Origin: an uncultured bacterium
GTDB lineage: Bacteria; Acidobacteriota; HRBIN11; JAKEFK01
Length of the DNA stretch: 64,000 nt
Direction of reading: 5' to 3'
Assembly (NCBI GenBank): GCA_963777505.1
Contig: CAVZQN010000004.1
Span: forward strand, 1,344,001-1,408,000
Part shown: piece by piece, positions 1 to 64,000 of the stretch
How positions within the stretch are numbered: position 1 is the stretch's first letter
Layout of the letters: each line of letters opens with the position of its first letter
The notes under the pieces: generated by a model
What the model was told of the DNA's origin: nothing
What the model saw: the letters and a program-made list of their open reading frames with translations, nothing else
Databases searched by the model: none
Program-made: the position numbers and the translations under genes

Positions 1-213
1 TGGCGTAATTGGGTTTGGATCAAGCGCCGACCATAAGTTCCGTATATAGAGCTCTTTTTGAACATCGCTCATAGCACGGAATTTTTCCTTCTCTTGTTCG
101 GAAAGCAGATAGTACCCTTCGTTCTTGAGCCATAGATCATATTGACCTTGGGCAATTAAAAGTCCTGGGACAACAAGCAGAAGTAAGACGAGTAATTTGA
201 ATAATAATTTCAT
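1..213 (-). CDS. GWxTD domain-containing protein, N-terminal part (runs off window)
   Basis: Manual translation from ATG at 213: signal peptide MKLLFKLLVLLLLVVPGLLIA then YDLWLKNEGYYLLSEQEKEKF...LYIRNLWSALDPNPITP, matching the W-L-x-E...Y...E...F...W...DPxPxTP start of GWxTD domains; not in ORF track. Confidence 0.7.
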   Translation of the reverse strand, partial: MKLLFKLLVLLLLVVPGLLIAQGQYDLWLKNEGYYLLSEQEKEKFRAMSDVQKELYIRNLWSALDPNPITP

Positions 214-337
214 GTTCTTTATCAATCAGACGCGCATAAGCGCGTGTTGGTTTTGTTCCGGCAGATTATAGACCCGCCCCTAAAATCTAACAATGCTTGT
301 TTGTATTGGCAATGGCCTTTGTGTTAATGTGCACGGC

Positions 338-1426
338 ATGCTTCCGTGGCTTGCTTTAAATATGGTAGAGGGTTTGCGTTCAGCACAACGGGCTGCTTTG
401 CTCAACGCATTTGAAACTCCCGACAATGTTTTTCGGCGGTCGGAAATGGAATTGCGCTCTATCCGCGATATCAAAGCGGAGGTGGCCCATCGTATTACTC
501 ATTTTGATATGAGAGATGCTGAACGGGAACTAAAGGCGGCCGAACGAGCGGGCATCACTGTACTTTGTTTATCTGATGATTCGATGCCTATCCTATTGAA
601 ATCGATTCCCGATCCACCCCTGGTCCTATATATACGAGGGGAGATCAGGCCTGAAGAACTTTGCATTGCTTTGGTAGGTTCAAGAAAAGCAACTACGTAT
701 GGTTTGAATGTTACTCATGCCCTGGCAAGAGATCTTGCGAATGCAGGATTGACAGTTGTGAGCGGACTTGCGCGGGGAGTCGATGCGAGAGCACATTCGA
801 CAGTTCTCGAAGAAGGAGGACGTACAATTGCGATTCTCGGCAGCGGTGTCGATGTCGTCTATCCTTCGGAACATCGTTCACTTGCTGATCGAATTGCCGC
901 TTCAGGAGCACTTATATCAGAGTTCCCTTTAGGTACTCCGCCGAATCGAGAAAATTTTCCCGTACGTAACAGAATTATTAGTGGACTCTCAGTGGCAGTT
1001 GTCGTTGTTGAGGCTTCCCGTAAAAGCGGATCGCTGATCACTGCTCGAATGGCGGCTGAACAAGGAAGGGAAGTCATGGCAGTTCCAGGAAGTATTTTTA
1101 ATGAGTCGAGCCAAGGATGTCATGCATTGATTAAGGATGGAGCGGCATTAATTGAAAGTTGGAGTGATGTTATTGCAGCACTCCCGGAAGAAATCGCAAA
1201 AAGTCTTTCTTTGCCTTCTGGCATAAATGAAACGTCCTCGGAAGACTTGACGGAAACCGAAAAGAGTATTATTGCCTTATTATCATTTGATCAGCCAAAA
1301 CATATTGATCAACTCGCAGGACTCGCGGGGATTCGGCCTCAGGAGCTGCTTGGAACTTTAGTCGATTTAGAACTAAAGAGTCTGGTCAGCCAAATGCCAG
1401 GTAAACATTTTGTCCGGCTGAGATAA
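338..1426 (+). CDS. dprA: DNA-processing protein DprA (Smf)
   Basis: ALVGSR, VVSGLARGVD, NFPVRNRIISGLS, EASRKSGSLITA, C-terminal winged helix; start set at ATG 338 (track start 293). Confidence 0.95.
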   Translation: MLPWLALNMVEGLRSAQRAALLNAFETPDNVFRRSEMELRSIRDIKAEVAHRITHFDMRDAERELKAAERAGITVLCLSDDSMPILLKSIPDPPLVLYIRGEIRPEELCIALVGSRKATTYGLNVTHALARDLANAGLTVVSGLARGVDARAHSTVLEEGGRTIAILGSGVDVVYPSEHRSLADRIAASGALISEFPLGTPPNRENFPVRNRIISGLSVAVVVVEASRKSGSLITARMAAEQGREVMAVPGSIFNESSQGCHALIKDGAALIESWSDVIAALPEEIAKSLSLPSGINETSSEDLTETEKSIIALLSFDQPKHIDQLAGLAGIRPQELLGTLVDLELKSLVSQMPGKHFVRLR

Positions 1427-1487
1427 GGAGAAAATAACGGAACAGGATTGACAGCTTTGCTTAAATACCTGTGGTTGAGGAAAACAA

Positions 1488-3893
1488 ATGGCGAAATCTC
1501 TAGTGGTCGTGGAATCACCAGCGAAAGCAAAGACCATCAATAAATATTTAGGATCGGACTATCTCGTAAAGGCCTGTCTCGGTCATATTAAAGACCTTCC
1601 TAAATCTAAATTAGGGGTCGATGAAGAAAATAATTTCGAACCGCAATACACAATTATTCGAGGAAAGACAGATCTTGTTAAAGAACTGAAGAAAGCGGCA
1701 TCGAAAGCGAAGAACATTTATCTTGCGGCTGATCCGGACCGTGAAGGCGAGGCTATCAGTTTTCATCTCTCCGAAGAACTCGGAAATGGCAAACCTATTC
1801 ATCGCATTATTTTGAATGAAATTACGAAGGATGAAGTTCGGAAAGCATTTGAAAATCCAACACAAATTGATCAAAAGAAAGTTCAAGCTCAGCAAGCTCG
1901 CAGAATATTAGACAGACTTGTCGGCTATAAGATCTCACCTTTACTCTGGCAAAAAGTGAAACGAGGACTCAGTGCGGGTAGAGTGCAATCAATTGCACTT
2001 CGATTGATCTGTGACCGTGAGAAAGAAATTCAAGCTTTTGTGCCGGTAGAATATTGGATTCTTACCGCGTTTTTGGAAGGTTCAGAGCCCCCGATATTTC
2101 CAGCAAAATTAACTCGGCACAACGGAAAGAAAATTGAAGTTTCAAATCAGGAAGCTTCCGATCGAATTTTGTCCGATTTGGATCGTGCACTATTTACCGT
2201 TAAAGATATCGAAAAGAAAGAGCGAAAGCGCAATCCCGCTGCGCCGTTCATCACAAGCAAACTTCAACAGGAAGCTTCACGCAAATTCCGATGGCCCGTT
2301 AGAAAAGTAATGATGGTTGCACAAGGTCTTTATGAAGGAATGGAAGTAGGTGAAGAAGGTGCAGTTGGTTTGATCACATACATGCGTACGGATTCGGTTC
2401 GCATTTCGCAAAGCGCATTACAAGAAGCGCGAAAATTTGTTGCGGATGAGTATGGCGCCGACTTTCTTCCGGATCAACCAAACTTTTACAAAAACAAAAA
2501 ATCGGTTCAGGATGCACATGAAGCGATCCGTCCAACTTCAGTAGCTCGCACACCTGAATCGGTCCAACAATATTTAGGCCGCGATGAGTTTAAGCTCTAT
2601 ACATTGATATGGAATCGATTTGTCGCTTCTCAAATGAAGCCTGCACTGTTTGATGAAACCATCATTACAGTTGAAGCAGCAAAATATGAATTTGAAGCAA
2701 GCGGACAAGTCATGACTTTTCCTGGATTTATCCGGGTTTATCAGGAAGAAACTTCCGATCAACCTGCATCAACAGAAGAAGGCCCTACATCTCTGCCTGT
2801 CGTTGAGAAAGGGCAAGAACTTCGGCTTGATCGCCTGGAACCAAAACAGAATTTCACGCAGCCACCTCCCCGTTTTACGGAAGCAGCGCTCGTGAAGGAG
2901 CTTGAAGAGAAAGAAATTGGACGTCCTTCAACGTACGCCACGATCCTATCTGTAATTCAGAATCGCAGCTACGTCATTAAGGAAGACAATCGTTTTAAAC
3001 CAACTGATCTTGGATTTTTGGTAACAGATATTTTGGTTCGACATTTCGATGAAATCATGGATTTCAAATACACAGCTCATCTTGAAGATGAGTTGGACGA
3101 AATTGAAGAAGGCAGCAAACAGACTGTTGAAGTATTAAAAGAGTTTTATGGCGATTTCTCACGCGACTTGAAGCGCGCTTATGACGAAATCGGAGAAATC
3201 AAAATAACCGGTGTTCCGGTAGACACGAAATGTCCGCAATGCCAAAGCGCAATGGTGAAACGTTGGGGAAAATTCGGTGCATTTTTAGCCTGCACAAATG
3301 AAGAATGCAAATACACCCAGAATCCTGATGAAAAGCCAGATGAGGCTATGGGTGGTGTTGGAACTGAAACGGAACATACGTGTTTGAAATGTGGGAAATC
3401 ACTTGTAGTAAAAGTGGGTCGATATGGAAAATTCCTTGCCTGCTCCGGCTATCCTGAGTGCAAATTTACTGCAACATTAAACAAGAAGCAGGATGAAGCT
3501 GGATCCGTAGAAGTACCCAACGAAAAATGTCCGCAAGATGGAAGCGAGCTTGTTATAAAGCACGGAAAATATGGACCATTCATAGCTTGTAGTAATTATC
3601 CGGAATGCAAATATATCAAGCCTAAGACTATAGATGTGAAGTGTCCTGAAGATGGCGGCGATCTCGTTGAAAAGCGTACGAAGGGTAGAAAGATATTTTA
3701 TGGTTGTGCTAATTATCCTGAATGTACATTTGCGCTTTGGAATAAGCCAGTTGTCCGCAATTGTCCGGCATGTAATGCGACGTTTATGTTGGAAAAATTC
3801 AGGAAGAATGGCCCCTCTTATCTAGAGTGCAACAATAAAGAATGCAAGTTTCAGATCGAATTGGAACAACAACCAGCCGAAACTGCTCAGTAA
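1488..3893 (+). CDS. topA: DNA topoisomerase I
   Basis: LVVVESPAKAKTI, DPDREGE, SAGRVQS, ITYMRTDS active-site Tyr, five C-terminal zinc ribbons. Confidence 0.97.
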   Translation: MAKSLVVVESPAKAKTINKYLGSDYLVKACLGHIKDLPKSKLGVDEENNFEPQYTIIRGKTDLVKELKKAASKAKNIYLAADPDREGEAISFHLSEELGNGKPIHRIILNEITKDEVRKAFENPTQIDQKKVQAQQARRILDRLVGYKISPLLWQKVKRGLSAGRVQSIALRLICDREKEIQAFVPVEYWILTAFLEGSEPPIFPAKLTRHNGKKIEVSNQEASDRILSDLDRALFTVKDIEKKERKRNPAAPFITSKLQQEASRKFRWPVRKVMMVAQGLYEGMEVGEEGAVGLITYMRTDSVRISQSALQEARKFVADEYGADFLPDQPNFYKNKKSVQDAHEAIRPTSVARTPESVQQYLGRDEFKLYTLIWNRFVASQMKPALFDETIITVEAAKYEFEASGQVMTFPGFIRVYQEETSDQPASTEEGPTSLPVVEKGQELRLDRLEPKQNFTQPPPRFTEAALVKELEEKEIGRPSTYATILSVIQNRSYVIKEDNRFKPTDLGFLVTDILVRHFDEIMDFKYTAHLEDELDEIEEGSKQTVEVLKEFYGDFSRDLKRAYDEIGEIKITGVPVDTKCPQCQSAMVKRWGKFGAFLACTNEECKYTQNPDEKPDEAMGGVGTETEHTCLKCGKSLVVKVGRYGKFLACSGYPECKFTATLNKKQDEAGSVEVPNEKCPQDGSELVIKHGKYGPFIACSNYPECKYIKPKTIDVKCPEDGGDLVEKRTKGRKIFYGCANYPECTFALWNKPVVRNCPACNATFMLEKFRKNGPSYLECNNKECKFQIELEQQPAETAQ

Positions 3894-3910
3894 AATCTCT
3901 TTGAGTCTCT

Positions 3911-5248
3911 GTGGTTAACAAAAAGATTCGTGTCATTGGTGGCGGTCTTGCCGGAACAGAAGCGGCGTGGCAGATAGCACGTCATGGTCTGGACGTCGAA
4001 CTTTACGAAATGCGTCCGGTACGCAAAACTCCTGCGCATGTAACAGACAATCTTGCAGAGCTGGTTTGCAGCAATTCATTGAAATCAAATGATACTTTTC
4101 ATGCACCGGGCTTATTAAAAGAAGAGATGCGGATCCTCGATTCGCTTGTCATCAATGCTGCAGATCGTAGCGCAGTGCCCGCAGGGATGTCCCTTTCAGT
4201 AGATCGTGTGGTTTTTGCGCAGAACATTCAATCGAAATTACAGGAACACCCACGGGTGCGGATTGTGCGCGAAGAAATAACATCGATTCCGGAAGATGGA
4301 ATTAACATTGTTGCTACCGGACCTCTTACATCCGAATCGTTAGCTGAGTCGATCAGGCAATTTACGCAGTCTCCGTATCTGTATTATTACGATGCGATTT
4401 CGCCGATAGTGGATTCGGATTCAATCGATCGTTCCATCGTATTTGCTGCATCACGTTATGGAAAAGGGACCGAGGATTATTTGAATTGTCCTCTGACTAA
4501 AGATCAATATGACAGCTTTTACGATGCCGTGATTACAGCAGAAGTTCATCCGATGAAAGAATTTGAAAAGGCTATATTTTTTGAAGGATGTCTGCCCATT
4601 GAAGAGCTGGCCCGAAGAGGAAAAAAAACACTCTGTTTTGGGCCGATGAAACCTGTTGGTTTGACGGATCCTGTGACGCAGCGAAGACCTTTTGCCGTAG
4701 TTCAGCTTCGTCAGGATAACCTTGCAGCATCACACTATAATATGGTGGGATTTCAAACGAGCATGCGGTTTTCTGAACAAGATCGCGTGTTTCGCATGAT
4801 CCCAGGTCTCGAAAAGGCGGAGTTCATTCGCTATGGGTGGATCCACCGGAATACATACCTGAACGCTCCTGCGCTCCTGTTGTCCAGTTATCAAACGAAG
4901 ATAAACCCAGCACTGTTTTTCGCAGGACAACTTTCCGGCGTCGAAGGGTATGTCGATTCTGCTGCATCCGGATTGCTTGCAGGAATCAATGCAGCTCGGG
5001 TTGCGCTTGGACTTCCTGTGAAAGTTCCACCGCCACATACCGCTATGGGCGCATTGGCAAACTATATTGCAAATGCTGATCCGAATCACTTTCAACCCAT
5101 GAATATTACTTTCGGACTTCTTGATGCTCCGGATCTTCAAATCATCAGAGACAAAAAGCAAAAAAAAGAGATGCTTGCAACGCGGGCATTGAATTCTATT
5201 CGGCAATTTGCTGAAGAGATTTCCATTAGCCAACCATCAGTTGTCTGA
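3911..5248 (+). CDS. trmFO: FAD/folate-dependent tRNA (uracil-5)-methyltransferase TrmFO (Gid)
   Basis: GGGLAGTEAA, ELVCSNS, FFEGCLPIEE, GPMKPVGL, GVEGY; canonical position after topA. Confidence 0.95.
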   Translation: MVNKKIRVIGGGLAGTEAAWQIARHGLDVELYEMRPVRKTPAHVTDNLAELVCSNSLKSNDTFHAPGLLKEEMRILDSLVINAADRSAVPAGMSLSVDRVVFAQNIQSKLQEHPRVRIVREEITSIPEDGINIVATGPLTSESLAESIRQFTQSPYLYYYDAISPIVDSDSIDRSIVFAASRYGKGTEDYLNCPLTKDQYDSFYDAVITAEVHPMKEFEKAIFFEGCLPIEELARRGKKTLCFGPMKPVGLTDPVTQRRPFAVVQLRQDNLAASHYNMVGFQTSMRFSEQDRVFRMIPGLEKAEFIRYGWIHRNTYLNAPALLLSSYQTKINPALFFAGQLSGVEGYVDSAASGLLAGINAARVALGLPVKVPPPHTAMGALANYIANADPNHFQPMNITFGLLDAPDLQIIRDKKQKKEMLATRALNSIRQFAEEISISQPSVV

Positions 5249-5283
5249 GTTAGTTTAACGACACTTGTAGTATTATAAATGTC

Positions 5284-6192
5284 GTGAAAAAATACGTTAA
5301 CGAATTCGAATCGCATCTTAGATTCGAAAAACGCTACTCAAACCACACTGTAATTTCCTATCTCAAGGATCTTGAACAGTTCTGCCTTTTTCTTGGGGAA
5401 TATCTTGGGAAGGAGATCGATGAAGATCCATCTGTGCTTCAGAATATAGATCTGCTTGCGGTTCGCGGGTTTATCAATCATTTGTACAGAAAGGGCTTTA
5501 GCAAGTCCAGCATTGGACGGAAACTGGCTTGTCTGCGTTCATTTTTCCGATTCTTGTGCCGCCAAAATTATATGTCGCAGAATTTTGCAAAAGCGATCAA
5601 GAGTCCAAGACTTCCCAAAAAACTGCCTGGCATTCTGCAGATTGATGAAATGAATGGCTTTTTGAATTTTCCTTTTGATGATTCTGTTATCGGCGATCGC
5701 GATCGTGCAATTTTCGAATTATTGTATGCAACAGGAATGCGTGTCAGCGAAATTTCTTCTTTAAAGATGAAAGAAGTAAAAGGCGCTTCGGGCATGCTGA
5801 GAATTACAGGCAAAGGTTCAAAAGAGCGAACAGTCTTTTTCGGTTCTAATGCAACATCCGCCATCAATGACTATTTGGAAAGGCGACATGAGTTGGCACA
5901 AGAGAAAGATACGGAATGGTTGTTTCTAAATACTCATGGAAACCGATTGTCTGAAACAAGAATCAGACAAATTCTGAATCAGTATTTATTGAAATTGGCA
6001 ATGCAGAAGAAAGTCTCACCACACGCCTTCCGGCATAGCTTTGCTACGCATCTCTTGAGTGCCGGAGCCGATTTGCGATGGATTCAGGAACTTCTGGGAC
6101 ATAGCAGCCTCTCCACAACACAAAAATACACACACCTCAACGTCCAACAGCTGCTGGCGACTTACAACCGTGCCCACCCAAGAAAGACTTAA
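5284..6192 (+). CDS. xerC: Tyrosine recombinase XerC
   Basis: LYATGMRVSE, GKGSKER, HAFRHSFATHLL, LGH...TTQKYTH; topA-trmFO-xerC synteny. Confidence 0.88.
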   Translation: MKKYVNEFESHLRFEKRYSNHTVISYLKDLEQFCLFLGEYLGKEIDEDPSVLQNIDLLAVRGFINHLYRKGFSKSSIGRKLACLRSFFRFLCRQNYMSQNFAKAIKSPRLPKKLPGILQIDEMNGFLNFPFDDSVIGDRDRAIFELLYATGMRVSEISSLKMKEVKGASGMLRITGKGSKERTVFFGSNATSAINDYLERRHELAQEKDTEWLFLNTHGNRLSETRIRQILNQYLLKLAMQKKVSPHAFRHSFATHLLSAGADLRWIQELLGHSSLSTTQKYTHLNVQQLLATYNRAHPRKT

Positions 6193-6226
6193 CCGCAAAG
6201 ACGCAAAGCTTTGTGTCTCTGCGGTT
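6191..6226. repeat. AACCGCAAAGACGCAAAG-type intergenic palindrome (repeat family C)
   Basis: aaccgcaaagacgcaaag/ctttgtgtctctgcggtt inverted repeat; relatives at 20906, 25977, 32237. Confidence 0.7.
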
Positions 6227-6235
6227 GTAGTGCTA

Positions 6236-6264
6236 TTGACATAGTGCTACGTGGGTTGTATGAT
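6236..6264 (+). promoter_or_regulatory. sigma70-type promoter for amidase gene
   Basis: TTGACA(6236)-17 nt-TATGAT(6259). Confidence 0.7.
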
Positions 6265-6324
6265 CGAAACCATTGAATACATTGAGGTAAGCTCCGTCTA
6301 GACCTAAAAAAGGCTGCGGAGTGT

Positions 6325-8022
6325 GTGCTGGAGATGATGGGTACGATTCTCCTGAGGGTGTTCTTTCTATTTACATTCACGCTGTTGCTCTGCCCGGAGC
6401 TTGTCTCTGCTGCTCCCAATTCCAAACAACTCTACGATCAGGCTGTAAAGCTTGAAGAGGCTTTGAAGAAATCCGGCGAAAAGCAGAAACAAATTTCAGA
6501 GTGGAAAAAAGTCGTAGAAGCTTATCGCAAGGTTTACTACACACATCCTACATCTGGTTACTGTGACAATTCGCTGTTTCATGTCGGCGGTTTATATTCC
6601 GAGATGGGACGGCGTTTTAATGACGATCTTTATTTGCATCGGGCTTGCAGCACATTTGAGTTCCTTATCGATCAGTACGGTTCGAGTTCACTTGTTGAAG
6701 AGGCAATGCTTGAATACATCCGGATCATGCGGGATGAGTTGAATAAAGATCAGGAACTAAAGGCGATGGAATCCCGCTTTCGAGTGAGAGCGCCAAAGAT
6801 GGCAGCTACCGTATTAAAGGAATCGAATGCAACAGCGACTCAGCCTGCATCTTTAAAAACACTTCGACATTATACAAGCACGGATTACACACGCATTGTG
6901 CTTGATTTCGATAAAGAAGTTTCTTTCAAACGGAACCGCCTGATGAATCCGGATCGGTTGTATCTGGATTTCGATAACACAGTCGCATACAAGGATCTTG
7001 TTGATCAGGAGTTTTCCGTAGACGATGGCTTTTTGAAGAAAGTACGAGTCGGTCAAAATACGTATCGCAAAGCGCGCGTCGTTTTGGACTTAAAGAGCAT
7101 TGAAAATTTTGAAATCTTTGCTCTCTATCATCCGTACCGGGTTGTGATCGACATTCAAGGAAAGAAAGTAGCCGAAGTAATCGAACAGCCGATTCAACCT
7201 CAAATCATCCCTGAGAAAACGGTAGATCCCGAACAACCATCCACACCCGCCATTTCCCCTGAAATGGCCAAAGCAAACACAAGTGGACAGTACTCCCTGG
7301 CGCGACAACTTGGCCTGAAGGTTCGAAGAATTGTGGTTGATGCTGGACACGGCGGACATGATCCAGGAGCAATGCGAAGTGGAATGAAAGAAAAGGATAT
7401 TACGCTGGATGTTTCCAGAAGATTGAAAAGTATCCTCGAAGACCAATATGGTTACGAAGTCTTAATGACAAGGGACGAAGACGACTATGTTGCGCTGGAA
7501 GAGCGGACAGCGTTTGCGAACAGCAAATCCGCCGATCTCTTTGTTTCTGTGCATGTCAATTCAAGTAGAAATAAAAAAGCAAAAGGCATTGAAACATATT
7601 ACTTAAATTTTGCGACGACACCTGAAGCAATGGAAGTTGCCGCACGTGAAAATGCAATCTCTGAAAAAAATATGGGCGAGCTTCAAAAATTAACTACAGC
7701 AATTGCATTAAATACAAAAATTGAAGAATCACGTGATTTTGCAAAATTAATACAAACCAGTCTGGTCGGGCATCTTCAAAAGGGGTACGCACCCAGTAAT
7801 TTAGGAGTTAAACAAGCTCCATTTTATGTCTTGATCGGCGCGCAAATGCCTTCCATCCTTGCCGAAATTTCATTCATCAGTAATGAACGCGAATACAATC
7901 TTCTCGAAACTTCGAGCTATAGAGATTCACTTGCGCAAGGACTCGCACGCGGCATTCGTAACTATGTAGATACACTCGCAGAAAGCCGCCTCACTAAAAA
8001 CCTGCCTGCAGATGGGAATTGA
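6325..8022 (+). CDS. N-acetylmuramoyl-L-alanine amidase (TPR-like + AMIN + Amidase_3)
   Basis: Signal peptide; AMIN-like TRIVLDF...NPDRLYLDF; VVDAGHGGHDPGA, LEERTAFAN, FVSVHVNS, ILAEISF. Confidence 0.92.
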   Translation: MLEMMGTILLRVFFLFTFTLLLCPELVSAAPNSKQLYDQAVKLEEALKKSGEKQKQISEWKKVVEAYRKVYYTHPTSGYCDNSLFHVGGLYSEMGRRFNDDLYLHRACSTFEFLIDQYGSSSLVEEAMLEYIRIMRDELNKDQELKAMESRFRVRAPKMAATVLKESNATATQPASLKTLRHYTSTDYTRIVLDFDKEVSFKRNRLMNPDRLYLDFDNTVAYKDLVDQEFSVDDGFLKKVRVGQNTYRKARVVLDLKSIENFEIFALYHPYRVVIDIQGKKVAEVIEQPIQPQIIPEKTVDPEQPSTPAISPEMAKANTSGQYSLARQLGLKVRRIVVDAGHGGHDPGAMRSGMKEKDITLDVSRRLKSILEDQYGYEVLMTRDEDDYVALEERTAFANSKSADLFVSVHVNSSRNKKAKGIETYYLNFATTPEAMEVAARENAISEKNMGELQKLTTAIALNTKIEESRDFAKLIQTSLVGHLQKGYAPSNLGVKQAPFYVLIGAQMPSILAEISFISNEREYNLLETSSYRDSLAQGLARGIRNYVDTLAESRLTKNLPADGN

Positions 8023-8122
8023 AACCTGCATTCTGCATCTTGAATCAGCCTCCTGAATCCTGAATCTTGTAGTAACTTTCCAATGGAGTAGTACGCTCAT
8101 AGTACTACCATGTGTATTGTTC

Positions 8123-8151
8123 TTGACATCTCACTATGCTTGTAGTAATAT
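8123..8151 (+). promoter_or_regulatory. sigma70-type promoter P1 upstream of candidate ncRNA/pilM
   Basis: TTGACA(8123)-17 nt-TAATAT(8146). Confidence 0.6.
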
Positions 8152-8156
8152 CCCCG

Positions 8157-8309
8157 CTGATCCAGGAGGTTCCAGATTGCCTTTTTCTGCCTCAGGGGCG
8201 TATTTGTGGGGATGCTGAGATCCGCAATGGGAGCGGGTTTCCTGCATAGTACGATGGGCAAGAACCGCATGGGATCTGGATTTCGACCGAGTTTGTGACG
8301 ACCTTTCCT
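8157..8309 (+). ncRNA. Candidate structured non-coding RNA or leader (long irregular hairpin)
   Basis: Nested helices paired by hand across 8171-8280; lies between two promoters; no convincing ORF; no Rfam family recognised. Confidence 0.4.
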
Positions 8310-8337
8310 TGACAAGCAAGGGAGTTTTTGTTAACGT
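8309..8337 (+). promoter_or_regulatory. sigma70-type promoter P2 for pilMNOPQ
   Basis: TTGACA(8309)-17 nt-TAACGT(8332) with TGn extension; AAGGAG RBS before pilM GTG. Confidence 0.55.
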
Positions 8338-8368
8338 ACCGGAGAAATCCTGAAATAAGGAGAGACAA

Positions 8369-9430
8369 GTGGGGCTGTTCGGCAAACCCAAGGACCTGGT
8401 GGGACTCGACATCGGTTCACACTCCATAAAGCTCGTTGAATTTAAACAACGAGGCAAAGCCTTTGAACTAGTCAGCTTTGGCATTCAACCACTTCCACCC
8501 GATTCAATCGTTGAAGGCGCAATCATGGATTCATCTGCAGTAGCAGATGCAATCGACAGCCTTTTCGTAAATAACAACGTTAAAAGAACAGATGTTGCGA
8601 CATCTGTTTCCGGTGGTTCGGTTATTGTCAAAAAGATTTCACTTCCTTCAATGAGTGAAGGTGAACTGGCGGAATCGATCCGTTGGGAAGCCGAACAATA
8701 TATTCCCTTTCCGATTGATGAAGTGAATCTGGATCATAAAATCCTCCGTTCGAATGCCGGCCAGGGTGGCATGATGGATATCGTTCTGGTGGCAGTTAAA
8801 AAAGACATGATCGGATTTTATGCCAATGTTATTACTCAAGCAGGAAAGCGTCCTCTCGTTGTCGATGTAGATTCGTTTGCACTACAAAATGCGTTTGAGC
8901 TGAATTACAAATCGGATGTTCGTTCCGATGAAGTCATCGCATTGATCAATGTTGGTGCAAGCCTCATTAATATGAACATCATTCAGGGAGACATTTCCCT
9001 TTTCACTCGTGATATCGGCACAGGCGGAAATCTGTACACTGAAACAATTCAGCGTGAACTCAACCTGAGCCGCGAGAATGCAGAAAATATTAAGAAGGGA
9101 ATTGCTACTGATGGAATCGAACCTTCCTCCGCCGCATCCATCATTCAAGGAGTAACAGAAGACATCGCAGTGGATGTGCAGCGTACTCTTGATTTCTTTA
9201 AGGCAACCTCAACAGAAGAGCGGATCGACCGCATTTATATTGCCGGTGGATCTGCAAAGATACCAGGACTGCAGCAATATTTCCGTGAGAAATTTAACGC
9301 ACAAACAGAACTTCTAAATCCGTTTAAAAACGTGAAGTTGACCAATATTGATGCTGATTATCTACACGAAGTTGCGCCTGTTGCTACAGTTGCTGTGGGA
9401 TTGGCTTTAAGAAAGGCAGGAGATTCATGA
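8369..9430 (+). CDS. pilM: Type IV pilus assembly protein PilM
   Basis: VGLDIGSHSIK actin-like fold, WEAEQYIPFPIDEV, IAGGSAKIPGL, VAVGLALR. Confidence 0.95.
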   Translation: MGLFGKPKDLVGLDIGSHSIKLVEFKQRGKAFELVSFGIQPLPPDSIVEGAIMDSSAVADAIDSLFVNNNVKRTDVATSVSGGSVIVKKISLPSMSEGELAESIRWEAEQYIPFPIDEVNLDHKILRSNAGQGGMMDIVLVAVKKDMIGFYANVITQAGKRPLVVDVDSFALQNAFELNYKSDVRSDEVIALINVGASLINMNIIQGDISLFTRDIGTGGNLYTETIQRELNLSRENAENIKKGIATDGIEPSSAASIIQGVTEDIAVDVQRTLDFFKATSTEERIDRIYIAGGSAKIPGLQQYFREKFNAQTELLNPFKNVKLTNIDADYLHEVAPVATVAVGLALRKAGDS

Positions 9431-10062
9431 TCAAAATAAACCTACTTGAGGTTGAAAAAGAACGCCGCCCATCGAAACCCGGAATTGCTTCAGCGGGAGT
9501 CGGTGGACCGACTGCGTTAATTGCCGCATTAATGATCGGGCTGGCAATCGGAGCATTTCTCCTGCACTACTTTATTAAAAAATCTCAACTCGCAACGCTT
9601 ACTAAAGATGTAATACAAAAACGAGAAAGAAAGAAGGAATTAGAACCGTATATCAAACGTGTTGATGAGTTGGAAAGACGAAGGAATGAGCTGGCCAAGA
9701 AAAATTATGCAATTGAAGAGTTACGCAGTCAGCGCACAATACCAGTTCATATTCTCGATGAAGTCAGCCGATCCATTCCTGAATATCTCTGGCTGACGAA
9801 CCTGACTTTGAAAGGCGCAGTTTTAAGTATTGATGGGGAAACTTTACAAGAACAAGCGATCCCCACACTTATGAAAACATTGGATTCTTCTCAGTTTATT
9901 GGAACGCCAAGGTTGATCGAAACGAAACAAAGAGCTACAACCGGTCAGCAAGCGGGTTCGAGTACACAGTTTAAACTTTCGGCGGCAATTACAAATCCAT
10001 TTAAACCAAAAGCGCCGGAAGTGAAAGAAACGACAACTAAGAAGCGCAAGAGCGCATCGTAG
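9427..10062 (+). CDS. pilN: Type IV pilus assembly protein PilN
   Basis: MIKINLL PilM-binding motif, one TM, coiled coil, IPEYLWLT. Confidence 0.9.
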   Translation: MIKINLLEVEKERRPSKPGIASAGVGGPTALIAALMIGLAIGAFLLHYFIKKSQLATLTKDVIQKRERKKELEPYIKRVDELERRRNELAKKNYAIEELRSQRTIPVHILDEVSRSIPEYLWLTNLTLKGAVLSIDGETLQEQAIPTLMKTLDSSQFIGTPRLIETKQRATTGQQAGSSTQFKLSAAITNPFKPKAPEVKETTTKKRKSAS

Positions 10063-10075
10063 AGGAAACAGAACT

Positions 10076-10699
10076 ATGGCAATGTCAGATACCATTAAAG
10101 GTTGGCCCTGGTATGGGCAAGCTTTTCTGTTTCTACTAATCGGTGCAGCCTTGTTTTATGGCGGTCATCGTTTGTTGGTGAAACCGATTAACGAAGAAAT
10201 GTCACGCTTAAATATCGAAAGGGAAGAACTCATCGCTGAGATCAATAAAGGTGAAACTTTAAAAGCACGATTTATTGAATTTGAAGCTGAATTGAAACGG
10301 TTGGAAGGGCAGCTTGAATCTCTAAAAAGAATTCTGCCATCCACTGAAGAAATTGCTGATCTTTACAGCAGAATTCAGCAAGAAGGAACTGAATTGGGTT
10401 TGAATATCATGTTGTTCAAGCCAGGAAATCACGTTCCTAAGGAATACTATGACGAATGGCCGATTGCGATGACTTTAAGTGGTAACTACCACATTCTGGC
10501 CAAGTTTTTTGAACGGATCGGGAAATTGTATCGAATTATTAATGTGAATGATTTTGCTGTGAAGACCTCAACTGGCAGAGCAGCAGGAGTGGCGTCAAGC
10601 ACTACTATCCAAGCCACTTGTGTAGCGACTACCTTCATATATAAAGAGGGTACACCAGATGCCAAGACAACGACTAAGAAAAGGGGAGGTAGAACATGA
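10076..10699 (+). CDS. pilO: Type IV pilus assembly protein PilO
   Basis: N-terminal TM, coiled coil, LPSTEEIADL, YDEWPI...GNYHILAKFF; synteny. Confidence 0.9.
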   Translation: MAMSDTIKGWPWYGQAFLFLLIGAALFYGGHRLLVKPINEEMSRLNIEREELIAEINKGETLKARFIEFEAELKRLEGQLESLKRILPSTEEIADLYSRIQQEGTELGLNIMLFKPGNHVPKEYYDEWPIAMTLSGNYHILAKFFERIGKLYRIINVNDFAVKTSTGRAAGVASSTTIQATCVATTFIYKEGTPDAKTTTKKRGGRT

Positions 10700-11214
10700 A
10701 GAATCGTGGTCTTTTGCTTTTTCTTGTCCTTATTACTTTAACATTTGGGACTTTAACGGTGGCTCAGGCTCAAACTGCTGAGCCGGTTCCACCAGCTTCA
10801 GAACCTCCGTCACAAGTACCAAGCCTGACCTCATCAGTTGAGAAAAAGGCAGACTCACCAGAAACATACGATATCAGTTATAACTACGATCCGGCGAACC
10901 GTCGTGATCCTTTTATCAGTTTACTTACTGGAATCAAAGGTAAGAAAACACCACAAGGGCAGTTAACAGTAACAGATGCTAAAGTGGTAGGGATTACGCG
11001 GAACCGTGACGGCTACGTTGCAATCATCATGGGAGCTGATAAAAAGGCTCGATTTATGAAGCCTGGAGACAAGCTTTATGACGGAGCGGTGATCGCAATT
11101 GAAGCTGATCGTGTTATCTTCCGTCAGGACTTAACGGAAGATACACTCACTGCACCGGGTTTGAAATCAAAGGAAGTCGTTAAGAGGTTACATCCCGTCC
11201 AGGAGGGGACATAA
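10696..11214 (+). CDS. pilP: Type IV pilus assembly protein PilP-like
   Basis: YDPANRRDPF motif, VVGI...AII...GD; position between pilO and pilQ; no lipobox Cys after the signal. Confidence 0.8.
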   Translation: MKNRGLLLFLVLITLTFGTLTVAQAQTAEPVPPASEPPSQVPSLTSSVEKKADSPETYDISYNYDPANRRDPFISLLTGIKGKKTPQGQLTVTDAKVVGITRNRDGYVAIIMGADKKARFMKPGDKLYDGAVIAIEADRVIFRQDLTEDTLTAPGLKSKEVVKRLHPVQEGT

Positions 11215-13820
11215 TGAGCAAACTTCATCCATGTTTGTTGTCCTTTCTGTTGATCCTTTCGTTTTTTGCGCCAGCTTTTGTACTGGCTGAGGATCTAGTA
11301 GGCATCAAAAACTTATCGTGGGAGGAACAGAAGAACCGTACGAAGATTGTGTTGGAAACATCACAACCACTCGTTTATACGGTCACCTCACCGCAATCCA
11401 CTTCGGAAGTTCATATTGAATTGGCGAATCTGGATTTGCGAAACATGCCTCAAGAGCTGTTTATAAATACAAGTGAAGTCGTTTCCCTCCGAACATTTCC
11501 TCAAACGGAAGGCCAGAAAGCAAAGATAATTCTGAAACTGGCATCGATACTTCCATATGAAGTGAAAACGGATGGCGCAAATCTCTATGTAGAGATTAAT
11601 GCCAAGGGACAAGGTGATGGTTTACTTGCCCCTGCTCCTACAATGACGTCACAGCCGGCACCAAAACAGGAAGAACCTGTAAAAGTGGAACCGATTCAGG
11701 AAGCAACACTTGCTCCAATTGAAGAGAAGCAATCGGAACCGGAAGTGAAGGCAGCTCCAACACCAGCGCCAGAGGAAATTGCAGAACTAAAAACTCTTGA
11801 ACCAGCTACAGAAGTACGTAGTGTGCGTATTGAAGAGCTGGAAAATAGAGTTGATGTTGTGCTGGTTGGAAATGGCTCGTTCCGATATGACGTTTTTGAG
11901 CTTTCTAATCCAAATCGCATTGTTATCGATTTGAAATCGGTCACAGTTGCAGCAGGAATTAAGAACGTTGTAGAAGGAAGCAATGAGATGCTTTCACGCG
12001 TGCGTGTAGCACAGTTTCAACAATCTCCTAAAATCGCGCGCGCGGTCATCGATTTGAATTCAAAAGTTCCATATACAATCAAACCAAAAGGTGCAGAACT
12101 TTTAGTTCATATTGGTGCAACTCCAAAGGATGATGCTGCTGCAATAAATCCAGAGCCATCCATTGCGAATTCTTCAGAACCTGCAATTGAAACACAACAG
12201 GAAGAGCAAACCGAAGAAGCTGTTCCAGAGCCAGTTCCAACAGAACCAGCTGCGATGGAAACAGAACCGGCTCCGGTTGAAATCTCTTCACTTCCTCCTG
12301 CTTCAATTGAACCAGTAAAGTTGGCCGCGAAAGATTCAGTTCCATCAGTGGAAAGCGCGGCAAAAACTGAAGAACCCATTACACAGGACAATGAACAGTT
12401 TTTTACTTTTAAGCCTGATACATCACTCTTCGCACAGGAAGGCAGCACCACTGGCAGTTCGACGACGGGTTCGTCGGGTACCGGTACGACTGGCGAAGGC
12501 GCTGGTGGATATGGGATGGGATCTTTTGGTGATAAAACACTTCGAAGTGGAGAAAAACAATATACAGGTGAACCATTCTCCTTCGATTTCAAAGATATTG
12601 ACATAAAAGATCTCTTCAGATTTATCGCTGATATTTCCGGACTCAATGTAATCCTGGATCCTGCTGTTAGAGGATCCGTAACTTTGAAACTTACTGAAGT
12701 ACCCTGGGATCAGGCTTTAGATCTGATCACAAAAAACCAGGGCCTTGGTTACACAATTGAAGGAAATGTCATTCGAATCGCACCGATTCAAAAGATCGCC
12801 GATGAAGAAAAGAAACGTGCTGATGCTGAACGTCAGCAGATGTTGAGCGCTCCTCTTGTTACAAAAATAAAACCGCTTAGCTATGCAAAAGCAAATGATG
12901 TAGACCGTGTAGTCAGGCGTTTGTTAACACCGAAAGGCAGCGCTATTGTTGATCCACGTACTAACACAATGATTATTACCGACATCAATACAAATATTGA
13001 TGCGATTATTAACTTGATCGATACGTTAGATTCCAGAACGGCTCAAGTTTTGATCGAAGCTCGTATTGTTGAAACAAACAAGAACTTCTCACAAGCTTTT
13101 GGTATTCAGTGGGGTTTCCGTGGAATCGTAGATCCTACATTTGGTAACAATACGACCTTGCAATTCCCGAACAATATTCTGGTTACTGGAAACAATTTGA
13201 CTCCAACAGCCGGAATAACAGGGAATCCATTGGGTGGATACGCAGTCAACCTGCCAACAGATCAAGCTCCGAATTCAGCGATCGGACTCTCGCTCGGAAA
13301 CATTCTTGATACGTTCAGGTTAGATCTTGCATTAATGGCATTGGAACAAAGCGGTAATGCACGCATCCTTTCATCGCCAAAAGTGGCTACCCAGAACAAT
13401 GCAAAGGCGGAAATTCTTCAAGGTGCACAAATTCCGTATCAAACAATTGCAAACAATACAATTACTACAACCTTCATCAATGCTGCACTCCGTATGTCCG
13501 TAACACCGCAGATTACTTCAGAAGGAACGATCATTATGGACATCGAAGTTGAAAACAACAGGCCAGATTTTACGCGATCTGTTGGAGCAGCTGGTGGAAC
13601 ACCGCCAATCAACATCGAACGCGCTACAACAACGCTTCTGGTTGAAGATGGCGGAACAACTGTGATTGGTGGAATTTTCCAAGCACAGGAACAATACACC
13701 CAAGGTCGAACGCCGGTCCTTCATCGCATTCCGCTTCTCGGCTGGCTGTTTAAGAACCAGAATGTCATTAGAGAAAACCGCGAACTGTTGATCTTTATCA
13801 CACCGCGGATCTTGCGTTAG
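11214..13820 (+). CDS. pilQ: Type IV pilus secretin PilQ (two AMIN domains)
   Basis: YTGEPFSFDFKDIDI, VPWDQALDLI, QVLIEARIVE, IPLLGWLFK...ELLIFITPRI. Confidence 0.95.
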   Translation: MSKLHPCLLSFLLILSFFAPAFVLAEDLVGIKNLSWEEQKNRTKIVLETSQPLVYTVTSPQSTSEVHIELANLDLRNMPQELFINTSEVVSLRTFPQTEGQKAKIILKLASILPYEVKTDGANLYVEINAKGQGDGLLAPAPTMTSQPAPKQEEPVKVEPIQEATLAPIEEKQSEPEVKAAPTPAPEEIAELKTLEPATEVRSVRIEELENRVDVVLVGNGSFRYDVFELSNPNRIVIDLKSVTVAAGIKNVVEGSNEMLSRVRVAQFQQSPKIARAVIDLNSKVPYTIKPKGAELLVHIGATPKDDAAAINPEPSIANSSEPAIETQQEEQTEEAVPEPVPTEPAAMETEPAPVEISSLPPASIEPVKLAAKDSVPSVESAAKTEEPITQDNEQFFTFKPDTSLFAQEGSTTGSSTTGSSGTGTTGEGAGGYGMGSFGDKTLRSGEKQYTGEPFSFDFKDIDIKDLFRFIADISGLNVILDPAVRGSVTLKLTEVPWDQALDLITKNQGLGYTIEGNVIRIAPIQKIADEEKKRADAERQQMLSAPLVTKIKPLSYAKANDVDRVVRRLLTPKGSAIVDPRTNTMIITDINTNIDAIINLIDTLDSRTAQVLIEARIVETNKNFSQAFGIQWGFRGIVDPTFGNNTTLQFPNNILVTGNNLTPTAGITGNPLGGYAVNLPTDQAPNSAIGLSLGNILDTFRLDLALMALEQSGNARILSSPKVATQNNAKAEILQGAQIPYQTIANNTITTTFINAALRMSVTPQITSEGTIIMDIEVENNRPDFTRSVGAAGGTPPINIERATTTLLVEDGGTTVIGGIFQAQEQYTQGRTPVLHRIPLLGWLFKNQNVIRENRELLIFITPRILR

Positions 13821-13833
13821 GAGGAGGGAAACA

Positions 13834-14469
13834 ATGAGCATCAAAACTTTAAGACTAAAACCAGCGTTTTTGGTCCTCCTGGCTGTGGCTCTTATGAGCT
13901 ACGCTTGTTCGCGCGTGGAAGACAATACACGCTCCGGTTCGCTGCTTGTCGTAGAAAGCGTGGTTGGATCAGCCGGATCAGATGAGCAAGAACAGACGCC
14001 ATTGCTTTCAGATCTTTGTGAAGCGGAACCACCAGAATGTGATCAATGTTTCAGATTCAATGACAACGCTGTTGTTACATTCGCAAATGAATTTCTGCAA
14101 ATCGGACCTGGCTCAGGCGTGGGAAATGGTAGCTTCCTGAATGACATTATTGTAAATCGCTATCGTGTTGATTATTTCCGGCCTAATAACCGGAATACTC
14201 CTGGCGTAGACGTCCCATATGGGATCGATGGCACAATGAATGTTCGTATAACGCTAGGTGGAAGTGCCTCAGCTCCGATTATTGTTGTTCGGCATGTTCA
14301 AAAGAGAGAACCACCACTTTCTGATCTGATTCAATTGGGTCCTTTTGAAGATGTCATTACAACGCAATCTGAAATTAAGTTCTTTGGACAGGATGTAGCC
14401 GGTCGCACCGTGTCTGCATTTGGGTTCTTAGAAATCCATTTTGCGAACTTTGGGGATGAGGGGTGTTAA
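13834..14469 (+). CDS. Uncharacterised lipoprotein downstream of pilQ
   Basis: AGGAGG RBS; lipobox-like LMSYA-C; beta-rich; several Cys. Confidence 0.8.
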   Translation: MSIKTLRLKPAFLVLLAVALMSYACSRVEDNTRSGSLLVVESVVGSAGSDEQEQTPLLSDLCEAEPPECDQCFRFNDNAVVTFANEFLQIGPGSGVGNGSFLNDIIVNRYRVDYFRPNNRNTPGVDVPYGIDGTMNVRITLGGSASAPIIVVRHVQKREPPLSDLIQLGPFEDVITTQSEIKFFGQDVAGRTVSAFGFLEIHFANFGDEGC

Positions 14470-14498
14470 TCATGGTCAGGAAGGTGTCGGAGGGAATT

Positions 14499-15989
14499 AT
14501 GAGAGCGAAATTCAGCTCGCGTACGTTTAAAAATGCGATGATTTTGCTTGTTCTGCTTACAGGCGCTATTGTTGTGAGCAGTTGTCGTAGCGATGAGGTA
14601 GAAATACCACCGCTTACCGGGCCAAGCGGCGCACGATTATTCTTACAGATTCAGGCAAATCCCGACCATTTAGTAATGCATGAGCCCGGGCGTCCCCGCG
14701 AAACATCAGAAATTACAATTCAATTGAAGAATCATCTTGGACAAGGAGTCCCTGGTGAGAACTTAAAACTTCGTATCTTAAACCGTACATTTAATGAAGT
14801 AAATATCGGACGGCTCAGTGATTTCAATGTACGGACCGATGGATCTGGTTTTGCGCGCGTGATCTATACAGCTCCCGATACAAGCGAATTATTTGACGCA
14901 ACAAGGATCATTATTCGTGCAGTTCTCACGAATGCTGCGTATCCAGATGAAGTAACGGATAATCATGAAATTGAACTTCAACGCTCTTCCGTTGATCCTG
15001 GAGAATGCGCAGGAGATCTATTCCCGCAAGGTGAAGTCTCCGTAAGTCCGTCCAGCCCAGTGGTAAATGAAACTGTCTGTTTCAATGCAACGGCAGTCTT
15101 CCCAACGGCTGAAGAATTCTTCTGGGATTTTGGAAATGGTGATACAGCCCAAAGTGGTAGCGGCCAAACCGTTTGTACTTCTTTTGGTAGTGATGGAACA
15201 TTCACTGTCAGCTTATTGGCTAGAAGCAATGATCGTGATTGCGGTGAAATAAGTTTCGCCGTTGTTGTAGAAGAAGGTGAACCGGCGACATGTACAATTA
15301 CATTCTCACCGTCCCCAGTGCTTGAGGGTCAGGATGTGACATTCATCGCAACGACAACTGACAATGATGGTGACGTAAGACGGTTCAGTTGGAACTTCGG
15401 CGATGGGTCGACGCAAAACACAAATAGTGGGACCGTTACGCATGATTATGATGAAGCGGGCACCTACACCGTCGTGTTAACCATTACGGATGATCAAGGT
15501 AATATCTCGACGTGTACAACCACAGTCACTGTATCGGCGGAGCAGGAAGGAGATCCTATTTGCTCGTTCACAGTCAGCCCGACGAACATACTGGCAAACA
15601 CTACACCTGTATCAGCCAATGCTACGGCGAGCGACGACGATGACGGTGAAATTGTCACGTATTTCGTTGATTGGGGCGATGGCTCAGCGCCAGATACGTT
15701 GAACTGTCCGAACGGCGTATGTCCGGGCACATTTGCGATCATCAATAAGTCAAGTGGACCGTACACATCGGAAGGAAGCTTCACGGTTACACTGTTAGTA
15801 GTTGACGATGATGGCAACGACTCAAGCTGTACGCAGCAGGTCACAGTGTGTCCGTCCACAGGATGTCCTACAGGGGATGCCCAGTGTTCGGATGGAATCG
15901 ACAATGATTCCGATGGTTTCACTGACTTTAGCCCGACGCCAGGAATCGGTGATCCTCAGTGCTCAAGTGCCACGGATGACACTGAGTAG
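14499..15989 (+). CDS. Cys-rich PKD/Ig-domain lipoprotein
   Basis: Lipobox-like VVSS-C; three PKD motifs (WDFGNG, WNFGDG, DWGDG); C-terminal CSDGIDNDSDG...DPQC motif; start at ATG 14499 after GGAGG. Confidence 0.85.
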   Translation: MRAKFSSRTFKNAMILLVLLTGAIVVSSCRSDEVEIPPLTGPSGARLFLQIQANPDHLVMHEPGRPRETSEITIQLKNHLGQGVPGENLKLRILNRTFNEVNIGRLSDFNVRTDGSGFARVIYTAPDTSELFDATRIIIRAVLTNAAYPDEVTDNHEIELQRSSVDPGECAGDLFPQGEVSVSPSSPVVNETVCFNATAVFPTAEEFFWDFGNGDTAQSGSGQTVCTSFGSDGTFTVSLLARSNDRDCGEISFAVVVEEGEPATCTITFSPSPVLEGQDVTFIATTTDNDGDVRRFSWNFGDGSTQNTNSGTVTHDYDEAGTYTVVLTITDDQGNISTCTTTVTVSAEQEGDPICSFTVSPTNILANTTPVSANATASDDDDGEIVTYFVDWGDGSAPDTLNCPNGVCPGTFAIINKSSGPYTSEGSFTVTLLVVDDDGNDSSCTQQVTVCPSTGCPTGDAQCSDGIDNDSDGFTDFSPTPGIGDPQCSSATDDTE

Positions 15990-16030
15990 AAAGTGTTGAT
16001 CTAGATTTTAGGATAGGGTAGAATTTGTTT

Positions 16031-16059
16031 GGGGCCAGGTGATGAACCTGGCCCTTTTT
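16031..16059 (+). terminator. Rho-independent terminator
   Basis: gggccaggt-gatga-acctggccc followed by TTTTT. Confidence 0.8.
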
Positions 16060-16087
16060 CTGTTTGTTACTAATGTAGTAGTTGAAA

Positions 16088-17293
16088 ATGATGAAAGTTG
16101 CTCGGCGCTTGTTGATACTCCTGGGTGTTGTTCTTTTCATTGCCAATTGTGATCAAGTTGATTTCACGGCGCCGCAGGGTTCAACTTTAACCATCACAAT
16201 TCAGCCGCCGGCAGTAGCGACATTTGGCAATGCCAACATCACTGTTATTGGAACACGTGGTACCGGTGCTCCGTTGCCGGATGGAACGGTGATTCATTTC
16301 ACTTCAAATCTTGGAACTATTACTCCCAACCCGGCTGAAACAGATAATGGTGTAGCTACCGCTCAATTCCGCTCTGGCAGCCGTTCAGGCACAGCTACCA
16401 TTACAGCCACTTCTGGGGATTCAGAAGAATCGAGTGTAGAAGTTATCATTGGCGAAGCACGCCCGGCGCAGGTCATTCTCATTTCAACGCCATCCGATTT
16501 GCCATTTGGTGGAGGATCGGTGAGGCTCACTGCGCATGTCACTGATGAAGATGGAAATCCACTCGCAGGAATTGCGGTATTTTTTGAATCGACTTCGGGA
16601 GAATTAGCTTCAGGCGGACGTACCGTCCGCACAAATGATGCTGGAATTGCGACCGATACATTGACAACAAGCATTGATGCAGAAGTCACTGCTACAACAG
16701 CAAACGGAATTTCATCAGAGGCTCAAGCAATTGATGTATCGCCTGGCGAAGGTCCGGAATGTAGTTTTGTATTCTCACCGCCTAATCCAGAGCCTGGAGA
16801 AACAGTTACCTTTACAAGCACTTCAACGAATCCGGATAATCCAATTGTCGATTTCTTCTGGGATTTTGGTGATGGCGAAACGGCTGAAGGGCCTATTGTT
16901 ACACATGAATTCGAAGTTGCCGGCACCTATACAGTTGTTCTTACCGTTGTAGATGAGTTCGGATTCAGTTCAATCTGTACTGAGGAAGTCGTTGTTGAGA
17001 TTGATCTGCCAGATTGTTCATTTGAAATTACTCCTGATTTACCCGATGAAGGTGAGACTGTCGCGTTTGATGCGTCACAATCCACAGATGAAACGGGAAT
17101 TGCATCGTTCGAATGGTCCTTTGGTGATGGATCACCCACCGTTGAAGAAACCGATCCATTCACGACCCATGTTTACAGCTTCCCTGATTGCAGTGGTGGC
17201 GCAGATCGAACCGTACAGGTCAGCCTTATCGTGACCGATAACGAGGGTGCGACAAACTTCTGTTCTTTACCTCTGACAATCGCGTGCCAGTAG
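16088..17293 (+). CDS. Ig-like (Big_1) + PKD domain probable lipoprotein
   Basis: Signal ending FIAN-C; two invasin-like Ig modules (GAPLPDGTVIHF, DEDGNPLAG); PKD motifs WDFGDG, WSFGDG. Confidence 0.85.
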   Translation: MMKVARRLLILLGVVLFIANCDQVDFTAPQGSTLTITIQPPAVATFGNANITVIGTRGTGAPLPDGTVIHFTSNLGTITPNPAETDNGVATAQFRSGSRSGTATITATSGDSEESSVEVIIGEARPAQVILISTPSDLPFGGGSVRLTAHVTDEDGNPLAGIAVFFESTSGELASGGRTVRTNDAGIATDTLTTSIDAEVTATTANGISSEAQAIDVSPGEGPECSFVFSPPNPEPGETVTFTSTSTNPDNPIVDFFWDFGDGETAEGPIVTHEFEVAGTYTVVLTVVDEFGFSSICTEEVVVEIDLPDCSFEITPDLPDEGETVAFDASQSTDETGIASFEWSFGDGSPTVEETDPFTTHVYSFPDCSGGADRTVQVSLIVTDNEGATNFCSLPLTIACQ

Positions 17294-17321
17294 GGTCGAA
17301 CACAATTTATCCTCGTGAAAT

Positions 17322-17350
17322 TTGCAAAAACAGCGTGATGCAAGTATAAT
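17322..17350 (+). promoter_or_regulatory. sigma70-type promoter for TPR-roadblock-accBC unit
   Basis: TTGCAA(17322)-17 nt-TATAAT(17345). Confidence 0.65.
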
Positions 17351-17404
17351 TCCGCTGATTAATGCTGCCTTTTAAAGAGCTGAAAAATCGAGGTTTACGC
17401 GTTC

Positions 17405-18562
17405 ATGTCCACCCCCGCTATCGATAAATTACTCAGAAAATTGGAGAAAGAGCCTACTTCGTTAATTTTCCTCCAATTGGCGGAGGAGTATCGTAAAGAA
17501 AGCTATTATGATGATGCGCTTTTCGTGTGTCAGGAAGGTCTCAAAAGACATCCAAATTATTGGTCTGCAAGGGTTGCACTGGGCCGGATCCACAAAGAAA
17601 TGGGCCATATCGATCTTGCACGGGAAGAACTTGAAAAGGTCATTAAGGCAGTTCCCGACAATTTATTAGCAAATAAATTGCTGGGTGACATTTATATGGA
17701 ATTGAATTTGAATCCGGAAGCTTTAAAACGGTATCAACTTGTACAGATGTTGACGCCCGCAGATGCAGAAGTTATCAATAACATCCAAAAACTTGAGATG
17801 CGTATTACAGGCGTTACTGCGCCGGTTGATCCGCCAACACTGGTGGAAGAACTAAAGATAGATCAAAATATGATGCCTCCTACTACAGTAGAAATGCTGA
17901 TTCCACGCAATCCAGGTTCTGAAATAAAAACAGAAGAGTTTCCTCAACTTACATTTCAGAATGATTTACCGCCATTTACGGATGATCTTCCGGGCTTTCT
18001 TGAAAAAACTTCACCGGGCACAGCATCACCTGCAGTTTTACAAGAATTTTTTGATTCGACAAATATTGAGCCATCTTCTTCCAATGAGCAGGCTCACGCA
18101 GTTGCGTTTGAGGAATCCCGATCCTATTCAGAGGTGGCCGTAGAATCGAGCGCTGATGGCTTTGACTTTCCTGAACTTGAACCTGTTCCTCAAAAAGTTG
18201 ATCAAACTCAACCGATGGAAGATGGTGAAGCAGATGAGTTAACGACTCAGACGCTTGCAGATTTATACGTTCAGCAGGGATTAATCGACAAAGCGACAAA
18301 GGTCTACCAAAAGCTGTTGCTAAACGATCCTGGAAACAACGAGATTATTCAACGCTTAAAAGATCTCAATCCAGCTGATGCACTTCTTTCGGCAGCGGCT
18401 GCGCAAGAACAAAAATTACGAGTAGCCTCTTCGAAGCCGAAAACAATGGACCGTTCAGCCGGCAATTCATCACGCATGCCGGATCGACTCAGTGAAGAGC
18501 GCAGACGGAAAATCAGCACTCTTGAAAATTGGCTTGCTGCGATTCGCAGAGAACGTTTATAA
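17405..18562 (+). CDS. Tetratricopeptide repeat protein
   Basis: N-terminal TPRs (LAEEYRK, ARVALGRI, ANKLLGDIY), acidic/Pro linker, C-terminal TLADLYVQQG TPR. Confidence 0.85.
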   Translation: MSTPAIDKLLRKLEKEPTSLIFLQLAEEYRKESYYDDALFVCQEGLKRHPNYWSARVALGRIHKEMGHIDLAREELEKVIKAVPDNLLANKLLGDIYMELNLNPEALKRYQLVQMLTPADAEVINNIQKLEMRITGVTAPVDPPTLVEELKIDQNMMPPTTVEMLIPRNPGSEIKTEEFPQLTFQNDLPPFTDDLPGFLEKTSPGTASPAVLQEFFDSTNIEPSSSNEQAHAVAFEESRSYSEVAVESSADGFDFPELEPVPQKVDQTQPMEDGEADELTTQTLADLYVQQGLIDKATKVYQKLLLNDPGNNEIIQRLKDLNPADALLSAAAAQEQKLRVASSKPKTMDRSAGNSSRMPDRLSEERRRKISTLENWLAAIRRERL

Positions 18563-18578
18563 GGCATAGGGCAGGGAT

Positions 18579-18935
18579 ATGTTTGCAGTCACCTTAAAAG
18601 AAATCGCAAATCGCATGGATGATGTTGAATGTATTTTATTGATGGGAACAGATGGCCTGGCCATTGAAAAAGTAGTAAAAAGCGAATCAGTAAATACTGA
18701 GTTATTGATTGCAGAATTCACAACCATCCTTCGGAATACCGCACAGACAGCCGCAGAAGTGAATGCCGGTGATTTAGAAGAGTTCATCCTGTTAACCGAT
18801 CGTCTGATTGTTATGCTAAAAGCAATCACTCAGGAATATTTCTTAGTACTAATATTATCTGGTGGCGGGAACATCGGCAGAGCGCGGTTTGAACTGAAAA
18901 AAGCCAAATATATTCTTGAAAAGGAATTTGTATAA
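18579..18935 (+). CDS. Roadblock/LC7 domain protein (MglC-like)
   Basis: 118 aa, LMGTDGLAIE, GNIGRARFEL roadblock signature; pil-acc synteny. Confidence 0.85.
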   Translation: MFAVTLKEIANRMDDVECILLMGTDGLAIEKVVKSESVNTELLIAEFTTILRNTAQTAAEVNAGDLEEFILLTDRLIVMLKAITQEYFLVLILSGGGNIGRARFELKKAKYILEKEFV

Positions 18936-19432
18936 TGTCAGACCGTCAAATGGATATAAATCTCGAGGAATTAAGAGAACTCATCAGATTGCTTCGCGAA
19001 AGCAATGTCAGCGAATTTGAGTTACAGAAAGCAGATTATCGTGTTCGAATTAAACATGGCGTTATTGTTGAAACGACGCAAGATGTAATCACTCAACAGG
19101 TAGGGGTTGCGAAACCTTCGAACGGACAGGATGCAACTTCCACACAAACGGAACAAACGCCTCCGGAGACCGCTGCAGCGCCCGAAGAAGCAACTCAAGA
19201 AGTGCGCTCGCCTATGGTTGGCACGTTTTATAGATCATCAAGTCCTGGTGCTTCCGCTTTTGTTGAAGTCGGAGATGTAATTCATAAAGGTCAGGTAATT
19301 TGCATTATTGAAGCCATGAAAATTATGAATGAAATTGAATCAGATATTGAAGGCGAAGTTCTCAAAGTCCACATCTCAAACGGCCAGCCTGTTGAATTCA
19401 GCGAAATTCTTTTCACAGTTAAGTCAGCTTAA
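18935..19432 (+). CDS. accB: Acetyl-CoA carboxylase biotin carboxyl carrier protein
   Basis: SPMVGTFYR, EAMKIMNEI biotinylation motif. Confidence 0.96.
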   Translation: MSDRQMDINLEELRELIRLLRESNVSEFELQKADYRVRIKHGVIVETTQDVITQQVGVAKPSNGQDATSTQTEQTPPETAAAPEEATQEVRSPMVGTFYRSSSPGASAFVEVGDVIHKGQVICIIEAMKIMNEIESDIEGEVLKVHISNGQPVEFSEILFTVKSA

Positions 19433-19505
19433 GTAGGGGCGGGTCTGAGACCCGCCCGAACCAAGAGATGTGATAATAACGGGCGGGTCTCAGACCCGCC
19501 CCTAC
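19433..19505. repeat. REP doublet (REPIN-like), family A
   Basis: GTAGGGGCGGGTCTGAGACCCGCCC...GGGCGGGTCTCAGACCCGCCCCTAC. Confidence 0.9.
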
Positions 19506-19519
19506 GTAATGATAAACAT

Positions 19520-20905
19520 ATGTTTAACAAAGTTTTAGTTGCGAATCGCGGTGAAATAGCACTTCGCATTATCATTGCATGCAAAGAATTAGGGATCCGC
19601 ACAGTCGCGGTGTTTTCGGAAGCTGACAGACATTCGTTACCCGTGCGTTTTGCAGATGAGGAAGTTTGTATCGGTCCCTCAGAAAGTGTGAACAGTTATT
19701 TGAACATTCCTAATATCATTTCCGCTGCGGAAATTACCGGTGCTGATGCAATCCATCCTGGTTATGGTTTTTTATCGGAGAATGCGAATTTCGCAGAGAT
19801 TTGTGAAACGTGTCACATAAAATTCATTGGACCAGCGCCCCATGCAATTCGCATGATGGGTGATAAAGCAATGGCACGCAAAATTGCTCAGGAGGCTGAT
19901 GTCCCGATCATTCCTGGTTCGGAAGGAATTGTGGACACTGAAGACGATGCCCTGAAAGTGGCTGAGCAACTCGGTTTTCCAGTCATTTTAAAAGCAACAG
20001 CGGGTGGCGGCGGTAAAGGGATGCGAGTTGTTCACAATCCTGCTGAGCTTGCAACCGCTTTTCGCATGGCGCAACGTGAAGCAGCAAACGCGTTTGGTGT
20101 CCCGGAGATCTATTTAGAAAAATATTTGGAACGTCCGCGTCATATTGAGTTTCAGATTCTGGCAGATGAACACGGCAACATTATTCATCTTGGTGAACGG
20201 GAATGTTCGATTCAGCGCCGTCATCAAAAAATTATGGAAGAAGCTCCATCACTTAGATTGGATCCCAATCTTCGGTTAAAGATGGGTGAAGCAGCCATAA
20301 AAGTTGCACGCGCGGTAAATTACCAGAACGCAGGGACTGTCGAATTCCTGTTGGATCGTCACGGCAAATTTTATTTCCTCGAAATGAATACTCGAATTCA
20401 AGTCGAGCATCCTGTTACTGAAATGATCACCGGTCTGGATCTTGTTTATTTACAGATTCGAATTGCAGCAGGCCGTGAGCTTGCCATCCGGCAGGAACAG
20501 GTAGAGTGGCGCGGTCATAGCATTGAGTGCCGAATCAATGCTGAGGATCCATTAAGTTTTATGCCATCTCCCGGACGTGTTACTGCGTTTCATCCTCCTA
20601 GCGGCCCAGGAGTTCGTGTTGATACAGCAGCTTATGCAGAAGGTGTGATCCCTCCTCATTACGATTCCATGATTGCAAAGGTCATTGTGCATGGACCGAA
20701 TCGTAAAGCTGCGATTTCCCGGATGAGACGTGCATTAGAAATGATGATCGTTGAAGGAATTAAGACGAACATTCCGTTGCATCACAGGATTTTGCACGAT
20801 GAAGATTTTGTTCGCGGCAATATCGATACAAATTTCATGCTTCGATATGATCTGAGACAGCGTTCCCGTTCTGCAGTCTTTTCTGAACCCGCCATCCGCA
20901 CCTAA
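19520..20905 (+). CDS. accC: Acetyl-CoA carboxylase biotin carboxylase subunit
   Basis: [48 protein letters not shown]. Confidence 0.97.
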
Positions 20906-20926
20906 CTCTGCGTCTTTGCGGTAAAA

Positions 20927-21545
20927 ATGAATTTTGAAACACCATTTCTCTATCCTGTTCTCGATGACACTCGAAGCGTTAACCTAAAGCAGGATGCTCT
21001 GGAAATCATTCGTGCAGGCGCTAAAATTTTTCAGATCCGTGCAAAAAGGTTAACCAATCGCGAAATGTTTGACGTTGTGCAAAGCATTCTCCCGCATTGC
21101 ATCGAGCCTGGCGTTTCCCTCATTGTAAATGACCGTGTAGATGTTTGTCTTGCAAGTCGTGCATCAGGTGTTCATTTAGGACAGGATGATTTTCCCGTTC
21201 CGGAAACAAGGAAACTGTTGCCAGATGCAATCATCGGACTCTCAACACACAATCTGAATCAGGTCACGTGCAGCAAACGATTTACCGGTGGATTACATTT
21301 CAATAGGACCTGTTTTTCCAACTACCTCGAAAATGAATCCCGATCCTGCTGTTGGAATTTCATTCTTGCAGCAAGCCCGATCGATGACTACCAAACCAAT
21401 CGTTTGTATTGGGGGAATTCAAGCAGCGACTATTCCTGATCTTATAAATGAAGGCGCAAATGGTATCGCGGTGATTGGAGAAATCTACAATGGCAATGAT
21501 ATTTTCAACTCAACCAAACGATTGCTACAATTGATAAAAAAGTAG
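20927..21545 (+). pseudogene. thiE: Thiamine-phosphate synthase, split by +1 frameshift near 21266 (probable sequencing error)
   Basis: [26 protein letters not shown] in one frame; [18 protein letters not shown] in the next; removing A21266 restores [13 protein letters not shown]. Confidence 0.88.
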
Positions 21546-21614
21546 GGGCGGGTCTAAGACCCGCCCGCGGTGCCCATATTTAATTAAACGGGCGGGTCTA
21601 AGACCCGCCCCTAC
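21542..21614. repeat. REP doublet, family A
   Basis: GTAGGGGCGGGTCTAAGACCCGCCC...GGGCGGGTCTAAGACCCGCCCCTAC; supplies the thiE TAG. Confidence 0.9.
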
Positions 21615-21620
21615 AGGCTT

Positions 21621-22157
21621 ATGAAGAAATTTGATGTTCCGCCTCCAGTGAAACTAGTTTGCGGAATTCTTTACCATGACGAAAAATGGATTGAACCAGC
21701 TCTTTCGGATCTTCAGCTGAATTTTGGAGCCCTGGACTTTCGTTCAGAACCGATGCCATTTCAGTTCACAGACTATTATTTTGATGAAATGGGACAGCCT
21801 CTTTTTCGCCGCATGATAAGCTTCGAAAAATTAATCGATCCTTCTTCGCTCGCTGAAGTTAAAGTCGAAACAAATACTCTCGAAGAGAAATACGCATCTC
21901 AGGGTAGTTCGCGAGTCTTAAACCTTGATCCGGGTTATCTCACCGCAGCAGCGTATATTCTTGCAACTTCGAAGAATTATGCTCACAGAATCTACTTAGG
22001 ACAGGGTGTTTTTGCGCAACAAGAATTGTTGTTCGAACGCAAGCGGATATTAACACTCGAATGGACTTATCCGGATTACAGGTCCTTCGAATATCAGGAA
22101 ATCCTCCGCAAGATTCGGAGGAGGTATTTGGAGCAATTAAGAGAACTCACCAGGTAA
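21621..22157 (+). CDS. DUF4416 family protein
   Basis: FTDYYFDEMG, RVLNLDPGYL, LATSKNYAHRIYL, WTYPDY motifs. Confidence 0.85.
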   Translation: MKKFDVPPPVKLVCGILYHDEKWIEPALSDLQLNFGALDFRSEPMPFQFTDYYFDEMGQPLFRRMISFEKLIDPSSLAEVKVETNTLEEKYASQGSSRVLNLDPGYLTAAAYILATSKNYAHRIYLGQGVFAQQELLFERKRILTLEWTYPDYRSFEYQEILRKIRRRYLEQLRELTR

Positions 22158-22192
22158 TTTAAGTTTCGTCATCCCGTGGCCACCAAACTCTG

Positions 22193-22435
22193 TTAACCCT
22201 GTAGACGTGTGGACAGCGTAACTGGTGTCATAGATGATAGGATGACATGACCGCTATCGGTGATTATGACAGCACGGGTTTGTTTTCCTTCAGTTGCATC
22301 AATTAAACGTCCTCGTGTACGAGCTTCATTCTTGAGTCTTCGAATGGGAGCAGAATTCGGATAAATCACACAGACGATTCGAGATGCTAAAATGGCATTG
22401 CCCCCTCCAAGATGCAATAATTCTTTGACGCCCAT
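22193..22435 (-). CDS. RemA/DUF370 family regulator
   Basis: GGGNAILASRI...SAPIRRL...LIDATEGKQTRAVIITDSGHVILS matches DUF370. Confidence 0.85.
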   Translation of the reverse strand: MGVKELLHLGGGNAILASRIVCVIYPNSAPIRRLKNEARTRGRLIDATEGKQTRAVIITDSGHVILSSMTPVTLSTRLQG

Positions 22436-22565
22436 ACAATAAAATTGCGCCCATTCATTTTTTTGACAAGTCTCTGAGAGAGAGAATGGAACTTTTACCA
22501 GAATAATGTGTCGATATCATTCATCAAGAGGTAGAAGTACGTGTTGTTTTTAGCAAGAGTAGATA

Positions 22566-22595
22566 TTGACAATTCACCTAGCTCGAGTATAAATA
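22566..22595 (+). promoter_or_regulatory. Putative sigma70 promoter for TPR-TonB operon
   Basis: TTGACA(22566)-16 nt-TATAAAT. Confidence 0.5.
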
Positions 22596-22752
22596 TGATA
22601 CGGCGTTCTAAAAGCCCTTGCCGTACTAACAGTGGGCCAGAATCTCGAATAGTAGGAGCTACACTTGCCGTTCCTGTCGACCGGTATCAGCCTGTATCCA
22701 CCAATTGGCAGACCGGCGGCACAACGTTGCCTTCCAAAGTAAGGAGTAATCT

Positions 22753-23592
22753 ATGAAGCGTACGTTCTTCGTACCAGTCCTGATTGTCGTTTTTTTCTCA
22801 CTGACACTTGTTTCCTGTGGACAATTTAAGGCAAAGATGGAGGTCAAGAAAGGGAACGAACTCTATGGTGCCAAAAAGTACGAGGAAGCGATCAAACATT
22901 ACAAGCAGGCACTAAAATACGACAAAGATATGGATACAGTTAATCTAAATATGGCCCTCAGCTATATGGCTTTATATGTGCCAGGCTCTACCCACCCCAA
23001 AGATGTTGAATACGCCAACCAGGCAATCGCGCAATTCAAAGAGTATCTTAAGAACAAACCCGATGATCCAAAAGTAAATGAATATTTGATCACAATGTTT
23101 TTGAACGCAGAGCGCACCGATGACGCAATTGCATATTTTGAAAATCACTTAAAAAAGAATCCAACTGATGTAAGCACGATGCAAAAGCTAGCATTTATCT
23201 ATGCGAAATCGGGGAAATTTGACGAGGCATTGAGATGGTATCAACGTCGAACAGAAGTTGAGCCAAATAATGCTGAGGCATTTTACGTAATCGGCGTGAT
23301 TTGTTGGGAAAAGTCGTATAAGTTTGCTGATGTCACTCCGGAGGAACGGGAGCGCTTAATCAAACTCGGGATGGATTCTCTGGATCGAGCTATGCAGTTG
23401 AATCCTAAATATTCGGAAGCGTACCTATATATGAATCTGTTATATCGTGAAAAAGCAAAAATGATTTCACCAGATCCAAATCTATTTCCTGTACCGGACG
23501 AAAAGATTGATGAATATAACGGTTATTTGCAGAAGGCGAAAGAACTTCAGGACAAAGCCGTTGAAATTCGCAAGCAGCAAACTCCGTCTTAG
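22753..23592 (+). CDS. TPR lipoprotein
   Basis: AAGGAG RBS; lipobox LVS-C; multiple TPRs. Confidence 0.85.
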   Translation: MKRTFFVPVLIVVFFSLTLVSCGQFKAKMEVKKGNELYGAKKYEEAIKHYKQALKYDKDMDTVNLNMALSYMALYVPGSTHPKDVEYANQAIAQFKEYLKNKPDDPKVNEYLITMFLNAERTDDAIAYFENHLKKNPTDVSTMQKLAFIYAKSGKFDEALRWYQRRTEVEPNNAEAFYVIGVICWEKSYKFADVTPEERERLIKLGMDSLDRAMQLNPKYSEAYLYMNLLYREKAKMISPDPNLFPVPDEKIDEYNGYLQKAKELQDKAVEIRKQQTPS

Positions 23593-23605
23593 GAGGATAT
23601 GAAAT

Positions 23606-24352
23606 ATGTGGGATGACACACTTATAGAATCGAGAGGTTCAAAAGAAGGTAAAGGGAAGAAATATACACTCGCGGGTGCGATGGCACTGCATGTACTCGT
23701 AATAGCGGTTATGATTGGTGCTTCGTACTGGTTTGTTGAAGCGGTTCAACCGCCTCCAATTCCAGTCACATTGTTATCAGCGCCGCCACCCCCGCCACCC
23801 CCTCCTCCTGCGGCCCCAAAGAAAAAGGCTCCTGAAACGCCAAAAGAAGAAGTAAAACCAATTGAACCACAAGAAGAATTTCAGCCGACAGAAGTACCAG
23901 AAGAACTCCCGACTCCTGAAGATATACAAGAAGATACAGGTGTTGACGGTGGAGTTGAAGGTGGTGTTGAAGGCGGTGTCGAAGGTGGTGTTCCCGGTGG
24001 AGTCCTTGGAGGAGTTCCGGGCGGAGTCATCGGTGGAGTACCCGGAGGTTTAGGTGATGAAACTCCAATGCGGATTACCGCTGAGGTAAAACAACCTGAA
24101 CTTGTAAAGAAAGTAGAACCCCAGTATCCAGAAATTGCGCGTAAAGCAAGAATCCAGGGTGTCGTCATTCTGGAAGCTGTTATTACAAAAGAAGGAACAG
24201 TTGAAGGTGTAAAAGTCTTAAGAGCTTTACATCCGATTCTTGATCAAGCAGCTGTGAATGCTGTACGCCAATGGAAATATAAGCCCGCTTTATTAAATGG
24301 CCGTCCAGTAAAAGTATACTTTACGGTCACTGTAAAATTTACGTTACGCTAA
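23606..24352 (+). CDS. tonB: Energy transducer TonB
   Basis: TM with His (ALHV), poly-Pro, GGVE/GGVP repeats, PQYPEIARKARIQGVV TonB_C. Confidence 0.92.
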   Translation: MWDDTLIESRGSKEGKGKKYTLAGAMALHVLVIAVMIGASYWFVEAVQPPPIPVTLLSAPPPPPPPPPAAPKKKAPETPKEEVKPIEPQEEFQPTEVPEELPTPEDIQEDTGVDGGVEGGVEGGVEGGVPGGVLGGVPGGVIGGVPGGLGDETPMRITAEVKQPELVKKVEPQYPEIARKARIQGVVILEAVITKEGTVEGVKVLRALHPILDQAAVNAVRQWKYKPALLNGRPVKVYFTVTVKFTLR

Positions 24353-24375
24353 CAGTTGATTAGGAGGAAATTGTC

Positions 24376-25071
24376 ATGGATTTTGGAGTACTAGGCCTGT
24401 GGAATGCAATGGGTTACATGGGTAAAGCAGTAGTTATACTTCTTGCCCTGATGTCCATTTACTCGCTTGGCTTGATGATAGAGCGTTATCTTACGTATAA
24501 CGCCGCCAAGAAACAATCCTTGAAGTTTGCGACACAAGCAACTCAATTATTGAAACAAAATAAGCTGAAAGAAGTCATTCAGCTTTCTAAAACCTATAAG
24601 AAAAGCCATCTCGCTAAAGTGGTATCGGCTGGTTTATATGAATTTACATATGAACAAGAAAATCCCGGTGCGCAAGCGGGATTTGATGTCATTGAAGCCG
24701 CTAAAAGGGCAATTGAACGTGCAACGGCTATGACAGGTGCGGAATTAAAACGCGGAATTGGAGCTCTTGCTACAATTGGTTCAACTGCTCCTTTCGTTGG
24801 ATTATTCGGAACGGTTTTCGGGATCATCCACGCGTTTGAAACAATGGCAGTTGCCGGCGGCGGTGGATTGGGTACAGTTTCAGCTGGTATCGCGGAAGCT
24901 CTTTACACGACTGCGTTCGGTCTTCTAGTGGCTATCCCCGCAGTTTGGGCTTTTAACTATTTCACGAACAGAATCGAACGATTTAACATCGAGATGTCGA
25001 ATTCCGCGAATGAATTGATTGATTTCTTCATCAAACAACGCGGAGGTACACATGCAAACAGGGTCAGCTGA
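24376..25071 (+). CDS. exbB: MotA/TolQ/ExbB proton channel protein
   Basis: LATIGSTAPFVGLFGTVFGI, GIAEALYTTAFGL. Confidence 0.9.
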   Translation: MDFGVLGLWNAMGYMGKAVVILLALMSIYSLGLMIERYLTYNAAKKQSLKFATQATQLLKQNKLKEVIQLSKTYKKSHLAKVVSAGLYEFTYEQENPGAQAGFDVIEAAKRAIERATAMTGAELKRGIGALATIGSTAPFVGLFGTVFGIIHAFETMAVAGGGGLGTVSAGIAEALYTTAFGLLVAIPAVWAFNYFTNRIERFNIEMSNSANELIDFFIKQRGGTHANRVS

Positions 25072-25477
25072 AGCTGGTGATGTCCGATCGGACATAAACG
25101 TAACACCTCTTGTCGATGTCGTTCTCGTTTTGTTAATCATCTTTATGGTGGTTACGCCGATGCTCCAAAAAGGAGTACCTGTTGAATTGCCGGTAACAAA
25201 GAATCCGGACAAAAAGCCGGATAGTGAGAATCAATCTATTGTTTCGGTAAAGTCAGACGCAACCATCTATATTGAACAAAACTGGGTACCAAAAACAGAA
25301 CTTGTTACGCAATTGAAAGAAATGCATGATCGAAATCCAAGCAAAGAGATTTTGATTAAAGGCGATTCAAGATTGATGTACAAAGACATTAAAAAGGTGA
25401 TGGATATGATTAACGAGGCAGGGTTTGAAAACGTTGGTCTCATCACTGATAAAGTCGAAGACGGTACCGGCGGTTAA
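25052..25477 (+). CDS. exbD: ExbD/TolR family protein
   Basis: INVTPLVDVVLVLLIIFMV; start at ATG 25052 after GGAGG. Confidence 0.9.
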   Translation: MQTGSAEAGDVRSDINVTPLVDVVLVLLIIFMVVTPMLQKGVPVELPVTKNPDKKPDSENQSIVSVKSDATIYIEQNWVPKTELVTQLKEMHDRNPSKEILIKGDSRLMYKDIKKVMDMINEAGFENVGLITDKVEDGTGG

Positions 25478-25491
25478 GTCGAGGTGTAATT

Positions 25492-25914
25492 ATGGCAATG
25501 GCAACAAGTAGTAAAAGCCATCTGAATGCGGATATCAATGTAACTCCCCTAGTTGATGTTGTGCTGGTGCTGCTGATCATTTTTATGGTCCTAACTCCGT
25601 TGATGCAACTGGGCTATGACGTGAATGTTCCCCCCAAGAAAACTGCATTAGCATCGGAAGTTACTTCCAAACAGCAGCTCATTGTTACCCAGATAGAACC
25701 TGGTAAGGTTTATCTAAACAGGGAACAAATCGACGTTGGCCAGTTGCCGATTCGATTAACTGAGATTCTAAAAACCCGTAATGATAAAACCGTATTTTTT
25801 TCGGCGGATGATGAATTGAATTATGGTGCCGTCATGGCAACCATGGATATCATTCGTAATTCAGGCGCTGAAAAAATCGGAATCATTACTGAAAAAGTGT
25901 CTATCCCTTCGTAA
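25492..25914 (+). CDS. exbD: ExbD/TolR family protein (second copy)
   Basis: INVTPLVDVVLVLLIIFMV. Confidence 0.9.
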   Translation: MAMATSSKSHLNADINVTPLVDVVLVLLIIFMVLTPLMQLGYDVNVPPKKTALASEVTSKQQLIVTQIEPGKVYLNREQIDVGQLPIRLTEILKTRNDKTVFFSADDELNYGAVMATMDIIRNSGAEKIGIITEKVSIPS

Positions 25915-25935
25915 TCAACTAAAGCGTTTATTATC

Positions 25936-25964
25936 GGGGCATCCGTTTCCAGGATGCCCTTTTT
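25936..25964 (+). terminator. Rho-independent terminator
   Basis: gggcatcc-gtttcca-ggatgccc followed by TTTTT. Confidence 0.8.
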
Positions 25965-25976
25965 CTATGTAAGATT

Positions 25977-26017
25977 AACCGCAAAGGCGCCAAGGAAATC
26001 TTTGTGTCTTTGCGGTT
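25977..26017. repeat. Repeat family C palindrome
   Basis: aaccgcaaaggcgccaag...ctttgtgtctttgcggtt. Confidence 0.7.
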
Positions 26018-26071
26018 CAGAATTCTTATGGTAGAATCGGGCACTTCAAAAATTCCAATCGGAGCGACAAC

Positions 26072-28490
26072 ATGCAATTGCCACGGATGCGCATTGCCCT
26101 AATACTGACTGCACTTATATTTTTAGCCCCTTGTTCACTTTTCGCGAGTGAAGCAGACTTAATTATTCCGGAATTAAGCTCCGTTAAGTTTCAAGGCGTA
26201 TCTGGATACGATCTTCTGCTTGCCGGTTTATTCGTTTGTGTTCTTGGAATGTTATTTGGATTCATGATGTACAGGCAATTGAAAGCAATGCCAGTTCATA
26301 GTTCAATGCGTGAAATTTCAGAGCTGATTTACGAGACCTGCAAAACATATCTCATTACTCAAGGAAAATTCATTTTGCTCCTTGAGATATTGATCGGGAT
26401 TATCATCCTGTTTTATTTCCGCGCGCTTCGTCATTTCGCATGGGACCGAGTGCTGATTATTCTGGCCTTCAGTCTTGTTGGTATTGCCGGAAGTTATGGT
26501 GTTGCCTGGTTCGGAATTCGAATCAATACATTTGCAAACTCCCGCGCAGCCTTCGCCTCTCTTACTGGCAAGCCCTATCCGACTTATGACATTCCATTAA
26601 AAGCCGGGATGAGCATCGGCATGCTTCTGATTGCAACTGAACTTGTAATCATGCTTGCGATTCTGTTGTTTATCCCGCGTGATTATGCGGGACCTTGTTT
26701 CATAGGATTTGCAATCGGGGAATCGCTGGGCGCTGCTGCATTACGTATCGCAGGTGGAATCTTTACGAAGATCGCCGATATCGGTTCAGATTTAATGAAA
26801 ATCGTCTTCAACATTAAAGAAGATGATGCTCGAAACCCTGGAGTCATTGCAGATTGTACGGGTGATAATGCTGGAGATTCAGTGGGTCCTACTGCCGATG
26901 GATTTGAGACTTATGGAGTTACCGGAGTCGCACTGATCACATTCATATTGCTCGCAGTCAACGAAAGAGTTGCAGGAGTCAATTACGAATCGATCCAGGT
27001 CCAACTGTTGGTTTGGATCTTCGTAATGCGCATCATGATGATTCTGACAAGCGGAATTTCGTATGGAATCAATCAAATCATCGCAAAAGCACGATTTGGA
27101 AATGCCGATCACATGAATTTTGAAACGCCTCTGACGACACTCGTTTGGCTTACTTCAATTGTTTCGGCAGTCGTTACCTATGCCGTTTCGTACGTTCTGA
27201 TTCCGGATCTTGGTGATGGAACATTATGGTGGAAGCTTTCCACAATCATTTCATGTGGTACCCTGGCTGGAGCTATCATTCCAGAATTGGTAAAGGTCTT
27301 TACATCGACAGATTCAGGGCATGTGAGAGAAGTCGTTATTGCATCCCGTGAGGGTGGCCCTTCGCTCAACATTTTGTCAGGATTTGTAGCTGGCAATTTC
27401 AGCGCATACTGGATGGGTATTGCAATCGTCATACTGATGGGAATTGCATACTGGATCAGCACTCTTGGACTGAGTATGAATGTGCTCATGGTAGCACCTG
27501 CCGTATTTGCCTTTGGTCTGGTTGCCTTTGGTTTTCTTGGTATGGGCCCTGTCACGATCGCTGTGGATTCCTATGGCCCTGTTACGGACAATGCTCAATC
27601 TGTCTTTGAACTCTCCGTCATTGAACAGCTACCAGGCATTGTAGAAGAAATCAAAAAAGATTTTGGTTTTGAACCAAAATTCGAAAAAGCCAAAAAATAT
27701 CTGGAAGAAAATGATGGTGCTGGCAATACATTCAAGGCAACTGCAAAGCCCGTATTAATTGGGACCGCTGTGGTCGGCGCAACAACATTGATTTTCTCGA
27801 TCATCATGGTGTTAACGAATGGACTCACTGCCGATCTGGAAAAGCTTTCTTTATTGTATTCGCCGTTTCTTCTTGGACTCGTCACCGGCGGCGCCATTAT
27901 TTATTGGTTTACGGGTGCAGCAACACAGGCTGTCGCAACTGGCGCTTATAGGGCGGTCGAGTTTATTAAAAAGAACATAAGGCTTGATTCTGACGCCCCA
28001 AAGGCCTCGGTTGAAGATAGCAAAAAGGTCGTTGAAATTTGCACACAGTATGCCCAGCGCGGCATGTTCAATATTTTCTTAACCGTCTTTTTTTCGACTC
28101 TAGCTTTTGCATGTTTAGAGCCTTACTTCTTCATCGGTTATCTGATTTCAATTGCATTATTCGGTCTTTATCAGGCGATTTTCATGGCCAATGCAGGAGG
28201 CGCCTGGGATAATGCAAAAAAGATTGTGGAAGTGGAACTCAATCAGAAAGGTACGCCGCTTCATGCCGCCACAGTCGTTGGAGATACCGTTGGAGATCCT
28301 TTCAAAGATACATCTTCAGTTGCGATGAATCCGGTCATAAAATTCACGACACTCTTTGGATTGCTTGCGGTTGAACTTGCAATCGAGATGCCGCAAGAAT
28401 ACAACAACTATAATGGCTGCGATTTTCTTTCTCATTTCTGTCATCTTTGTATGGCGTTCCTTCTACGCAATGCGTATTAAGACCGCCTGA
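26072..28490 (+). CDS. hppA: Membrane-bound ion-pumping pyrophosphatase (K+-independent, divergent type); +1 frameshift near 28394 hides last helix
   Basis: GGIFTKIADIGSDL, EDDARNPGVIADCTGDNAGD, GNTFKA, GGAWDNAKK, GDTVGDPFKD; shifted frame gives TIMAAIFFLISVIFVWRSFYAMRIKTA-stop at 28490. Confidence 0.9.
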
Positions 28491-28522
28491 TCATTCACCT
28501 TACGTAAATCGTCCCTAAGTTC

Positions 28523-28556
28523 TTGACATCAGTTAACCTGTTGTCATAATAACAGG
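28523..28556 (+). promoter_or_regulatory. sigma70 promoter with overlapping palindrome upstream of NSS transporter
   Basis: TTGACA(28523)-16 nt-CATAAT(28545); CCTGTT-N8-AACAGG spans the -10. Confidence 0.55.
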
Positions 28557-28592
28557 CAGTTCACGGTCATCTTCCATTTCTAAGAGGAGCAC

Positions 28593-30446
28593 ATGGCTGA
28601 AAAAGAACGGTGGGGTTCTCGACTCGGTCTGGTCCTTGCCGCTGCCGGAAATGCTGTAGGCATCGGTAATCTTCTTCGTTTTCCATCACAGGCCGCCAAC
28701 AATGGCGGTGGCGCCTTCATGATTCCATATCTTGTTTCTCTTTTGGTTTTTGGATTGCCCATGATGTACGTTGCATGGTCAGTCGGCCGATTTGGAGGGA
28801 AGCATGGTCATAGTACTTTGCCAGGAATGTTCGATAAGATGTGGAAAAACCGTTCATCGAAATATCTTGGCGTTCTTGGGCTGGCTCTGCCCCTTCTGTT
28901 TTGTCTCTATTACACATATATAGAAGCATGGTGTTTGGGATATGCATGGTTTTCTCTGACCGGTGCATTTGTTAACAAGCCCGGTCATACAGTTGATCTT
29001 GCAGTATTTTTCAATGAATTTCTCGGAAACGCAGCATCTCACTCTTATTTTTCTGGGTTACAAGTTGCTCTGGTATTTCTTCTCATAACGATTGCGTTAA
29101 ATATCTGGGTGTTGGGCCGGGGAATCGCAAGAGGAATTGAACTTCTTGCGAAAATCGCTATGCCGGCACTGTTAGTTTTTTGCCTTCTTCTTTCAATCCG
29201 CGTCCTAACGCTGGGAAAATTGGAAGGCACCGCAATGGATGGTTTGAATTTTCTATACACACCCGACTTCAGCAAGTTAACAAATTTCAATACCTGGATG
29301 GCCGCTGCAGGACAGATTTTCTTTACGCTTTCCATAGGATTTGGATCGATGGAATGTTACGCCAGTTATGTGCGGGCAAAAGAGGATATCGCATTGGCCA
29401 GTACTACAACAGCCGCTACAAATGAATTCGTCGAAGTTATTTTCGGAAGCATGATCGCAATTCCGGCTGCAGCAATTTTCTTTGGCCCTGCAATGATTAC
29501 AACTATTGCAAGTACCGGATCATTTTCAATCGGCATGATCTCAATGCCTGAAATTTTAAGAAATTTTCCATTTTTGCAGTTCTTTGGAACAATCTGGTTC
29601 TTGCTGCTTTTCTTTGCCGCTTTCACAAGCTCTGTTGCGGTCGCTCAACCGATCATTGCTTTTCTTGAAGATGAAGCAAAACTCAGCAAAAAAGTAGCAT
29701 CGGCCATCGTAGGGATGATCTGGTTTCTTGGAACAATTCCAATCATCTATTTCTACAAATATGGTGTATTTGATGAATTCGATTACTGGGCCGGAACAAT
29801 CGGACTTGTTGTGGTCGCAATTGTAGAAATATTTATTTTTTCTTACATCTTCGGGGTGGACCGCGGCTGGAAGGAATTACATGAAGGTGCGCTGATTAAA
29901 ATTCCGCGTTTTTTCAAGTTCATAATGAAGTATGTTACACCGGTTGCGCTGCTGATTGTTTTTATTGGATGGGCGACCAATCCGAGCATGCCAGCAGACA
30001 AGGCCTTGATTTGGAATGTTGCGGACAGAGCCTCTTTTCCCGGAAATTTCATACATAAACCAACCGATAAAACACAAGAAATTCAGTCAAAGATTTATGA
30101 AGCAGTAGGAAAACAGAAACGTGATTTGACTGGATGGGCCGAAGCCGACTTAAGCGCAGATGGAAGTGTTCGTGTGACTGGGTTTACAGGTGATTCAGCT
30201 TTTCATGGTGTTTTAGATGCGAAAGTTCTGGAAGATTGGTTACTTTCACAGAATTTCCGGTATGAAGAAAGTCGTCAGCCAGCGTCCGCAAAGGTTACAA
30301 TTGGAATTGAAGCGATTTATCGTACTCCATATATATGGCTTGCGCGAATGATCATGGTTTTCTTTTTCGTGCTTTTCCTTGTGCTTATAGGAACGATATG
30401 GAAACAGCATCATTCCTCTAAGCCTGCTACCGGAGGTGTTCAATGA
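28593..30446 (+). CDS. Sodium-dependent transporter, NSS/SNF (LeuT-like) family
   Basis: ERWGSRLG, GNAVGIGNLLRFP, GGGAFMIPY, GQIFFTLSIGFG. Confidence 0.93.
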   Translation: MAEKERWGSRLGLVLAAAGNAVGIGNLLRFPSQAANNGGGAFMIPYLVSLLVFGLPMMYVAWSVGRFGGKHGHSTLPGMFDKMWKNRSSKYLGVLGLALPLLFCLYYTYIEAWCLGYAWFSLTGAFVNKPGHTVDLAVFFNEFLGNAASHSYFSGLQVALVFLLITIALNIWVLGRGIARGIELLAKIAMPALLVFCLLLSIRVLTLGKLEGTAMDGLNFLYTPDFSKLTNFNTWMAAAGQIFFTLSIGFGSMECYASYVRAKEDIALASTTTAATNEFVEVIFGSMIAIPAAAIFFGPAMITTIASTGSFSIGMISMPEILRNFPFLQFFGTIWFLLLFFAAFTSSVAVAQPIIAFLEDEAKLSKKVASAIVGMIWFLGTIPIIYFYKYGVFDEFDYWAGTIGLVVVAIVEIFIFSYIFGVDRGWKELHEGALIKIPRFFKFIMKYVTPVALLIVFIGWATNPSMPADKALIWNVADRASFPGNFIHKPTDKTQEIQSKIYEAVGKQKRDLTGWAEADLSADGSVRVTGFTGDSAFHGVLDAKVLEDWLLSQNFRYEESRQPASAKVTIGIEAIYRTPYIWLARMIMVFFFVLFLVLIGTIWKQHHSSKPATGGVQ

Positions 30447-30580
30447 ACCTGAGCGCTATTCTTTTCATTGTTGTATTTTGGGGAGCACTCATTCTATTGA
30501 CGTTCTGGTGTTTTTATAAAATGCTAAAAGCACCAGCTATGGGTATTGAAGATGAACCTGAAGTGCCCTTTACCCCATGA
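30443..30580 (+). CDS. 45-aa single-TM protein, probable NSS transporter small subunit (MetS-like)
   Basis: ATGA overlap with NSS stop, GGAGG RBS; MNLSAILFIVVFWGALILLTFWCFYKMLKAPAMGIEDEPEVPFTP; below ORF-track cutoff. Confidence 0.75.
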   Translation: MNLSAILFIVVFWGALILLTFWCFYKMLKAPAMGIEDEPEVPFTP

Positions 30581-30589
30581 GGTTTTATA

Positions 30590-30654
30590 GTAGGGGCGGG
30601 TCTAAGACCCGCACTCGCAACATTTGCGCGCGCGGGTCTAAGACGCGCCCCTAC
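30590..30654. repeat. REP doublet, family A
   Basis: GTAGGGGCGGGTCTAAGACCCGC...GCGGGTCTAAGACGCGCCCCTAC. Confidence 0.85.
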
Positions 30655-30663
30655 TTCAAATAA

Positions 30664-32028
30664 ATGTCATTACTCAGGCTTCCCGCTCAGATAGCTCTTC
30701 GCCTCAACAACTGGACATCACGCTGGATTCCCAGCGCATTTTCAATTGCCGTTCTGCTGACACTTTTCACTCTTGCCTTCGCTGTTGTTGCAACCGATAA
30801 AAGCCTCACTGATTGCATCCGCTTTTGGGGTGATGGATTTTGGGAACTTCTTGCTTTTAGCATGCAAATGACCTTGATCATGGTTACCGGTTACATCATG
30901 GTTGTGTCGCCAGTCATGAATCGTTTACTTCGCTGGGTTGCGTCCATTCCAAAAACACCGACCGGTGCAGTTGCGCTTACTGCTTTTGTGTCTATGATGC
31001 TCGCCTGGCTCAACTGGGGTTTGAGCATCATCGGATCTGCGATTCTAGTAAAGTACATGGCACGTCAACACAGAGATGTTGATTACAGGCTTCTTGTAGC
31101 TGTCGCGTATTTTGGGATGGGATGTACCTGGCATGCCGGACTCTCCGCTTCAGCTCCTGTGCTTGTAGCAACGCCCAAACATTTTATGGAAGCTGAAATC
31201 GGAATTATTCCGCTATCCCAAACTATTTTTCATCCATTTAATCTTGTTTCTGCTGTGATTGTGATTGCAACAATGACTATAGTTGCGGCGATGCTTCACC
31301 CGAAGAATATTCATGAACGGAGGTTAATAGATCCGGAAAAACTGGAGAGCGTTGGGGTATTTGTACCACCTGAACTTGAAAAGAAATCGAGGTTTAATTT
31401 TGCAGATTTTATCGATTACAAATATCTTCTGAATTTCATTCTTGGCATTTTGGGAATTGTTTGGCTGTTCTTGAATTTCTCGGCGCGAGGCTGGCAAGGA
31501 ATCACGATCAATACTGTAAATTTTTGTTTTCTAACACTTGGTATTTTGCTTCACCCATCGCCTGCTTCTGTTTTAAAAGCTGCAGCCGAATCAGGATCGA
31601 CAATTTATAACATCGTTCTGCAGTTTCCTTTCTACTCTGGAATGTATGGAATTATCAAAGGCTCAGGCCTATCGGATGTTATTGGAGATGCATTTGTAAA
31701 GATTGCCGGACCAAAAACTTTTCCGTTAATTGTTTATTGGTATTCGGGGATTGTTAATTATTTTGTTCCGTCAGGTGGTTCTAAATGGGCCGTTGAAGCC
31801 CCTTACATTGTAGATGCTGCCAAGAGTCTCGGAGTTTCTTTCAATCAAGTTGTTATGGCTTATGCATGGGGAGATATGATGACCGATTTATTGCAACCTT
31901 TTTGGGCGATTCCATTGTTAACCGCAGCTGGAATTGAATTCAAAGAAATCCTGGGTTACGAAATGATCGCCTTCTTGATATATGCTCTGCTGGTTTCTGT
32001 ATTATTTTATTTCCTGCCGTTTTATTGA
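30664..32028 (+). CDS. atoE: Short-chain fatty acid transporter, AtoE family
   Basis: WGDGFWELLAFSMQM, WHAGLSASAP, QFPFYSG, NYFVPSGG, QPFWAIPLL. Confidence 0.88.
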   Translation: MSLLRLPAQIALRLNNWTSRWIPSAFSIAVLLTLFTLAFAVVATDKSLTDCIRFWGDGFWELLAFSMQMTLIMVTGYIMVVSPVMNRLLRWVASIPKTPTGAVALTAFVSMMLAWLNWGLSIIGSAILVKYMARQHRDVDYRLLVAVAYFGMGCTWHAGLSASAPVLVATPKHFMEAEIGIIPLSQTIFHPFNLVSAVIVIATMTIVAAMLHPKNIHERRLIDPEKLESVGVFVPPELEKKSRFNFADFIDYKYLLNFILGILGIVWLFLNFSARGWQGITINTVNFCFLTLGILLHPSPASVLKAAAESGSTIYNIVLQFPFYSGMYGIIKGSGLSDVIGDAFVKIAGPKTFPLIVYWYSGIVNYFVPSGGSKWAVEAPYIVDAAKSLGVSFNQVVMAYAWGDMMTDLLQPFWAIPLLTAAGIEFKEILGYEMIAFLIYALLVSVLFYFLPFY

Positions 32029-32032
32029 ACTT

Positions 32033-32200
32033 TAGCCCCCAGCGTAAGCTGGGGGTAGAAAGGATTCTGACGCGATCGAGCCCGCCATTTTAATGGCGGG
32101 CGTAAGAGCAAATTCTAGAAACTAATTTTAATCTTGCGCCCGCCTAAGGCGGGCTAAAACATTCTGATACCCTTTATCCCCCGGCTTACGCCGGGGGCTA
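32033..32200. repeat. Four-hairpin REP/MITE-like element (family B)
   Basis: Terminal inverted units TAGCCCCCAGCGTAAGCTGGGGG / CCCCCGGCTTACGCCGGGGGCTA enclosing two GCCCGCC hairpins. Confidence 0.75.
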
Positions 32201-32260
32201 CCTTCCGTGTTTCCGTGATATGCTTTCGGTTTTATTAACCACAAAGACACAAAGGACACA

Positions 32261-32935
32261 ATGGAAATAATTAAGCAGTTGATCGATTTCATTCTTCACA
32301 TTGACAGCCATATGGCTGAAATTATTCGCAGTTATGGCGTTTGGACTTATGCCATCCTCTTCTTAATCATTTTTTGTGAAACGGGATTTGTGGTTACACC
32401 ATTTTTGCCTGGAGATTCACTCTTATTTGCTTGTGGCGCTTTAGCCGCGAGTACTGGAGCCTTAGATCCAACGCTTTTGATCGTTCTCTTATCCATTGCA
32501 GCAATTGCCGGTGATACTGTGAACTATTGGATCGGAGCCTATATTGGTCCGAAAGCATTTGCGAAAGAGGACTCACGCTTTTTCAAAAGGAAATACTTGA
32601 TTCAAACGCATGAGTTTTACGAAAAATATGGCGGTAAAACAATCATCATTGCCCGGTTTATGCCAATCGTGCGTACATTTGCGCCGTTTGTCGCAGGCAT
32701 CGGCAAAATGACGTATCCAAAATTTCTTGCATATAACGTAATCGGCGGGATCGTTTGGATTACTAGTTTTGTTTTGCTTGGCTACTTCTTCGGTAATATT
32801 CCTATAGTGAAAAGAAATTTCACTCTAGTGATCATTGCGATCATCATTCTCTCTATTCTTCCAAGCATCATCGAAGTAATCCGTCATCGCAGAAGAAATG
32901 TAAACCGGGCCACTGAAGGTGACCCGGCGAAATAA
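32261..32935 (+). CDS. dedA: DedA family membrane protein
   Basis: FCETGFVVTPFLPGDSLLF, GDTVNYWIG, ARFMPIVRTFAP. Confidence 0.93.
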   Translation: MEIIKQLIDFILHIDSHMAEIIRSYGVWTYAILFLIIFCETGFVVTPFLPGDSLLFACGALAASTGALDPTLLIVLLSIAAIAGDTVNYWIGAYIGPKAFAKEDSRFFKRKYLIQTHEFYEKYGGKTIIIARFMPIVRTFAPFVAGIGKMTYPKFLAYNVIGGIVWITSFVLLGYFFGNIPIVKRNFTLVIIAIIILSILPSIIEVIRHRRRNVNRATEGDPAK

Positions 32936-32938
32936 AGA

Positions 32939-34438
32939 TTATTTCTTATCTCCCATCAGCTTTGACATTACACTGTGATGTCTGCCATACGCAAAATAGA
33001 TGATGAAACCGATACCCAGCCAGATAACTAAACGTAACCAGTTTTCAGCAGGGAGGGAGAACATCAACGTCAAACAGAGGATGATTCCCATAATAGGAAC
33101 GAAAGGAACAAATGGGACCTTGAACGGCCGTTCTGCTTCCGGATGTTTCTTGCGCATGATCAGTACCGCTGCACATACGATTACAAACGCTAACAACGTG
33201 CCGATGTTGACTAGCTCCGCCAAAATGCGCAACGGGAGGAATGCAGCAAGAATTGCAACAAAGATTCCGGTTAATATTGTCGATTTCCATGGCGTTCTAA
33301 ATTTCTCATGAACTGCGCCAAAAAAACTGTTCGGTACCAACCCATCTCTTGCCATTGCAAGCAAAACGCGTGGCTGGCTGAGCATCATTACCAACAACAC
33401 AGATGTAATTCCTGCCAGTGCGCCTAAAGAAATCAGGAATTGTGCCCAGGTAAGTCCAACTTGTCTAAAGGCATCAGAAACAGGCGCATCAATATTTATG
33501 TTTTTGTAAGGCACCATTCCTGTGAGTACTCCTGAAACAAGAATGTAAAGGATTGTACAAATAATCAGTGATGCGATGATGCCGATTGGGACATCTCTTT
33601 TTGGATTTTTTGCTTCTTCCGCATGCGTTGATACAGAATCAAATCCAATGTAAGCAAAGAATATTGTGGCGGCTCCAGCAAGCATGCCGAGTGGCTCACC
33701 TCCTAACCCTTCTTGTCCGAACAAGGTTTTTCCAAAGAAGCTGATCCCAGTCAGTCCGAATGGTGCAAAAGGTTTCCAGTTATCGGGATTTACGTAAAAG
33801 ATTCCAACACCGATCACCATGAGTACAATCGCAAGTTTGACGACGACCATGGCCGTATTAAAACTCGCGCTCTCCCGAATCCCTTTTACCAATATTACAG
33901 TCACCATGAGTGCAATCAGGATCGCAGGGAGATCAAACCATGTTTGTGTTGATACTAATCTCCCGACTGATGGATCGTAATCGAAAGGAGCGGTGGTAAA
34001 AATGTGTGGAATCTTGATGCCAAATATTCCTATAAAATCCTGAAAGTAGTGGGACCACCCATGTGCCACTGTTGCAGATCCTACTGCATATTCGAGCACA
34101 AGATCCCAACCCATTATCCAGGCGAATAGCTCACCGAGGGTGGCATACGCATATGTATAGGCAGAGCCAGCAACTGGAACCATCGATGCAAATTCGGCGT
34201 AACACAAAGCTGCCATAATACAAGCAAGTCCTGCCACTACAAACGACAACATCAGTGCCGGACCGGTTTTGTCATGCGCAGCCTGTCCTACTAAAACAAA
34301 AATTCCCGTGCCGATAATCGCACCAACACCGAGACTTGTCAGTTGAACAGGACCAAGAATTCGACGGAGACGATTATCGCTCTCCATCTCTTCATAAAGT
34401 AGTTTCAGAGGTTTTCTCGCCCAAAGTTGACTACCCAT
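32939..34438 (-). CDS. APC-family amino acid permease
   Basis: GVGAIIGTGIF, YAEFASMVPVAGSAY, FFAYIGFDSVST. Confidence 0.93.
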   Translation of the reverse strand: MGSQLWARKPLKLLYEEMESDNRLRRILGPVQLTSLGVGAIIGTGIFVLVGQAAHDKTGPALMLSFVVAGLACIMAALCYAEFASMVPVAGSAYTYAYATLGELFAWIMGWDLVLEYAVGSATVAHGWSHYFQDFIGIFGIKIPHIFTTAPFDYDPSVGRLVSTQTWFDLPAILIALMVTVILVKGIRESASFNTAMVVVKLAIVLMVIGVGIFYVNPDNWKPFAPFGLTGISFFGKTLFGQEGLGGEPLGMLAGAATIFFAYIGFDSVSTHAEEAKNPKRDVPIGIIASLIICTILYILVSGVLTGMVPYKNINIDAPVSDAFRQVGLTWAQFLISLGALAGITSVLLVMMLSQPRVLLAMARDGLVPNSFFGAVHEKFRTPWKSTILTGIFVAILAAFLPLRILAELVNIGTLLAFVIVCAAVLIMRKKHPEAERPFKVPFVPFVPIMGIILCLTLMFSLPAENWLRLVIWLGIGFIIYFAYGRHHSVMSKLMGDKK

Positions 34439-34479
34439 CGTGGGTTACTCCTTGTGGTGAAGTTTAATCGTTTATGTTT

Positions 34480-36297
34480 CTAGAAAATAAAAACACCTAC
34501 GAGGTAAGCTGCTGTGAACAATGCTAAAACGATAGCAATGTTGGAAGCCTTTTGTGCGTTGACTAAGTTCTCTCCCGTAACACCGGCTTCTTTCGCACGG
34601 TTAGCGCGAATGATAATGACTGGAAAAAGAATGATCAAGAACAATGCCAATGGAACAATAAGCCAACCTGAGGCGTCAAAGAACCAACCAGCAGGCGTTT
34701 TTCCAGATTGTCTTGCTGCATCAGCAAAATGAGTAATGAACATGAGAATGATTCCCCAGACGGCCAAAAATGCACCATTTGATGCTGTCCTCGCATCATG
34801 ATTTGCAGTATTTTCAGCAAGGTGTCGTCCGGTAAGTCGACTCTTCACGCTGCCATACAATACATATACGATGATTCCAACACTTAACCACGCTGTAAAA
34901 CGCAACCAGGATGTGGGCGGCAAATAGCCAATTAAAAACAAACATCCAGCCGCTGCAGTGACTGGAAGTACGATGCCGAATGGCACACGAAATGGTCTGT
35001 GTCTATTGGGATCTTTTTTACGAAGAATAATAATACCAATACAAACCAGGATGAACGCGAAAAGCGTTCCTATGTTTGTTAAGTCCACCATTTCTTCCAA
35101 ACTTGTAAAAAGTGTAAAAATTCCTACACCGATACCAGTCAGAATTGTGGATCCCCATGGAGTCTTATATTTCGGGTGAACTTTTCTAAAAATCGCAGGT
35201 AGTAATCCATCACGAGACATTGAAAAGAAAATGCGAGTTTGTCCCATTTGAAATACGAATAAAACTGCCGTGTGCGCAATAACAGATCCAGCAGCTACGA
35301 TCTTTAAAGCCCATCCGCGAATGTTTGCATACTCCATCGCGATCGTGAGTGGTTCCGCTTGTTGCGTAGATAGAAGATTTTTTAGCGCGGAATAAGGAAT
35401 CATCCCGGTAAAAACTGCAGCGATCAAAATATAGAAAAGAGTACAGATAATGAGTGAGGCAATAATACCAATAGGAAGATTTCGCTGAGGATCACGCGTT
35501 TCTTCTGCCGCCGTAGAGACGGCATCAAATCCTATGTAAGCGAAAAAGATGACAGCGGCGCCTCGAAAAACCCCCACCCACCCATTTGGCATGAAGGGTA
35601 CCCAGTTTCCCGAATCAATAGCCTTCCAGCTTATGACGACAAAGAAGGTCAGCACGATGAGCTTGAGAACAACCATTCCCGCGTTAAACCAGGCACTTTC
35701 GCGAATGCCGATGAGTAAGATCCCGGTGATAATTGCGATAATCAGCAATGCAAGTACATTCACGATTATTGGAACGCCGAATATATGTGGTGCGCTTTCC
35801 AATAAGCCTGGGATTTTGTGAGCCGTATGATAGTCAACCGATAACCAGTCAGGGATGATTATCCCAATTTCGCGGGATAGGGTTTTGAAATAATTACCCC
35901 AACTAATTGCTACTGCGACGTTACCTACGCCGTATTCAATAATGAGATCCCAACCGATAATCCACGCGATGACCTCACCCAATGTTGCATATGAATAGGT
36001 ATATGCAGACCCAGCAATGGGTACCATTGCCGCAATTTCGGCATAACAAAGGGCCACGAATGCGCAAACAATTCCAGCAATCACGAATGAAAGCATGAGC
36101 GCCGGCCCTGCTCCGACTCGTTGGAGATCACCAGCGGCCGCCGTTCCGATAGTGGCAAAAATTCCGGCACCTATGATAGCGCCAACACCAAGCAATGTGA
36201 TATGAACTGGACCGAGAACTCTTCGCAGGGACTGATTTGGTGCTTCAGATTCTTTTAGAATGTCGTCAAGGTTTTTGACGGAAAACATGCCGCGCAT
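34480..36297 (-). CDS. APC-family amino acid permease with C-terminal extra TM segments
   Basis: GVGAIIGAGIF, GSAYTYSY, FFAYIGFDAVST; start at ATG 36297 after AGGAGG. Confidence 0.9.
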   Translation of the reverse strand: MRGMFSVKNLDDILKESEAPNQSLRRVLGPVHITLLGVGAIIGAGIFATIGTAAAGDLQRVGAGPALMLSFVIAGIVCAFVALCYAEIAAMVPIAGSAYTYSYATLGEVIAWIIGWDLIIEYGVGNVAVAISWGNYFKTLSREIGIIIPDWLSVDYHTAHKIPGLLESAPHIFGVPIIVNVLALLIIAIITGILLIGIRESAWFNAGMVVLKLIVLTFFVVISWKAIDSGNWVPFMPNGWVGVFRGAAVIFFAYIGFDAVSTAAEETRDPQRNLPIGIIASLIICTLFYILIAAVFTGMIPYSALKNLLSTQQAEPLTIAMEYANIRGWALKIVAAGSVIAHTAVLFVFQMGQTRIFFSMSRDGLLPAIFRKVHPKYKTPWGSTILTGIGVGIFTLFTSLEEMVDLTNIGTLFAFILVCIGIIILRKKDPNRHRPFRVPFGIVLPVTAAAGCLFLIGYLPPTSWLRFTAWLSVGIIVYVLYGSVKSRLTGRHLAENTANHDARTASNGAFLAVWGIILMFITHFADAARQSGKTPAGWFFDASGWLIVPLALFLIILFPVIIIRANRAKEAGVTGENLVNAQKASNIAIVLALFTAAYLVGVFIF

Positions 36298-36400
36298 GCG
36301 TATCCCTCCTGTCGACTGCAAACACTATATCAGAGAAATAAAAAGGAACATATGGGATTTTCTGACACTTGAAACCGTGATATATACTGGCCGCAAATAG

Positions 36401-36895
36401 ATGAAAATAAAAGCATCTGATACGGTTCGAGTGTATCGTACCGGCGGGGGAGGGCCATACTTATTTATTTCAATTCCGATGATGGCAATGGGTGCATATC
36501 TATTTTATCTTGGAGTCGCCGAATTAACGCACAACCGTGAACCGATCCCCTCCATCGTTTTCCTGATTATTGGAACGATTTTTCTGCTGATTGGAACCCT
36601 TCTTACTTTGTTTCGCGCAGGAGTTACTTTAGACCGGATTCAAGGGACTGCATCTCAGTGGCGTAAAATATTTCGTCACAAAACAAATGCCGTTCATTAT
36701 TTAAGGGAGTTTAGTTCGATTCAGCTTTTTATTCATCGGAGTGCAAAACGTACTGGACATATTGTTCAACTTGCCGGTGAGTCTAAGAAGTTAATTCTGT
36801 GCGATCTCTTGAATCTTGAAGCTGCAAAGCAATGTGCCGATGATGCGTCCAGCTTTTTGTCGCTGCCTGTCGTAGATAGCGCGAGTGAGGTTTAA
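36401..36895 (+). CDS. Hypothetical membrane protein (two N-terminal TM)
   Basis: 164-aa ORF, two hydrophobic segments then soluble domain; no family recognised. Confidence 0.7.
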   Translation: MKIKASDTVRVYRTGGGGPYLFISIPMMAMGAYLFYLGVAELTHNREPIPSIVFLIIGTIFLLIGTLLTLFRAGVTLDRIQGTASQWRKIFRHKTNAVHYLREFSSIQLFIHRSAKRTGHIVQLAGESKKLILCDLLNLEAAKQCADDASSFLSLPVVDSASEV

Positions 36896-37060
36896 TTCGG
36901 GATTTGTACCGCTGGCTTCCAGCCGGCTCTAAACCCTTACCTACGAAGATCATGAAGAGCACGAAGTAGATAAATTATTTTCTTTTAAGATTGTTTTCCT
37001 TCGTGTGCATCCCTGGCTGTATGAGCTCTGCCGGCAATGCCAGCGTTACAAACCCCAAAA

Positions 37061-37477
37061 TCAATCCTTCTCTTCCTCTTTCTCTTCCTCATTTGCATCA
37101 AGTGAAATTGGAGCGCTAAAAAGCTGTCCCGATGGCTCTCGAACTCCGTACAATGAGGGTATACTTCCGCCTCGTTGATAGTATTCCGGATATGGTAACG
37201 GTGGTTGCCATTCATATGTTTCAATCGCCAGCCGTTGCTCTAGTGATGGCAATTGAATGTTCAATGCAGGATATTTTGTCGATTCGACTTCAACGACTTC
37301 ATGTTTACCTGTCATATCCGATGTGTCTACTTCAGGAAGGGGTCTCAAGAGTTCTTTTGGATAAACGAGAATACTCTTCTTTTGAGGCTCTTTTTTGGGG
37401 GTCTCTTGGGATTGTGGCTCTTCGCCAAAGATTGCTGTTGAAGCAAGGAGAAACACTAAGAGAATGAACATCCGCAT
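37061..37477 (-). CDS. Hypothetical secreted protein
   Basis: AAGGAGG RBS; signal peptide MRMFILLVFLLASTAIFG; acidic tail. Confidence 0.75.
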   Translation of the reverse strand: MRMFILLVFLLASTAIFGEEPQSQETPKKEPQKKSILVYPKELLRPLPEVDTSDMTGKHEVVEVESTKYPALNIQLPSLEQRLAIETYEWQPPLPYPEYYQRGGSIPSLYGVREPSGQLFSAPISLDANEEEKEEEKD

Positions 37478-37647
37478 ATTTTCCTCCTTCTTATAAGATA
37501 TAAGATTTTTGAGCTTACTGCTCGGACTTTTTTTGCCTTAATTATATGAAACGCTTTTACCAGGACAGAATAATCCGAAAGCACTACAAGAAAGCACGAT
37601 GGTAGATCAGATTTGATTTTACGTGCTGAATAGTCGAGAATTCTTAC

Positions 37648-37989
37648 ATGCAAATACGTTTTCTCAGCCGACTATTTCAAACAACGAAGGAACCAGAGTC
37701 GAAGCCCACAACAAGCGACTCGATTACGAAACCGGTTCAGCCGAAAATCTCTGAGGCGCAGGACAGCTTTGAGGCGGCACCCCAACGAGGTTCCTATTTT
37801 TCAGGAAAATACCTTTCACAAACAGATCTTCAGCAGGAACAGAATTATTCCAGGGATCAAAACTCCGAAAGTTTAGTGAAATTCGATGCCGGTGAAATTC
37901 GGAATGCGTATGTCATCGGAAACCTATGGGATTCTAAGGACACTCCAACTGCCATAAAAAAGAAAGATTCTGATTCGGATGATGATTAA
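37648..37989 (+). CDS. Hypothetical protein carrying two short contractile-injection-system-like motifs
   Basis: 113 aa; RGSYFSGKYLSQTDLQQEQNY and LVKFDAGEIRNAYVIGNLWDSKDTP; no clear RBS. Confidence 0.6.
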   Translation: MQIRFLSRLFQTTKEPESKPTTSDSITKPVQPKISEAQDSFEAAPQRGSYFSGKYLSQTDLQQEQNYSRDQNSESLVKFDAGEIRNAYVIGNLWDSKDTPTAIKKKDSDSDDD

Positions 37990-38022
37990 TTACTTTGTTC
38001 TAGCTGAAGGCTAACGCACCGA

Positions 38023-39138
38023 CTAAGAAGCGAGCCGTGGGGATGTTAATAGAATCCGAACTAAATCGGATTGGCGGTTAGCACCGGTTTTCAAAAAAAT
38101 AGATTTCAGATGGCTGCGGACCGTGTTCACCTTGATTTCAAATTCTCTTGCAACTTGCATGACATTTTTGCCCTGCAGCAGTGCTGAAGATAATCGCGCC
38201 TCCGTGGGAGTGAGTCCATAAAGTTTACGAAATATTTCCTTGGGACCTGGAATTGCCAGATCCGGATCGCTGATAAAAAGCGCGGCGACAGCAGTATGGT
38301 TTTCAAACGAATACTCTCGCGAAAGCAATGGTGAAATCAATACGGGCAATGGCTGTGCGTGAAGTCTCCGTGATACCATCAACGCTCCACCAGTATTTTC
38401 TAGAGATCCATTCAAGTCAGATGATGCTTTTCGGATTAGTTCCTGCAATTTCCTATTGTCAAAAGCATTGACGGCGTGTATTTCGTTCCGCTTAATGATC
38501 AACCCGTTGCCTTGACCAGTAACGGTTTTGGCACTTTTGTTTGCAAGAATAATCTTTTTACTCTGATCCACTAGCACTACACCTGTTGGTAAACGGTCTA
38601 ACACTTCGAGCAAAGTATCACGCTCACCTTCAAGCATCGTGATACGTCCCAAAAAATAATTCTTTAGAATCTCTGCCTTCTGTTTATTTTCATTTTTATC
38701 CTGGATCTGGATGTCAATTACATACCTAACCCGCTTTACTATTAGCTGGAGGAAATTCCATGTGTTCGCCCAAAAACTTCTCATCAAGCGCCGAAAATCT
38801 TCCCGTTTTAAGATGAACGCTGTAACACGAGTTTTTGCGATCAAAGAAATGCGAAAAGGGTCATCATCAATTAAAGCCAGTTCGCCGATTGTATCTCCCG
38901 GAATTCTATGAGTCACTAAACTTCCATCCAAAAAGACTTCTGCTGTTCCCTCAGTAATCACGTATAAAGCTTTCCAAGGTTGATTTTCTGCCTGGAGTTC
39001 TTCTCCAGGATTGAAGCGCACCTTCTCGATTTTTCGCGCAATCTTACGCAGTAATGTTTCGGGGAGTTTTGTAAAAACTTCGATCCGTTTAAGGAGAATC
39101 AGACTTTCATTGAAAGTAGTCTTTTTTCGTACAGACAT
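38023..39138 (-). CDS. cNMP-binding + PAS-like + LuxR HTH transcriptional regulator
   Basis: LYVITEG...GDTIGELALI (cNMP), LDRLPTGVVLVD (PAS-like), LYGLTPTEARL...TVRSHLKSIFLKTG (LuxR). Confidence 0.85.
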   Translation of the reverse strand: MSVRKKTTFNESLILLKRIEVFTKLPETLLRKIARKIEKVRFNPGEELQAENQPWKALYVITEGTAEVFLDGSLVTHRIPGDTIGELALIDDDPFRISLIAKTRVTAFILKREDFRRLMRSFWANTWNFLQLIVKRVRYVIDIQIQDKNENKQKAEILKNYFLGRITMLEGERDTLLEVLDRLPTGVVLVDQSKKIILANKSAKTVTGQGNGLIIKRNEIHAVNAFDNRKLQELIRKASSDLNGSLENTGGALMVSRRLHAQPLPVLISPLLSREYSFENHTAVAALFISDPDLAIPGPKEIFRKLYGLTPTEARLSSALLQGKNVMQVAREFEIKVNTVRSHLKSIFLKTGANRQSDLVRILLTSPRLAS

Positions 39139-39180
39139 TTTTTCTCTCTAAATATTCGCTTTCTTTTCTCCCTTAAATGG

Positions 39181-40170
39181 GTGTTGGGCGCGGAATTGTA
39201 TTTCCTTATTATACCAACCATTTACTACGGAAAGATGATGCACCAGATGTCGAACACTATTTTAGCAATCGGAGCCCTATTCGGACCGTATCGAATCCTT
39301 TCTCGGTTAGTAATAAGAGGATCCGGAGAATTGTATCGAGTAAGGGACATCCAATCTGAACGAGAACTAGCACTCAAGGTTTTATCCACGAACACTCACG
39401 GCGATCGTGAAGGATTAAATCTTCTCAAACTCCATGTAAATGAACTGGCTCAACTCTCTCACAAAAACATTTTAGCCATCAGGGATGTGGGAGTGGAGAA
39501 TAACATCTGCTATGCGGTTACTGAACTGATCGAAGGACAAACTCTCCAATCAAAATTGTCCCAATTTCCAGTTTCCTGGCAAAAGGCGGTCCAGTGGACC
39601 ATTGATATCGCTGAAGCCCTTGCCGCGGCTCACTCCATCGGGATGGTACATGGTGACCTCAATCCAAAAAGTATCTATGTGACTTCCGATGAATGTATCA
39701 AGATCCTGGATTTCGGATTAACTCGTTTTAGCAAGCCAAGAGTCGGAGCTGTTATGAATTCTGCTCCTTATCTGTCTCCCGAGCAGGTAGCGGGAGATGA
39801 TGCCGATTTCCGCAGCGACATCTTTTCTTTGGGCTGTTTACTGTACGAGATGATCAGTGGCCGATATGCATTCGGGCGTCCTTCCGTATTTGAAACTGTA
39901 AGTGCCATCATGAAGCAAGAACCGCAGAAACTTTCGGAATTGAAGAAAGATATTCCGTTAGAGCTTGATCGGATCATCTCGCATTGTTTAGAAAAGAAGC
40001 GTGGATCTCGTTATGCGTCAGCACGCGATTTGATCTTGGAATTGCGTCAAGTACTCGATCTCCTGGATGGCCGGATGGGATTGCCAAAAAACCGGCACTG
40101 GACCGCGGCAATCTCCGCAACAGCGATCATGGTTACCCTGCTTTATCTCAAATTCTGTGCCGCAGGTTAA
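39181..40170 (+). CDS. Ser/Thr protein kinase-like protein, possibly pseudokinase
   Basis: ALKVL, HGDLNPKS, KILDFGL, YLSPEQ, SDIFSLG; C-terminal hydrophobic segment; true start may be ATG 39235 or slightly later. Confidence 0.85.
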   Translation: MLGAELYFLIIPTIYYGKMMHQMSNTILAIGALFGPYRILSRLVIRGSGELYRVRDIQSERELALKVLSTNTHGDREGLNLLKLHVNELAQLSHKNILAIRDVGVENNICYAVTELIEGQTLQSKLSQFPVSWQKAVQWTIDIAEALAAAHSIGMVHGDLNPKSIYVTSDECIKILDFGLTRFSKPRVGAVMNSAPYLSPEQVAGDDADFRSDIFSLGCLLYEMISGRYAFGRPSVFETVSAIMKQEPQKLSELKKDIPLELDRIISHCLEKKRGSRYASARDLILELRQVLDLLDGRMGLPKNRHWTAAISATAIMVTLLYLKFCAAG

Positions 40171-40220
40171 AACAAAAACAAAGATAAGCGCCTTTTATTT
40201 TGGATTCTTTCTTCTAACTC

Positions 40221-40258
40221 AAAAAGGGGTGCGATGCAATGTCGCGCCTCTTTTCTTT
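40221..40258 (+). terminator. Probable terminator
   Basis: aaaaaggggtgcgat-gcaa-tgtcgcgcctctttt hairpin with T tail. Confidence 0.5.
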
Positions 40259-40308
40259 ACGGAAAAAGCATATGAGAACAGTGATGAGAAGCATGATAAA
40301 ACAATCGT

Positions 40309-40638
40309 ATGATACCTATCCGGTGTCATGAAGGCATCCTGCTCGTTGATCCGGATAAAATCAGTTGGGTTAAAGCAGCACGAAACTCCGTGAAGGTTCA
40401 CTTTGATGGACAAGTGTGTTCTCTGAAAAGCTCCCTGGAGTGCGTGGAACAACAACTCTATAGTAGTAATTTTGTTCGAATTCAGAGATGTACTATTGTT
40501 AATGTGAATTGCATTCGTGAATTAAGGCATTGGCTGCGTGGAACCTTTCAGGTGCATTTAGAGGATGGAACGCAGTTGTTGTTAAGCAAAAGCTATCGGA
40601 TGAATTTTTTCAAACAGCTTCGGCTACAGTCATATTGA
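40309..40638 (+). CDS. Stand-alone LytTR DNA-binding domain protein
   Basis: ISWVKA, NFVRIQRCTIVN, LLLSKSY; no receiver domain. Confidence 0.8.
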   Translation: MIPIRCHEGILLVDPDKISWVKAARNSVKVHFDGQVCSLKSSLECVEQQLYSSNFVRIQRCTIVNVNCIRELRHWLRGTFQVHLEDGTQLLLSKSYRMNFFKQLRLQSY

Positions 40639-41987
40639 ATAAAACCTTTCGAATTTTTGCATTTATCTTGATTTCAGTCATGCTGATGCATTTTTCCGTT
40701 TCAGCAGACACAGACAAGGTCCAACTTGCGGAAAAAGTGCGGCAGGAATTTCTGCACTCGTGGAACGGCTACAAACAATACGCATGGGGACATGATGCGC
40801 TCAAGCCTTTGAGCAAAACTCATCACGATTGGTATGGCGTCAGTTTGCTGATGACTCCTGTGGATGCAATGGATACGATGTATCTGATGGGTCTTAAAGA
40901 AGAAGCCGATAAGACAAAAGAATATGTTGTCAATAATTTATCCTTTGAAAAAGATATTTTCGTTAAGAATTTTGAAATCACGATCCGCATTTTAGGCGGG
41001 CTGCTCAGCACATATCAAATCACTGAAGATAAGCGTTTATTAGAAAAGGCAGTAGATCTTGGCAATCGATTGCTGCCGGTCTTTGATTCTCCTACCGGAA
41101 TGCCTTACATGTTCATTAATTTAAAAACCGGCGTGGTGCGGGGAGCTGAAACGAATCCAGCCGAGATCGGTACGCTTCTCATAGAGTTTGGAACACTCAG
41201 TAAACTGACCAAAAATCCAGTTTACTACGATAAAGCAAAACGTGCTGTCGTTGAGCTTTATAAGCGTCGTTCCGAAAAAGATCTTGTGGGTTCATCTATA
41301 AATGTTGAAACAGGAAAATGGATCGATTCCATCAGTCACATTAGCGGCGGAATTGATTCCTATTACGAATATTTGCTAAAGTGTGCCCGTCTTTTTGATG
41401 ACAAAGAATTAGACCAAATGTGGCAAACAAGCATTAAAGCTCTTAATAAACATCTAGCGGATGATGCTCCCACAGGATTTTGGTATGGATACGTAAACAT
41501 GAATACGGCGGAAAGAATTTCCACACGATTTGGAGCATTGGATGCATTCTTCCCGGCAGTGCTGGCTTTGTCAGGCGATCTAAATCGCGCAAAAAAGTTG
41601 CAAGACTCGGCCTATAAAATGTGGACCATTCATGGAATTGAGCCGGAAGAAATAGATTATGTAACCCTCAAAATAACTTATGATGGTTACAAGCTTCGTC
41701 CCGAAATTATAGAATCAGCCTACTATCTGTATTCGATGACAAAAGACCCGCGCTATCTTGAAATGGGAAGCACTTTCTTTGACAGCCTCCTGCGATATTG
41801 CAGAACAGATACCGGATATGCAGCTCTTAGCAGCGTTGAAAATAAGGAAAAGAAAGATGAGATGGAAAGCTTCTTTCTTGCTGAAACGTTGAAATATTTG
41901 TATTTGCTGTTTGCGCCGCCGGAGACGCTTGATTTATCAAAGGTAACGTTTAATACAGAAGCCCATCCGATTAAAAAAACGTGGTAG
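40635..41987 (+). CDS. Glycoside hydrolase family 47 (class I alpha-1,2-mannosidase), secreted
   Basis: YAWGHD, FEITIRILGGLLS, IDSYYEYLLK, LRPEIIES, MESFFLAETLKYLYLLF, NTEAHP; TTG 40635 overlaps the LytTR stop and gives a signal peptide. Confidence 0.92.
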   Translation: MNKTFRIFAFILISVMLMHFSVSADTDKVQLAEKVRQEFLHSWNGYKQYAWGHDALKPLSKTHHDWYGVSLLMTPVDAMDTMYLMGLKEEADKTKEYVVNNLSFEKDIFVKNFEITIRILGGLLSTYQITEDKRLLEKAVDLGNRLLPVFDSPTGMPYMFINLKTGVVRGAETNPAEIGTLLIEFGTLSKLTKNPVYYDKAKRAVVELYKRRSEKDLVGSSINVETGKWIDSISHISGGIDSYYEYLLKCARLFDDKELDQMWQTSIKALNKHLADDAPTGFWYGYVNMNTAERISTRFGALDAFFPAVLALSGDLNRAKKLQDSAYKMWTIHGIEPEEIDYVTLKITYDGYKLRPEIIESAYYLYSMTKDPRYLEMGSTFFDSLLRYCRTDTGYAALSSVENKEKKDEMESFFLAETLKYLYLLFAPPETLDLSKVTFNTEAHPIKKTW

Positions 41988-42063
41988 GGGCGGGTCGTAA
42001 GATCAGCCCGCGTTAGTACGACGTACTAGACGATAACGGGCGTGGTCTAAGACCCGCCCCTAC
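41984..42063. repeat. REP doublet, family A (degenerate)
   Basis: GTAGGGGCGGGTC...GGTCTAAGACCCGCCCCTAC between convergent genes; supplies the GH47 TAG. Confidence 0.85.
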
Positions 42064-42887
42064 TAGCAACTGGGGCATTCTTGTTCAAGCGCCGAAAGAA
42101 CTTGTTTGGCGCGCACTGCATTTCCACTTGTCGGATAACGCTTCATAAATGTACGCAAATATTCGAGCGCTTTTTGATTCGAATTCATTTCAATATGAAT
42201 TTGGGAGGAAAGTAGCAAAGCATCTTCATCAGAAGCGCCATTTTTATAAACTGTGTAATATTGATCGAGAGCTTTCAGTGCCTGATCACGACGGCCTAGA
42301 TAATAATCTGCCAGAGCGATTGAAAATTGAGCTTTTTCCTTTTGAACCGACGTTGACGAAGCGGACGTTAAAACTTTTTGATATCGTTGCTGAGCTTCCA
42401 TATACATTTGGCGTTCCAAATATGTACTTGCCAGCAGGAAAGAGGCATCAGCCTTTGCTGGCTCTCTCATTTCAACTTCGAGTAATTTTCGGACATGTTC
42501 AAGTTCTTCTATCAATTCCGCAGTATTCATATAGCCGCTGATACGATTGAGTACATTCCCGGATCCATCAGTAACAAGCATCGTTGGTAGGCTGTCAACT
42601 TTATATTTTTCAGCAACGGCGCTTCCTTTTTTACCGTCTTCGGAATCAATTCTTGCAAGAATGTAATTGTGCATGTAGGAGGTGAATTTTGGATCAGAGT
42701 AAACTTCCTTATCCAGCTTATGACACCATGTACACCAATCGGCAAAAACATCCAGAAATATCGGCTTTGATGTTTTCTTTGATTCAGCCAATGCTTGATC
42801 GAAGTCAGTGATCCATTGTGTAGATGCAGCGTGAGTAAGCGAAGCAGCAAAAAGAGTTAGAAGCGCAAAGACAGTTCCGATTTTCAT
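42063..42887 (-). CDS. Secreted thioredoxin-fold + TPR protein
   Basis: Signal peptide from ATG 42887; FADWCTWCHKL; TPR-like helices; ends ECPSC. Confidence 0.85.
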   Translation of the reverse strand: MKIGTVFALLTLFAASLTHAASTQWITDFDQALAESKKTSKPIFLDVFADWCTWCHKLDKEVYSDPKFTSYMHNYILARIDSEDGKKGSAVAEKYKVDSLPTMLVTDGSGNVLNRISGYMNTAELIEELEHVRKLLEVEMREPAKADASFLLASTYLERQMYMEAQQRYQKVLTSASSTSVQKEKAQFSIALADYYLGRRDQALKALDQYYTVYKNGASDEDALLLSSQIHIEMNSNQKALEYLRTFMKRYPTSGNAVRAKQVLSALEQECPSC

Positions 42888-42943
42888 GGTTAAATTATGA
42901 TAACGATGCCCACTAAAAATTACAATTTCCCGGTAAGAAGTCA

Positions 42944-44218
42944 ATGAGAGAATGGAACGCGCGATTTGTCGCCTATGACATTCTGAAAAAGCTTGAGGCA
43001 CGTCAATCAAATTCCGCTGTTTTACTGCAGAATTCGCTTACTTCGATTTCAAATCCTGCCGATCGGCGTTTGATCACAGATCTTGTCATGGGCACTCTTC
43101 GTTGGCGCAGCAAATTATTGCATATCATTCAACAATTCTCCAGGCGCCCGGTGGGTTCAATCGATTCCAATGTTCTGGTATTGCTCCAGCTAGGGGTCTA
43201 TCAACTTTTATTTACGCGAATTCCAGTTCATGCTGCGATTTATGAAACTGTGAATCTAAGCAAACGGATCCGAATGACTTCAGCTTCTTCCTTTATTAAT
43301 GGAATTTTACGCGCAGTGCAATCGAAAAAAGATACTGAAGTGATATCGAAAGCAGATGATGTCGCATCACTTGCAGTTTCGTATTCGCATCCCGAGTGGC
43401 TTGTTCAGCGATGGACAAATCGGTTTGGGATATCAGAAACGAAAGCGCTCATGGAAAAAAATAATGAGCCGGCACAGGTATATTTACGTGTGAATGAATT
43501 AAGATTTAGCCCACCTGAAGTCCTTCAGCATTTGAAAAATGAAGGAATTTCTGCTGTGCCTGTTGCGCCCGATTCTGCTGTATTTGTTGTAGAAGAAGGG
43601 GCGCCTCAGCTAACAAATTCCTTTGAAGCTGGAGAATTTTACATTCACGATGCTGGGATCGAATTGATCGGTGAACTCATGCGGCCTCAGTCAGGCCAGA
43701 ACGTTCTTGAAATTGCGGCAGCTCCCGGTGGAAAAACATTACAATTAGCAATTCGGATGAAAGATAGTGGCAGGATTGTTTCACTGGACACTGAATTAAA
43801 ACGCATGAAAATGTGGCAGCGAAATATCGACCGCCTGCAGATTCGATCTGCTGTTCCAATCGTAGCTGATGCACGCACTCTACCTTTTAGTAGAGCTTTT
43901 GATCTCGTTACAATTGATGCGCCATGTTCCAGTTTAGGGACAATCAGGCGGCATCCCGAAATAAAATGGTGGCGGCAGGAATCGGAATTTAAAAAGTTCA
44001 AGGAACTGCAATTGCAAATGTTAGAGTCGTGCGTTAAATATGTCGGAGAAAATGGAAATCTCGTTTATCTTGTTTGTAGTTTTGAACCCGAAGAAACTGA
44101 AGACGTTGCGAACGAATTTGTGACAGCGCATCCCGAGTTTAAAGAAGAAGAAAGAATGATCTTACTTCCTCATCGTGATAACACAGATGGCTTTTTTGCA
44201 GTACGATGGAGCCGGTAA
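42944..44218 (+). CDS. rsmB: 16S rRNA m5C967 methyltransferase RsmB (Sun)
   Basis: NusB-like N-domain, YSHPEWLV, AAPGGKT, DAPCSSLGTIRRHPE, DGFF. Confidence 0.9.
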   Translation: MREWNARFVAYDILKKLEARQSNSAVLLQNSLTSISNPADRRLITDLVMGTLRWRSKLLHIIQQFSRRPVGSIDSNVLVLLQLGVYQLLFTRIPVHAAIYETVNLSKRIRMTSASSFINGILRAVQSKKDTEVISKADDVASLAVSYSHPEWLVQRWTNRFGISETKALMEKNNEPAQVYLRVNELRFSPPEVLQHLKNEGISAVPVAPDSAVFVVEEGAPQLTNSFEAGEFYIHDAGIELIGELMRPQSGQNVLEIAAAPGGKTLQLAIRMKDSGRIVSLDTELKRMKMWQRNIDRLQIRSAVPIVADARTLPFSRAFDLVTIDAPCSSLGTIRRHPEIKWWRQESEFKKFKELQLQMLESCVKYVGENGNLVYLVCSFEPEETEDVANEFVTAHPEFKEEERMILLPHRDNTDGFFAVRWSR

Positions 44219-44233
44219 CGCCGGCGTTACACC

Positions 44234-46543
44234 ATGAATTTCAATAATGTTTTGGAACAATTTAAAAGACAGTTTGGCGAAAACGTTGTACACCACAGAA
44301 TCATTCCAGCAAAACCTCCCACGAATGTTCCATATCCAGGTTTCATTCCTGAAGGCATCATTCAGGCTTTAAAAGAGCGGGGAATAGATCTCCCATACAC
44401 TCATCAATTCGAAGCCTGGCAACTTCTTTCTGAAGGAAAGAATATCGTCATCATAACTCCTACAGCATCGGGAAAAACGCTTTGCTACAACGTGCCTGCT
44501 GTTTGCAAAATTCTTGAAGATCCAACAGCGCGCGCATTATATCTATTTCCAACAAAGGCACTTTCTCAAGACCAACTTTCAGAACTGCAAACGCTGTTGA
44601 ATATTGCCGCGCCGGAAGCAAAAGCGTTTACCTTCGATGGCGATACTCCTGCCGATGCGCGGCAAGCGATCCGCGCGAACGGACATATTGTAATTACGAA
44701 TCCTGACATGCTCCATTCAGGCATCCTTCCGCACCATGTAAAGTGGCAGAAATTGTTTGAAAATTTGAAGTTTATTGTGATCGATGAACTGCATTCATAC
44801 CGCGGCGTGTTCGGCTCTCATGTGACAAATGTAGTAAGACGCCTAAAACGGATTTGTGAGTTCTACGGAAGCCATCCTCAATTTATTTGTTGTTCTGCTA
44901 CGATTGCAAATCCGAAGGAACATGCCGAACAGATTCTCGAAGCGCCTGTGGATTTGATTTCTAAAAATGGAGCACCTGCAGGCGAAAAGCATTTTGTTTT
45001 TCTGAATCCTCCTGTCGTCAATGCAGCGCTTGGAATCCGGCGTTCTTTTGTAAAACAATCACAAGCGGTTGCCAATTTTTATCTGGATCACGATCAACAC
45101 ACGATTGTGTTTGCGCCAAGCAGGTTGATCATGGAAATATTGTTGACCTATTTAAAGGAACGCCAAACGGGTCACGTTTTGAAGGAAGGTGAAATCCGCG
45201 GTTACCGTGGCGGTTATTTGCCTTCGGTGCGGCGTGAGATTGAAGCAGGTTTGCGATCGGGTGAAATTCGGGGTGTTGTTTGCACGAATGCTCTCGAACT
45301 TGGAATTGATATTGGTTCGCTTGATGCCAGCGTGCTCGCAAGCTATCCCGGGACAATTAGCAGTTCATGGCAGCAAGCAGGACGCTCGGGTCGCCGCGAT
45401 CGTCCTTCCATGACAGTTCTTGTTGCAAGTTCTTCACCTGTTGATCAATTCCTAATGTCCAATCCGGAATACTTTTTCGGCGCATCACCTGAACATGCAA
45501 GAATCAACCCGGATAACTTGCACATTCTTGTAGATCACATCAAGTGTTCCACTTTTGAATTACCTTTTCGCGGAGAAGAAAAATATGGCCGCGAAAATCT
45601 TGATGAAATCCTCACATTTTTGAAAGAAGAAGGATTCGTCCATCAAGCCGGTGATGCACATCACTGGATCAACGAAGCTTATCCTGCGAACGCTGTTAGT
45701 TTGCGTCGAATCAGTTCGGATAATTTTCTTGTTGTTAATACGGAACGAGGCGACGAAATTATTGCTGAAGTGGATTTCAGCAGCGCATTAACGACACTTC
45801 ATGAAAAAGCCGTTTATATGTGCGAAGGCATTCCTTATTACGTCGATCAGCTTGATTTTGATGGCCGTAAAGCTTTTGTTCGTCCAGTTAAGGCAGATTA
45901 TTACACTGATGCTATTACGTATACCGATGTTCAGGTTCTCGAAATATTTGAGCAGCATGAACGTGATACATTTCTGCCTTCACATGGTGAAATTCAAATC
46001 ACTGAAGAAGTGGTCGGATTCAAGAAGTTAAAATTCTTCACGCTGGAAAATGTTGGTTCCGGCGAATTAAGTCTTCCTGAACATGAATGGCATACAACAG
46101 CATTCTGGTTCAGCATTCCACGTGAAGTCTTGGAAAAGGCGCCGTTCGATTCGGAAGAAAAAATCGATGGAGTCCGTGGATTTGCATATGCTTTGCGAGG
46201 AATCGCAGTCATTTCACTGATGTGTGATTTGCGGGATCTTGGAGTTTCTGTCATTGACACTGTGCAGGATCATAAAATCTATCAAATGCAGCTTCGACGG
46301 CCTGAGACTGCCGAGCGCTCTCGACTTGCTTTTCAACCGAATATTTATTTGTATGATAAATATCCGGGCGGAATTGGCTTCAGCAAAACGCTTTTTGAGC
46401 AAAACCGCAACTTACTTGCTGCAGTTGAAACTCTGGTACGGAACTGTGTGTGCGAAAACGGTTGCCCTTCCTGCCTCGGTGCGCCAGGCATTTACTCCCG
46501 CCGTACCCGCGAAGTAGTACTTTATCTACTCAGTAAGGCTTAG
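44234..46543 (+). CDS. DEAD/DEAH helicase with DUF1998 (MrfA/YprA/Hrq1 type)
   Basis: TPTASGKT, IDELH, SATIANP, ALELGIDIG, QQAGRSGRR, YDKYPGGIG, CxCxxGCPSC. Confidence 0.92.
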   Translation: MNFNNVLEQFKRQFGENVVHHRIIPAKPPTNVPYPGFIPEGIIQALKERGIDLPYTHQFEAWQLLSEGKNIVIITPTASGKTLCYNVPAVCKILEDPTARALYLFPTKALSQDQLSELQTLLNIAAPEAKAFTFDGDTPADARQAIRANGHIVITNPDMLHSGILPHHVKWQKLFENLKFIVIDELHSYRGVFGSHVTNVVRRLKRICEFYGSHPQFICCSATIANPKEHAEQILEAPVDLISKNGAPAGEKHFVFLNPPVVNAALGIRRSFVKQSQAVANFYLDHDQHTIVFAPSRLIMEILLTYLKERQTGHVLKEGEIRGYRGGYLPSVRREIEAGLRSGEIRGVVCTNALELGIDIGSLDASVLASYPGTISSSWQQAGRSGRRDRPSMTVLVASSSPVDQFLMSNPEYFFGASPEHARINPDNLHILVDHIKCSTFELPFRGEEKYGRENLDEILTFLKEEGFVHQAGDAHHWINEAYPANAVSLRRISSDNFLVVNTERGDEIIAEVDFSSALTTLHEKAVYMCEGIPYYVDQLDFDGRKAFVRPVKADYYTDAITYTDVQVLEIFEQHERDTFLPSHGEIQITEEVVGFKKLKFFTLENVGSGELSLPEHEWHTTAFWFSIPREVLEKAPFDSEEKIDGVRGFAYALRGIAVISLMCDLRDLGVSVIDTVQDHKIYQMQLRRPETAERSRLAFQPNIYLYDKYPGGIGFSKTLFEQNRNLLAAVETLVRNCVCENGCPSCLGAPGIYSRRTREVVLYLLSKA

Positions 46544-46620
46544 AAAGATGCGGACTAGAAGTCTGCGGTCCCTTCGCAAAAAAAAATGATATAGTGAGTT
46601 AACAAGCTTCCAACAAGATC

Positions 46621-48249
46621 ATGTTACAGGAACGCACAGGATTAAACTTCGAAGATCTAGGCCAACACATTCGAGCAGCCTGTGAAAGAGTTGACTCATT
46701 ATCAACTCAAAGAGGCGGCTTTCAGCAGCAAGAAAAACTCTCCGAGGCTTTTGAAGACCTTTTCGTTTTATTAGAAGAGCTTCGTCTTGTCGAAAAAGAA
46801 TTGCGTGTTAAAGATGAGGACTTGATGTCCATGCGCGAGATTATGGACATTGAGCGAGAACGGTATCAAGAACTTTTTGAACATGCTCCCGATGCTTATT
46901 TGTTAACTGATCCTTATTTTCGGATTCAACAGTTTAATTTCTCATCAGCTGAACTCTTTCAAATACAAAATGAGGGACTCCTTGGCTTAACACTGATGTT
47001 ATTTATAGATGAATTGGATCATAAGGTTTTGCGGGAACAGATATCGAACTTAAAAGAAAAGAAAATTATAAAAGGGATCGAGCTTCGTCTTCAACCCCAA
47101 AAAGGTTCTGTGATTTATGCATTGATTACAGTTGGAGCGATCCATAATCCTGAAGGCTCGCTTACAGGGATCCACTGGTTTCTGCGCGATGTAACAGCAC
47201 AAAAGGAAGCTGAAAAAGCATTACAACTGAGTGAAGAAAGATTCCGGTCTATTGCTGCATCCGCGAGAGATGCAATCATTGTTGCCGATGACAAAAGTAC
47301 AATTCTTTCCTGGAATAAAGGTGCGGAACAAATTTTCCAGTTTTCTGAAAATGAGATGATCGGAAAGCCTTTGGATTCTCTAGTATCGGAACGATTTAAG
47401 GAAAGCGGAAAAGGTCTTCAACTCTCACATATTTTGCAAATCGTTGGCAAAACCTCAGAAATGTCAGGAATGAAAAAAGACGGCACCGATTTTCCTATGG
47501 AAATATCTCTGTCTGCATGGCATGCAAATGGAAATGATTATTACACCGGAATTATTCGGGATATTACTGAAAGAAAACAAGCGGATGAAACACGGATCCG
47601 CCTGTTGGAACGAATTCTTTCAGGTCAGGAAGAGGATCGTAGATGGATTGCGCGTGAACTCCATGATGAAACCGGACAATCCCTGAGCGCATTACTTGTT
47701 GGACTTCGCATCATTGAAGAGGCGAGAACTTTGAAAAAAGCAAAACTGGAGGCAAGCCGGCTTCGCAGTATTACAGCGCAGACGCTCGATGATGTTGGAA
47801 GACTCGCTAAAGGATTGCGGCCAATCATTCTGGATGACTTAGGCTTGATCGTAGCATTGAAAAGGCATGTATCCGACTTTGCACGCTCTTTCAATATCTC
47901 GATCGATTTCAAAAGCCGGGGTGTTGACTCAGAACGGCTTCCTCTGACCGCTGAAACTGCATTGTTCCGTATTTCACAAGAGGCCCTGACAAATATCGCA
48001 AAACATTCAGGGGCCAAAAATGTACATTTTTTTCTAGAGCAAAATGAAAATGAAATCTTATTATCAATTGAAGATAATGGCCGTGGATTTGAAGTAGAAA
48101 AAGCATTGAAAGCATCAACGGCATCCAATCATCTTGGAATTCATGGGATGCGCGAACGTGCTTCATTATTGGGAGGCACCTTATTTTTTGAATCATCACC
48201 GAACAAAGGTACAAAAGTTCTTGTTCGACTTCCAAAAGATGGTTTGTAA
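46621..48249 (+). CDS. Cytoplasmic PAS-PAS sensor histidine kinase (HisKA_3)
   Basis: Two PAS/PAC modules; EDRRWIARELHDETGQ; QEALTNIAKHS; DNGRGF; GIHGMRER; no TM. Confidence 0.93.
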   Translation: MLQERTGLNFEDLGQHIRAACERVDSLSTQRGGFQQQEKLSEAFEDLFVLLEELRLVEKELRVKDEDLMSMREIMDIERERYQELFEHAPDAYLLTDPYFRIQQFNFSSAELFQIQNEGLLGLTLMLFIDELDHKVLREQISNLKEKKIIKGIELRLQPQKGSVIYALITVGAIHNPEGSLTGIHWFLRDVTAQKEAEKALQLSEERFRSIAASARDAIIVADDKSTILSWNKGAEQIFQFSENEMIGKPLDSLVSERFKESGKGLQLSHILQIVGKTSEMSGMKKDGTDFPMEISLSAWHANGNDYYTGIIRDITERKQADETRIRLLERILSGQEEDRRWIARELHDETGQSLSALLVGLRIIEEARTLKKAKLEASRLRSITAQTLDDVGRLAKGLRPIILDDLGLIVALKRHVSDFARSFNISIDFKSRGVDSERLPLTAETALFRISQEALTNIAKHSGAKNVHFFLEQNENEILLSIEDNGRGFEVEKALKASTASNHLGIHGMRERASLLGGTLFFESSPNKGTKVLVRLPKDGL

Positions 48250-48274
48250 CAATCGAGCGATTGAGAAAAAATAA

Positions 48275-48913
48275 ATGGCAAAAATTCGCATTCTGATCGT
48301 TGACGATCACACTCTTTTTCGTTCCGGTTTGCGCATGCTGATTGGCGAACGCTCAGACATGGAAGTTGTCGGAGAAGCATCCGATGGTGAAGAAGCTCTT
48401 ACGTTGGCGAAAAAGCTCTCGCCGGACATCGTTCTCATGGATATTACGATGCCAGGGAGCGGCGGCCTTGTTGCAACAGAGAAAATTCGTGAAAATTGTG
48501 AGAAAACGCGAATCGTTATTCTCACAATGCATGAAGATCCCGTTTATGTGCGCTCCGCATTGGCAGCAGGAGCAACCGGTTATATTGTCAAAAAAGCAGC
48601 TGATTCTGAATTGATTTCAGCGATTCGGGCAGTCAACCACGGACGAACTTTCATTGATTCTTCCCAGGCGGAAGATACGCTATTTCCAGCAAATGGAAAA
48701 CGGAAACATGCACACGGCCAACTGAGCGAGCGGGAGTATCAAGTTTTAAAACTCCTCGCTCGCGGTTACACACATCACCAGATAGCCGAAGAAATTTCGA
48801 TCAGCGTTAAAAGCGTGGAAACATACCGCGCCCGCATGACCAAAAAACTAGAACTCCATAGCCGTGCCGATCTAATTCGTTACGCGCTGGAGACTGGTTT
48901 ACTTACAAGGTAA
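48275..48913 (+). CDS. NarL/FixJ family response regulator
   Basis: IVDDH, VLMDITMP, LSEREYQVLKL...KSVETYRAR. Confidence 0.94.
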   Translation: MAKIRILIVDDHTLFRSGLRMLIGERSDMEVVGEASDGEEALTLAKKLSPDIVLMDITMPGSGGLVATEKIRENCEKTRIVILTMHEDPVYVRSALAAGATGYIVKKAADSELISAIRAVNHGRTFIDSSQAEDTLFPANGKRKHAHGQLSEREYQVLKLLARGYTHHQIAEEISISVKSVETYRARMTKKLELHSRADLIRYALETGLLTR

Positions 48914-48923
48914 AACGCTATCT

Positions 48924-49157
48924 TCACGCGGGTGGTAGCTTCGGACTCTTGGGATCAACAGGATCTTGTGGATTAATACTGGTAGAGTCCCTCGCAGTTG
49001 ATTTACCAGCTGGACGCCCTGCACCCGTTTCCTCAGTATCATAGCGACCCGGTTCTTTTCCTTCTTCTTTTATTATGTCTTCACCTTTCCGAGTTCCAGG
49101 TGTATGACTCGGTAATTCTTCCTTTGAATTTGTCTTAGATTTATTATCGTCAGCCAT
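48924..49157 (-). CDS. Small hydrophilic protein divergent from hydrogenase operon
   Basis: AGGAGG RBS; 77 aa, PSHTPG...STARDSTSINP...PVDP. Confidence 0.75.
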   Translation of the reverse strand: MADDNKSKTNSKEELPSHTPGTRKGEDIIKEEGKEPGRYDTEETGAGRPAGKSTARDSTSINPQDPVDPKSPKLPPA

Positions 49158-49512
49158 GTTTTTCCTCCTGACCTATTAAACATAGGTGTTTATTTCATCT
49201 TCAACCGTCACAATTTGTGCAGAAAAAATCGTTATCCATATGGCATTCATGTAGAAATCTAACGTGTTGTAGGTGTTATTCCTGACACGCTTAGAAAATG
49301 TGGGGGGATTCACCCGACAGTTAATAACTGAACAAAGACATAAAATATTTGTGTCTCTCAATTGGTTCTTCACAGCCAGAATCTTTTTCATGTAGGTTGC
49401 CGGTGAAAAATGGTCAACCATATCACTTCTACGAAAGTATTAGACACCTTCTTGCATATCTGTTTGTACGATCAGTTAACGCTTCTAAGTCCTTTGGAAA
49501 AGGAGGAGAATC

Positions 49513-50577
49513 ATGCCAGCAGAAACTGTGCCATACGGGCGCATAACACAGCGTGCTCCTGCAGTTAAAGAAATTCACATTTTGTGGATTACAGCCGGCT
49601 TGGGCTGTGATGGCGATTCAGTCGCAATCACAGGCGCAACGCAGCCTAGCATCGAGGATGTAATTCTTGGTGCAATTCCAGGCCTTCCGAAAGTTCATTT
49701 GCACAATCCGGTCCTTGCCTACGACGTAGGTGATGCTTTTATGAAACCGTTTTGGGACGGTAAAGAAGGAAAACTCGATCCGTTTGTTCTTGTAGTAGAA
49801 GGATCGATTCCGAATGAAAAGATTAAAAGCGAAGGATATTGGGCGGCTCTTGGTTATGATGAGAAAACAGGGCAGCCAATTACTACAAATCAATGGATCG
49901 ATTGGCTTACGCCAAAGGCACTTGCTGTGGTCGCGATCGGGACTTGTGCAACTTACGGTGGAATTCATGCAATGGCTGGCAATCCTACCGGGGCAATGGG
50001 TCTTGCTGATTATTTGGGTTGGAATTGGAAGTCGAAAGCAGGAATCCCAATTGTGAATGTGCCTGGATGTCCGGTTCAACCTGATAATTTCATGGAAACT
50101 GTCCTTTATCTACTGTATCAAGCTGCAGGGTTATCTCCCATGATTCCTCTGGATGAAGCGGGACGGCCAACATGGCTCTTTGGAAAAACGGTTCATGAAG
50201 GATGCGATCGTGCTGGCTATTATGAACAAGGAGATTTTGCAACAGAATATGGTTCCCCAAAATGTATTGTGAAACTCGGATGTTGGGGACCTGTAGTCAA
50301 TTGCAATGTTCCGAAACGTGGATGGATGAATGGTGTTGGTGGATGCCCTAATGTCGGTGGAATTTGTATTGGCTGTACGATGCCAGGATTTCCGGATAAG
50401 TTTATGCCATTCATGGATGAGCCTCCCGGCGGAAAATTATCTTCTGCTACGAGCGGTTTATATGGACGTGTAATCCGATCACTTCGAAAAATTACAAACT
50501 CAACTCTCAATCAAGAACCGAAATGGCGGCATCCCCGTCCTGAACTAACAACCGGTTATCGGCCGAAATCGTATTAG
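49513..50577 (+). CDS. hhyS: Group 1h [NiFe]-hydrogenase small subunit
   Basis: GLGCDGD (Asp for second proximal-cluster Cys), GTCATYGG, PGCP, HEGCDR, CIGC; no Tat signal. Confidence 0.93.
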   Translation: MPAETVPYGRITQRAPAVKEIHILWITAGLGCDGDSVAITGATQPSIEDVILGAIPGLPKVHLHNPVLAYDVGDAFMKPFWDGKEGKLDPFVLVVEGSIPNEKIKSEGYWAALGYDEKTGQPITTNQWIDWLTPKALAVVAIGTCATYGGIHAMAGNPTGAMGLADYLGWNWKSKAGIPIVNVPGCPVQPDNFMETVLYLLYQAAGLSPMIPLDEAGRPTWLFGKTVHEGCDRAGYYEQGDFATEYGSPKCIVKLGCWGPVVNCNVPKRGWMNGVGGCPNVGGICIGCTMPGFPDKFMPFMDEPPGGKLSSATSGLYGRVIRSLRKITNSTLNQEPKWRHPRPELTTGYRPKSY

Positions 50578-50587
50578 GGAGACTACT

Positions 50588-52384
50588 ATGTCAACAGCGA
50601 CTAAAACAGGATCAGAAACTCCAACTCAAAAACAAAATCTTGTTGAAATGAATTGGGATCCGATTACAAGGATTGTCGGAAGCCTCGGAATCTACACGAA
50701 AATTGATTTTGCGAACAGGCGTGTTGCTGAATGTTATAGCACTTCATCCATTTTTCGTGGATACAGCATTTTCATGAAAGGAAAAGATCCGCGTGATGCG
50801 CATTTTATTACAAGCCGTATTTGTGGGATTTGTGGAGACAATCACGCGACATGTGCAACCTATGCTCAGAATATGGCTTTTGGGTGCCGCCCTCCTGTTC
50901 TTGGTGAATGGATTGTAAATCTTGGTGAGGCAGCCGAATACATGTTCGATCACAATATTTTTCAAGACAATCTCGTAGGTGTTGATTTCTGCGAACAGAT
51001 GGTCAAGGAAACAAACCCGAGTGTTTGGGATAAAGCTCAAAAAACGGAAGCACCGAACGCCAAATTGCACGGCTATCGAAAAATTTCTGACATTATGACG
51101 GCGCTCAACCCATTTACTGGCGAATTCTATCGCGAAACTCTTCATGTAAGCCGGTACACGCGCGAGATGTTCTGTCTCATGGAAGGAAGACATGTTCACC
51201 CTTCAACACTTTATCCGGGTGGAGTGGGAACAACACCTACGATTCAGTTGTTTACTGATTATCTAGTTCGTTTGATGAAATATTGTGAATTTATGAAGAA
51301 GGTCGTACCTCTTCATGATGATCTTTTTAATTTCTTCTACGAGGCGTTGCCCGGTTATGAAGAAGTAGGACGCCGACGCGTACTTCTTGGATGTTGGGGA
51401 TCTTTCAACAATCCTAATGTGTGCGATTACACATACAAGAACATGTCCAATTGGGGACGTGGAATGTACGTGACGCCTGGTGTTGTTGTTGACGGCGAAC
51501 TTGTAACAACAGATCTGGTCGATATCAATCTGAACATTCGGATTCTACTTGGCAGTTCGTTCTACGATGGATGGGAAAATGCTGAAAAGTTTGTTAAGAC
51601 TGATCCATTGGGTAATCCTGTAGATCAAAACCATCCATGGAATCAAACCACAGTTCCGCGTCCACAAAAACGGGACTTCAATGGCAAATACACTTGGGTC
51701 ATGTCGCCCCGTTGGCTTGATCAACGCACAGGCGATCATCTTGCTCTTGATACCGGTGGTGGACCCATTGCGCGCTTCTGGGCAACTGCCAAAGCTGGAT
51801 TGGTAGACATCGGATATCTCAAAGCAACGGGAAATAGTGTAAAAATTTATCTTCCAAAAACTGCGACACTTCCTGAAGTTGAATTCGAATGGAAAATTCC
51901 AAAGTGGAGTAATGCGATTGAACGTGATCGCGCAAGAACATACTTCCAGGCTTATTCAGCAGCAGCAGCACTCTATTTTGTTGAACAAGCTCTTGCCGAA
52001 TTGCATGCAGGCAGAACAAAAACCTGGTCGGAGTTTACAGTTCCTGAGGATGCCATCGGTTGTGGATTCCATGAAGCAGTTCGTGGCGTTCTTTCACATC
52101 ATGTTGTGATTCGTGATGGTAAAATCGCGAACTATCATCCGTATCCACCGACACCATGGAATGCAAATCCGCGTGATATTTATGGAACTCCCGGACCATA
52201 CGAAGATGCGGTACAAAATACTCCAATCTTTGAAGAAAATGGTCCCGACAAATTCAAAGGCATTGACATTATGCGAGCCGTAAGAAGCTTTGATCCGTGT
52301 CTGCCTTGCGGTGTCCATATGTATCTCGGAAATGGAAAAGAAATTCAAGTTCGGCATTCTCCAACATTTGGACCGCGGCTTTAA
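50588..52384 (+). CDS. hhyL: Group 1h [NiFe]-hydrogenase large subunit
   Basis: WDPITRIVG; L1 TSRICGICGDNH; L2 SFDPCLPCGVH with cleavable tail. Confidence 0.95.
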   Translation: MSTATKTGSETPTQKQNLVEMNWDPITRIVGSLGIYTKIDFANRRVAECYSTSSIFRGYSIFMKGKDPRDAHFITSRICGICGDNHATCATYAQNMAFGCRPPVLGEWIVNLGEAAEYMFDHNIFQDNLVGVDFCEQMVKETNPSVWDKAQKTEAPNAKLHGYRKISDIMTALNPFTGEFYRETLHVSRYTREMFCLMEGRHVHPSTLYPGGVGTTPTIQLFTDYLVRLMKYCEFMKKVVPLHDDLFNFFYEALPGYEEVGRRRVLLGCWGSFNNPNVCDYTYKNMSNWGRGMYVTPGVVVDGELVTTDLVDINLNIRILLGSSFYDGWENAEKFVKTDPLGNPVDQNHPWNQTTVPRPQKRDFNGKYTWVMSPRWLDQRTGDHLALDTGGGPIARFWATAKAGLVDIGYLKATGNSVKIYLPKTATLPEVEFEWKIPKWSNAIERDRARTYFQAYSAAAALYFVEQALAELHAGRTKTWSEFTVPEDAIGCGFHEAVRGVLSHHVVIRDGKIANYHPYPPTPWNANPRDIYGTPGPYEDAVQNTPIFEENGPDKFKGIDIMRAVRSFDPCLPCGVHMYLGNGKEIQVRHSPTFGPRL

Positions 52385-52398
52385 GGCGCTGATTTCAT

Positions 52399-53268
52399 AT
52401 GCCGGATGATCGAAAACTTCCGCAGCGGATACAGCAAATCGAAGGGCTGATCTCTAAAATAGAAAGTTACGCCGACCCGGATATTCGAGCCACTGCCAGG
52501 GAACTGGTTCAGTTGCTCATGGAAGCTCATGGTGCCGGATTAGAACGCATCATGGAAATTTTATGGCAATCTGAAAACGGGGAGACACTCACCGATCAGA
52601 TTGGCCGGGATGTCATGATCGGCCCTCTCCTTTTGCTTTACGGACTCCATCCTGTTGATTTGAAAACAAGGGTGCTGAATGCACTCGATAAAGTGCGTCC
52701 CTATCTTCAATCACACGGTGGGAATGTTGATCTCATTGATATTTCCAACACCGGAGATGTACGTCTTCGATTGCAAGGTAGCTGCAATGGATGTCCGTCC
52801 TCCGCAATGACACTGAAACTTGCGATTGAAGAAGCAATTGATGAGTATGCTCCCGATGTGAATAGTTTGAGTGTGGAAGGAGTCGTGGAATCGAAGCTAT
52901 CTTCCGGCTTTGTGCCAATTCAAAAGTTGAAGATGGAAAACGAACCGCAGGGAGGGTGGAAGGAAGTAAGCGGGCTGGATGCAATCACTCAAGGAATGGT
53001 GAAAACGCTGGAAGTCAGCGGCCAGCCTGTCTTGTTTTGCCGGATTGAAGAGTCGTACTATGCATATAGTACTACATGTCCGGATTGCACAAGCACTCTG
53101 CGAGGCGCGATCCTTGCAGAACCGTCAGCCCTTACCTGTCCGGCATGTGGACAAAAGTATGACGTACTCAGAGCGGGAAGAGGCCTTGATAAACCAGCGC
53201 TACATTTAGAGCCCTTTCCATTATTAATGGAGCATGGCCGCACTAAAATTGCGCTGCCGGCGTCATAA
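52399..53268 (+). CDS. hhyE: NifU-like Fe-S protein with degenerate Rieske-like domain (HhyE type)
   Basis: VRPYLQSHGG...GSCNGCPSS; C-terminal CPDC...CPAC; directly after hhyL. Confidence 0.8.
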   Translation: MPDDRKLPQRIQQIEGLISKIESYADPDIRATARELVQLLMEAHGAGLERIMEILWQSENGETLTDQIGRDVMIGPLLLLYGLHPVDLKTRVLNALDKVRPYLQSHGGNVDLIDISNTGDVRLRLQGSCNGCPSSAMTLKLAIEEAIDEYAPDVNSLSVEGVVESKLSSGFVPIQKLKMENEPQGGWKEVSGLDAITQGMVKTLEVSGQPVLFCRIEESYYAYSTTCPDCTSTLRGAILAEPSALTCPACGQKYDVLRAGRGLDKPALHLEPFPLLMEHGRTKIALPAS

Positions 53269-53291
53269 AATTCCGGATTTCTGGTGGTTAA

Positions 53292-53936
53292 ATGAAACAA
53301 GGATTTGGAGTTCTCCGCCAATTCATAAAGGAAAAAGAACCCCAGGAGCAATGTGATCTTTGCAGCCTCGGGCTCCCCTCACAGCATCAACATCTGATCG
53401 AGCCATCATCGCGGAAAATTGTTTGCTCTTGCGATGCTTGCTCAATTCTTTTCAGCGACCAACAAGGGTCCAAATTCAGACGGATCCCCCGCGATAGCAG
53501 GATCCTCACTGACTTTCATTTAACCAACGAACAATGGGACGAGCTCCTGATTCCGATCAGCATGGCCTTTTTCTTCTTCAGCTCAATGCACAACAAATTC
53601 ATTGTTCTCTATCCAAGTCCAGCGGGAGCAACTGAATCTTTGCTTCGTTTGGATTCATGGAACGATGTTATTCAACAGAATCCGGTTCTTCAGAAAATGA
53701 ATCCGGATGTGGAAGCATTGCTTGTAAACCGGATGCCAAAAGAACCGGAATATTTTATTACACCGATCGATCAATGCTTTAAGTTGGTTGGCTTAATCCG
53801 CTCGAAATGGAAAGGTCTTTCAGGCGGCACTGATGTATGGAAGGAAATTTATCAATTTTTTGAAACGCTAAAACAAAACAGTCTTGTTCTCAACAGCGGT
53901 GACACAGCACTGAGATCAATAATAAATAATGCCTGA
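53292..53936 (+). CDS. Hydrogenase-associated DUF5947 protein
   Basis: CDLC...H...CSCDAC, YPSPAGATES, PDVEALL, GLSGG. Confidence 0.8.
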   Translation: MKQGFGVLRQFIKEKEPQEQCDLCSLGLPSQHQHLIEPSSRKIVCSCDACSILFSDQQGSKFRRIPRDSRILTDFHLTNEQWDELLIPISMAFFFFSSMHNKFIVLYPSPAGATESLLRLDSWNDVIQQNPVLQKMNPDVEALLVNRMPKEPEYFITPIDQCFKLVGLIRSKWKGLSGGTDVWKEIYQFFETLKQNSLVLNSGDTALRSIINNA

Positions 53937-55818
53937 TCTGAATTTTGATGTAGAAGGAGCTGAACCTGTTGCGTATGCTGCGTCTCCGTTGATTGCATTC
54001 AAGCTCAGGATCACTGCCGATAATGAGAACGTTACCATTCATTCGGTAATGCTGCGATGTCAGATCATGATCGAATCAACGAAGCGTCATTATGATCCGT
54101 TAGAACAGAAGCAGATGTATGAGATTTTTGGAGAACCAGAGCGCTGGAGTCAAACACTCAGAACCATGCTCTGGACTCACGCGAGTGTGGGCATCCCGCG
54201 ATTTATCGGCAGCACAGTGATCGATCTTCCAGTGATATGTACTTTCGATTTTAACGTTGCAGCAACCAAGTATTTTTATGGGCTTGAAGGCGGTGAAGTA
54301 CCGTTATCGTTTTTATTCAGTGGTTCCATTTTTTATGAAGATGAAAATGCTGCGATGCAGGTCACACAAATTTCGTGGGAAAAGGAGTCTCGTTATCGCC
54401 TTCCAGTCGATGTGTGGAAGAAGATGATGGAGCACTATTATCCAAACTCAGTATGGCTTTGTCTCAGAAAGGATATATTTCAACGCCTTTATGAACACAA
54501 AATGGAACATGGATTTGCAACATGGGAACAAGTTCTTGAAAATGTTCTTCCGGTGAAAACCGTCATGAATCTTGAATTAGTGGAAAAGATCGCAAATGCG
54601 ATTTTATATGAAGGTTATCTTCTGTATCCATACCGTGCCTCGGCTGTAAAGAACCGGCATCGATGGACTTTCGGTGCACTTTATCCGCCTTCTTACAGCA
54701 AGCTTCAAAGCGAAAACGATCCCTCTTCAATGCAAACAGAATGTATTTTGAAAGGGACGGCCAATGCTTCATTTAATGTACGGCTTCGGTTTCTGCAACT
54801 TGTTTCGCGTGAAACTGGCAATCAATCCTGGCAAGAAGCTAAAGAACAAACTTTTGAAATTCCTGAAACGAAGCTGTCTTCTTTGAATTCTAACGTCACA
54901 AGATTTCCTTTCCGTTTCGAATCGATGCAAAAACAAGAAGGGTCAGCAGTCTTGCGCTGCGAAGAGGTTCAAGGCGTAGTTGAAATTAGCGCAGAGCAGC
55001 TTGCCGATCAAGCATACAAGTTAACGGTTTGTGTTTTGAATGAGACAAATTTTGAAAATGCTGAATCGCAGGGCCGTGATGAAGCTCTAATGCATTCCCT
55101 TGTTTCAACTCATTGCATTCTCAGTGTTCGAGATGGTGAATTTATTTCGTTGCTTGATCCACCGGTAGAATTTCTAGCTTTCGCAAAATCGTGTCATAAC
55201 ATTCGAAACTGGCCTGTTCTTGCAGGAAATGAGGGAGAGCGAAGTATGATGATCGCCTCGCCCATTATTCTGTACGACTATCCACAAATTGCAGAAGAGA
55301 GCGCCGGTGATCTGTTTGATTCAACAGAGATCGATGAAATTTTAAGTCTGCGGATTCTGACTTTAACAGATCAAGAAAAGGCAGAAATGCGGCGGGTTGA
55401 CGAACGTGCACGCAAACTATTGGAAAGGACAGAATCGATTCCACCAGAACAGTTTATGAAAATGCATGGAGCGGTTCGCGGTCTCAAACGAGTAATCCGG
55501 GATCCGGATCCAAAGGAGGAGCCTGTGGATGCTAACTGGAATCCTTATGAAAGCAAACCGCCGGTTGAGAAGGTTCAAGTGTTAGGGATTGATGTTAAAA
55601 AGGGAAGTCGTGTGAAGTTGTGGCCTGTAAAAACTGCCGACATTATGGATCTTGCACTTTCTGGACGCACTGCAATCGTTGAAGCGATCGAAGAAGACTA
55701 TGACGGTGTCGTACATCTAGCAGTTATTGTTGAAGATGATCCCGGCAAAGATATGGGTGAATTAAGACAACCCGGACACCGATTCTTTTTTACACCTGAA
55801 GAAGTGGAACCATTATGA
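53929..55818 (+). CDS. Hydrogenase-associated DUF6084 protein read through into the next conserved 1h-cluster protein
   Basis: MPDLNF...FGEPERW...CTFDF; then from ATG 54565 ILYEGYLLYPYR, SPIILYDYP, DLFDSTEIDEIL, GHRFFFTPEEVEPL. Confidence 0.8.
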   Translation: MPDLNFDVEGAEPVAYAASPLIAFKLRITADNENVTIHSVMLRCQIMIESTKRHYDPLEQKQMYEIFGEPERWSQTLRTMLWTHASVGIPRFIGSTVIDLPVICTFDFNVAATKYFYGLEGGEVPLSFLFSGSIFYEDENAAMQVTQISWEKESRYRLPVDVWKKMMEHYYPNSVWLCLRKDIFQRLYEHKMEHGFATWEQVLENVLPVKTVMNLELVEKIANAILYEGYLLYPYRASAVKNRHRWTFGALYPPSYSKLQSENDPSSMQTECILKGTANASFNVRLRFLQLVSRETGNQSWQEAKEQTFEIPETKLSSLNSNVTRFPFRFESMQKQEGSAVLRCEEVQGVVEISAEQLADQAYKLTVCVLNETNFENAESQGRDEALMHSLVSTHCILSVRDGEFISLLDPPVEFLAFAKSCHNIRNWPVLAGNEGERSMMIASPIILYDYPQIAEESAGDLFDSTEIDEILSLRILTLTDQEKAEMRRVDERARKLLERTESIPPEQFMKMHGAVRGLKRVIRDPDPKEEPVDANWNPYESKPPVEKVQVLGIDVKKGSRVKLWPVKTADIMDLALSGRTAIVEAIEEDYDGVVHLAVIVEDDPGKDMGELRQPGHRFFFTPEEVEPL

Positions 55819-56312
55819 CCAACATATTGATCGCTGGAATTGGAAACATCTTTTTTGGTGATGACGCTTTTGGATGTGAAGTCGTCAAAAAGCTATATCA
55901 ACGGAAGATGCCTGAGAATGTTCGAGTTGTGGACTTCGGTATTCGTGGCTTCGATCTGGCGTATGCCTTGATGGATGATAAAAATGATTTTTCAATTCTC
56001 GTTGATGCATTGCCGCGCGGTGGAAAGCCAGGCACTCTTTACACGATTGAACCTGAAGTTGAATTGACTTCGCCGGAGGATGCCAATGTAGAGACGCATG
56101 GAATGAATCCTATGAAGGTATTTCAGCTAATTCACGCTATGGGAGGACAAGTGAAACGCGTTTTGATTGTTGGTTGCGAACCCCAAACGCTTGGACCCGA
56201 AGAAGGACTCATGGGGTTAAGTGAGCCAGTTGAGTCCGCAGTTGACGAAGCAGTTGAGCTCATTGAATCACTTGTCGAATCGATCTCAAAAGAGAAACAG
56301 TTACTAACGTAA
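55815..56312 (+). CDS. Hydrogenase maturation protease
   Basis: IAGIGNIFFGDDAFG, DFGIRG, LVDA, HGMNP, VGCEP. Confidence 0.92.
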   Translation: MTNILIAGIGNIFFGDDAFGCEVVKKLYQRKMPENVRVVDFGIRGFDLAYALMDDKNDFSILVDALPRGGKPGTLYTIEPEVELTSPEDANVETHGMNPMKVFQLIHAMGGQVKRVLIVGCEPQTLGPEEGLMGLSEPVESAVDEAVELIESLVESISKEKQLLT

Positions 56313-56339
56313 TCGTAATAATCCAAAAGGAGGAACAAC

Positions 56340-56591
56340 ATGGAAGGGAACGGATTTGGAAAAAGCTTACTGGACAACAAAGAATTTTTTGAAGCAGCTG
56401 CCGGGGTTGCAATGATTGTTGCAGGTGCAAGTATTCTGCTTGCGAATCCACAAACTCGGGAATATGTAAAAGATGGTTTAAGGGCAGTGTTTCCAAATAT
56501 GGATATCGACAAACTTGAGGATCCGCTCGCAATGGGACTTTCAACTGTGATGCCAGATTTAGAAAGGTACTTAAAACTCAGGTCGATGTAA
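56340..56591 (+). CDS. Small one-TM protein, DUF6893-like C-terminus
   Basis: AGGAGG RBS; hydrophobic AAAGVAMIVAGASILLA; ends MPDLERYLKLRSM. Confidence 0.7.
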   Translation: MEGNGFGKSLLDNKEFFEAAAGVAMIVAGASILLANPQTREYVKDGLRAVFPNMDIDKLEDPLAMGLSTVMPDLERYLKLRSM

Positions 56592-56592
56592 G

Positions 56593-57012
56593 ATGCACGA
56601 ATTAGCGCTCGCTGAAGGAATTTTAGGTGTCGCTCAAGATGCTGCTGGTGGCGAAAACATCACATCGATTCGAGTTCGAGTGGGCCGTTTGCAACACGTT
56701 ACACAAGATAGTCTTCGGTTCGCGTTCGAATTGGTAGCTCGTGATACGAACGCGGAAACAGCAACGATTGAAGTAGATCAAGTACCGATCAAATATCGTT
56801 GCAAACGATGTTCAAATGAAGGCGAAATTGAACTTCCGAATTTTAACTGCCTTTCCTGCTCTTCAAGTGAAGTGGAGATTTTATCGGGCGAGGAAATTCT
56901 TGTAGATTCTGTTGAATTACACAATGGGCAGGTAATTCGAAGGTGTGACGCGAATCTTCAGGATCTGCTCGATACGCATATCAAGGAACATCATGGAAAC
57001 GACAATCATTAA
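56593..57012 (+). CDS. hypA: Hydrogenase nickel chaperone HypA
   Basis: MHE start, CKRC...CLSC, SGEE; His-containing tail. Confidence 0.93.
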   Translation: MHELALAEGILGVAQDAAGGENITSIRVRVGRLQHVTQDSLRFAFELVARDTNAETATIEVDQVPIKYRCKRCSNEGEIELPNFNCLSCSSSEVEILSGEEILVDSVELHNGQVIRRCDANLQDLLDTHIKEHHGNDNH

Positions 57013-57554
57013 TGGAAAAATTAATTCTGCTCGCAGCAGAATTACAGTCAAGGCATTTGCCTCCGGTTTGTTATCATCTTTTGGACACGATCCAACCTTT
57101 TCCATCAGAAACCCAACCGGTGAACTTAGCTTTTGTGCCAGATGATCCTAAAAGCGCAAAACTGAAAGTGATGATTCGCGCTGATTCGATTGAAGTGACC
57201 GGGGACATTAGTAGTAAAGATCGAAAGGAGATCGAAAAAACAATGCGTGAGGATGTTTTAGAAATCGATCGATTCCCTGAAATCACTTTTGAAAGCACAA
57301 GCATCGAAGGGGAAAAGATTTTTGAAAATCAGTATCGTGTTCAAATTCAAGGAAATTTTACTTTGCATGGAGAAACTCGGCTCGAGACAATTGAAGCTCA
57401 GGTTACTGTAAATGGTGATCAGGTCCGCGCATATGGTGACTTTCCGCTACGCCAAACGAATTACGACATCAAGCTCGTTTCTGTCGCTGGAGGCACACTA
57501 AAACTGAAGGATGAGCTGAGAGTATCTTTCGATATTACAGTACAGCCGCAGTAA
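56993..57554 (+). pseudogene. YceI family protein, +1 frameshift at T-run 57131-57134 (probable sequencing error)
   Basis: METTII...SRITVKAFASGLLSSFGHDP joins VPDDPKSAKL...VLEIDRFPEITFES...GNFTLHGET...QTNYDIK when one T is removed. Confidence 0.82.
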
Positions 57555-57590
57555 CGCACGCTTACGGAGGTTGTCTCCAGAGATTTAAGT

Positions 57591-59862
57591 ATGATTCAAA
57601 GAATGCATATTCACGTTCAAGGAATGGTGCAAGGAGTCGGTTTCAGACCATTCGTATACAAACTTGCCAGGGAGCACGAGCTAACCGGCCATGTCTCTAA
57701 CAATACTCGTGGTGTGCATATAGAAGTCGAAGGAGAAGGAACCGCGATAGAAAATTTTTTGGGCGCTCTGAAAAGCCAGTCACCCCCGCTCGCTCATATA
57801 GAATCGATTCAATCAGACAACAATTTAAGTCCGATCGGATTTGAGCATTTTCAAATTGTTGAGAGTTCAAATCTCGAAGAAAGACTTGTGCGGATCTCCC
57901 CCGATGTAGGCACCTGCTTGGATTGTTTGGATGAGATTTTTGATCCAAACAGCAGGCGATATCGATATCCATTCACAAATTGCACAAATTGTGGACCCAG
58001 ATTTACGATCATTCAAGATGTTCCTTATGATCGGAAAATGACTACGATGAAATTGTTTCGTATGTGCGTTGATTGTGACCGTGAATATCACGATCCTGAA
58101 AATCGGCGTTTTCATGCTCAGCCGAACGCCTGCCCGAAATGTGGCCCGCAACTCAGATTTGTAGATCAGAGTGGAAACGTATTACACGCGGATGATGCAT
58201 TCAATGAAACGATACGTAGAATTCGAAACGGAAATATCGTTGCAATAAAAGGTATTGGAGGATATCACCTCTGCTGCGACGCGATGAATAACAATGCAGT
58301 GTCAATGTTTAAGAGCCCGAAAATTTCGCGAAGAGAAACCATTTGCATTGATGGCCGCGGATAATGAAGCGATCAGGAAATTTTGTTCAGTAAATGTTGA
58401 AGAAGAGGCGCTGCTAACTTCATATAGACGTCCGATAGTAATTTTAAGAAAGAAAGACGGATGCAACATTCCCGAAAGTGTTGCACCTAAGATTCATTCC
58501 CTCGGTTTCATGCTTCCTTACTCTCCGCTGCATCATTTGTTAATGGCTGAATTCAATAGTCCATTGGTGATGACGAGCGGCAATATTTCGGACGAACCGA
58601 TCACATATGATGATTGTGTTGCCATCGAAAGACTGGCGAAGATTGCTGATTGTTTTCTGACTCATAATCGAGAAATACACGTCCGCTGTGACGACTCTGT
58701 TGTCCGAGTTTCATCTGGTAAGCCATGCGTTATCCGCCGGTCTCGTGGTTATGCGCCTGATCCGGTGACACTTCCTTTTTCTATGTCGCTTCCAATACTC
58801 GCTTGTGGTGCTGAACTGAAAAACACGTTTTGCCTAGCAAAGCAGAATTATGCTTTTGTCAGTCATCACATTGGTGATCTGGAAAATTTCGAAACACTGA
58901 GATCATTTCAAGAAGGGATAGAGCACTTCAAAAAGCTATTCGATATCGAGCCCGAAGTGGTTGCCTATGACTTACATCCCGAATATCTATCAACGAAGTA
59001 TGCGCTCGAACTCCCCATTCCTTTGAAGATTGGTATTCAACATCATCATGCTCATGTTGCAAGCTGTATGGCGGACAACGGAATTACTGGCGATGTTATC
59101 GGCGTTGCAATGGATGGCCTCGGGTTTGGGTTGGATGGAAAATTCTGGGGTTGCGAATTCATGATTGCAAGCCTGGAGACCTTTCAGCGAGTCGCACATC
59201 TTCAATACTTGCCAATGCCGGGCGGTTCAAAAGCCATCCGTGAACCCTGGCGAATGGCTGCGACATATCTGCAACATGCATATGGGAAAGATTTCGTGAA
59301 TCTGGATTTGGACTTTTCAAAACGATTGGATTTTCAAATCTGGAAAGTGCTTGAAAAACTGCAGACACCTTTGACTTCTAGCATGGGACGTTGCTTCGAT
59401 GCTGTTTCAAGCTTGTTAGGAATCAGGGATTCCATCAATTATGAAGGGGAAGCTGCCATTGAACTTGAAATGATTGCGGATGAAAAAGAAGCAAATCGTT
59501 ATGAATTTGATATATCAGACGACAACACCACAATTGAAATAACTCCGGTAATTGTTGGCATCGTAAATGACATCCACGCCGGGATTTTGCCTTCACAGAT
59601 TTCAGCGCGTTTTCATAATGCAGTAGCAAACTTGATTGTCCGGATGGTTCTCAGAATCAGGGACAAGAATCAGTTGAACAGAGTTGCACTGAGTGGAGGT
59701 GTTTTTCAAAATACACTTCTGCTGAAAAAGACAATTGCGCTGCTGAAAGACGAACTCTTTCAAGTTTTTTTTCATCATCGTGTTCCTGCAAATGATGGCG
59801 GAATTTCACTGGGGCAAGCTGTTATCGCCGATGCGAGAATCAAGGCAGGACTTTCTATATAA
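57591..59862 (+). pseudogene. hypF: Carbamoyltransferase HypF, +1 frameshift at 58308-58310 (probable sequencing error)
   Basis: GMVQGVGFRPF, CTNCGPRF, FHAQPNAC, KGIGGYHL in first ORF; EKPFALM, QHHHAH, SSMGR, NDGGISLGQ in second. Confidence 0.92.
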
Positions 59863-59873
59863 GGAGGAAACCT

Positions 59874-60161
59874 ATGTGTTTAGCGATTCCAGGAAAAGTA
59901 ATTGAGATGCATGAATCGGAAGGAATTCTTTTGGGAAAAGTTGAGTTTGGAGGAATCGTTAAACAAGTTTGTTTGCAATATACTCCTGACGTTAAGACTG
60001 GCGAATGGGTCATTGTTCATGTTGGGTTTTCATTAAGCAAAATGGATGAAGAGGAAGCCGCTCGTACTTACAAATTGTTAGAAGAATTAAATCAGCTTTC
60101 TGAATTAGATATACCTGATATCGATTCCTCAGAAATTGCAAATATGAAGAGGGATGTATGA
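59874..60161 (+). CDS. hypC: Hydrogenase maturation chaperone HypC
   Basis: MCLAIPG, VIVHVGF. Confidence 0.95.
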
Positions 60162-61267
60162 AGTATCTGGATGAATATCGTAGTGAGGAGATTGCACAAA
60201 AAATAGTAAACGAACTTCATCGCATTGTAACTCGCCCATGGGTAATTATGGAAGTTTGCGGAGGTCAGACGCATACGATAGTGAAGTATGGATTGGACTA
60301 CCTTCTGCCTTCTGAAATTGAACTTGTGCATGGTCCTGGATGTCCGGTCTGTGTAACGTCGCTTGAAATGATTGATAAGGCGCTAGCGATCGCTCAACAA
60401 CCGAACGTAATATTTTGTTCCTTTGGCGATATGCTTCGAGTGCCAGGATCGAAAGTTGATCTATTGATCTGCAAATCACGTGGCGCGGATGTTCGAATCG
60501 TTTATTCACCGATGGATTGTTTGAAAATTGCAAAAGCGAACCCTGATAAGAAAGTTGTATTTTTTGCAATTGGATTTGAAACAACAGCTCCTGCAAATGC
60601 TATGGCAGTCTGGCATGCGAAAAATGCAGGGATTACAAATTTTTCAATTCTGGTTTCGCATGTATTGGTCCCGCCATCGATGACTGCGATTTTACAGTCG
60701 CCGATGAATCGGGTTCAGGGATTTCTGGGTCCAGGCCATGTTTGTGCTGTTATGGGATACAAAGAATATGAGCCTGTGTCTGCTCGTTATGAAGTGCCGA
60801 TTGTCATTACAGGTTTTGAACCTGTTGATCTCTTGCAAGGCACGTTGATGGTTGTGCAGCAGCTAGAATCAGGTAGATTTGAAGTTGAGAACCAGTATTC
60901 GCGCGTCATTACGCGCGAAGGAAATCGCCCTGCGCAAGATCTCGTGAACAAAGTGTTTGAAGTATGTGACCGTAAGTGGCGTGGAGTAGGTACAATTCCC
61001 AAAAGTGGTTATAAGTTGCAGTATGAATTCCGTGATCATGATGCTGAACGATTGTTTGAGGTAGAAGAAATCGATACTCAAGAATCTTCTCTTTGTATAA
61101 GCGGTCTTGTTTTAAAAGGCGTTAAGAAACCGCATGATTGTCCCGCTTTTGGAAAGGAATGCAACCCGGATCATCCTCTTGGCGCGACAATGGTATCTGC
61201 TGAAGGCGCTTGCGCGGCTTATTATACATACGGACGTCATCTTCAAAATGAAGAGGTTCACCCTTAA
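60158..61267 (+). CDS. hypD: Hydrogenase maturation protein HypD
   Basis: [36 protein letters not shown]. Confidence 0.96.
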
Positions 61268-61872
61268 TGAATCGTACCGTTTCTGAAAGCACTCGCGAAA
61301 AAATAATGCGCAAGTGCCATGAAAGCATGGAAATGAAGGAGAAATTCTTCAGCCTCTACGCAGATCAAATTGACGTTCTTACTATGGAAATGGCGAAGAG
61401 GTTTTCTGAAGGTAAGAAGCTGCTTGTAATGGGAAACGGCGGCAGCGCTTGTGATGCTCTGCATGTCGCAGTTGAATTTGTGCATCCAATCATTGAAAAA
61501 AGAAAAGCGCTTCCTGCAATTGCGCTAATGACGGATATTGCTACGATAACGGCGATCAGCAATGATCTCGACTTTTCTAAAGTCTTTGTAAATCAAATTA
61601 AACTTATGGGACAGCCTGGAGATATGGCACTTGCCATCAGTACAAGCGGCAAATCACCAAATTTGATTTATGCATTACAAGCCGCGCGAGAAAAAGGAAT
61701 GCTCACGATTTCATTTTCAGGCAAAGACGGCGGACGTCTACCGGAAGTCTCTGATCATTGTTTTACAGTTCCATCCTTTAGCATTCATCGAATCCAGGAA
61801 GTTCAAGAAACTTTGTTACATATACTCTGGGATCTAGTCCACGTAAGCATGGGTGAGGAAGACGTAATCTAA
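61267..61872 (+). CDS. SIS-domain GmhA-like phosphosugar isomerase within hyp operon
   Basis: GNGGSACDA, TAISND, STSGKS, HRIQE. Confidence 0.85.
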   Translation: MNRTVSESTREKIMRKCHESMEMKEKFFSLYADQIDVLTMEMAKRFSEGKKLLVMGNGGSACDALHVAVEFVHPIIEKRKALPAIALMTDIATITAISNDLDFSKVFVNQIKLMGQPGDMALAISTSGKSPNLIYALQAAREKGMLTISFSGKDGGRLPEVSDHCFTVPSFSIHRIQEVQETLLHILWDLVHVSMGEEDVI

Positions 61873-61889
61873 TCCTCGAAAATAAAAAA

Positions 61890-62957
61890 ATGTCAGATCG
61901 CGATGATGTTTTAAATGCGCTATTGAATTCCTGTCCTATTCCCATTACCGATTACAAAGAAATAGTTCTTGGGCATGGAAGCGGCGGAAGGCTCACACAT
62001 CAATTGATTGAAAAGATGATGCTGCCACAATTTCGAAATGATTTGCTTGAACCATTACACGATGGCGCGATTTTTTCGTTGAATGGATGTCGTTTAGCTT
62101 TCAGCACCGATTCTTATGTGGTCAGTCCAATTTTTTTTCCAGGTGGGGACATCGGTCATCTTGCGATCAATGGCACAGTGAATGATCTTTCCATGTGCGG
62201 GGCAAAGCCATTATACCTTTCTGTCGCATTTATTCTTGAAGAGGGTTTCGCGATGGAAGATTTATGGCGGATCGTTCTTTCTATGAAGAAGGCTGCAGAA
62301 GATGCGGGCGTTACATTGGTGACAGGAGATACAAAAGTTGTTGATCGCGGTAAAGGCGACAAAATTTTTATTAATACGTCCGGTGTCGGTGTCATTGAAA
62401 CAGGTGTCAACGTTCATCCAAACCGAGTACAGGTTGGAGACCAAATTCTGATCAATGGTGCGATTGCAGCACACGGAATTGCAATTCTTGCCGTTCGAGA
62501 AAATCTGGAATTCGAATCACAAATCGTAAGCGATACAGCTCCATTGAATGATCTTGTCCAAACAATGCTTAATGCCAGCCACGAAATTCATGTTCTTCGG
62601 GATCCAACTCGCGGTGGTTTGGCCAGTACGTGTAATGAAATTGCCAAACAAGCGAAGGTTGGAATTACATTGAAGGAAAACCAGATTCCGATCGCTGAAG
62701 AAACCAAAGGGGCATGTGAAATTCTTGGACTCGATCCTTTATATGTTGCGAATGAGGGTAAACTGCTGGCATTTGTTGCGCCAACGGTCGCTGATCAGGT
62801 TCTTCATGCGATGAAGAATCATCCTCTTGGTAAAGAGTCGTCGGTCATCGGAGAAGTCGTGCAGGCACATGCCGGCACAGTCGTATTAAAGACCCGAATT
62901 GGCGGCAGCCGTGTTGTAGACATGATTTCTGGCGAACAACTCCCGCGCATCTGTTAG
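61890..62957 (+). CDS. hypE: Hydrogenase maturation protein HypE
   Basis: HGSGG, TDSYVV, GDTKVV, RDPTRGG, ANEG, C-terminal PRIC. Confidence 0.96.
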   Translation: MSDRDDVLNALLNSCPIPITDYKEIVLGHGSGGRLTHQLIEKMMLPQFRNDLLEPLHDGAIFSLNGCRLAFSTDSYVVSPIFFPGGDIGHLAINGTVNDLSMCGAKPLYLSVAFILEEGFAMEDLWRIVLSMKKAAEDAGVTLVTGDTKVVDRGKGDKIFINTSGVGVIETGVNVHPNRVQVGDQILINGAIAAHGIAILAVRENLEFESQIVSDTAPLNDLVQTMLNASHEIHVLRDPTRGGLASTCNEIAKQAKVGITLKENQIPIAEETKGACEILGLDPLYVANEGKLLAFVAPTVADQVLHAMKNHPLGKESSVIGEVVQAHAGTVVLKTRIGGSRVVDMISGEQLPRIC

Positions 62958-62978
62958 GTAAAATTTTCTTCACACTAA

Positions 62979-63014
62979 GATCGCCGAGTTAACTCTTACA
63001 CTAACTCGGCGACC
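62979..63014. terminator. Hairpin between convergent genes
   Basis: tcgccgagtta...taactcggcga inverted repeat; may also be a family C variant. Confidence 0.55.
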
Positions 63015-63031
63015 TGTGCTTCAAAAAGACT

Positions 63032-64000
63032 TTAATTCACCGTAACGGAATCGATACTGCCAGTGGAACCTCGGGACTGGAAGCCAATTGTGCCGGTTGG
63101 ATTTGTCCCAGCGCCTTTAGGCATTGTGATTAGCAAAGTATTGTTAATAAAGACCTGGAACTGGGTTCCGTTAAAAGTGATCCGAACGTCGTATGTTGTA
63201 TTTGGATCGATAGTTGCCAGGCCCTTTGCTTTAGCAACAATGGATTTGTTCACTTTTTGTTTGAGATTCCACGAGTCGCCTTGCTCATTCATCATCAATT
63301 CAACGGTGTTTTTCCTATCGAAGTACCAGGCCAGCAGCCAGACACGACTTTGTGGGCCGCCTGGTGATCGCATTTCTGCTTCAATTGTGCAATTCGAACA
63401 TCCGGTGAAGATAGGTGTTGCCACAACAACAGCTTTCTTTCCTGTTGGTGTCCCGGTTAAAAGCCCGCCTGCTTCAGCCCATGAGGGTTTGACATAGGTC
63501 CAGCCAGTGCTCAGAACGCTATCATTGAAATTGTCACAGAACAAACAGGTAACGCTTGTGATGACAATCGTGTATGAACGGCCTCCTGTGCAATCATTCG
63601 AATCCGTAGCTGTTACTACGAATGGAAAGTTTCCTGTTTGGGAAGGCGTTCCAGTAAGCGATCCATTGGACCCAAGAGTCAACGATGTAGGAAGGGACCC
63701 TGAAGTAACCGCATAGGTGTATGGTCCGGTGCCGCCAGTGGCAGTGATCGTTTGACTATAGGGTGTTCCCAATACTCCATTCGGTAGTGTTGCAGGGTTT
63801 ACTGTGATCGGTGCGCAGCCAGTAGCAGTGATTGTGAAGTTTATATTGGAAACATCAAAAAATACATTTCCCACTGCTTCTACTTTTACGCGAGCCATTG
63901 TTGAAGCGATAAATGGCACCGGTACATTTTGACTTCCATCATTCGGAGTTGATGCAAGTAGGACTGTCGGAAATGTTTGTCCGCCATCCGTTGAAAGAAG
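63032..64000 (-). CDS. C-terminal part of large secreted protein (putative Ig domain + beta-sandwich); 5' end outside window, possibly reprolysin-like metallopeptidase
   Basis: Frame open to 64000: LLSTDGGQTFP...STPNDGS...ARVKVEAVGNVFFDVSN, then TATGGTGPYTYAVTSGSLP He_PIG-like module and CLFCDNF domain. Confidence 0.75.
   Translation of the reverse strand, partial: LLSTDGGQTFPTVLLASTPNDGSQNVPVPFIASTMARVKVEAVGNVFFDVSNINFTITATGCAPITVNPATLPNGVLGTPYSQTITATGGTGPYTYAVTSGSLPTSLTLGSNGSLTGTPSQTGNFPFVVTATDSNDCTGGRSYTIVITSVTCLFCDNFNDSVLSTGWTYVKPSWAEAGGLLTGTPTGKKAVVVATPIFTGCSNCTIEAEMRSPGGPQSRVWLLAWYFDRKNTVELMMNEQGDSWNLKQKVNKSIVAKAKGLATIDPNTTYDVRITFNGTQFQVFINNTLLITMPKGAGTNPTGTIGFQSRGSTGSIDSVTVN

What the first reader, a model, noticed from the sequence alone, without database searches (positions are those of the whole stretch)
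37648..37989. Orphan 113-aa protein stitched from two contractile-injection-system motifs
Seen: disordered Pro/Ser/Thr/Lys leader ending QDSFE, then aa 47-69 RGSYFSGKYLSQTDLQQEQNYSR, then aa 76-100 LVKFDAGEIRNAYVIGNLWDSKDTP, then an acidic tail. Recognised from memory: the first resembles the R-x-x-YF-x-G-x-x-L-x-x-x-D-x-x-x-EQ-x-Y N-terminal motif of eCIS fibre/baseplate-attached proteins; the second resembles the V-x-F-x-x-GD-x-x-x-PYV-x-G-x-LW end of the gp5/VgrG/GpV OB-fold. These normally sit in different large proteins, and no tail genes are in the window. Inference: a peptide mimic, decoy/inhibitor or adaptor for eCIS/phage-tail assembly, or a cargo with a packaging leader.
Basis: partly seen in the sequence, partly recalled or inferred. 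Interest (0 to 1): 0.7.

Follow-up and report, generated by a model that had tools for sequence, protein, structure and literature searches.

The report
Disordered protein strung from injection-system motifs
A small, conserved, unstructured protein of a soil bacterium is stitched together from short pieces of phage-tail-like injection machines that the bacterium itself lacks, so it may act as a molecular mimic of those machines' parts.

Summary
The 113-aa ORF (37648-37989, +) is real. It belongs to a rare family: 13 protein clusters among 5.8 billion.

- Residues ~72-107 match the last hairpin of the gp5/VgrG spike OB-fold.
- Residues 47-69 match the first ~23 residues of CIS13-type eCIS tail fibres, the end that docks on the baseplate. 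This match is strong for the family but weak for this protein.

Relatives swap in or add a third motif, the extreme N-terminus of DUF6519 (the eBAP5 fibre anchor).

The protein is predicted disordered. Conservation is confined to motif islands.

Its first ~42 residues (M-x-I ... G-I-x4-D-S-F-E) are shared by at least 11 other proteins in this genome. In a sample of 401 genomes this leader was found only in this genus. One of those proteins carries a baseplate-J fragment.

No sheath, tube, baseplate or spike gene was found in this genome, nor a tube gene in ten related or mosaic-bearing genomes.

Function is untested. My best guess is a peptide mimic that competes for baseplate docking sites of foreign contractile tails.

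The parts
37648..37989 (+). Whole ORF, 113 aa plus stop (P0001)
   Evidence: The family was found. No overlapping ORF of comparable conservation was seen.
37648..37677 (+). N-cap MQIRFLSRLF (aa 1-10), first conserved island of the leader
   Evidence: Alignment A2 has M1 and I3 invariant. Mean pairwise identity is 0.57. Paralogues start M-x-I-K/R.
37678..37743 (+). Polar, poorly conserved linker (aa 11-32)
   Evidence: Mean pairwise identity is 0.20. AlphaFold2 pLDDT is below 50 for residues 16-29.
37744..37773 (+). Leader box K-I-S-E-A-Q-D-S-F-E (aa 33-42); family consensus G-[IV]-x4-D-[SG]-F-E
   Evidence: D39 and F41 are invariant in A2 and in A3. The same box sits 28-39 residues from the start Met in 12 ORFs of this genome.
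37786..37854 (+). Motif 1 (aa 47-69): copy of the first ~23 residues of CIS13-type eCIS tail-fibre baseplate-anchor domains
   Evidence: NF053767 profile positions 3-29 match in four relatives. The independent fibre-N-terminus HMM gives P0001 E=0.021, rank 1 of 63,017, and relatives down to 4e-10. Pairwise match to an authentic fibre (L083) has E=0.0027. P0001 itself does not reach E<=1 against NF053767.
37873..37947 (+). Motif 2 (aa 76-100; the match extends over about aa 72-107): last beta-hairpin of the gp5/VgrG spike OB-fold
   Evidence: NF033848 E=1.8e-5 at profile positions 426-467 of 547. PDB 9gtr_q E=3.4e-4. Match to the G250 eCIS spike P0019 has E=9.9e-5 genome-wide, aligning aa 72-107 to 70-105.
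37948..37986 (+). Charged tail ending DSDSDDD (aa 101-113)
   Evidence: Read from the sequence. Poly-Asp or acidic C-termini recur in leader paralogues and in the leaderless G073 mosaic.
37546..37574 (+). Weak sigma-70-like promoter match upstream (9 of 12 positions)
   Evidence: One search found 1 site against a shuffle mean of 1.8, so this is not above chance. It is listed only as a candidate.

Best explanation
SHOWN. This is a genuine, selected gene for an intrinsically disordered protein built as a string of short linear motifs.
- A lineage-specific leader of ~42 residues (M-x-I cap, polar spacer, G-I-x4-D-S-F-E box).
- The first ~23 residues of a CIS13-type tail-fibre baseplate anchor.
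- The last hairpin of the gp5/VgrG spike OB-fold.
- A poly-Asp end.

Relatives use the same grammar with other baseplate pieces: the DUF6519/eBAP5 N-terminus and a baseplate-J motif.

INFERRED. The fragments are too short to fold alone, and in real machines they are docking or sheet-forming segments. I therefore propose that they fold on binding the partners that normally receive them: the Tail_P2_I/Cis12-type fibre adaptor and the spike/hub.

The host genome has no contractile machine of its own. The most likely targets are therefore foreign contractile tails assembled in or near the cell, such as a myophage or a competitor's injection system. Under this reading the protein is a competitive mimic that blocks or misdirects baseplate assembly or fibre attachment.

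The shared leader and acidic tail would be a common targeting, processing or stability module for a wider family of such proteins.
For: - Coding and selection. There are 11 hits at E<=1e-3 among 1.84 billion representatives. Conservation falls in islands, with motifs at 0.43-0.57 and linkers at 0.20-0.35.
- Motif 2 is the spike OB hairpin.
- Motif 1 is the CIS13 fibre N-terminus.
- In Anabaena the Cis13 N-terminal domains bind the baseplate (PMC8894136, passages read).
- DUF6519 is eBAP5, a fibre anchor. eBAP3 and eBAP5 are modelled to bind the Tail_P2_I adaptor (PMC12923769, passages read).
- Large ORFs carrying motif 1 lie 10-14 kb from gp5 spike genes on the same contigs in G072, G197, G035, G385 and G250.
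- The same grammar recurs elsewhere:
  - The G001 homologue has leader, motif 1 and the DUF6519 N-terminus.
  - P0007 has all three motifs.
  - The G000 paralogue at C4:1251802 carries a baseplate-J fragment (E=0.044 genome-wide).
  - A leaderless 278-aa G073 protein carries the DUF6519 N-terminus, the baseplate-J motif, motif 1 and DDDD.
  - A G121 Rhs protein ends in 2x the DUF6519 N-terminus plus the OB hairpin.
- The monomer is predicted disordered (pLDDT 58, pTM 0.16).
- There is no resident machine. Sheath, tube, baseplate-J and base-V families gave 0 hits. Thirteen proteins of an acidobacterial eCIS locus retrieved only the two fragment-bearing ORFs plus AAA and LysM domains. The tube family hit 0 of 5 family relatives and 0 of 5 other mosaic-bearing genomes.
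- Tail-assembly interference is an established defence principle (Tab, PMC10884400; Tai, PMC11364771; abstracts read).
Against: - No binding, inhibition or phage phenotype was tested.
- P0001's own motif 1 match is weak (E=0.021 and 0.0027). It does not reach E<=1 against NF053767.
- P0001 has Ala where 7 of the 9 sequences in alignment A2 have the Pro of the P-Y-V box (the 9th, P0014, has P-Y-F).
- The gene is not in a recognisable defence island or prophage. Its neighbours are permeases, a cNMP-PAS-LuxR regulator, a Ser/Thr kinase and a GH47 enzyme.
- tblastn against 50,697 phage records found nothing at E<=1, so no target phage is known.
- Injection-system particles made by a competitor arrive pre-assembled with fibres attached, which limits what a decoy could do to them.
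- Absence of a resident machine in about 11 genomes is not unusual. Only about 6% of sampled genomes of the phylum had a spike-type hit (24 of 400).
- Most leader paralogues carry no injection-system motif. The family's common function may therefore be unrelated to such machines.
Confidence: 0.33

Rival explanations
1. The protein belongs to a lineage-specific family of disordered, leader-bearing proteins whose shared job has nothing to do with contractile tails. Candidates are envelope or peptidoglycan-linked roles, or roles in Ser/Thr-kinase/FHA signalling. On this reading the injection-system pieces are captured sequence, reused as generic interaction or oligomerisation peptides or simply inherited.
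For: - At least 12 ORFs in G000 and 5 in G001 share the leader, with very different payloads: coiled coils, Thr-rich and Ala-rich segments.
- Only 2 of the 12 in G000 carry an injection-system fragment.
- A Ser/Thr kinase lies within 6 kb of 7 of 12 leader genes, against 2.9 expected from 2000 random placements (P about 0.0125).
- FHA-domain, PG_binding_1 and LysM proteins recur nearby.
Against: - The kinase enrichment is modest and post hoc, in a genome with about 120 kinase ORF pieces.
- The motifs are the best-conserved parts of the P0001 subfamily.
- The same motif combinations recur without the leader in another family of the phylum (G073) and on an Rhs C-terminus (G121). That argues the motifs themselves are the functional units.
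Confidence: 0.3
2. The protein is an accessory part, adaptor or cargo of a contractile injection system, and uses the fibre-anchor and spike peptides to ride on the baseplate or spike. The machine would be encoded in the unassembled ~4% of the genome, be too divergent to recognise, or belong to a partner organism.
For: - The motifs are docking segments of real eCIS parts.
- The Rhs protein of G121 carries the same module at its C-terminal tip.
- eCIS cargo is known to use disordered N-terminal signals. I saw this only as cited in the introduction of PMC12923769; the primary paper was not read.
Against: - Sheath, tube, baseplate-J and base-V families gave 0 hits in G000, which is 95.86% complete in 14 contigs.
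- Thirteen eCIS proteins from the same phylum retrieved no component.
- The tube family hit 0 of 5 relatives, including the same-genus G001 (96% complete, 8 contigs), and 0 of 5 other mosaic-bearing genomes.
- The gene has no conserved neighbourhood between G000 and G001.
Confidence: 0.2
3. The ORF is a decaying remnant of spike and fibre genes, or a spurious ORF with no function.
For: - The matches are fragments only.
- The closest relative, P0002 (83% identical), diverges after residue ~90 and ends early.
- No RNA data were available.
Against: - Full-length relatives of 113-123 aa exist at 30-45% identity, with invariant M1, I3, D39, F41, Q65, F79, G82, Y88 and G91.
- The motif order does not match the order of these genes in eCIS operons, where the spike lies upstream of the fibres.
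- The leader is shared with intact paralogues.
Confidence: 0.05

Closest known systems
gp5/VgrG-type spike (Pfam PF04717 Phage_base_V; NCBIfam NF033848 VgrG-related protein; e.g. PDB 9gtr chain q, and the 219-aa spike of the G250 acidobacterial eCIS locus)
   Same: Residues ~72-107 align to the last two strands of the OB-fold and the turn into the needle: E-V-L-V-x-F-x-x-G-D-x-x-x-P-Y-V-I-G-x-L-W-N-x-x-D-x-P.
   Different: Only about 33 of the 75 OB-fold positions are present. There is no gp27-like hub domain and no beta-helix needle. The score is 23 bits against a family cut-off of 275. No contractile-system locus is present.
CIS13-type / eBAP tail-fibre baseplate anchors of extracellular contractile injection systems (NCBIfam NF053767; Anabaena Cis13, PMC8894136; eBAP1-5 catalogue, PMC12923769)
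   Same: Residues 47-69 reproduce the extreme N-terminal motif R-x-x-Y-F-x-G-K/Q-x-L-x3-D-F/L-x2-E-Q-x-Y of these fibres. Relatives carry the equivalent N-terminus of DUF6519/eBAP5.
   Different: The motif stops after ~23 residues. The rest of the anchor domain (K-R-x-L-x-N-R ... G-x-G-V-V-x-G-L) and the whole fibre are missing. The motif is internal, behind a 46-residue leader. The gene is not downstream of baseplate genes.
Tail-assembly-blocking anti-phage proteins Tab (PMC10884400) and Tai (PMC11364771)
   Same: Under my best explanation it would work like them, as a host-encoded protein that interferes with tail assembly of an invader.
   Different: No sequence relationship was tested or is claimed. 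Tab and Tai are described in prophages, PICIs and satellites, some with counter-defence partners (abstracts). This gene shows no such context. Mimicry by copied structural-protein peptides is not mentioned in those abstracts.
eCIS cargo proteins with disordered N-terminal loading signals (Jiang et al. 2022, seen only as cited in PMC12923769; primary paper not read)
   Same: It has a disordered N-terminal leader shared by several otherwise unrelated small proteins.
   Different: The genome has no eCIS, no Pvc15-type loading context and no toxin domain.

Membership tests
gp5/VgrG spike (PF04717 / NF033848) | Complete OB-fold domain reaching the family score | tested here: not met
   P0001 has no Pfam hit at E<=10. 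Against NF033848 it scores 23.3 bits with a cut-off of 275, covering only profile positions 426-467 of 547.
gp5/VgrG spike (PF04717 / NF033848) | Sequence homology of the C-terminal OB hairpin | tested here: met
   for P0001. PF04717 hits 7 of 12 family members and NF033848 hits 10 of 12.
gp5/VgrG spike (PF04717 / NF033848) | Encoded with sheath, tube and baseplate genes | tested here: not met
   Searches gave none in G000.
CIS13 / eBAP3-type tail fibre (NF053767) | N-terminal motif of the anchor domain | tested here: inconclusive
   Clear for relatives: E 8e-4 to 2e-2 against NF053767, and 4e-10 to 2e-3 against an independent 6-sequence HMM. For P0001 itself the values are only E=0.021 (rank 1 of 63,017) and a pairwise 0.0027, with no NF053767 hit at E<=1.
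CIS13 / eBAP3-type tail fibre (NF053767) | Full anchor domain (~150-200 aa) followed by a fibre or receptor-binding part | tested here: not met
   Matches cover only profile positions 3-29 of 392. The whole protein is 113 aa.
DUF6519 / eBAP5 (PF20129) | DUF6519 domain or its N-terminal Q-Q-G-R-V-x-L-D-x-D motif | tested here: not met
   P0001 lacks the motif. It is present in the G001 homologue, P0007 and P0012, but only as the N-terminal peptide. Seven of 7 large ORFs carrying the motif hit PF20129.
Tab / Tai tail-assembly inhibitors | Homology to Tab or Tai; prophage, PICI or satellite location; blocks tail assembly | not tested
   No Tab or Tai sequences were at hand and the PADLOC library was not scanned. 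No prophage features were seen among the neighbours. Function cannot be tested with these tools.
Type III secretion substrates (lead from the protein-language-model atlas for a leader paralogue) | A resident type III export apparatus (FHIPEP: SctV/FlhA) | tested here: not met
   PF00771 gave 0 hits in G000. The atlas lead scored 0.77-0.87.

The most novel reading that the evidence does not exclude
Some Acidobacteriota in which no contractile machine was found encode 'baseplate-motif strings'. These are disordered proteins that concatenate copied docking peptides of tail-fibre anchors (eBAP3/CIS13, eBAP5/DUF6519), baseplate-J and the spike. They would act as multivalent decoys that jam assembly or fibre attachment of foreign contractile tails (myophages, tailocins, eCIS). 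The same module on an Rhs C-terminus would be a delivered 'anti-weapon' payload. That would be a new defence principle: short-linear-motif mimicry of virion or injection-system parts.
Probability: 0.25. Interest if true: 0.85.

Novelty: new variant of a known kind. Interest (0 to 1): 0.66.

Why it matters
If the mimic reading is right, bacteria can defend themselves, or disarm rivals, with tiny disordered proteins made of peptides copied from the enemy's own baseplate. That is a cheap, evolvable form of assembly interference. Viral mimicry of eukaryotic short linear motifs (my recollection, no call) would be a parallel, but I found no description of this among bacterial defences.

It would also mark which short segments of eCIS fibres and spikes are the true docking elements. 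That is useful for engineering programmable injection systems.

Even if the mimic idea fails, the finding documents two things:
- an undescribed, genus-restricted family of leader-bearing disordered proteins;
- a recurrent, modular reuse of baseplate peptides in genomes where no such machine was found.

Tried and rejected
- Whole-protein family scans. Pfam gave 0 hits at E<=10. PHROGs gave one hit at E=0.36.
- A search for long proteins sharing residues 30-72 scored none at E<=10 among 3 candidates. This is weak evidence.
- PDB search with the 29-aa motif 1 alone gave 0 hits at E<=10.
- The search for related loci.
  - The single protein in genome contigs gave no relative.
  - The metagenome scan with A4 returned 3 loci matching only the OB hairpin; the one I could read through (L080) is a full-length spike. 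I therefore obtained no DNA of close homologues, no dN/dS and no context for the metagenome members.
- Sequencing runs. No RNA holder was listed, and the four DNA rows held shares of only 0.06-0.07. Nothing was laid.
- AlphaFold2 monomer gave no fold, so no fold search was run.
- Complex prediction with three copies gave no verdict. It counts neither for nor against self-association.
- Type III substrate idea for the leader family. It was raised by the look of the paralogues and by atlas leads and rejected because FHIPEP is absent.
- Shared sigma-54 promoter. A TGGCA-N-TTGC match lies upstream of only 3 of 12 leader genes, two of them duplicates, and not upstream of P0001.
- No synteny between the G000 and G001 family members.
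- The leader motif was not found in the fetched eCIS loci of other genomes (best E=6.3).
- No phage record matched at E<=1.
- Literature. Searches for Cis13, DUF6519, DUF4815, decoy+baseplate and Acidobacteria+CIS turned up no description of such mosaic proteins. Supplements were closed. The eBAP HMMs and locus tables of PMC12923769 could bear on whether motif 1 is eBAP3.

Full report
**Observation**

The ORF at 37648..37989 (+) is as described. It encodes 113 residues: a polar leader ending QDSFE (aa 38-42), RGSYFSGKYLSQTDLQQEQNYSR at aa 47-69, LVKFDAGEIRNAYVIGNLWDSKDTP at aa 76-100, and a tail ending DSDSDDD.

It stands alone between a divergent 138-aa secreted-looking ORF (37061-37477, -) and a convergent cNMP-binding/PAS/LuxR regulator (38023-39138, -). 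A Ser/Thr kinase follows at 39181-40170.

Notes from earlier sessions call the organism an uncultured soil Acidobacteriota lineage. I did not verify that name.

**Is it a gene?**

An exhaustive HMMER search of 1.84 billion representatives found 11 proteins at E<=1e-3, 5 at E<=1e-10 and 1 at E<=1e-30. A profile search of 5.8 billion clusters found 13. None carries a descriptive name (four are labelled 'hypothetical protein').

The nine closest sequences (alignment A2) are 96-123 aa long. M1, I3, D39, F41, Q65, F79, G82, Y88 and G91 are invariant.

Conservation is island-like:

| Region | Mean pairwise identity |
|---|---|
| N-cap | 0.57 |
| D-S-F-E box | 0.57 |
| Motif 1 | 0.43 |
| Motif 2 | 0.51 |
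| Polar linker | 0.20 |
| Tail | 0.23 |

AlphaFold2 with this alignment gives no fold (mean pLDDT 58, pTM 0.16). This is the signature of a disordered protein carrying short linear motifs.

**Motif 2**

P0001 hits NCBIfam NF033848 (VgrG-related protein) at E=1.8e-5, residues 69-110 against profile positions 426-467 of 547.

Across the 12-member alignment A1:
- NF033848 hits 10 of 12 members.
- PF04717 (Phage_base_V OB domain) hits 7 of 12. P0001 itself has no Pfam hit.

The A2 profile finds PDB 9gtr chain q, a gp5/Vgr OB-fold protein, at E=3.4e-4.

The spike of a complete acidobacterial eCIS operon in G250 has sheath, gp19 tube, Pvc16_N, AAA ATPase, CIS_tube-LysM, gp27-like, gp5 spike, gp25 and 2x baseplate-J proteins, and a Cis12 with a tail_P2_I domain. 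Its residues 70-105 align to P0001 residues 72-107.

The match is real, but it covers only the last hairpin of the OB-fold.

**Motif 1**

NCBIfam NF053767 (CIS13 family) matches positions 3-29 of its 392-position profile in P0003, P0005, P0010 and P0013 (E 8e-4 to 2e-2). It does not match P0001 at E<=1.

As an independent test I took six fibre N-termini from eCIS loci of G250, G134, G217 and G220 and built a 26-column HMM.
- It ranks P0001 first of 63,017 six-frame ORFs of the genome (E=0.021; next best 4.5).
- It scores the relatives at 4e-10 to 2e-3 on the same scale.
- P0001 also aligns pairwise to one authentic fibre, L083, at E=0.0027.

Large ORFs carrying motif 1 lie 10-14 kb from gp5 spike genes on the same contigs in G072, G197, G035 (unpublished genome), G385 and G250.

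In Anabaena the N-terminal domains of Cis13 bind the baseplate (PMC8894136, passages read).

**A third motif in relatives**

The same-genus homologue (G001, 130 aa) keeps the leader and motif 1 but replaces motif 2 with Y-T-G-V-L-L-Q-Q-G-R-V-Q-L-D-A-D. P0007 has all three motifs, and P0012 has the first and third.

A profile of this motif found it at the extreme N-terminus of large ORFs in the phylum sample. Seven of 7 that I scanned hit PF20129 (DUF6519) at 3e-57 or better.

PMC12923769 (passages read) names DUF6519 as eBAP5, one of five N-terminal baseplate-anchor domains of eCIS tail fibres. It models eBAP3 and eBAP5 as binding the Tail_P2_I adaptor. I could not test whether motif 1 is eBAP3, because the supplements were closed.

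**The grammar recurs**

- A G000 paralogue (C4:1251802-1252977) carries L-N-F-G-D-G-L-S-G-K-T-P-P-I-G-N-Q-N-I-T-A-T-Y after the same leader. This aligns to residues 867-907 of the G250 baseplate-J protein (E=0.044 genome-wide).
- A 278-aa ORF in G073, a different family of the phylum, has no leader. It strings the DUF6519 N-terminus, the baseplate-J motif and motif 1, and ends DDDD.
- A 3,724-aa Rhs protein in G121 ends, after the Rhs core, with two DUF6519-type N-terminal motifs and the OB hairpin.
- G155 has a small signal-peptide-bearing protein with the DUF6519 motif and a coiled coil.

**The leader**

A box G-[IV]-x4-D-[SG]-F-E sits 28-39 residues from an M-x-I-K/R start in 12 ORFs of G000.

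A profile of these (A3) found 12 matches in G000 and 5 in G001. It found none in the other 399 sampled genomes at E<=1e-3. The G000 matches are by construction, since the profile was built from them.

The protein database added only five unnamed relatives. Eight paralogues have no Pfam family.

A Ser/Thr kinase lies within 6 kb of 7 of 12 leader genes, against 2.9 expected (P about 0.0125). This is post hoc, in a genome with about 120 kinase pieces. FHA, PG_binding_1 and LysM proteins recur nearby.

**No resident machine**

G000 is 95.86% complete, in 14 contigs.
- PF04717 and PF04984 gave no credible hit; PF06841 and PF04865 gave none.
- NF033848 hits only this ORF.
- phmmer with 13 proteins of the G250 locus retrieves only P0001 (spike), the baseplate-J-fragment paralogue, generic AAA proteins and LysM domains.
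- The tube family is absent from G001-G005 (0 of 5) and from G073, G121, G155, G355 and G045 (0 of 5).

Only 24 of the 400 other sampled genomes had a spike-type hit. Absence of a machine is therefore not statistically remarkable. It does show that these proteins do not depend on a resident machine.

**Mechanism**

*Shown:* a modular, disordered protein made of copied docking or sheet segments of baseplate parts.

*Inferred:* the segments bind the partners that normally receive them, so the protein competes with fibres or the spike during assembly of a foreign contractile tail. The precedent in principle is Tab and Tai, which block phage tail assembly (abstracts read).

I put this at about one in three. 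The rivals are:
- a leader-family function unrelated to tails (about 0.3);
- an adaptor or cargo of an unseen machine (about 0.2);
- a relic (about 0.05).

**Novelty**

The protein is not a member of the spike or fibre families, because their defining full domains were tested and are absent. I found no description of such mosaics in five literature searches.

I rate it as a new variant of a known kind (contractile-system-derived proteins or tail-assembly interference) rather than categorically new, because no function has been shown.

Noticed in passing
G000 contigs outside the window: C1:423979-424539(-), C1:262862-263404(-), C4:597068-597493(+), C4:1012599-1013096(-), C4:1251802-1252977(-), C5:63114-63434(+), C7:147910-148179(+), C7:177172-177687(+), C7:197611-199278(-), C8:408331-408963(-), C13:7915-8424(-): A genus-restricted family of disordered proteins shares the leader M-x-I-K/R ... 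G-[IV]-x4-D-[SG]-F-E, and many end in acidic tails. None has a Pfam family.
   Followed up: partly
G000 C4:1251802-1252977 (-) (locus L044): This leader paralogue has a ~40-residue fragment of a baseplate-J (Cis11-type) protein directly after the leader. The ORF as read is 392 aa, and its C-terminal half looks non-coding or misread.
   Followed up: partly
L116 1477-2313 (+) (G073): A 278-aa leaderless mosaic carries the DUF6519 N-terminus, a baseplate-J motif and the CIS13 N-terminal motif, with a DDDD end. The genome has no gp19 tube hit.
   Followed up: partly
L038 3-7178 (+) (G121); also L020 (G387) and L025 (G173): These are giant Rhs/YD-repeat proteins. In G121 the region after the Rhs core carries two DUF6519-type N-terminal motifs plus an OB hairpin. 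In G387 it carries a whole gp5 OB-fold, and in G173 a partial gp5 OB-fold region, in each case where a toxin domain usually sits.
   Followed up: no
L039 and L081/L085/L089 (G250 contig C198): A complete acidobacterial eCIS operon is followed by three consecutive genes with CIS13-type N-termini and different C-termini, that is, a multi-fibre locus.
   Followed up: partly
L098 (G155): A small protein with a signal-peptide-like start carries the DUF6519 N-terminal motif followed by a coiled coil.
   Followed up: no
G000 C7:~171000-183500 versus contig C13: The 18-kb contig C13 duplicates part of C7 at 64-100% amino-acid identity, mostly above 90%. The duplicated part includes a leader gene and a kinase, so this is a repeated or mobile segment, or an assembly duplicate.
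   Followed up: no
G000 upstream of C7:199278, C7:177172 and C13:8424: Sigma-54-type promoter matches (TGGCAC-N5-TTGC-like) lie 54-63 nt upstream of three leader genes. An FHA-GAF-sigma-54 activator lies nearby at C7:192499-194415.
   Followed up: no
window 40530-41987 (+): A bacterial glycosyl hydrolase family 47 (alpha-mannosidase-type) gene, E=2.3e-125, sits next to a stand-alone LytTR DNA-binding protein at 40309-40638.
   Followed up: no

Follow-up and report, generated by a model that had tools for sequence, protein, structure and literature searches.

The region at positions 56340 to 57554 of the window, by which we mean the whole 64,000-nucleotide stretch of DNA that was analyzed, lies inside a gene cluster for a group 1h [NiFe]-hydrogenase (hhy). 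A Pfam search placed 15 open reading frames (ORFs) of this cluster between positions 49513 and 62957. The features are the following.

49513..50577, + strand: hhyS, [NiFe]-hydrogenase small subunit (Pfam NiFe_hyd_SSU_C and Oxidored_q6)
50588..52384, + strand: hhyL, group 1h large subunit (Pfam NiFeSe_Hases)
52399..53268, + strand: hhyE-type putative Fe-S protein with NifU-like and Rieske-like domains (Pfam NifU, 83 bits; Rieske, 25.5 bits)
53292..53936, + strand: DUF5947 accessory gene (Pfam DUF5947, 226 bits)
53929..55818, + strand: DUF6084 protein of 629 aa (Pfam DUF6084 over residues 1-208)
55815..56312, + strand: hupD-type maturation protease (Pfam HycI, 65 bits)
56340..56591, + strand: 83-aa one-helix microprotein, putative extended relative of DUF6893 (ORF, weak Pfam match, alignment)
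56593..57012, + strand: hypA, extended at the C-terminus by about 25 aa that end in the His-rich HIKEHHGNDNH (Pfam HypA, 98 bits, residues 1-108 of 139)
56993..57145, + strand: YceI gene, 5' piece in frame A, residues 1-47 of the intact protein and then a premature stop (aligned with the intact proteins P0002 and P0003)
57129..57134, + strand: extra base splitting the YceI gene, TTTT in place of TTT (DNA alignment with G001 and G005)
57129..57554, + strand: YceI gene, 3' piece in frame B, residues ~47-185 (Pfam YceI, 67.5 bits)
57591..58364, + strand: hypF, 5' piece with acylphosphatase, zinc fingers and the start of YrdC (Pfam)
58294..59862, + strand: hypF, 3' piece with the remaining YrdC and Kae1-like domains (Pfam Sua5_yciO_yrdC profile positions 30-178, HypF_C, HypF_C_2)
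59874..60161, + strand: hypC (Pfam HupF_HypC)
60158..61267, + strand: hypD (Pfam HypD, 516 bits)
61267..61872, + strand: SIS-domain (GmhA-like) gene, typical of hhy clusters (Pfam SIS_2)
61890..62957, + strand: hypE (Pfam AIRS and AIRS_C)

Judged by its sequence, namely the L1 and L2 motifs, the identity of HhyL and the accessory set, this is a group 1h (Hhy) cluster. HhyL is 83.9% identical to the large subunit of Cupriavidus necator pHG1, is 95% identical to HhyL of the related genome G001, and contains TSRICGICGDNH and SFDPCLPCGVH, which match the group 1h L1 and L2 motifs (PMC5364354). The accessory set of hhyE, DUF5947, DUF6084, hupD, the SIS-domain gene and hypCDEF is complete and follows the order of five annotated plasmid clusters. 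The SIS-domain gene has counterparts in the Cupriavidus and Methylocystis plasmid hhy clusters, whereas the plasmid clusters have two genes (DUF6084 and a 'hypothetical') in place of the single 629-aa DUF6084 ORF. Direct reading of the HhyS N-terminus revealed no twin-arginine (Tat) leader, and no family of cytochrome b or of any other membrane subunit was matched by Pfam among the 15 ORFs, as the original prediction had stated. In group 1d membrane-bound hydrogenases, by contrast, a cytochrome b subunit provides both the membrane anchor and quinone reduction, according to the available part of PMC6883350. The window has no haem-binding membrane protein, and its sole predicted membrane element is the single helix of the microprotein.

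The four elements on which the original prediction was built (a one-helix ORF, hypA, a split YceI gene and the lack of a membrane subunit) are all present at this locus. Frame A of the YceI gene opens with an ATG at 56993, begins METTIINGKINSARSRITVKAFASGLLSSFGHDPTFSIRNPTGELSF and stops at 57143-57145. The 3' piece matches the Pfam YceI profile (PF04264) over positions 33-149 with 67.5 bits against a cut-off of 23.7, and is 77% and 68% identical to the proteins of two relatives, G001 and G005. In both relatives the gene order is that of the window and the YceI protein is intact at 185 aa, and the two pieces align with these proteins from end to end. Once the one extra base is removed, the window encodes, as had been proposed, a YceI protein that lacks a signal peptide and whose first codon falls within hypA, giving a 20-nt overlap. 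At most 16 further open codons precede the ATG (ORF 56945-57145), too few to encode a signal peptide. A hydrophobic N-terminal stretch was found in 0 of 39 hhy-linked YceI proteins, compared to 10 of 11 unlinked ones; the linked proteins are leaderless and therefore cytoplasmic.

The break in the YceI gene is one of three frameshifts in the window. Relative to G001, hypF carries one extra base at approximately 58305-58310, and an unrelated thiE-like gene 36 kb away is frameshifted as well. Because these other genes are also affected, assembly error is likelier than true decay. Alternatively, yceI and hypF may both have been inactivated, with the hydrogenase system of this organism starting to decay and the function of the family unaffected. 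We regard this as doubtful. It would account for two +1 insertions falling within 1.2 kb of each other, one of them in the essential hypF. On the other hand, the remaining hhy and hyp genes are all intact, HhyL has kept its close identity to that of G001, and the third frameshift lies far away in an unrelated gene. If 64 kb contain three indels, finding two of them within 1.2 kb is unsurprising (about 0.1, a rough estimate), and comparable breaks occur in these same genes at other metagenome-assembled loci (L037, L043 and L085). Contigs from two soil sequencing runs (0.07 and 0.05 of sampled words) cover positions 56777-56927, 56963-57113 and 57826-57998, with both indel sites outside these intervals. 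For the window itself, the assembly is thus flagged for either indel errors or early decay. The homologues of its YceI gene are intact rather than decayed.

To our knowledge, the YceI fold is known almost only from exported proteins. The fold of the hhy-linked protein was assessed on P0002, an orthologue that is intact, unlike the window copy. The AlphaFold2 model of this orthologue has a pLDDT of 91.5 and in Foldseek matches BcnA, PA0423, E. coli YceI, TT1927b and a Saccharophagus polyisoprenoid-binding domain with a probability of 1.0 and TM-scores of 0.74-0.85. Its 21 matches in the PDB at E <= 0.001 are all YceI-family entries, with TM-scores up to 0.85, and PF04264 is found in all 120 listed homologues. 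These results agree with the earlier assignment to the polyisoprenoid-binding YceI barrels. The solved lipocalins compared here were TT1927b (1wub), E. coli YceI (1y0g), Burkholderia cenocepacia BcnA and BcnB (5ixh and 5ixg), Pseudomonas aeruginosa PA0423 (7bwl), Helicobacter pylori HP1286 (3hpe) and the Saccharophagus domain (2x32 and 2x34). The hhy-linked YceI shares with them PF04264 and, in the predicted model, an eight-stranded barrel with a capping helix (TM-score 0.70-0.85). It differs in having no signal peptide, in its dedicated hydrogenase-cluster context and in sequence (11-24% identity; profile E-value 2e-9). It has motifs of its own, G-H-[ND]-P near residues 31-34 and VSVAGG...K.KDE near 162-174, and scores 46.7 bits against the cut-off of 232 for the NCBIfam equivalog of E. 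coli-type YceI (NF002994). The YceI fold, on this evidence, includes a cytoplasmic branch that is associated with a respiratory enzyme. The fold does not by itself imply quinone as the ligand, because solved members of the family also sequester antibiotics, as the titles of 5ixh and 7bwl indicate.

The partner of the YceI protein in the window is the 83-aa microprotein, which had been described as a single-helix protein encoded before hypA. Its best 19-residue hydrophobic stretch spans residues 16-34 (mean Kyte-Doolittle value 2.0) and is followed by NPQTREYVKDGLR and then by a C-terminal MPDLERYLKLRSM. An alignment of 32 sequences shows an invariant G, P-D, Y and final M. Like the short DUF6893 proteins of hhy clusters, the microprotein has one hydrophobic helix and a basic C-terminal motif with a terminal Met (P-D-x-x-[RK]-Y-x-[KR]-x-[RK]-x-M, compared with ORFs of Cupriavidus, Methylocystis and Kitasatospora), and its gene follows hupD in a group 1h cluster. 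The microprotein differs in its length and in scoring 18.6 bits against Pfam DUF6893 (PF21833), below the cut-off of 24.6, through its C-terminal 14 residues only. Two of five other long forms pass this cut-off (L040 with 29.2 bits and L053 with 32.1) and three fail. The short form passes it in three clusters, as ORFs of 34 and 46 aa in Kitasatospora and Blastocatellia, and in Cupriavidus through the 26 residues that end a 65-aa frame. The long form resembles a tandem pair of diverged DUF6893 modules: the profile aligns twice to L053, and to L059 through the first module. Both forms occur together in five Blastocatellia-type loci.

Unlike the short form, the long microprotein is found only beside YceI. 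An HMM built with sequences from 29 of the 53 hhy-linked YceI loci described below detected it in 48 of the 53 (64-91 aa; 46 full length and 2 broken by indels), compared to none of 11 unlinked YceI loci and none of six plasmid hhy loci. At several loci the stop and start codons of the microprotein and YceI genes overlap or nearly abut. AlphaFold2 predicted helices at residues 9-35, 39-52, 58-62 and 64-84 of the microprotein alone, which at a pLDDT of 64.9 (low) is a rough sketch. A complex prediction for YceI with the long microprotein gave a score of 0.00, run with no controls, and thus speaks neither for nor against binding.

Linkage of this YceI subfamily to the hydrogenase is widespread. 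Its genes lie in hhy/hyp clusters at 53 of 64 genomic loci, nearly always directly after hupD, which is within 2.2 kb upstream at 48 of the linked loci and directly downstream at 2. Among the window's genome and 40 relatives, the genomes with HhyL and those with linked YceI are exactly the same three (G000, G001 and G005). The proposed co-occurrence with hhySL was therefore positive on both counts. A sample of 250 acidobacterial genomes contained 10 with group 1h HhyL; YceI lies 4-8 kb from HhyL on the same contig in 6, one more (G152, identical to G005) is linked by locus context, and YceI is absent from 2. The linked loci span orders of Acidobacteriota and include records labelled Planctomycetota, Verrucomicrobiota and Myxococcota. 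The YceI and microprotein genes, which we call the module, thus adjoin hupD in the majority of acidobacterial hhy clusters and also in a few clusters of other phyla. Conservation in the two relatives and at 53 of 64 further loci is far beyond chance, and the module is very probably a genuine Hhy-associated accessory pair. One could propose that YceI is merely carried along with hhy clusters without a functional tie, as the many hhy clusters without it might suggest. This is highly improbable given the linkage across several acidobacterial orders and records of three other phyla, and given that position, strand and partner gene are kept while the YceI sequences diverge to 37-55% identity.

The module is nevertheless lineage-specific. 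None of five proteobacterial and actinobacterial hhy clusters examined contains YceI, and three of the five show only a short DUF6893-like ORF after hupD. Since some hhy clusters lack YceI, it cannot be what connects group 1h enzymes to respiration in general. In the literature searched, we found no paper tying YceI, a polyisoprenoid-binding protein or DUF6893 to an hhy hydrogenase. In the part of Eichorst 2018 available (PMC5900883), acidobacterial clusters are drawn with unlabelled 'hypothetical' genes, which may include the YceI gene. A search for domain fusions of the subfamily returned no informative one: among 1804 candidates (E <= 1e-10) there was a single longer homologue, apparently a normal YceI core within an over-called ORF. 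One protein, P0011, is a tandem of a partial and a full YceI copy. The 11 unlinked YceI copies form a single clade with hydrophobic leaders, and in a quick tree this secreted clade arose from the linked one.

The secreted paralogues, together with the presence of the antibiotic-sequestering BcnA and PA0423 among the closest solved structures, would suit a lipocalin that senses or sequesters a hydrophobic ligand, similar to BcnA, and that serves regulation or protection while sharing only its regulation with hhy. We think this improbable: the YceI protein is tightly paired with a membrane microprotein, the pair is conserved within the operon over several orders and phyla, and the longer homologues yielded no informative fusion. 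It is also unlikely, if somewhat less so, that the module assists maturation or assembly rather than electron transfer, for example if it kept hold of a hydrophobic intermediate, shielded a subunit or confined assembly to the membrane. Such a role would fit its location between hupD and hypC, hypA or hypF at 50 of the 53 linked loci and, in the window's lineage, its interleaving with hypA and translational coupling through the 20-nt overlap. However, we know of no Hyp step that requires a lipid-binding barrel, the module shares its side of the cluster with the structural gene hhyE and the DUF genes, and the short DUF6893 partner occurs in three clusters from other phyla whatever the order of the hyp genes.

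The reading we prefer, although we give it somewhat less than an even chance, is that the module serves as a quinone or lipid interface. The available part of PMC6883350 describes the route of electrons from Hhy to the respiratory chain as unresolved, and that of PMC10017518 describes a hydrophobic menaquinone conduit in Huc. A search of the literature on cryo-EM of HhyL, HhyS and HhyE found no Hhy structure. We propose that the barrel would bind a hydrophobic isoprenoid ligand, most plausibly respiratory menaquinone, and would work at the inner face of the membrane with the microprotein as an anchor or docking site. HhySL(E), which is otherwise soluble, would reach the quinone pool by means of barrel and microprotein together, and the pair would fill the same logical gap as the cytochrome b of group 1d enzymes. 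Most specifically, and more speculatively, the lipocalin might take menaquinone from the inner leaflet at the one-helix docking peptide and hand it on to the distal HhyS cluster or to HhyE, acting as the missing membrane/quinone interface of acidobacterial group 1h enzymes. The interpretation first offered for this locus is thus partly supported: linkage to hhy, intact homologues, the YceI fold and a conserved one-helix partner agree with it, but YceI as a general link for group 1h does not. Of the three conditions named as refuting it, two (no linkage to hhy clusters, and decayed homologues) are contradicted by these results; the quinone shuttling, the small protein as tether and HhyE as relay partner are proposals.

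Several observations weigh against an interface role. Hhy works without the module, because the module is missing from the five proteobacterial and actinobacterial clusters and, among the 10 acidobacterial genomes with HhyL, from 2. In sequence the linked YceI resembles solved YceI proteins only weakly (15-24% identity). The module sits at the border with the maturation genes, and here inside them, which suits a maturation role equally well.

By analogy, the module could be a functional counterpart, not a homologue, of HucM of the group 2a hydrogenase Huc; we hold this possible but short of probable. The likeness concerns the proposed role only, that of a non-catalytic accessory linking a cytoplasmic, cytochrome-b-less high-affinity hydrogenase to menaquinone (PMC10017518, in the part available). 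HucM of Mycobacterium smegmatis forms a coiled-coil tube and scaffold, whereas the YceI of the module is a predicted beta-barrel, and the role of HucM is experimentally supported, whereas that of the module is proposed by analogy with no claim of homology. If correct, the module would be an independently evolved answer to the problem that HucM solves, using a lipocalin instead of a coiled-coil tube. The conserved pair provides two small candidates for the electron-transfer question of Hhy that can be knocked out. Group 1h enzymes are considered the principal biological sink of atmospheric H2, and in soil the Acidobacteria are a dominant phylum.

The original prediction placed YceI in the slot of hypB. 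This describes the window's lineage, in which HypB was not found and the maturation set is thus without it, but not other lineages, in which the next gene after YceI is hypC at 37 of the 53 linked loci. Of 5 other genomes with YceI, 4 have a HypB that scores above the cut-off, which rules out YceI as a general replacement for HypB and leaves the slot as a lineage-specific curiosity. In the window's lineage hypA has moved in between the microprotein and YceI genes, and the His-rich tail of HypA is conserved in G001, G005 and L059. A bolder side reading is that, in this HypB-less lineage, the His-tailed HypA and the module may now form one translationally coupled unit.

The forward strand from 49513 to 62957 carries a complete group 1h [NiFe]-hydrogenase (Hhy) cluster, as assigned from open reading frames (ORFs) and Pfam matches. 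Its large subunit, HhyL, contains the group 1h L1 and L2 motifs quoted in PMC5364354 and shares 83.9% identity with its counterpart on Cupriavidus necator pHG1; no other [NiFe] large subunit was found in the genome. As the original prediction held, the cluster has no membrane subunit: none of its ORFs has a Pfam match to cytochrome b or another membrane family.

Gene order of the hydrogenase cluster (49513-62957)
Genes 1-5, +: hhyS, hhyL, hhyE-type NifU/Rieske protein, DUF5947 protein, 629-aa DUF6084 protein
Genes 6-9, +: hupD, 83-aa ORF, hypA, YceI gene
Genes 10-14, +: hypF, hypC, hypD, SIS-domain gene, hypE

Just ahead of hhyS, in the same orientation, are genes for a PAS-PAS histidine kinase of the HisKA_3 type and a response regulator of the NarL/GerE type (46621-48913), candidate regulators of the cluster. 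In the 629-aa protein (53929-55818), DUF6084 is confined to residues 1-208, and the same span in five annotated plasmid hhy clusters (Cupriavidus, Methylocystis, M. intracellulare, Kitasatospora and Streptomyces fungicidicus) consists of two genes, for a DUF6084 protein of ~215 aa and a "hypothetical" protein of 410-480 aa. The 629-aa protein appears to be a naturally fused version of the two.

The YceI coding sequence is divided over two reading frames. Frame A opens with an ATG at 56993, 20 nt within hypA and preceded by an AAGGAA motif, and stops at 57143-57145, and frame B extends to 57554 and contains Pfam YceI profile positions 33-149. Together, the two pieces align end to end with the intact 185-aa proteins of a same-genus relative (G001) and a same-family relative (G005), both of which retain the order hupD, small ORF, hypA, YceI, hypF; in the DNA alignment, the window has one surplus base at 57129-57134, which is read most simply as TTTT in place of TTT. 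The frame stays open for no more than 16 codons before the ATG, so the protein has no signal peptide. Residues 16-34 (Kyte-Doolittle mean 2.0) form the single hydrophobic stretch of the 83-aa ORF preceding hypA. A signal-less YceI overlapping hypA once the frameshift is repaired and a small single-helix protein before hypA had both been predicted, and every point of the original observation is confirmed.

Two further genes in the window are frameshifted. The hypF gene (57591-59862) is read as two overlapping ORFs of 257 and 522 aa, with one base more than the intact G001 gene at ~58305-58310, and a thiE-like gene 36 kb away (Pfam TMP-TENI, 20927-21545) has a frameshift near 21260-21285 that leaves its C-terminal half in another frame. 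As the third indel in the 64-kb window, and in another gene, the latter argues for assembly errors; given three indels in 64 kb, the occurrence of the yceI and hypF indels within 1.2 kb is unremarkable (chance ~0.1, a rough estimate). In the first 49 kb, the Pfam matches of the other 42 larger ORFs give no sign of splitting. The microprotein and/or YceI genes are likewise indel-broken in three metagenome-assembled loci (L037, L043 and L085). We consider the yceI frameshift in the window to be probably an assembly error; taken at face value the two frames would mean that the gene is truly inactivated, which seems unlikely.

Relatives of the intact orthologue were scanned, with one genome per species, yielding 64 loci whose gene content was determined by tblastn with the window's cluster proteins. 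The proposed co-occurrence of this YceI subfamily with hhy is borne out, with hhy/hyp genes on the same strand in 53 of the 64 loci. Among these 53 linked loci, hupD precedes YceI by at most 2.2 kb in 48 and immediately follows it in 2; the 3 others have no hupD match, and in two of them (L035 and L083) the contig begins with YceI. The first recognised cluster gene after YceI is hypC in 37, hypF in 5, hypA in 4, hupD in 2 and hypD in 1, with none in 4. The records are mostly Acidobacteriota (Bryobacterales, Terriglobia, Blastocatellia, Acidoferrales and Vicinamibacterales), with single records labelled Planctomycetota, Verrucomicrobiota, "Deltaproteobacteria" and "Clostridia". Across the window's genome and its 40 relatives, a group 1h HhyL and linked YceI occur in the same three genomes and in no others, and further YceI matches are unlinked paralogues. 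Group 1h HhyL was found in 10 of 250 genomes sampled from the phylum: in 6 of them YceI shares the contig at a distance of 4-8 kb (as a tandem pair in one), in 1 the link follows from locus context, in 1 the contigs are too fragmentary to decide linkage, and in 2 there is no YceI match. The window's genome shares its phylum with the Solibacteraceae record, since G001 occurs again among these 250 genomes. YceI was also not found in the five plasmid clusters, which are proteobacterial and actinobacterial and whose sole family match, in Kitasatospora, is ~168 kb off. The module formed by YceI and its small partner is thus frequent among Acidobacteriota without being universal to group 1h. Variants of the YceI gene itself include two tandem hhy-linked copies 4-5 kb from hhyL (comparison genome G202, contig C26, 12451-13616) and a 302-aa protein (P0011) that is apparently a partial-plus-full tandem read as a single ORF.

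The partner is a 64-91-aa ORF immediately upstream of YceI in linked loci, here called the long form. In a 32-sequence alignment its layout is constant: after a polar N-terminus come a single hydrophobic helix rich in glycine, the motif N-P-x-[VI]-R-x-[YF], a brief linker and, at the C-terminus, an invariant P-D-x-x-[RK]-Y-x-x-x-x-M. An HMM of the long form, built with sequences from 29 of the 53 linked loci, matches beside YceI in 48 of the 53 (46 full length, 2 indel-broken) and in 0 of 11 unlinked and 0 of 6 plasmid loci; of the 5 linked loci without a match, 2 lack sequence upstream and L087 has a partial match only. The long microprotein is strictly paired with YceI. In three plasmid clusters, hupD is followed by a short ORF instead, which encodes one helix and carries the C-terminal motif of the long form.

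Short DUF6893-type ORFs after hupD
L090, 19603-19800: Cupriavidus pHG1
L092, 19200-19409: Methylocystis
L093, 19557-19661: Kitasatospora

These ORFs are missing from the PLSDB gene tables for the three plasmids; because those tables are incomplete, the original records may list them. Three short ORFs, those of Kitasatospora and Cupriavidus and one of 46 aa from Blastocatellia, pass the Pfam DUF6893 cut-off, and long forms match in part only, or twice; the window's 83-aa protein, a long-form member, is under the cut-off. Five loci (L039, L040, L042, L050 and L054; four labelled Blastocatellia or Acidobacteriota, one "Clostridia") have both a short 46-69-aa DUF6893-module ORF right after hupD and a long 63-84-aa form right before YceI, and in L067 a long open frame also bears the short module at its C-terminus. 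Given the partial or double matches and the short and long forms side by side, the long form is a diverged relative of DUF6893, apparently duplicated, that accompanies YceI.

The barrel is a Pfam YceI family member but not of the E. coli-type equivalog. The high-confidence model of the intact orthologue (P0002; pLDDT 91.5, pTM 0.87) retrieved YceI-family structures only at E <= 0.001, with TM-scores of at most 0.85, including entries titled polyisoprenoid-binding and antibiotic-sequestering; the sequence similarity of hhy-linked YceI to solved YceI structures is remote. In crystal structures, proteins of the YceI family bind ubiquinone or octaprenyl ligands. A hydrophobic N-terminal stretch is present in none of 39 linked YceI proteins and in 10 of the 11 unlinked ones, which have N-terminal extensions of median 59 aa, are presumably exported, and have no hydrogenase genes near their loci.

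Unlinked leader-bearing YceI clade (45-51% identical to the query)
L044, L045, L049, L055-L058, L060, L070, L075, L078

In a quick maximum-likelihood tree, these 11 proteins form one clade (SH-aLRT 100) that falls inside the hhy-linked group, beside Blastocatellia hhy-linked sequences (SH-aLRT 89). Our reading, with the caveat that midpoint rooting places the root on a very long outgroup branch, is that the secreted paralogue arose from the cytoplasmic hydrogenase-linked form.

YceI and the microprotein are a conserved, co-oriented, often translationally coupled pair in the operon of a cytoplasmic hydrogenase without a membrane subunit, combining a cytoplasmic lipid-binding fold with a one-helix membrane peptide. 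The electron route from Hhy to the respiratory chain is still called unresolved in PMC6883350, and a hydrophobic conduit for menaquinone is shown for the group 2a enzyme Huc in PMC10017518; the resemblance to the Huc accessory protein HucM is one of functional analogy only. The most economical inference, which we hold tentatively, is that the pair would serve as a membrane and quinone interface for Hhy. Alternatively, the module could act in maturation alongside the hyp genes that it adjoins, which is unlikely, or could sense or sequester a ligand, in the manner suggested by the titles of some matched structures, which is slightly less probable still. That YceI is a neutral passenger within so conserved a pair is very improbable. 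The module is real, conserved and functionally suggestive. Our literature search found no paper tying YceI or DUF6893 to Hhy; unlabelled hypothetical genes are drawn in acidobacterial hhy clusters in Eichorst 2018 (PMC5900883).

In the window, G001 and G005, hypA is inserted between the microprotein and YceI genes. HypB (TIGR00073) was not found in the window's genome (95.9% complete), G001 (96%) or G005 (83%), and the genome of locus L059 gave a below-threshold score only. In exactly these four genomes, HypA has a C-terminal extension of 25-40 aa ending in a His-rich tail.

His-tailed hypA genes
Window, 56593-57012, +
L007, 2033-2452
L008, 928-1347
L059, 9377-9832

HypA in eight other acidobacterial loci has no His-rich tail; six of these proteins are 113-115 aa, and the two longer ORFs differ at the N-terminus only. 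HypB scores above the cut-off in the L040 genome, the one searched of those eight. The His-rich tail may take the place of HypB's nickel handling. One generic CobW-family GTPase is encoded far off on the same contig.
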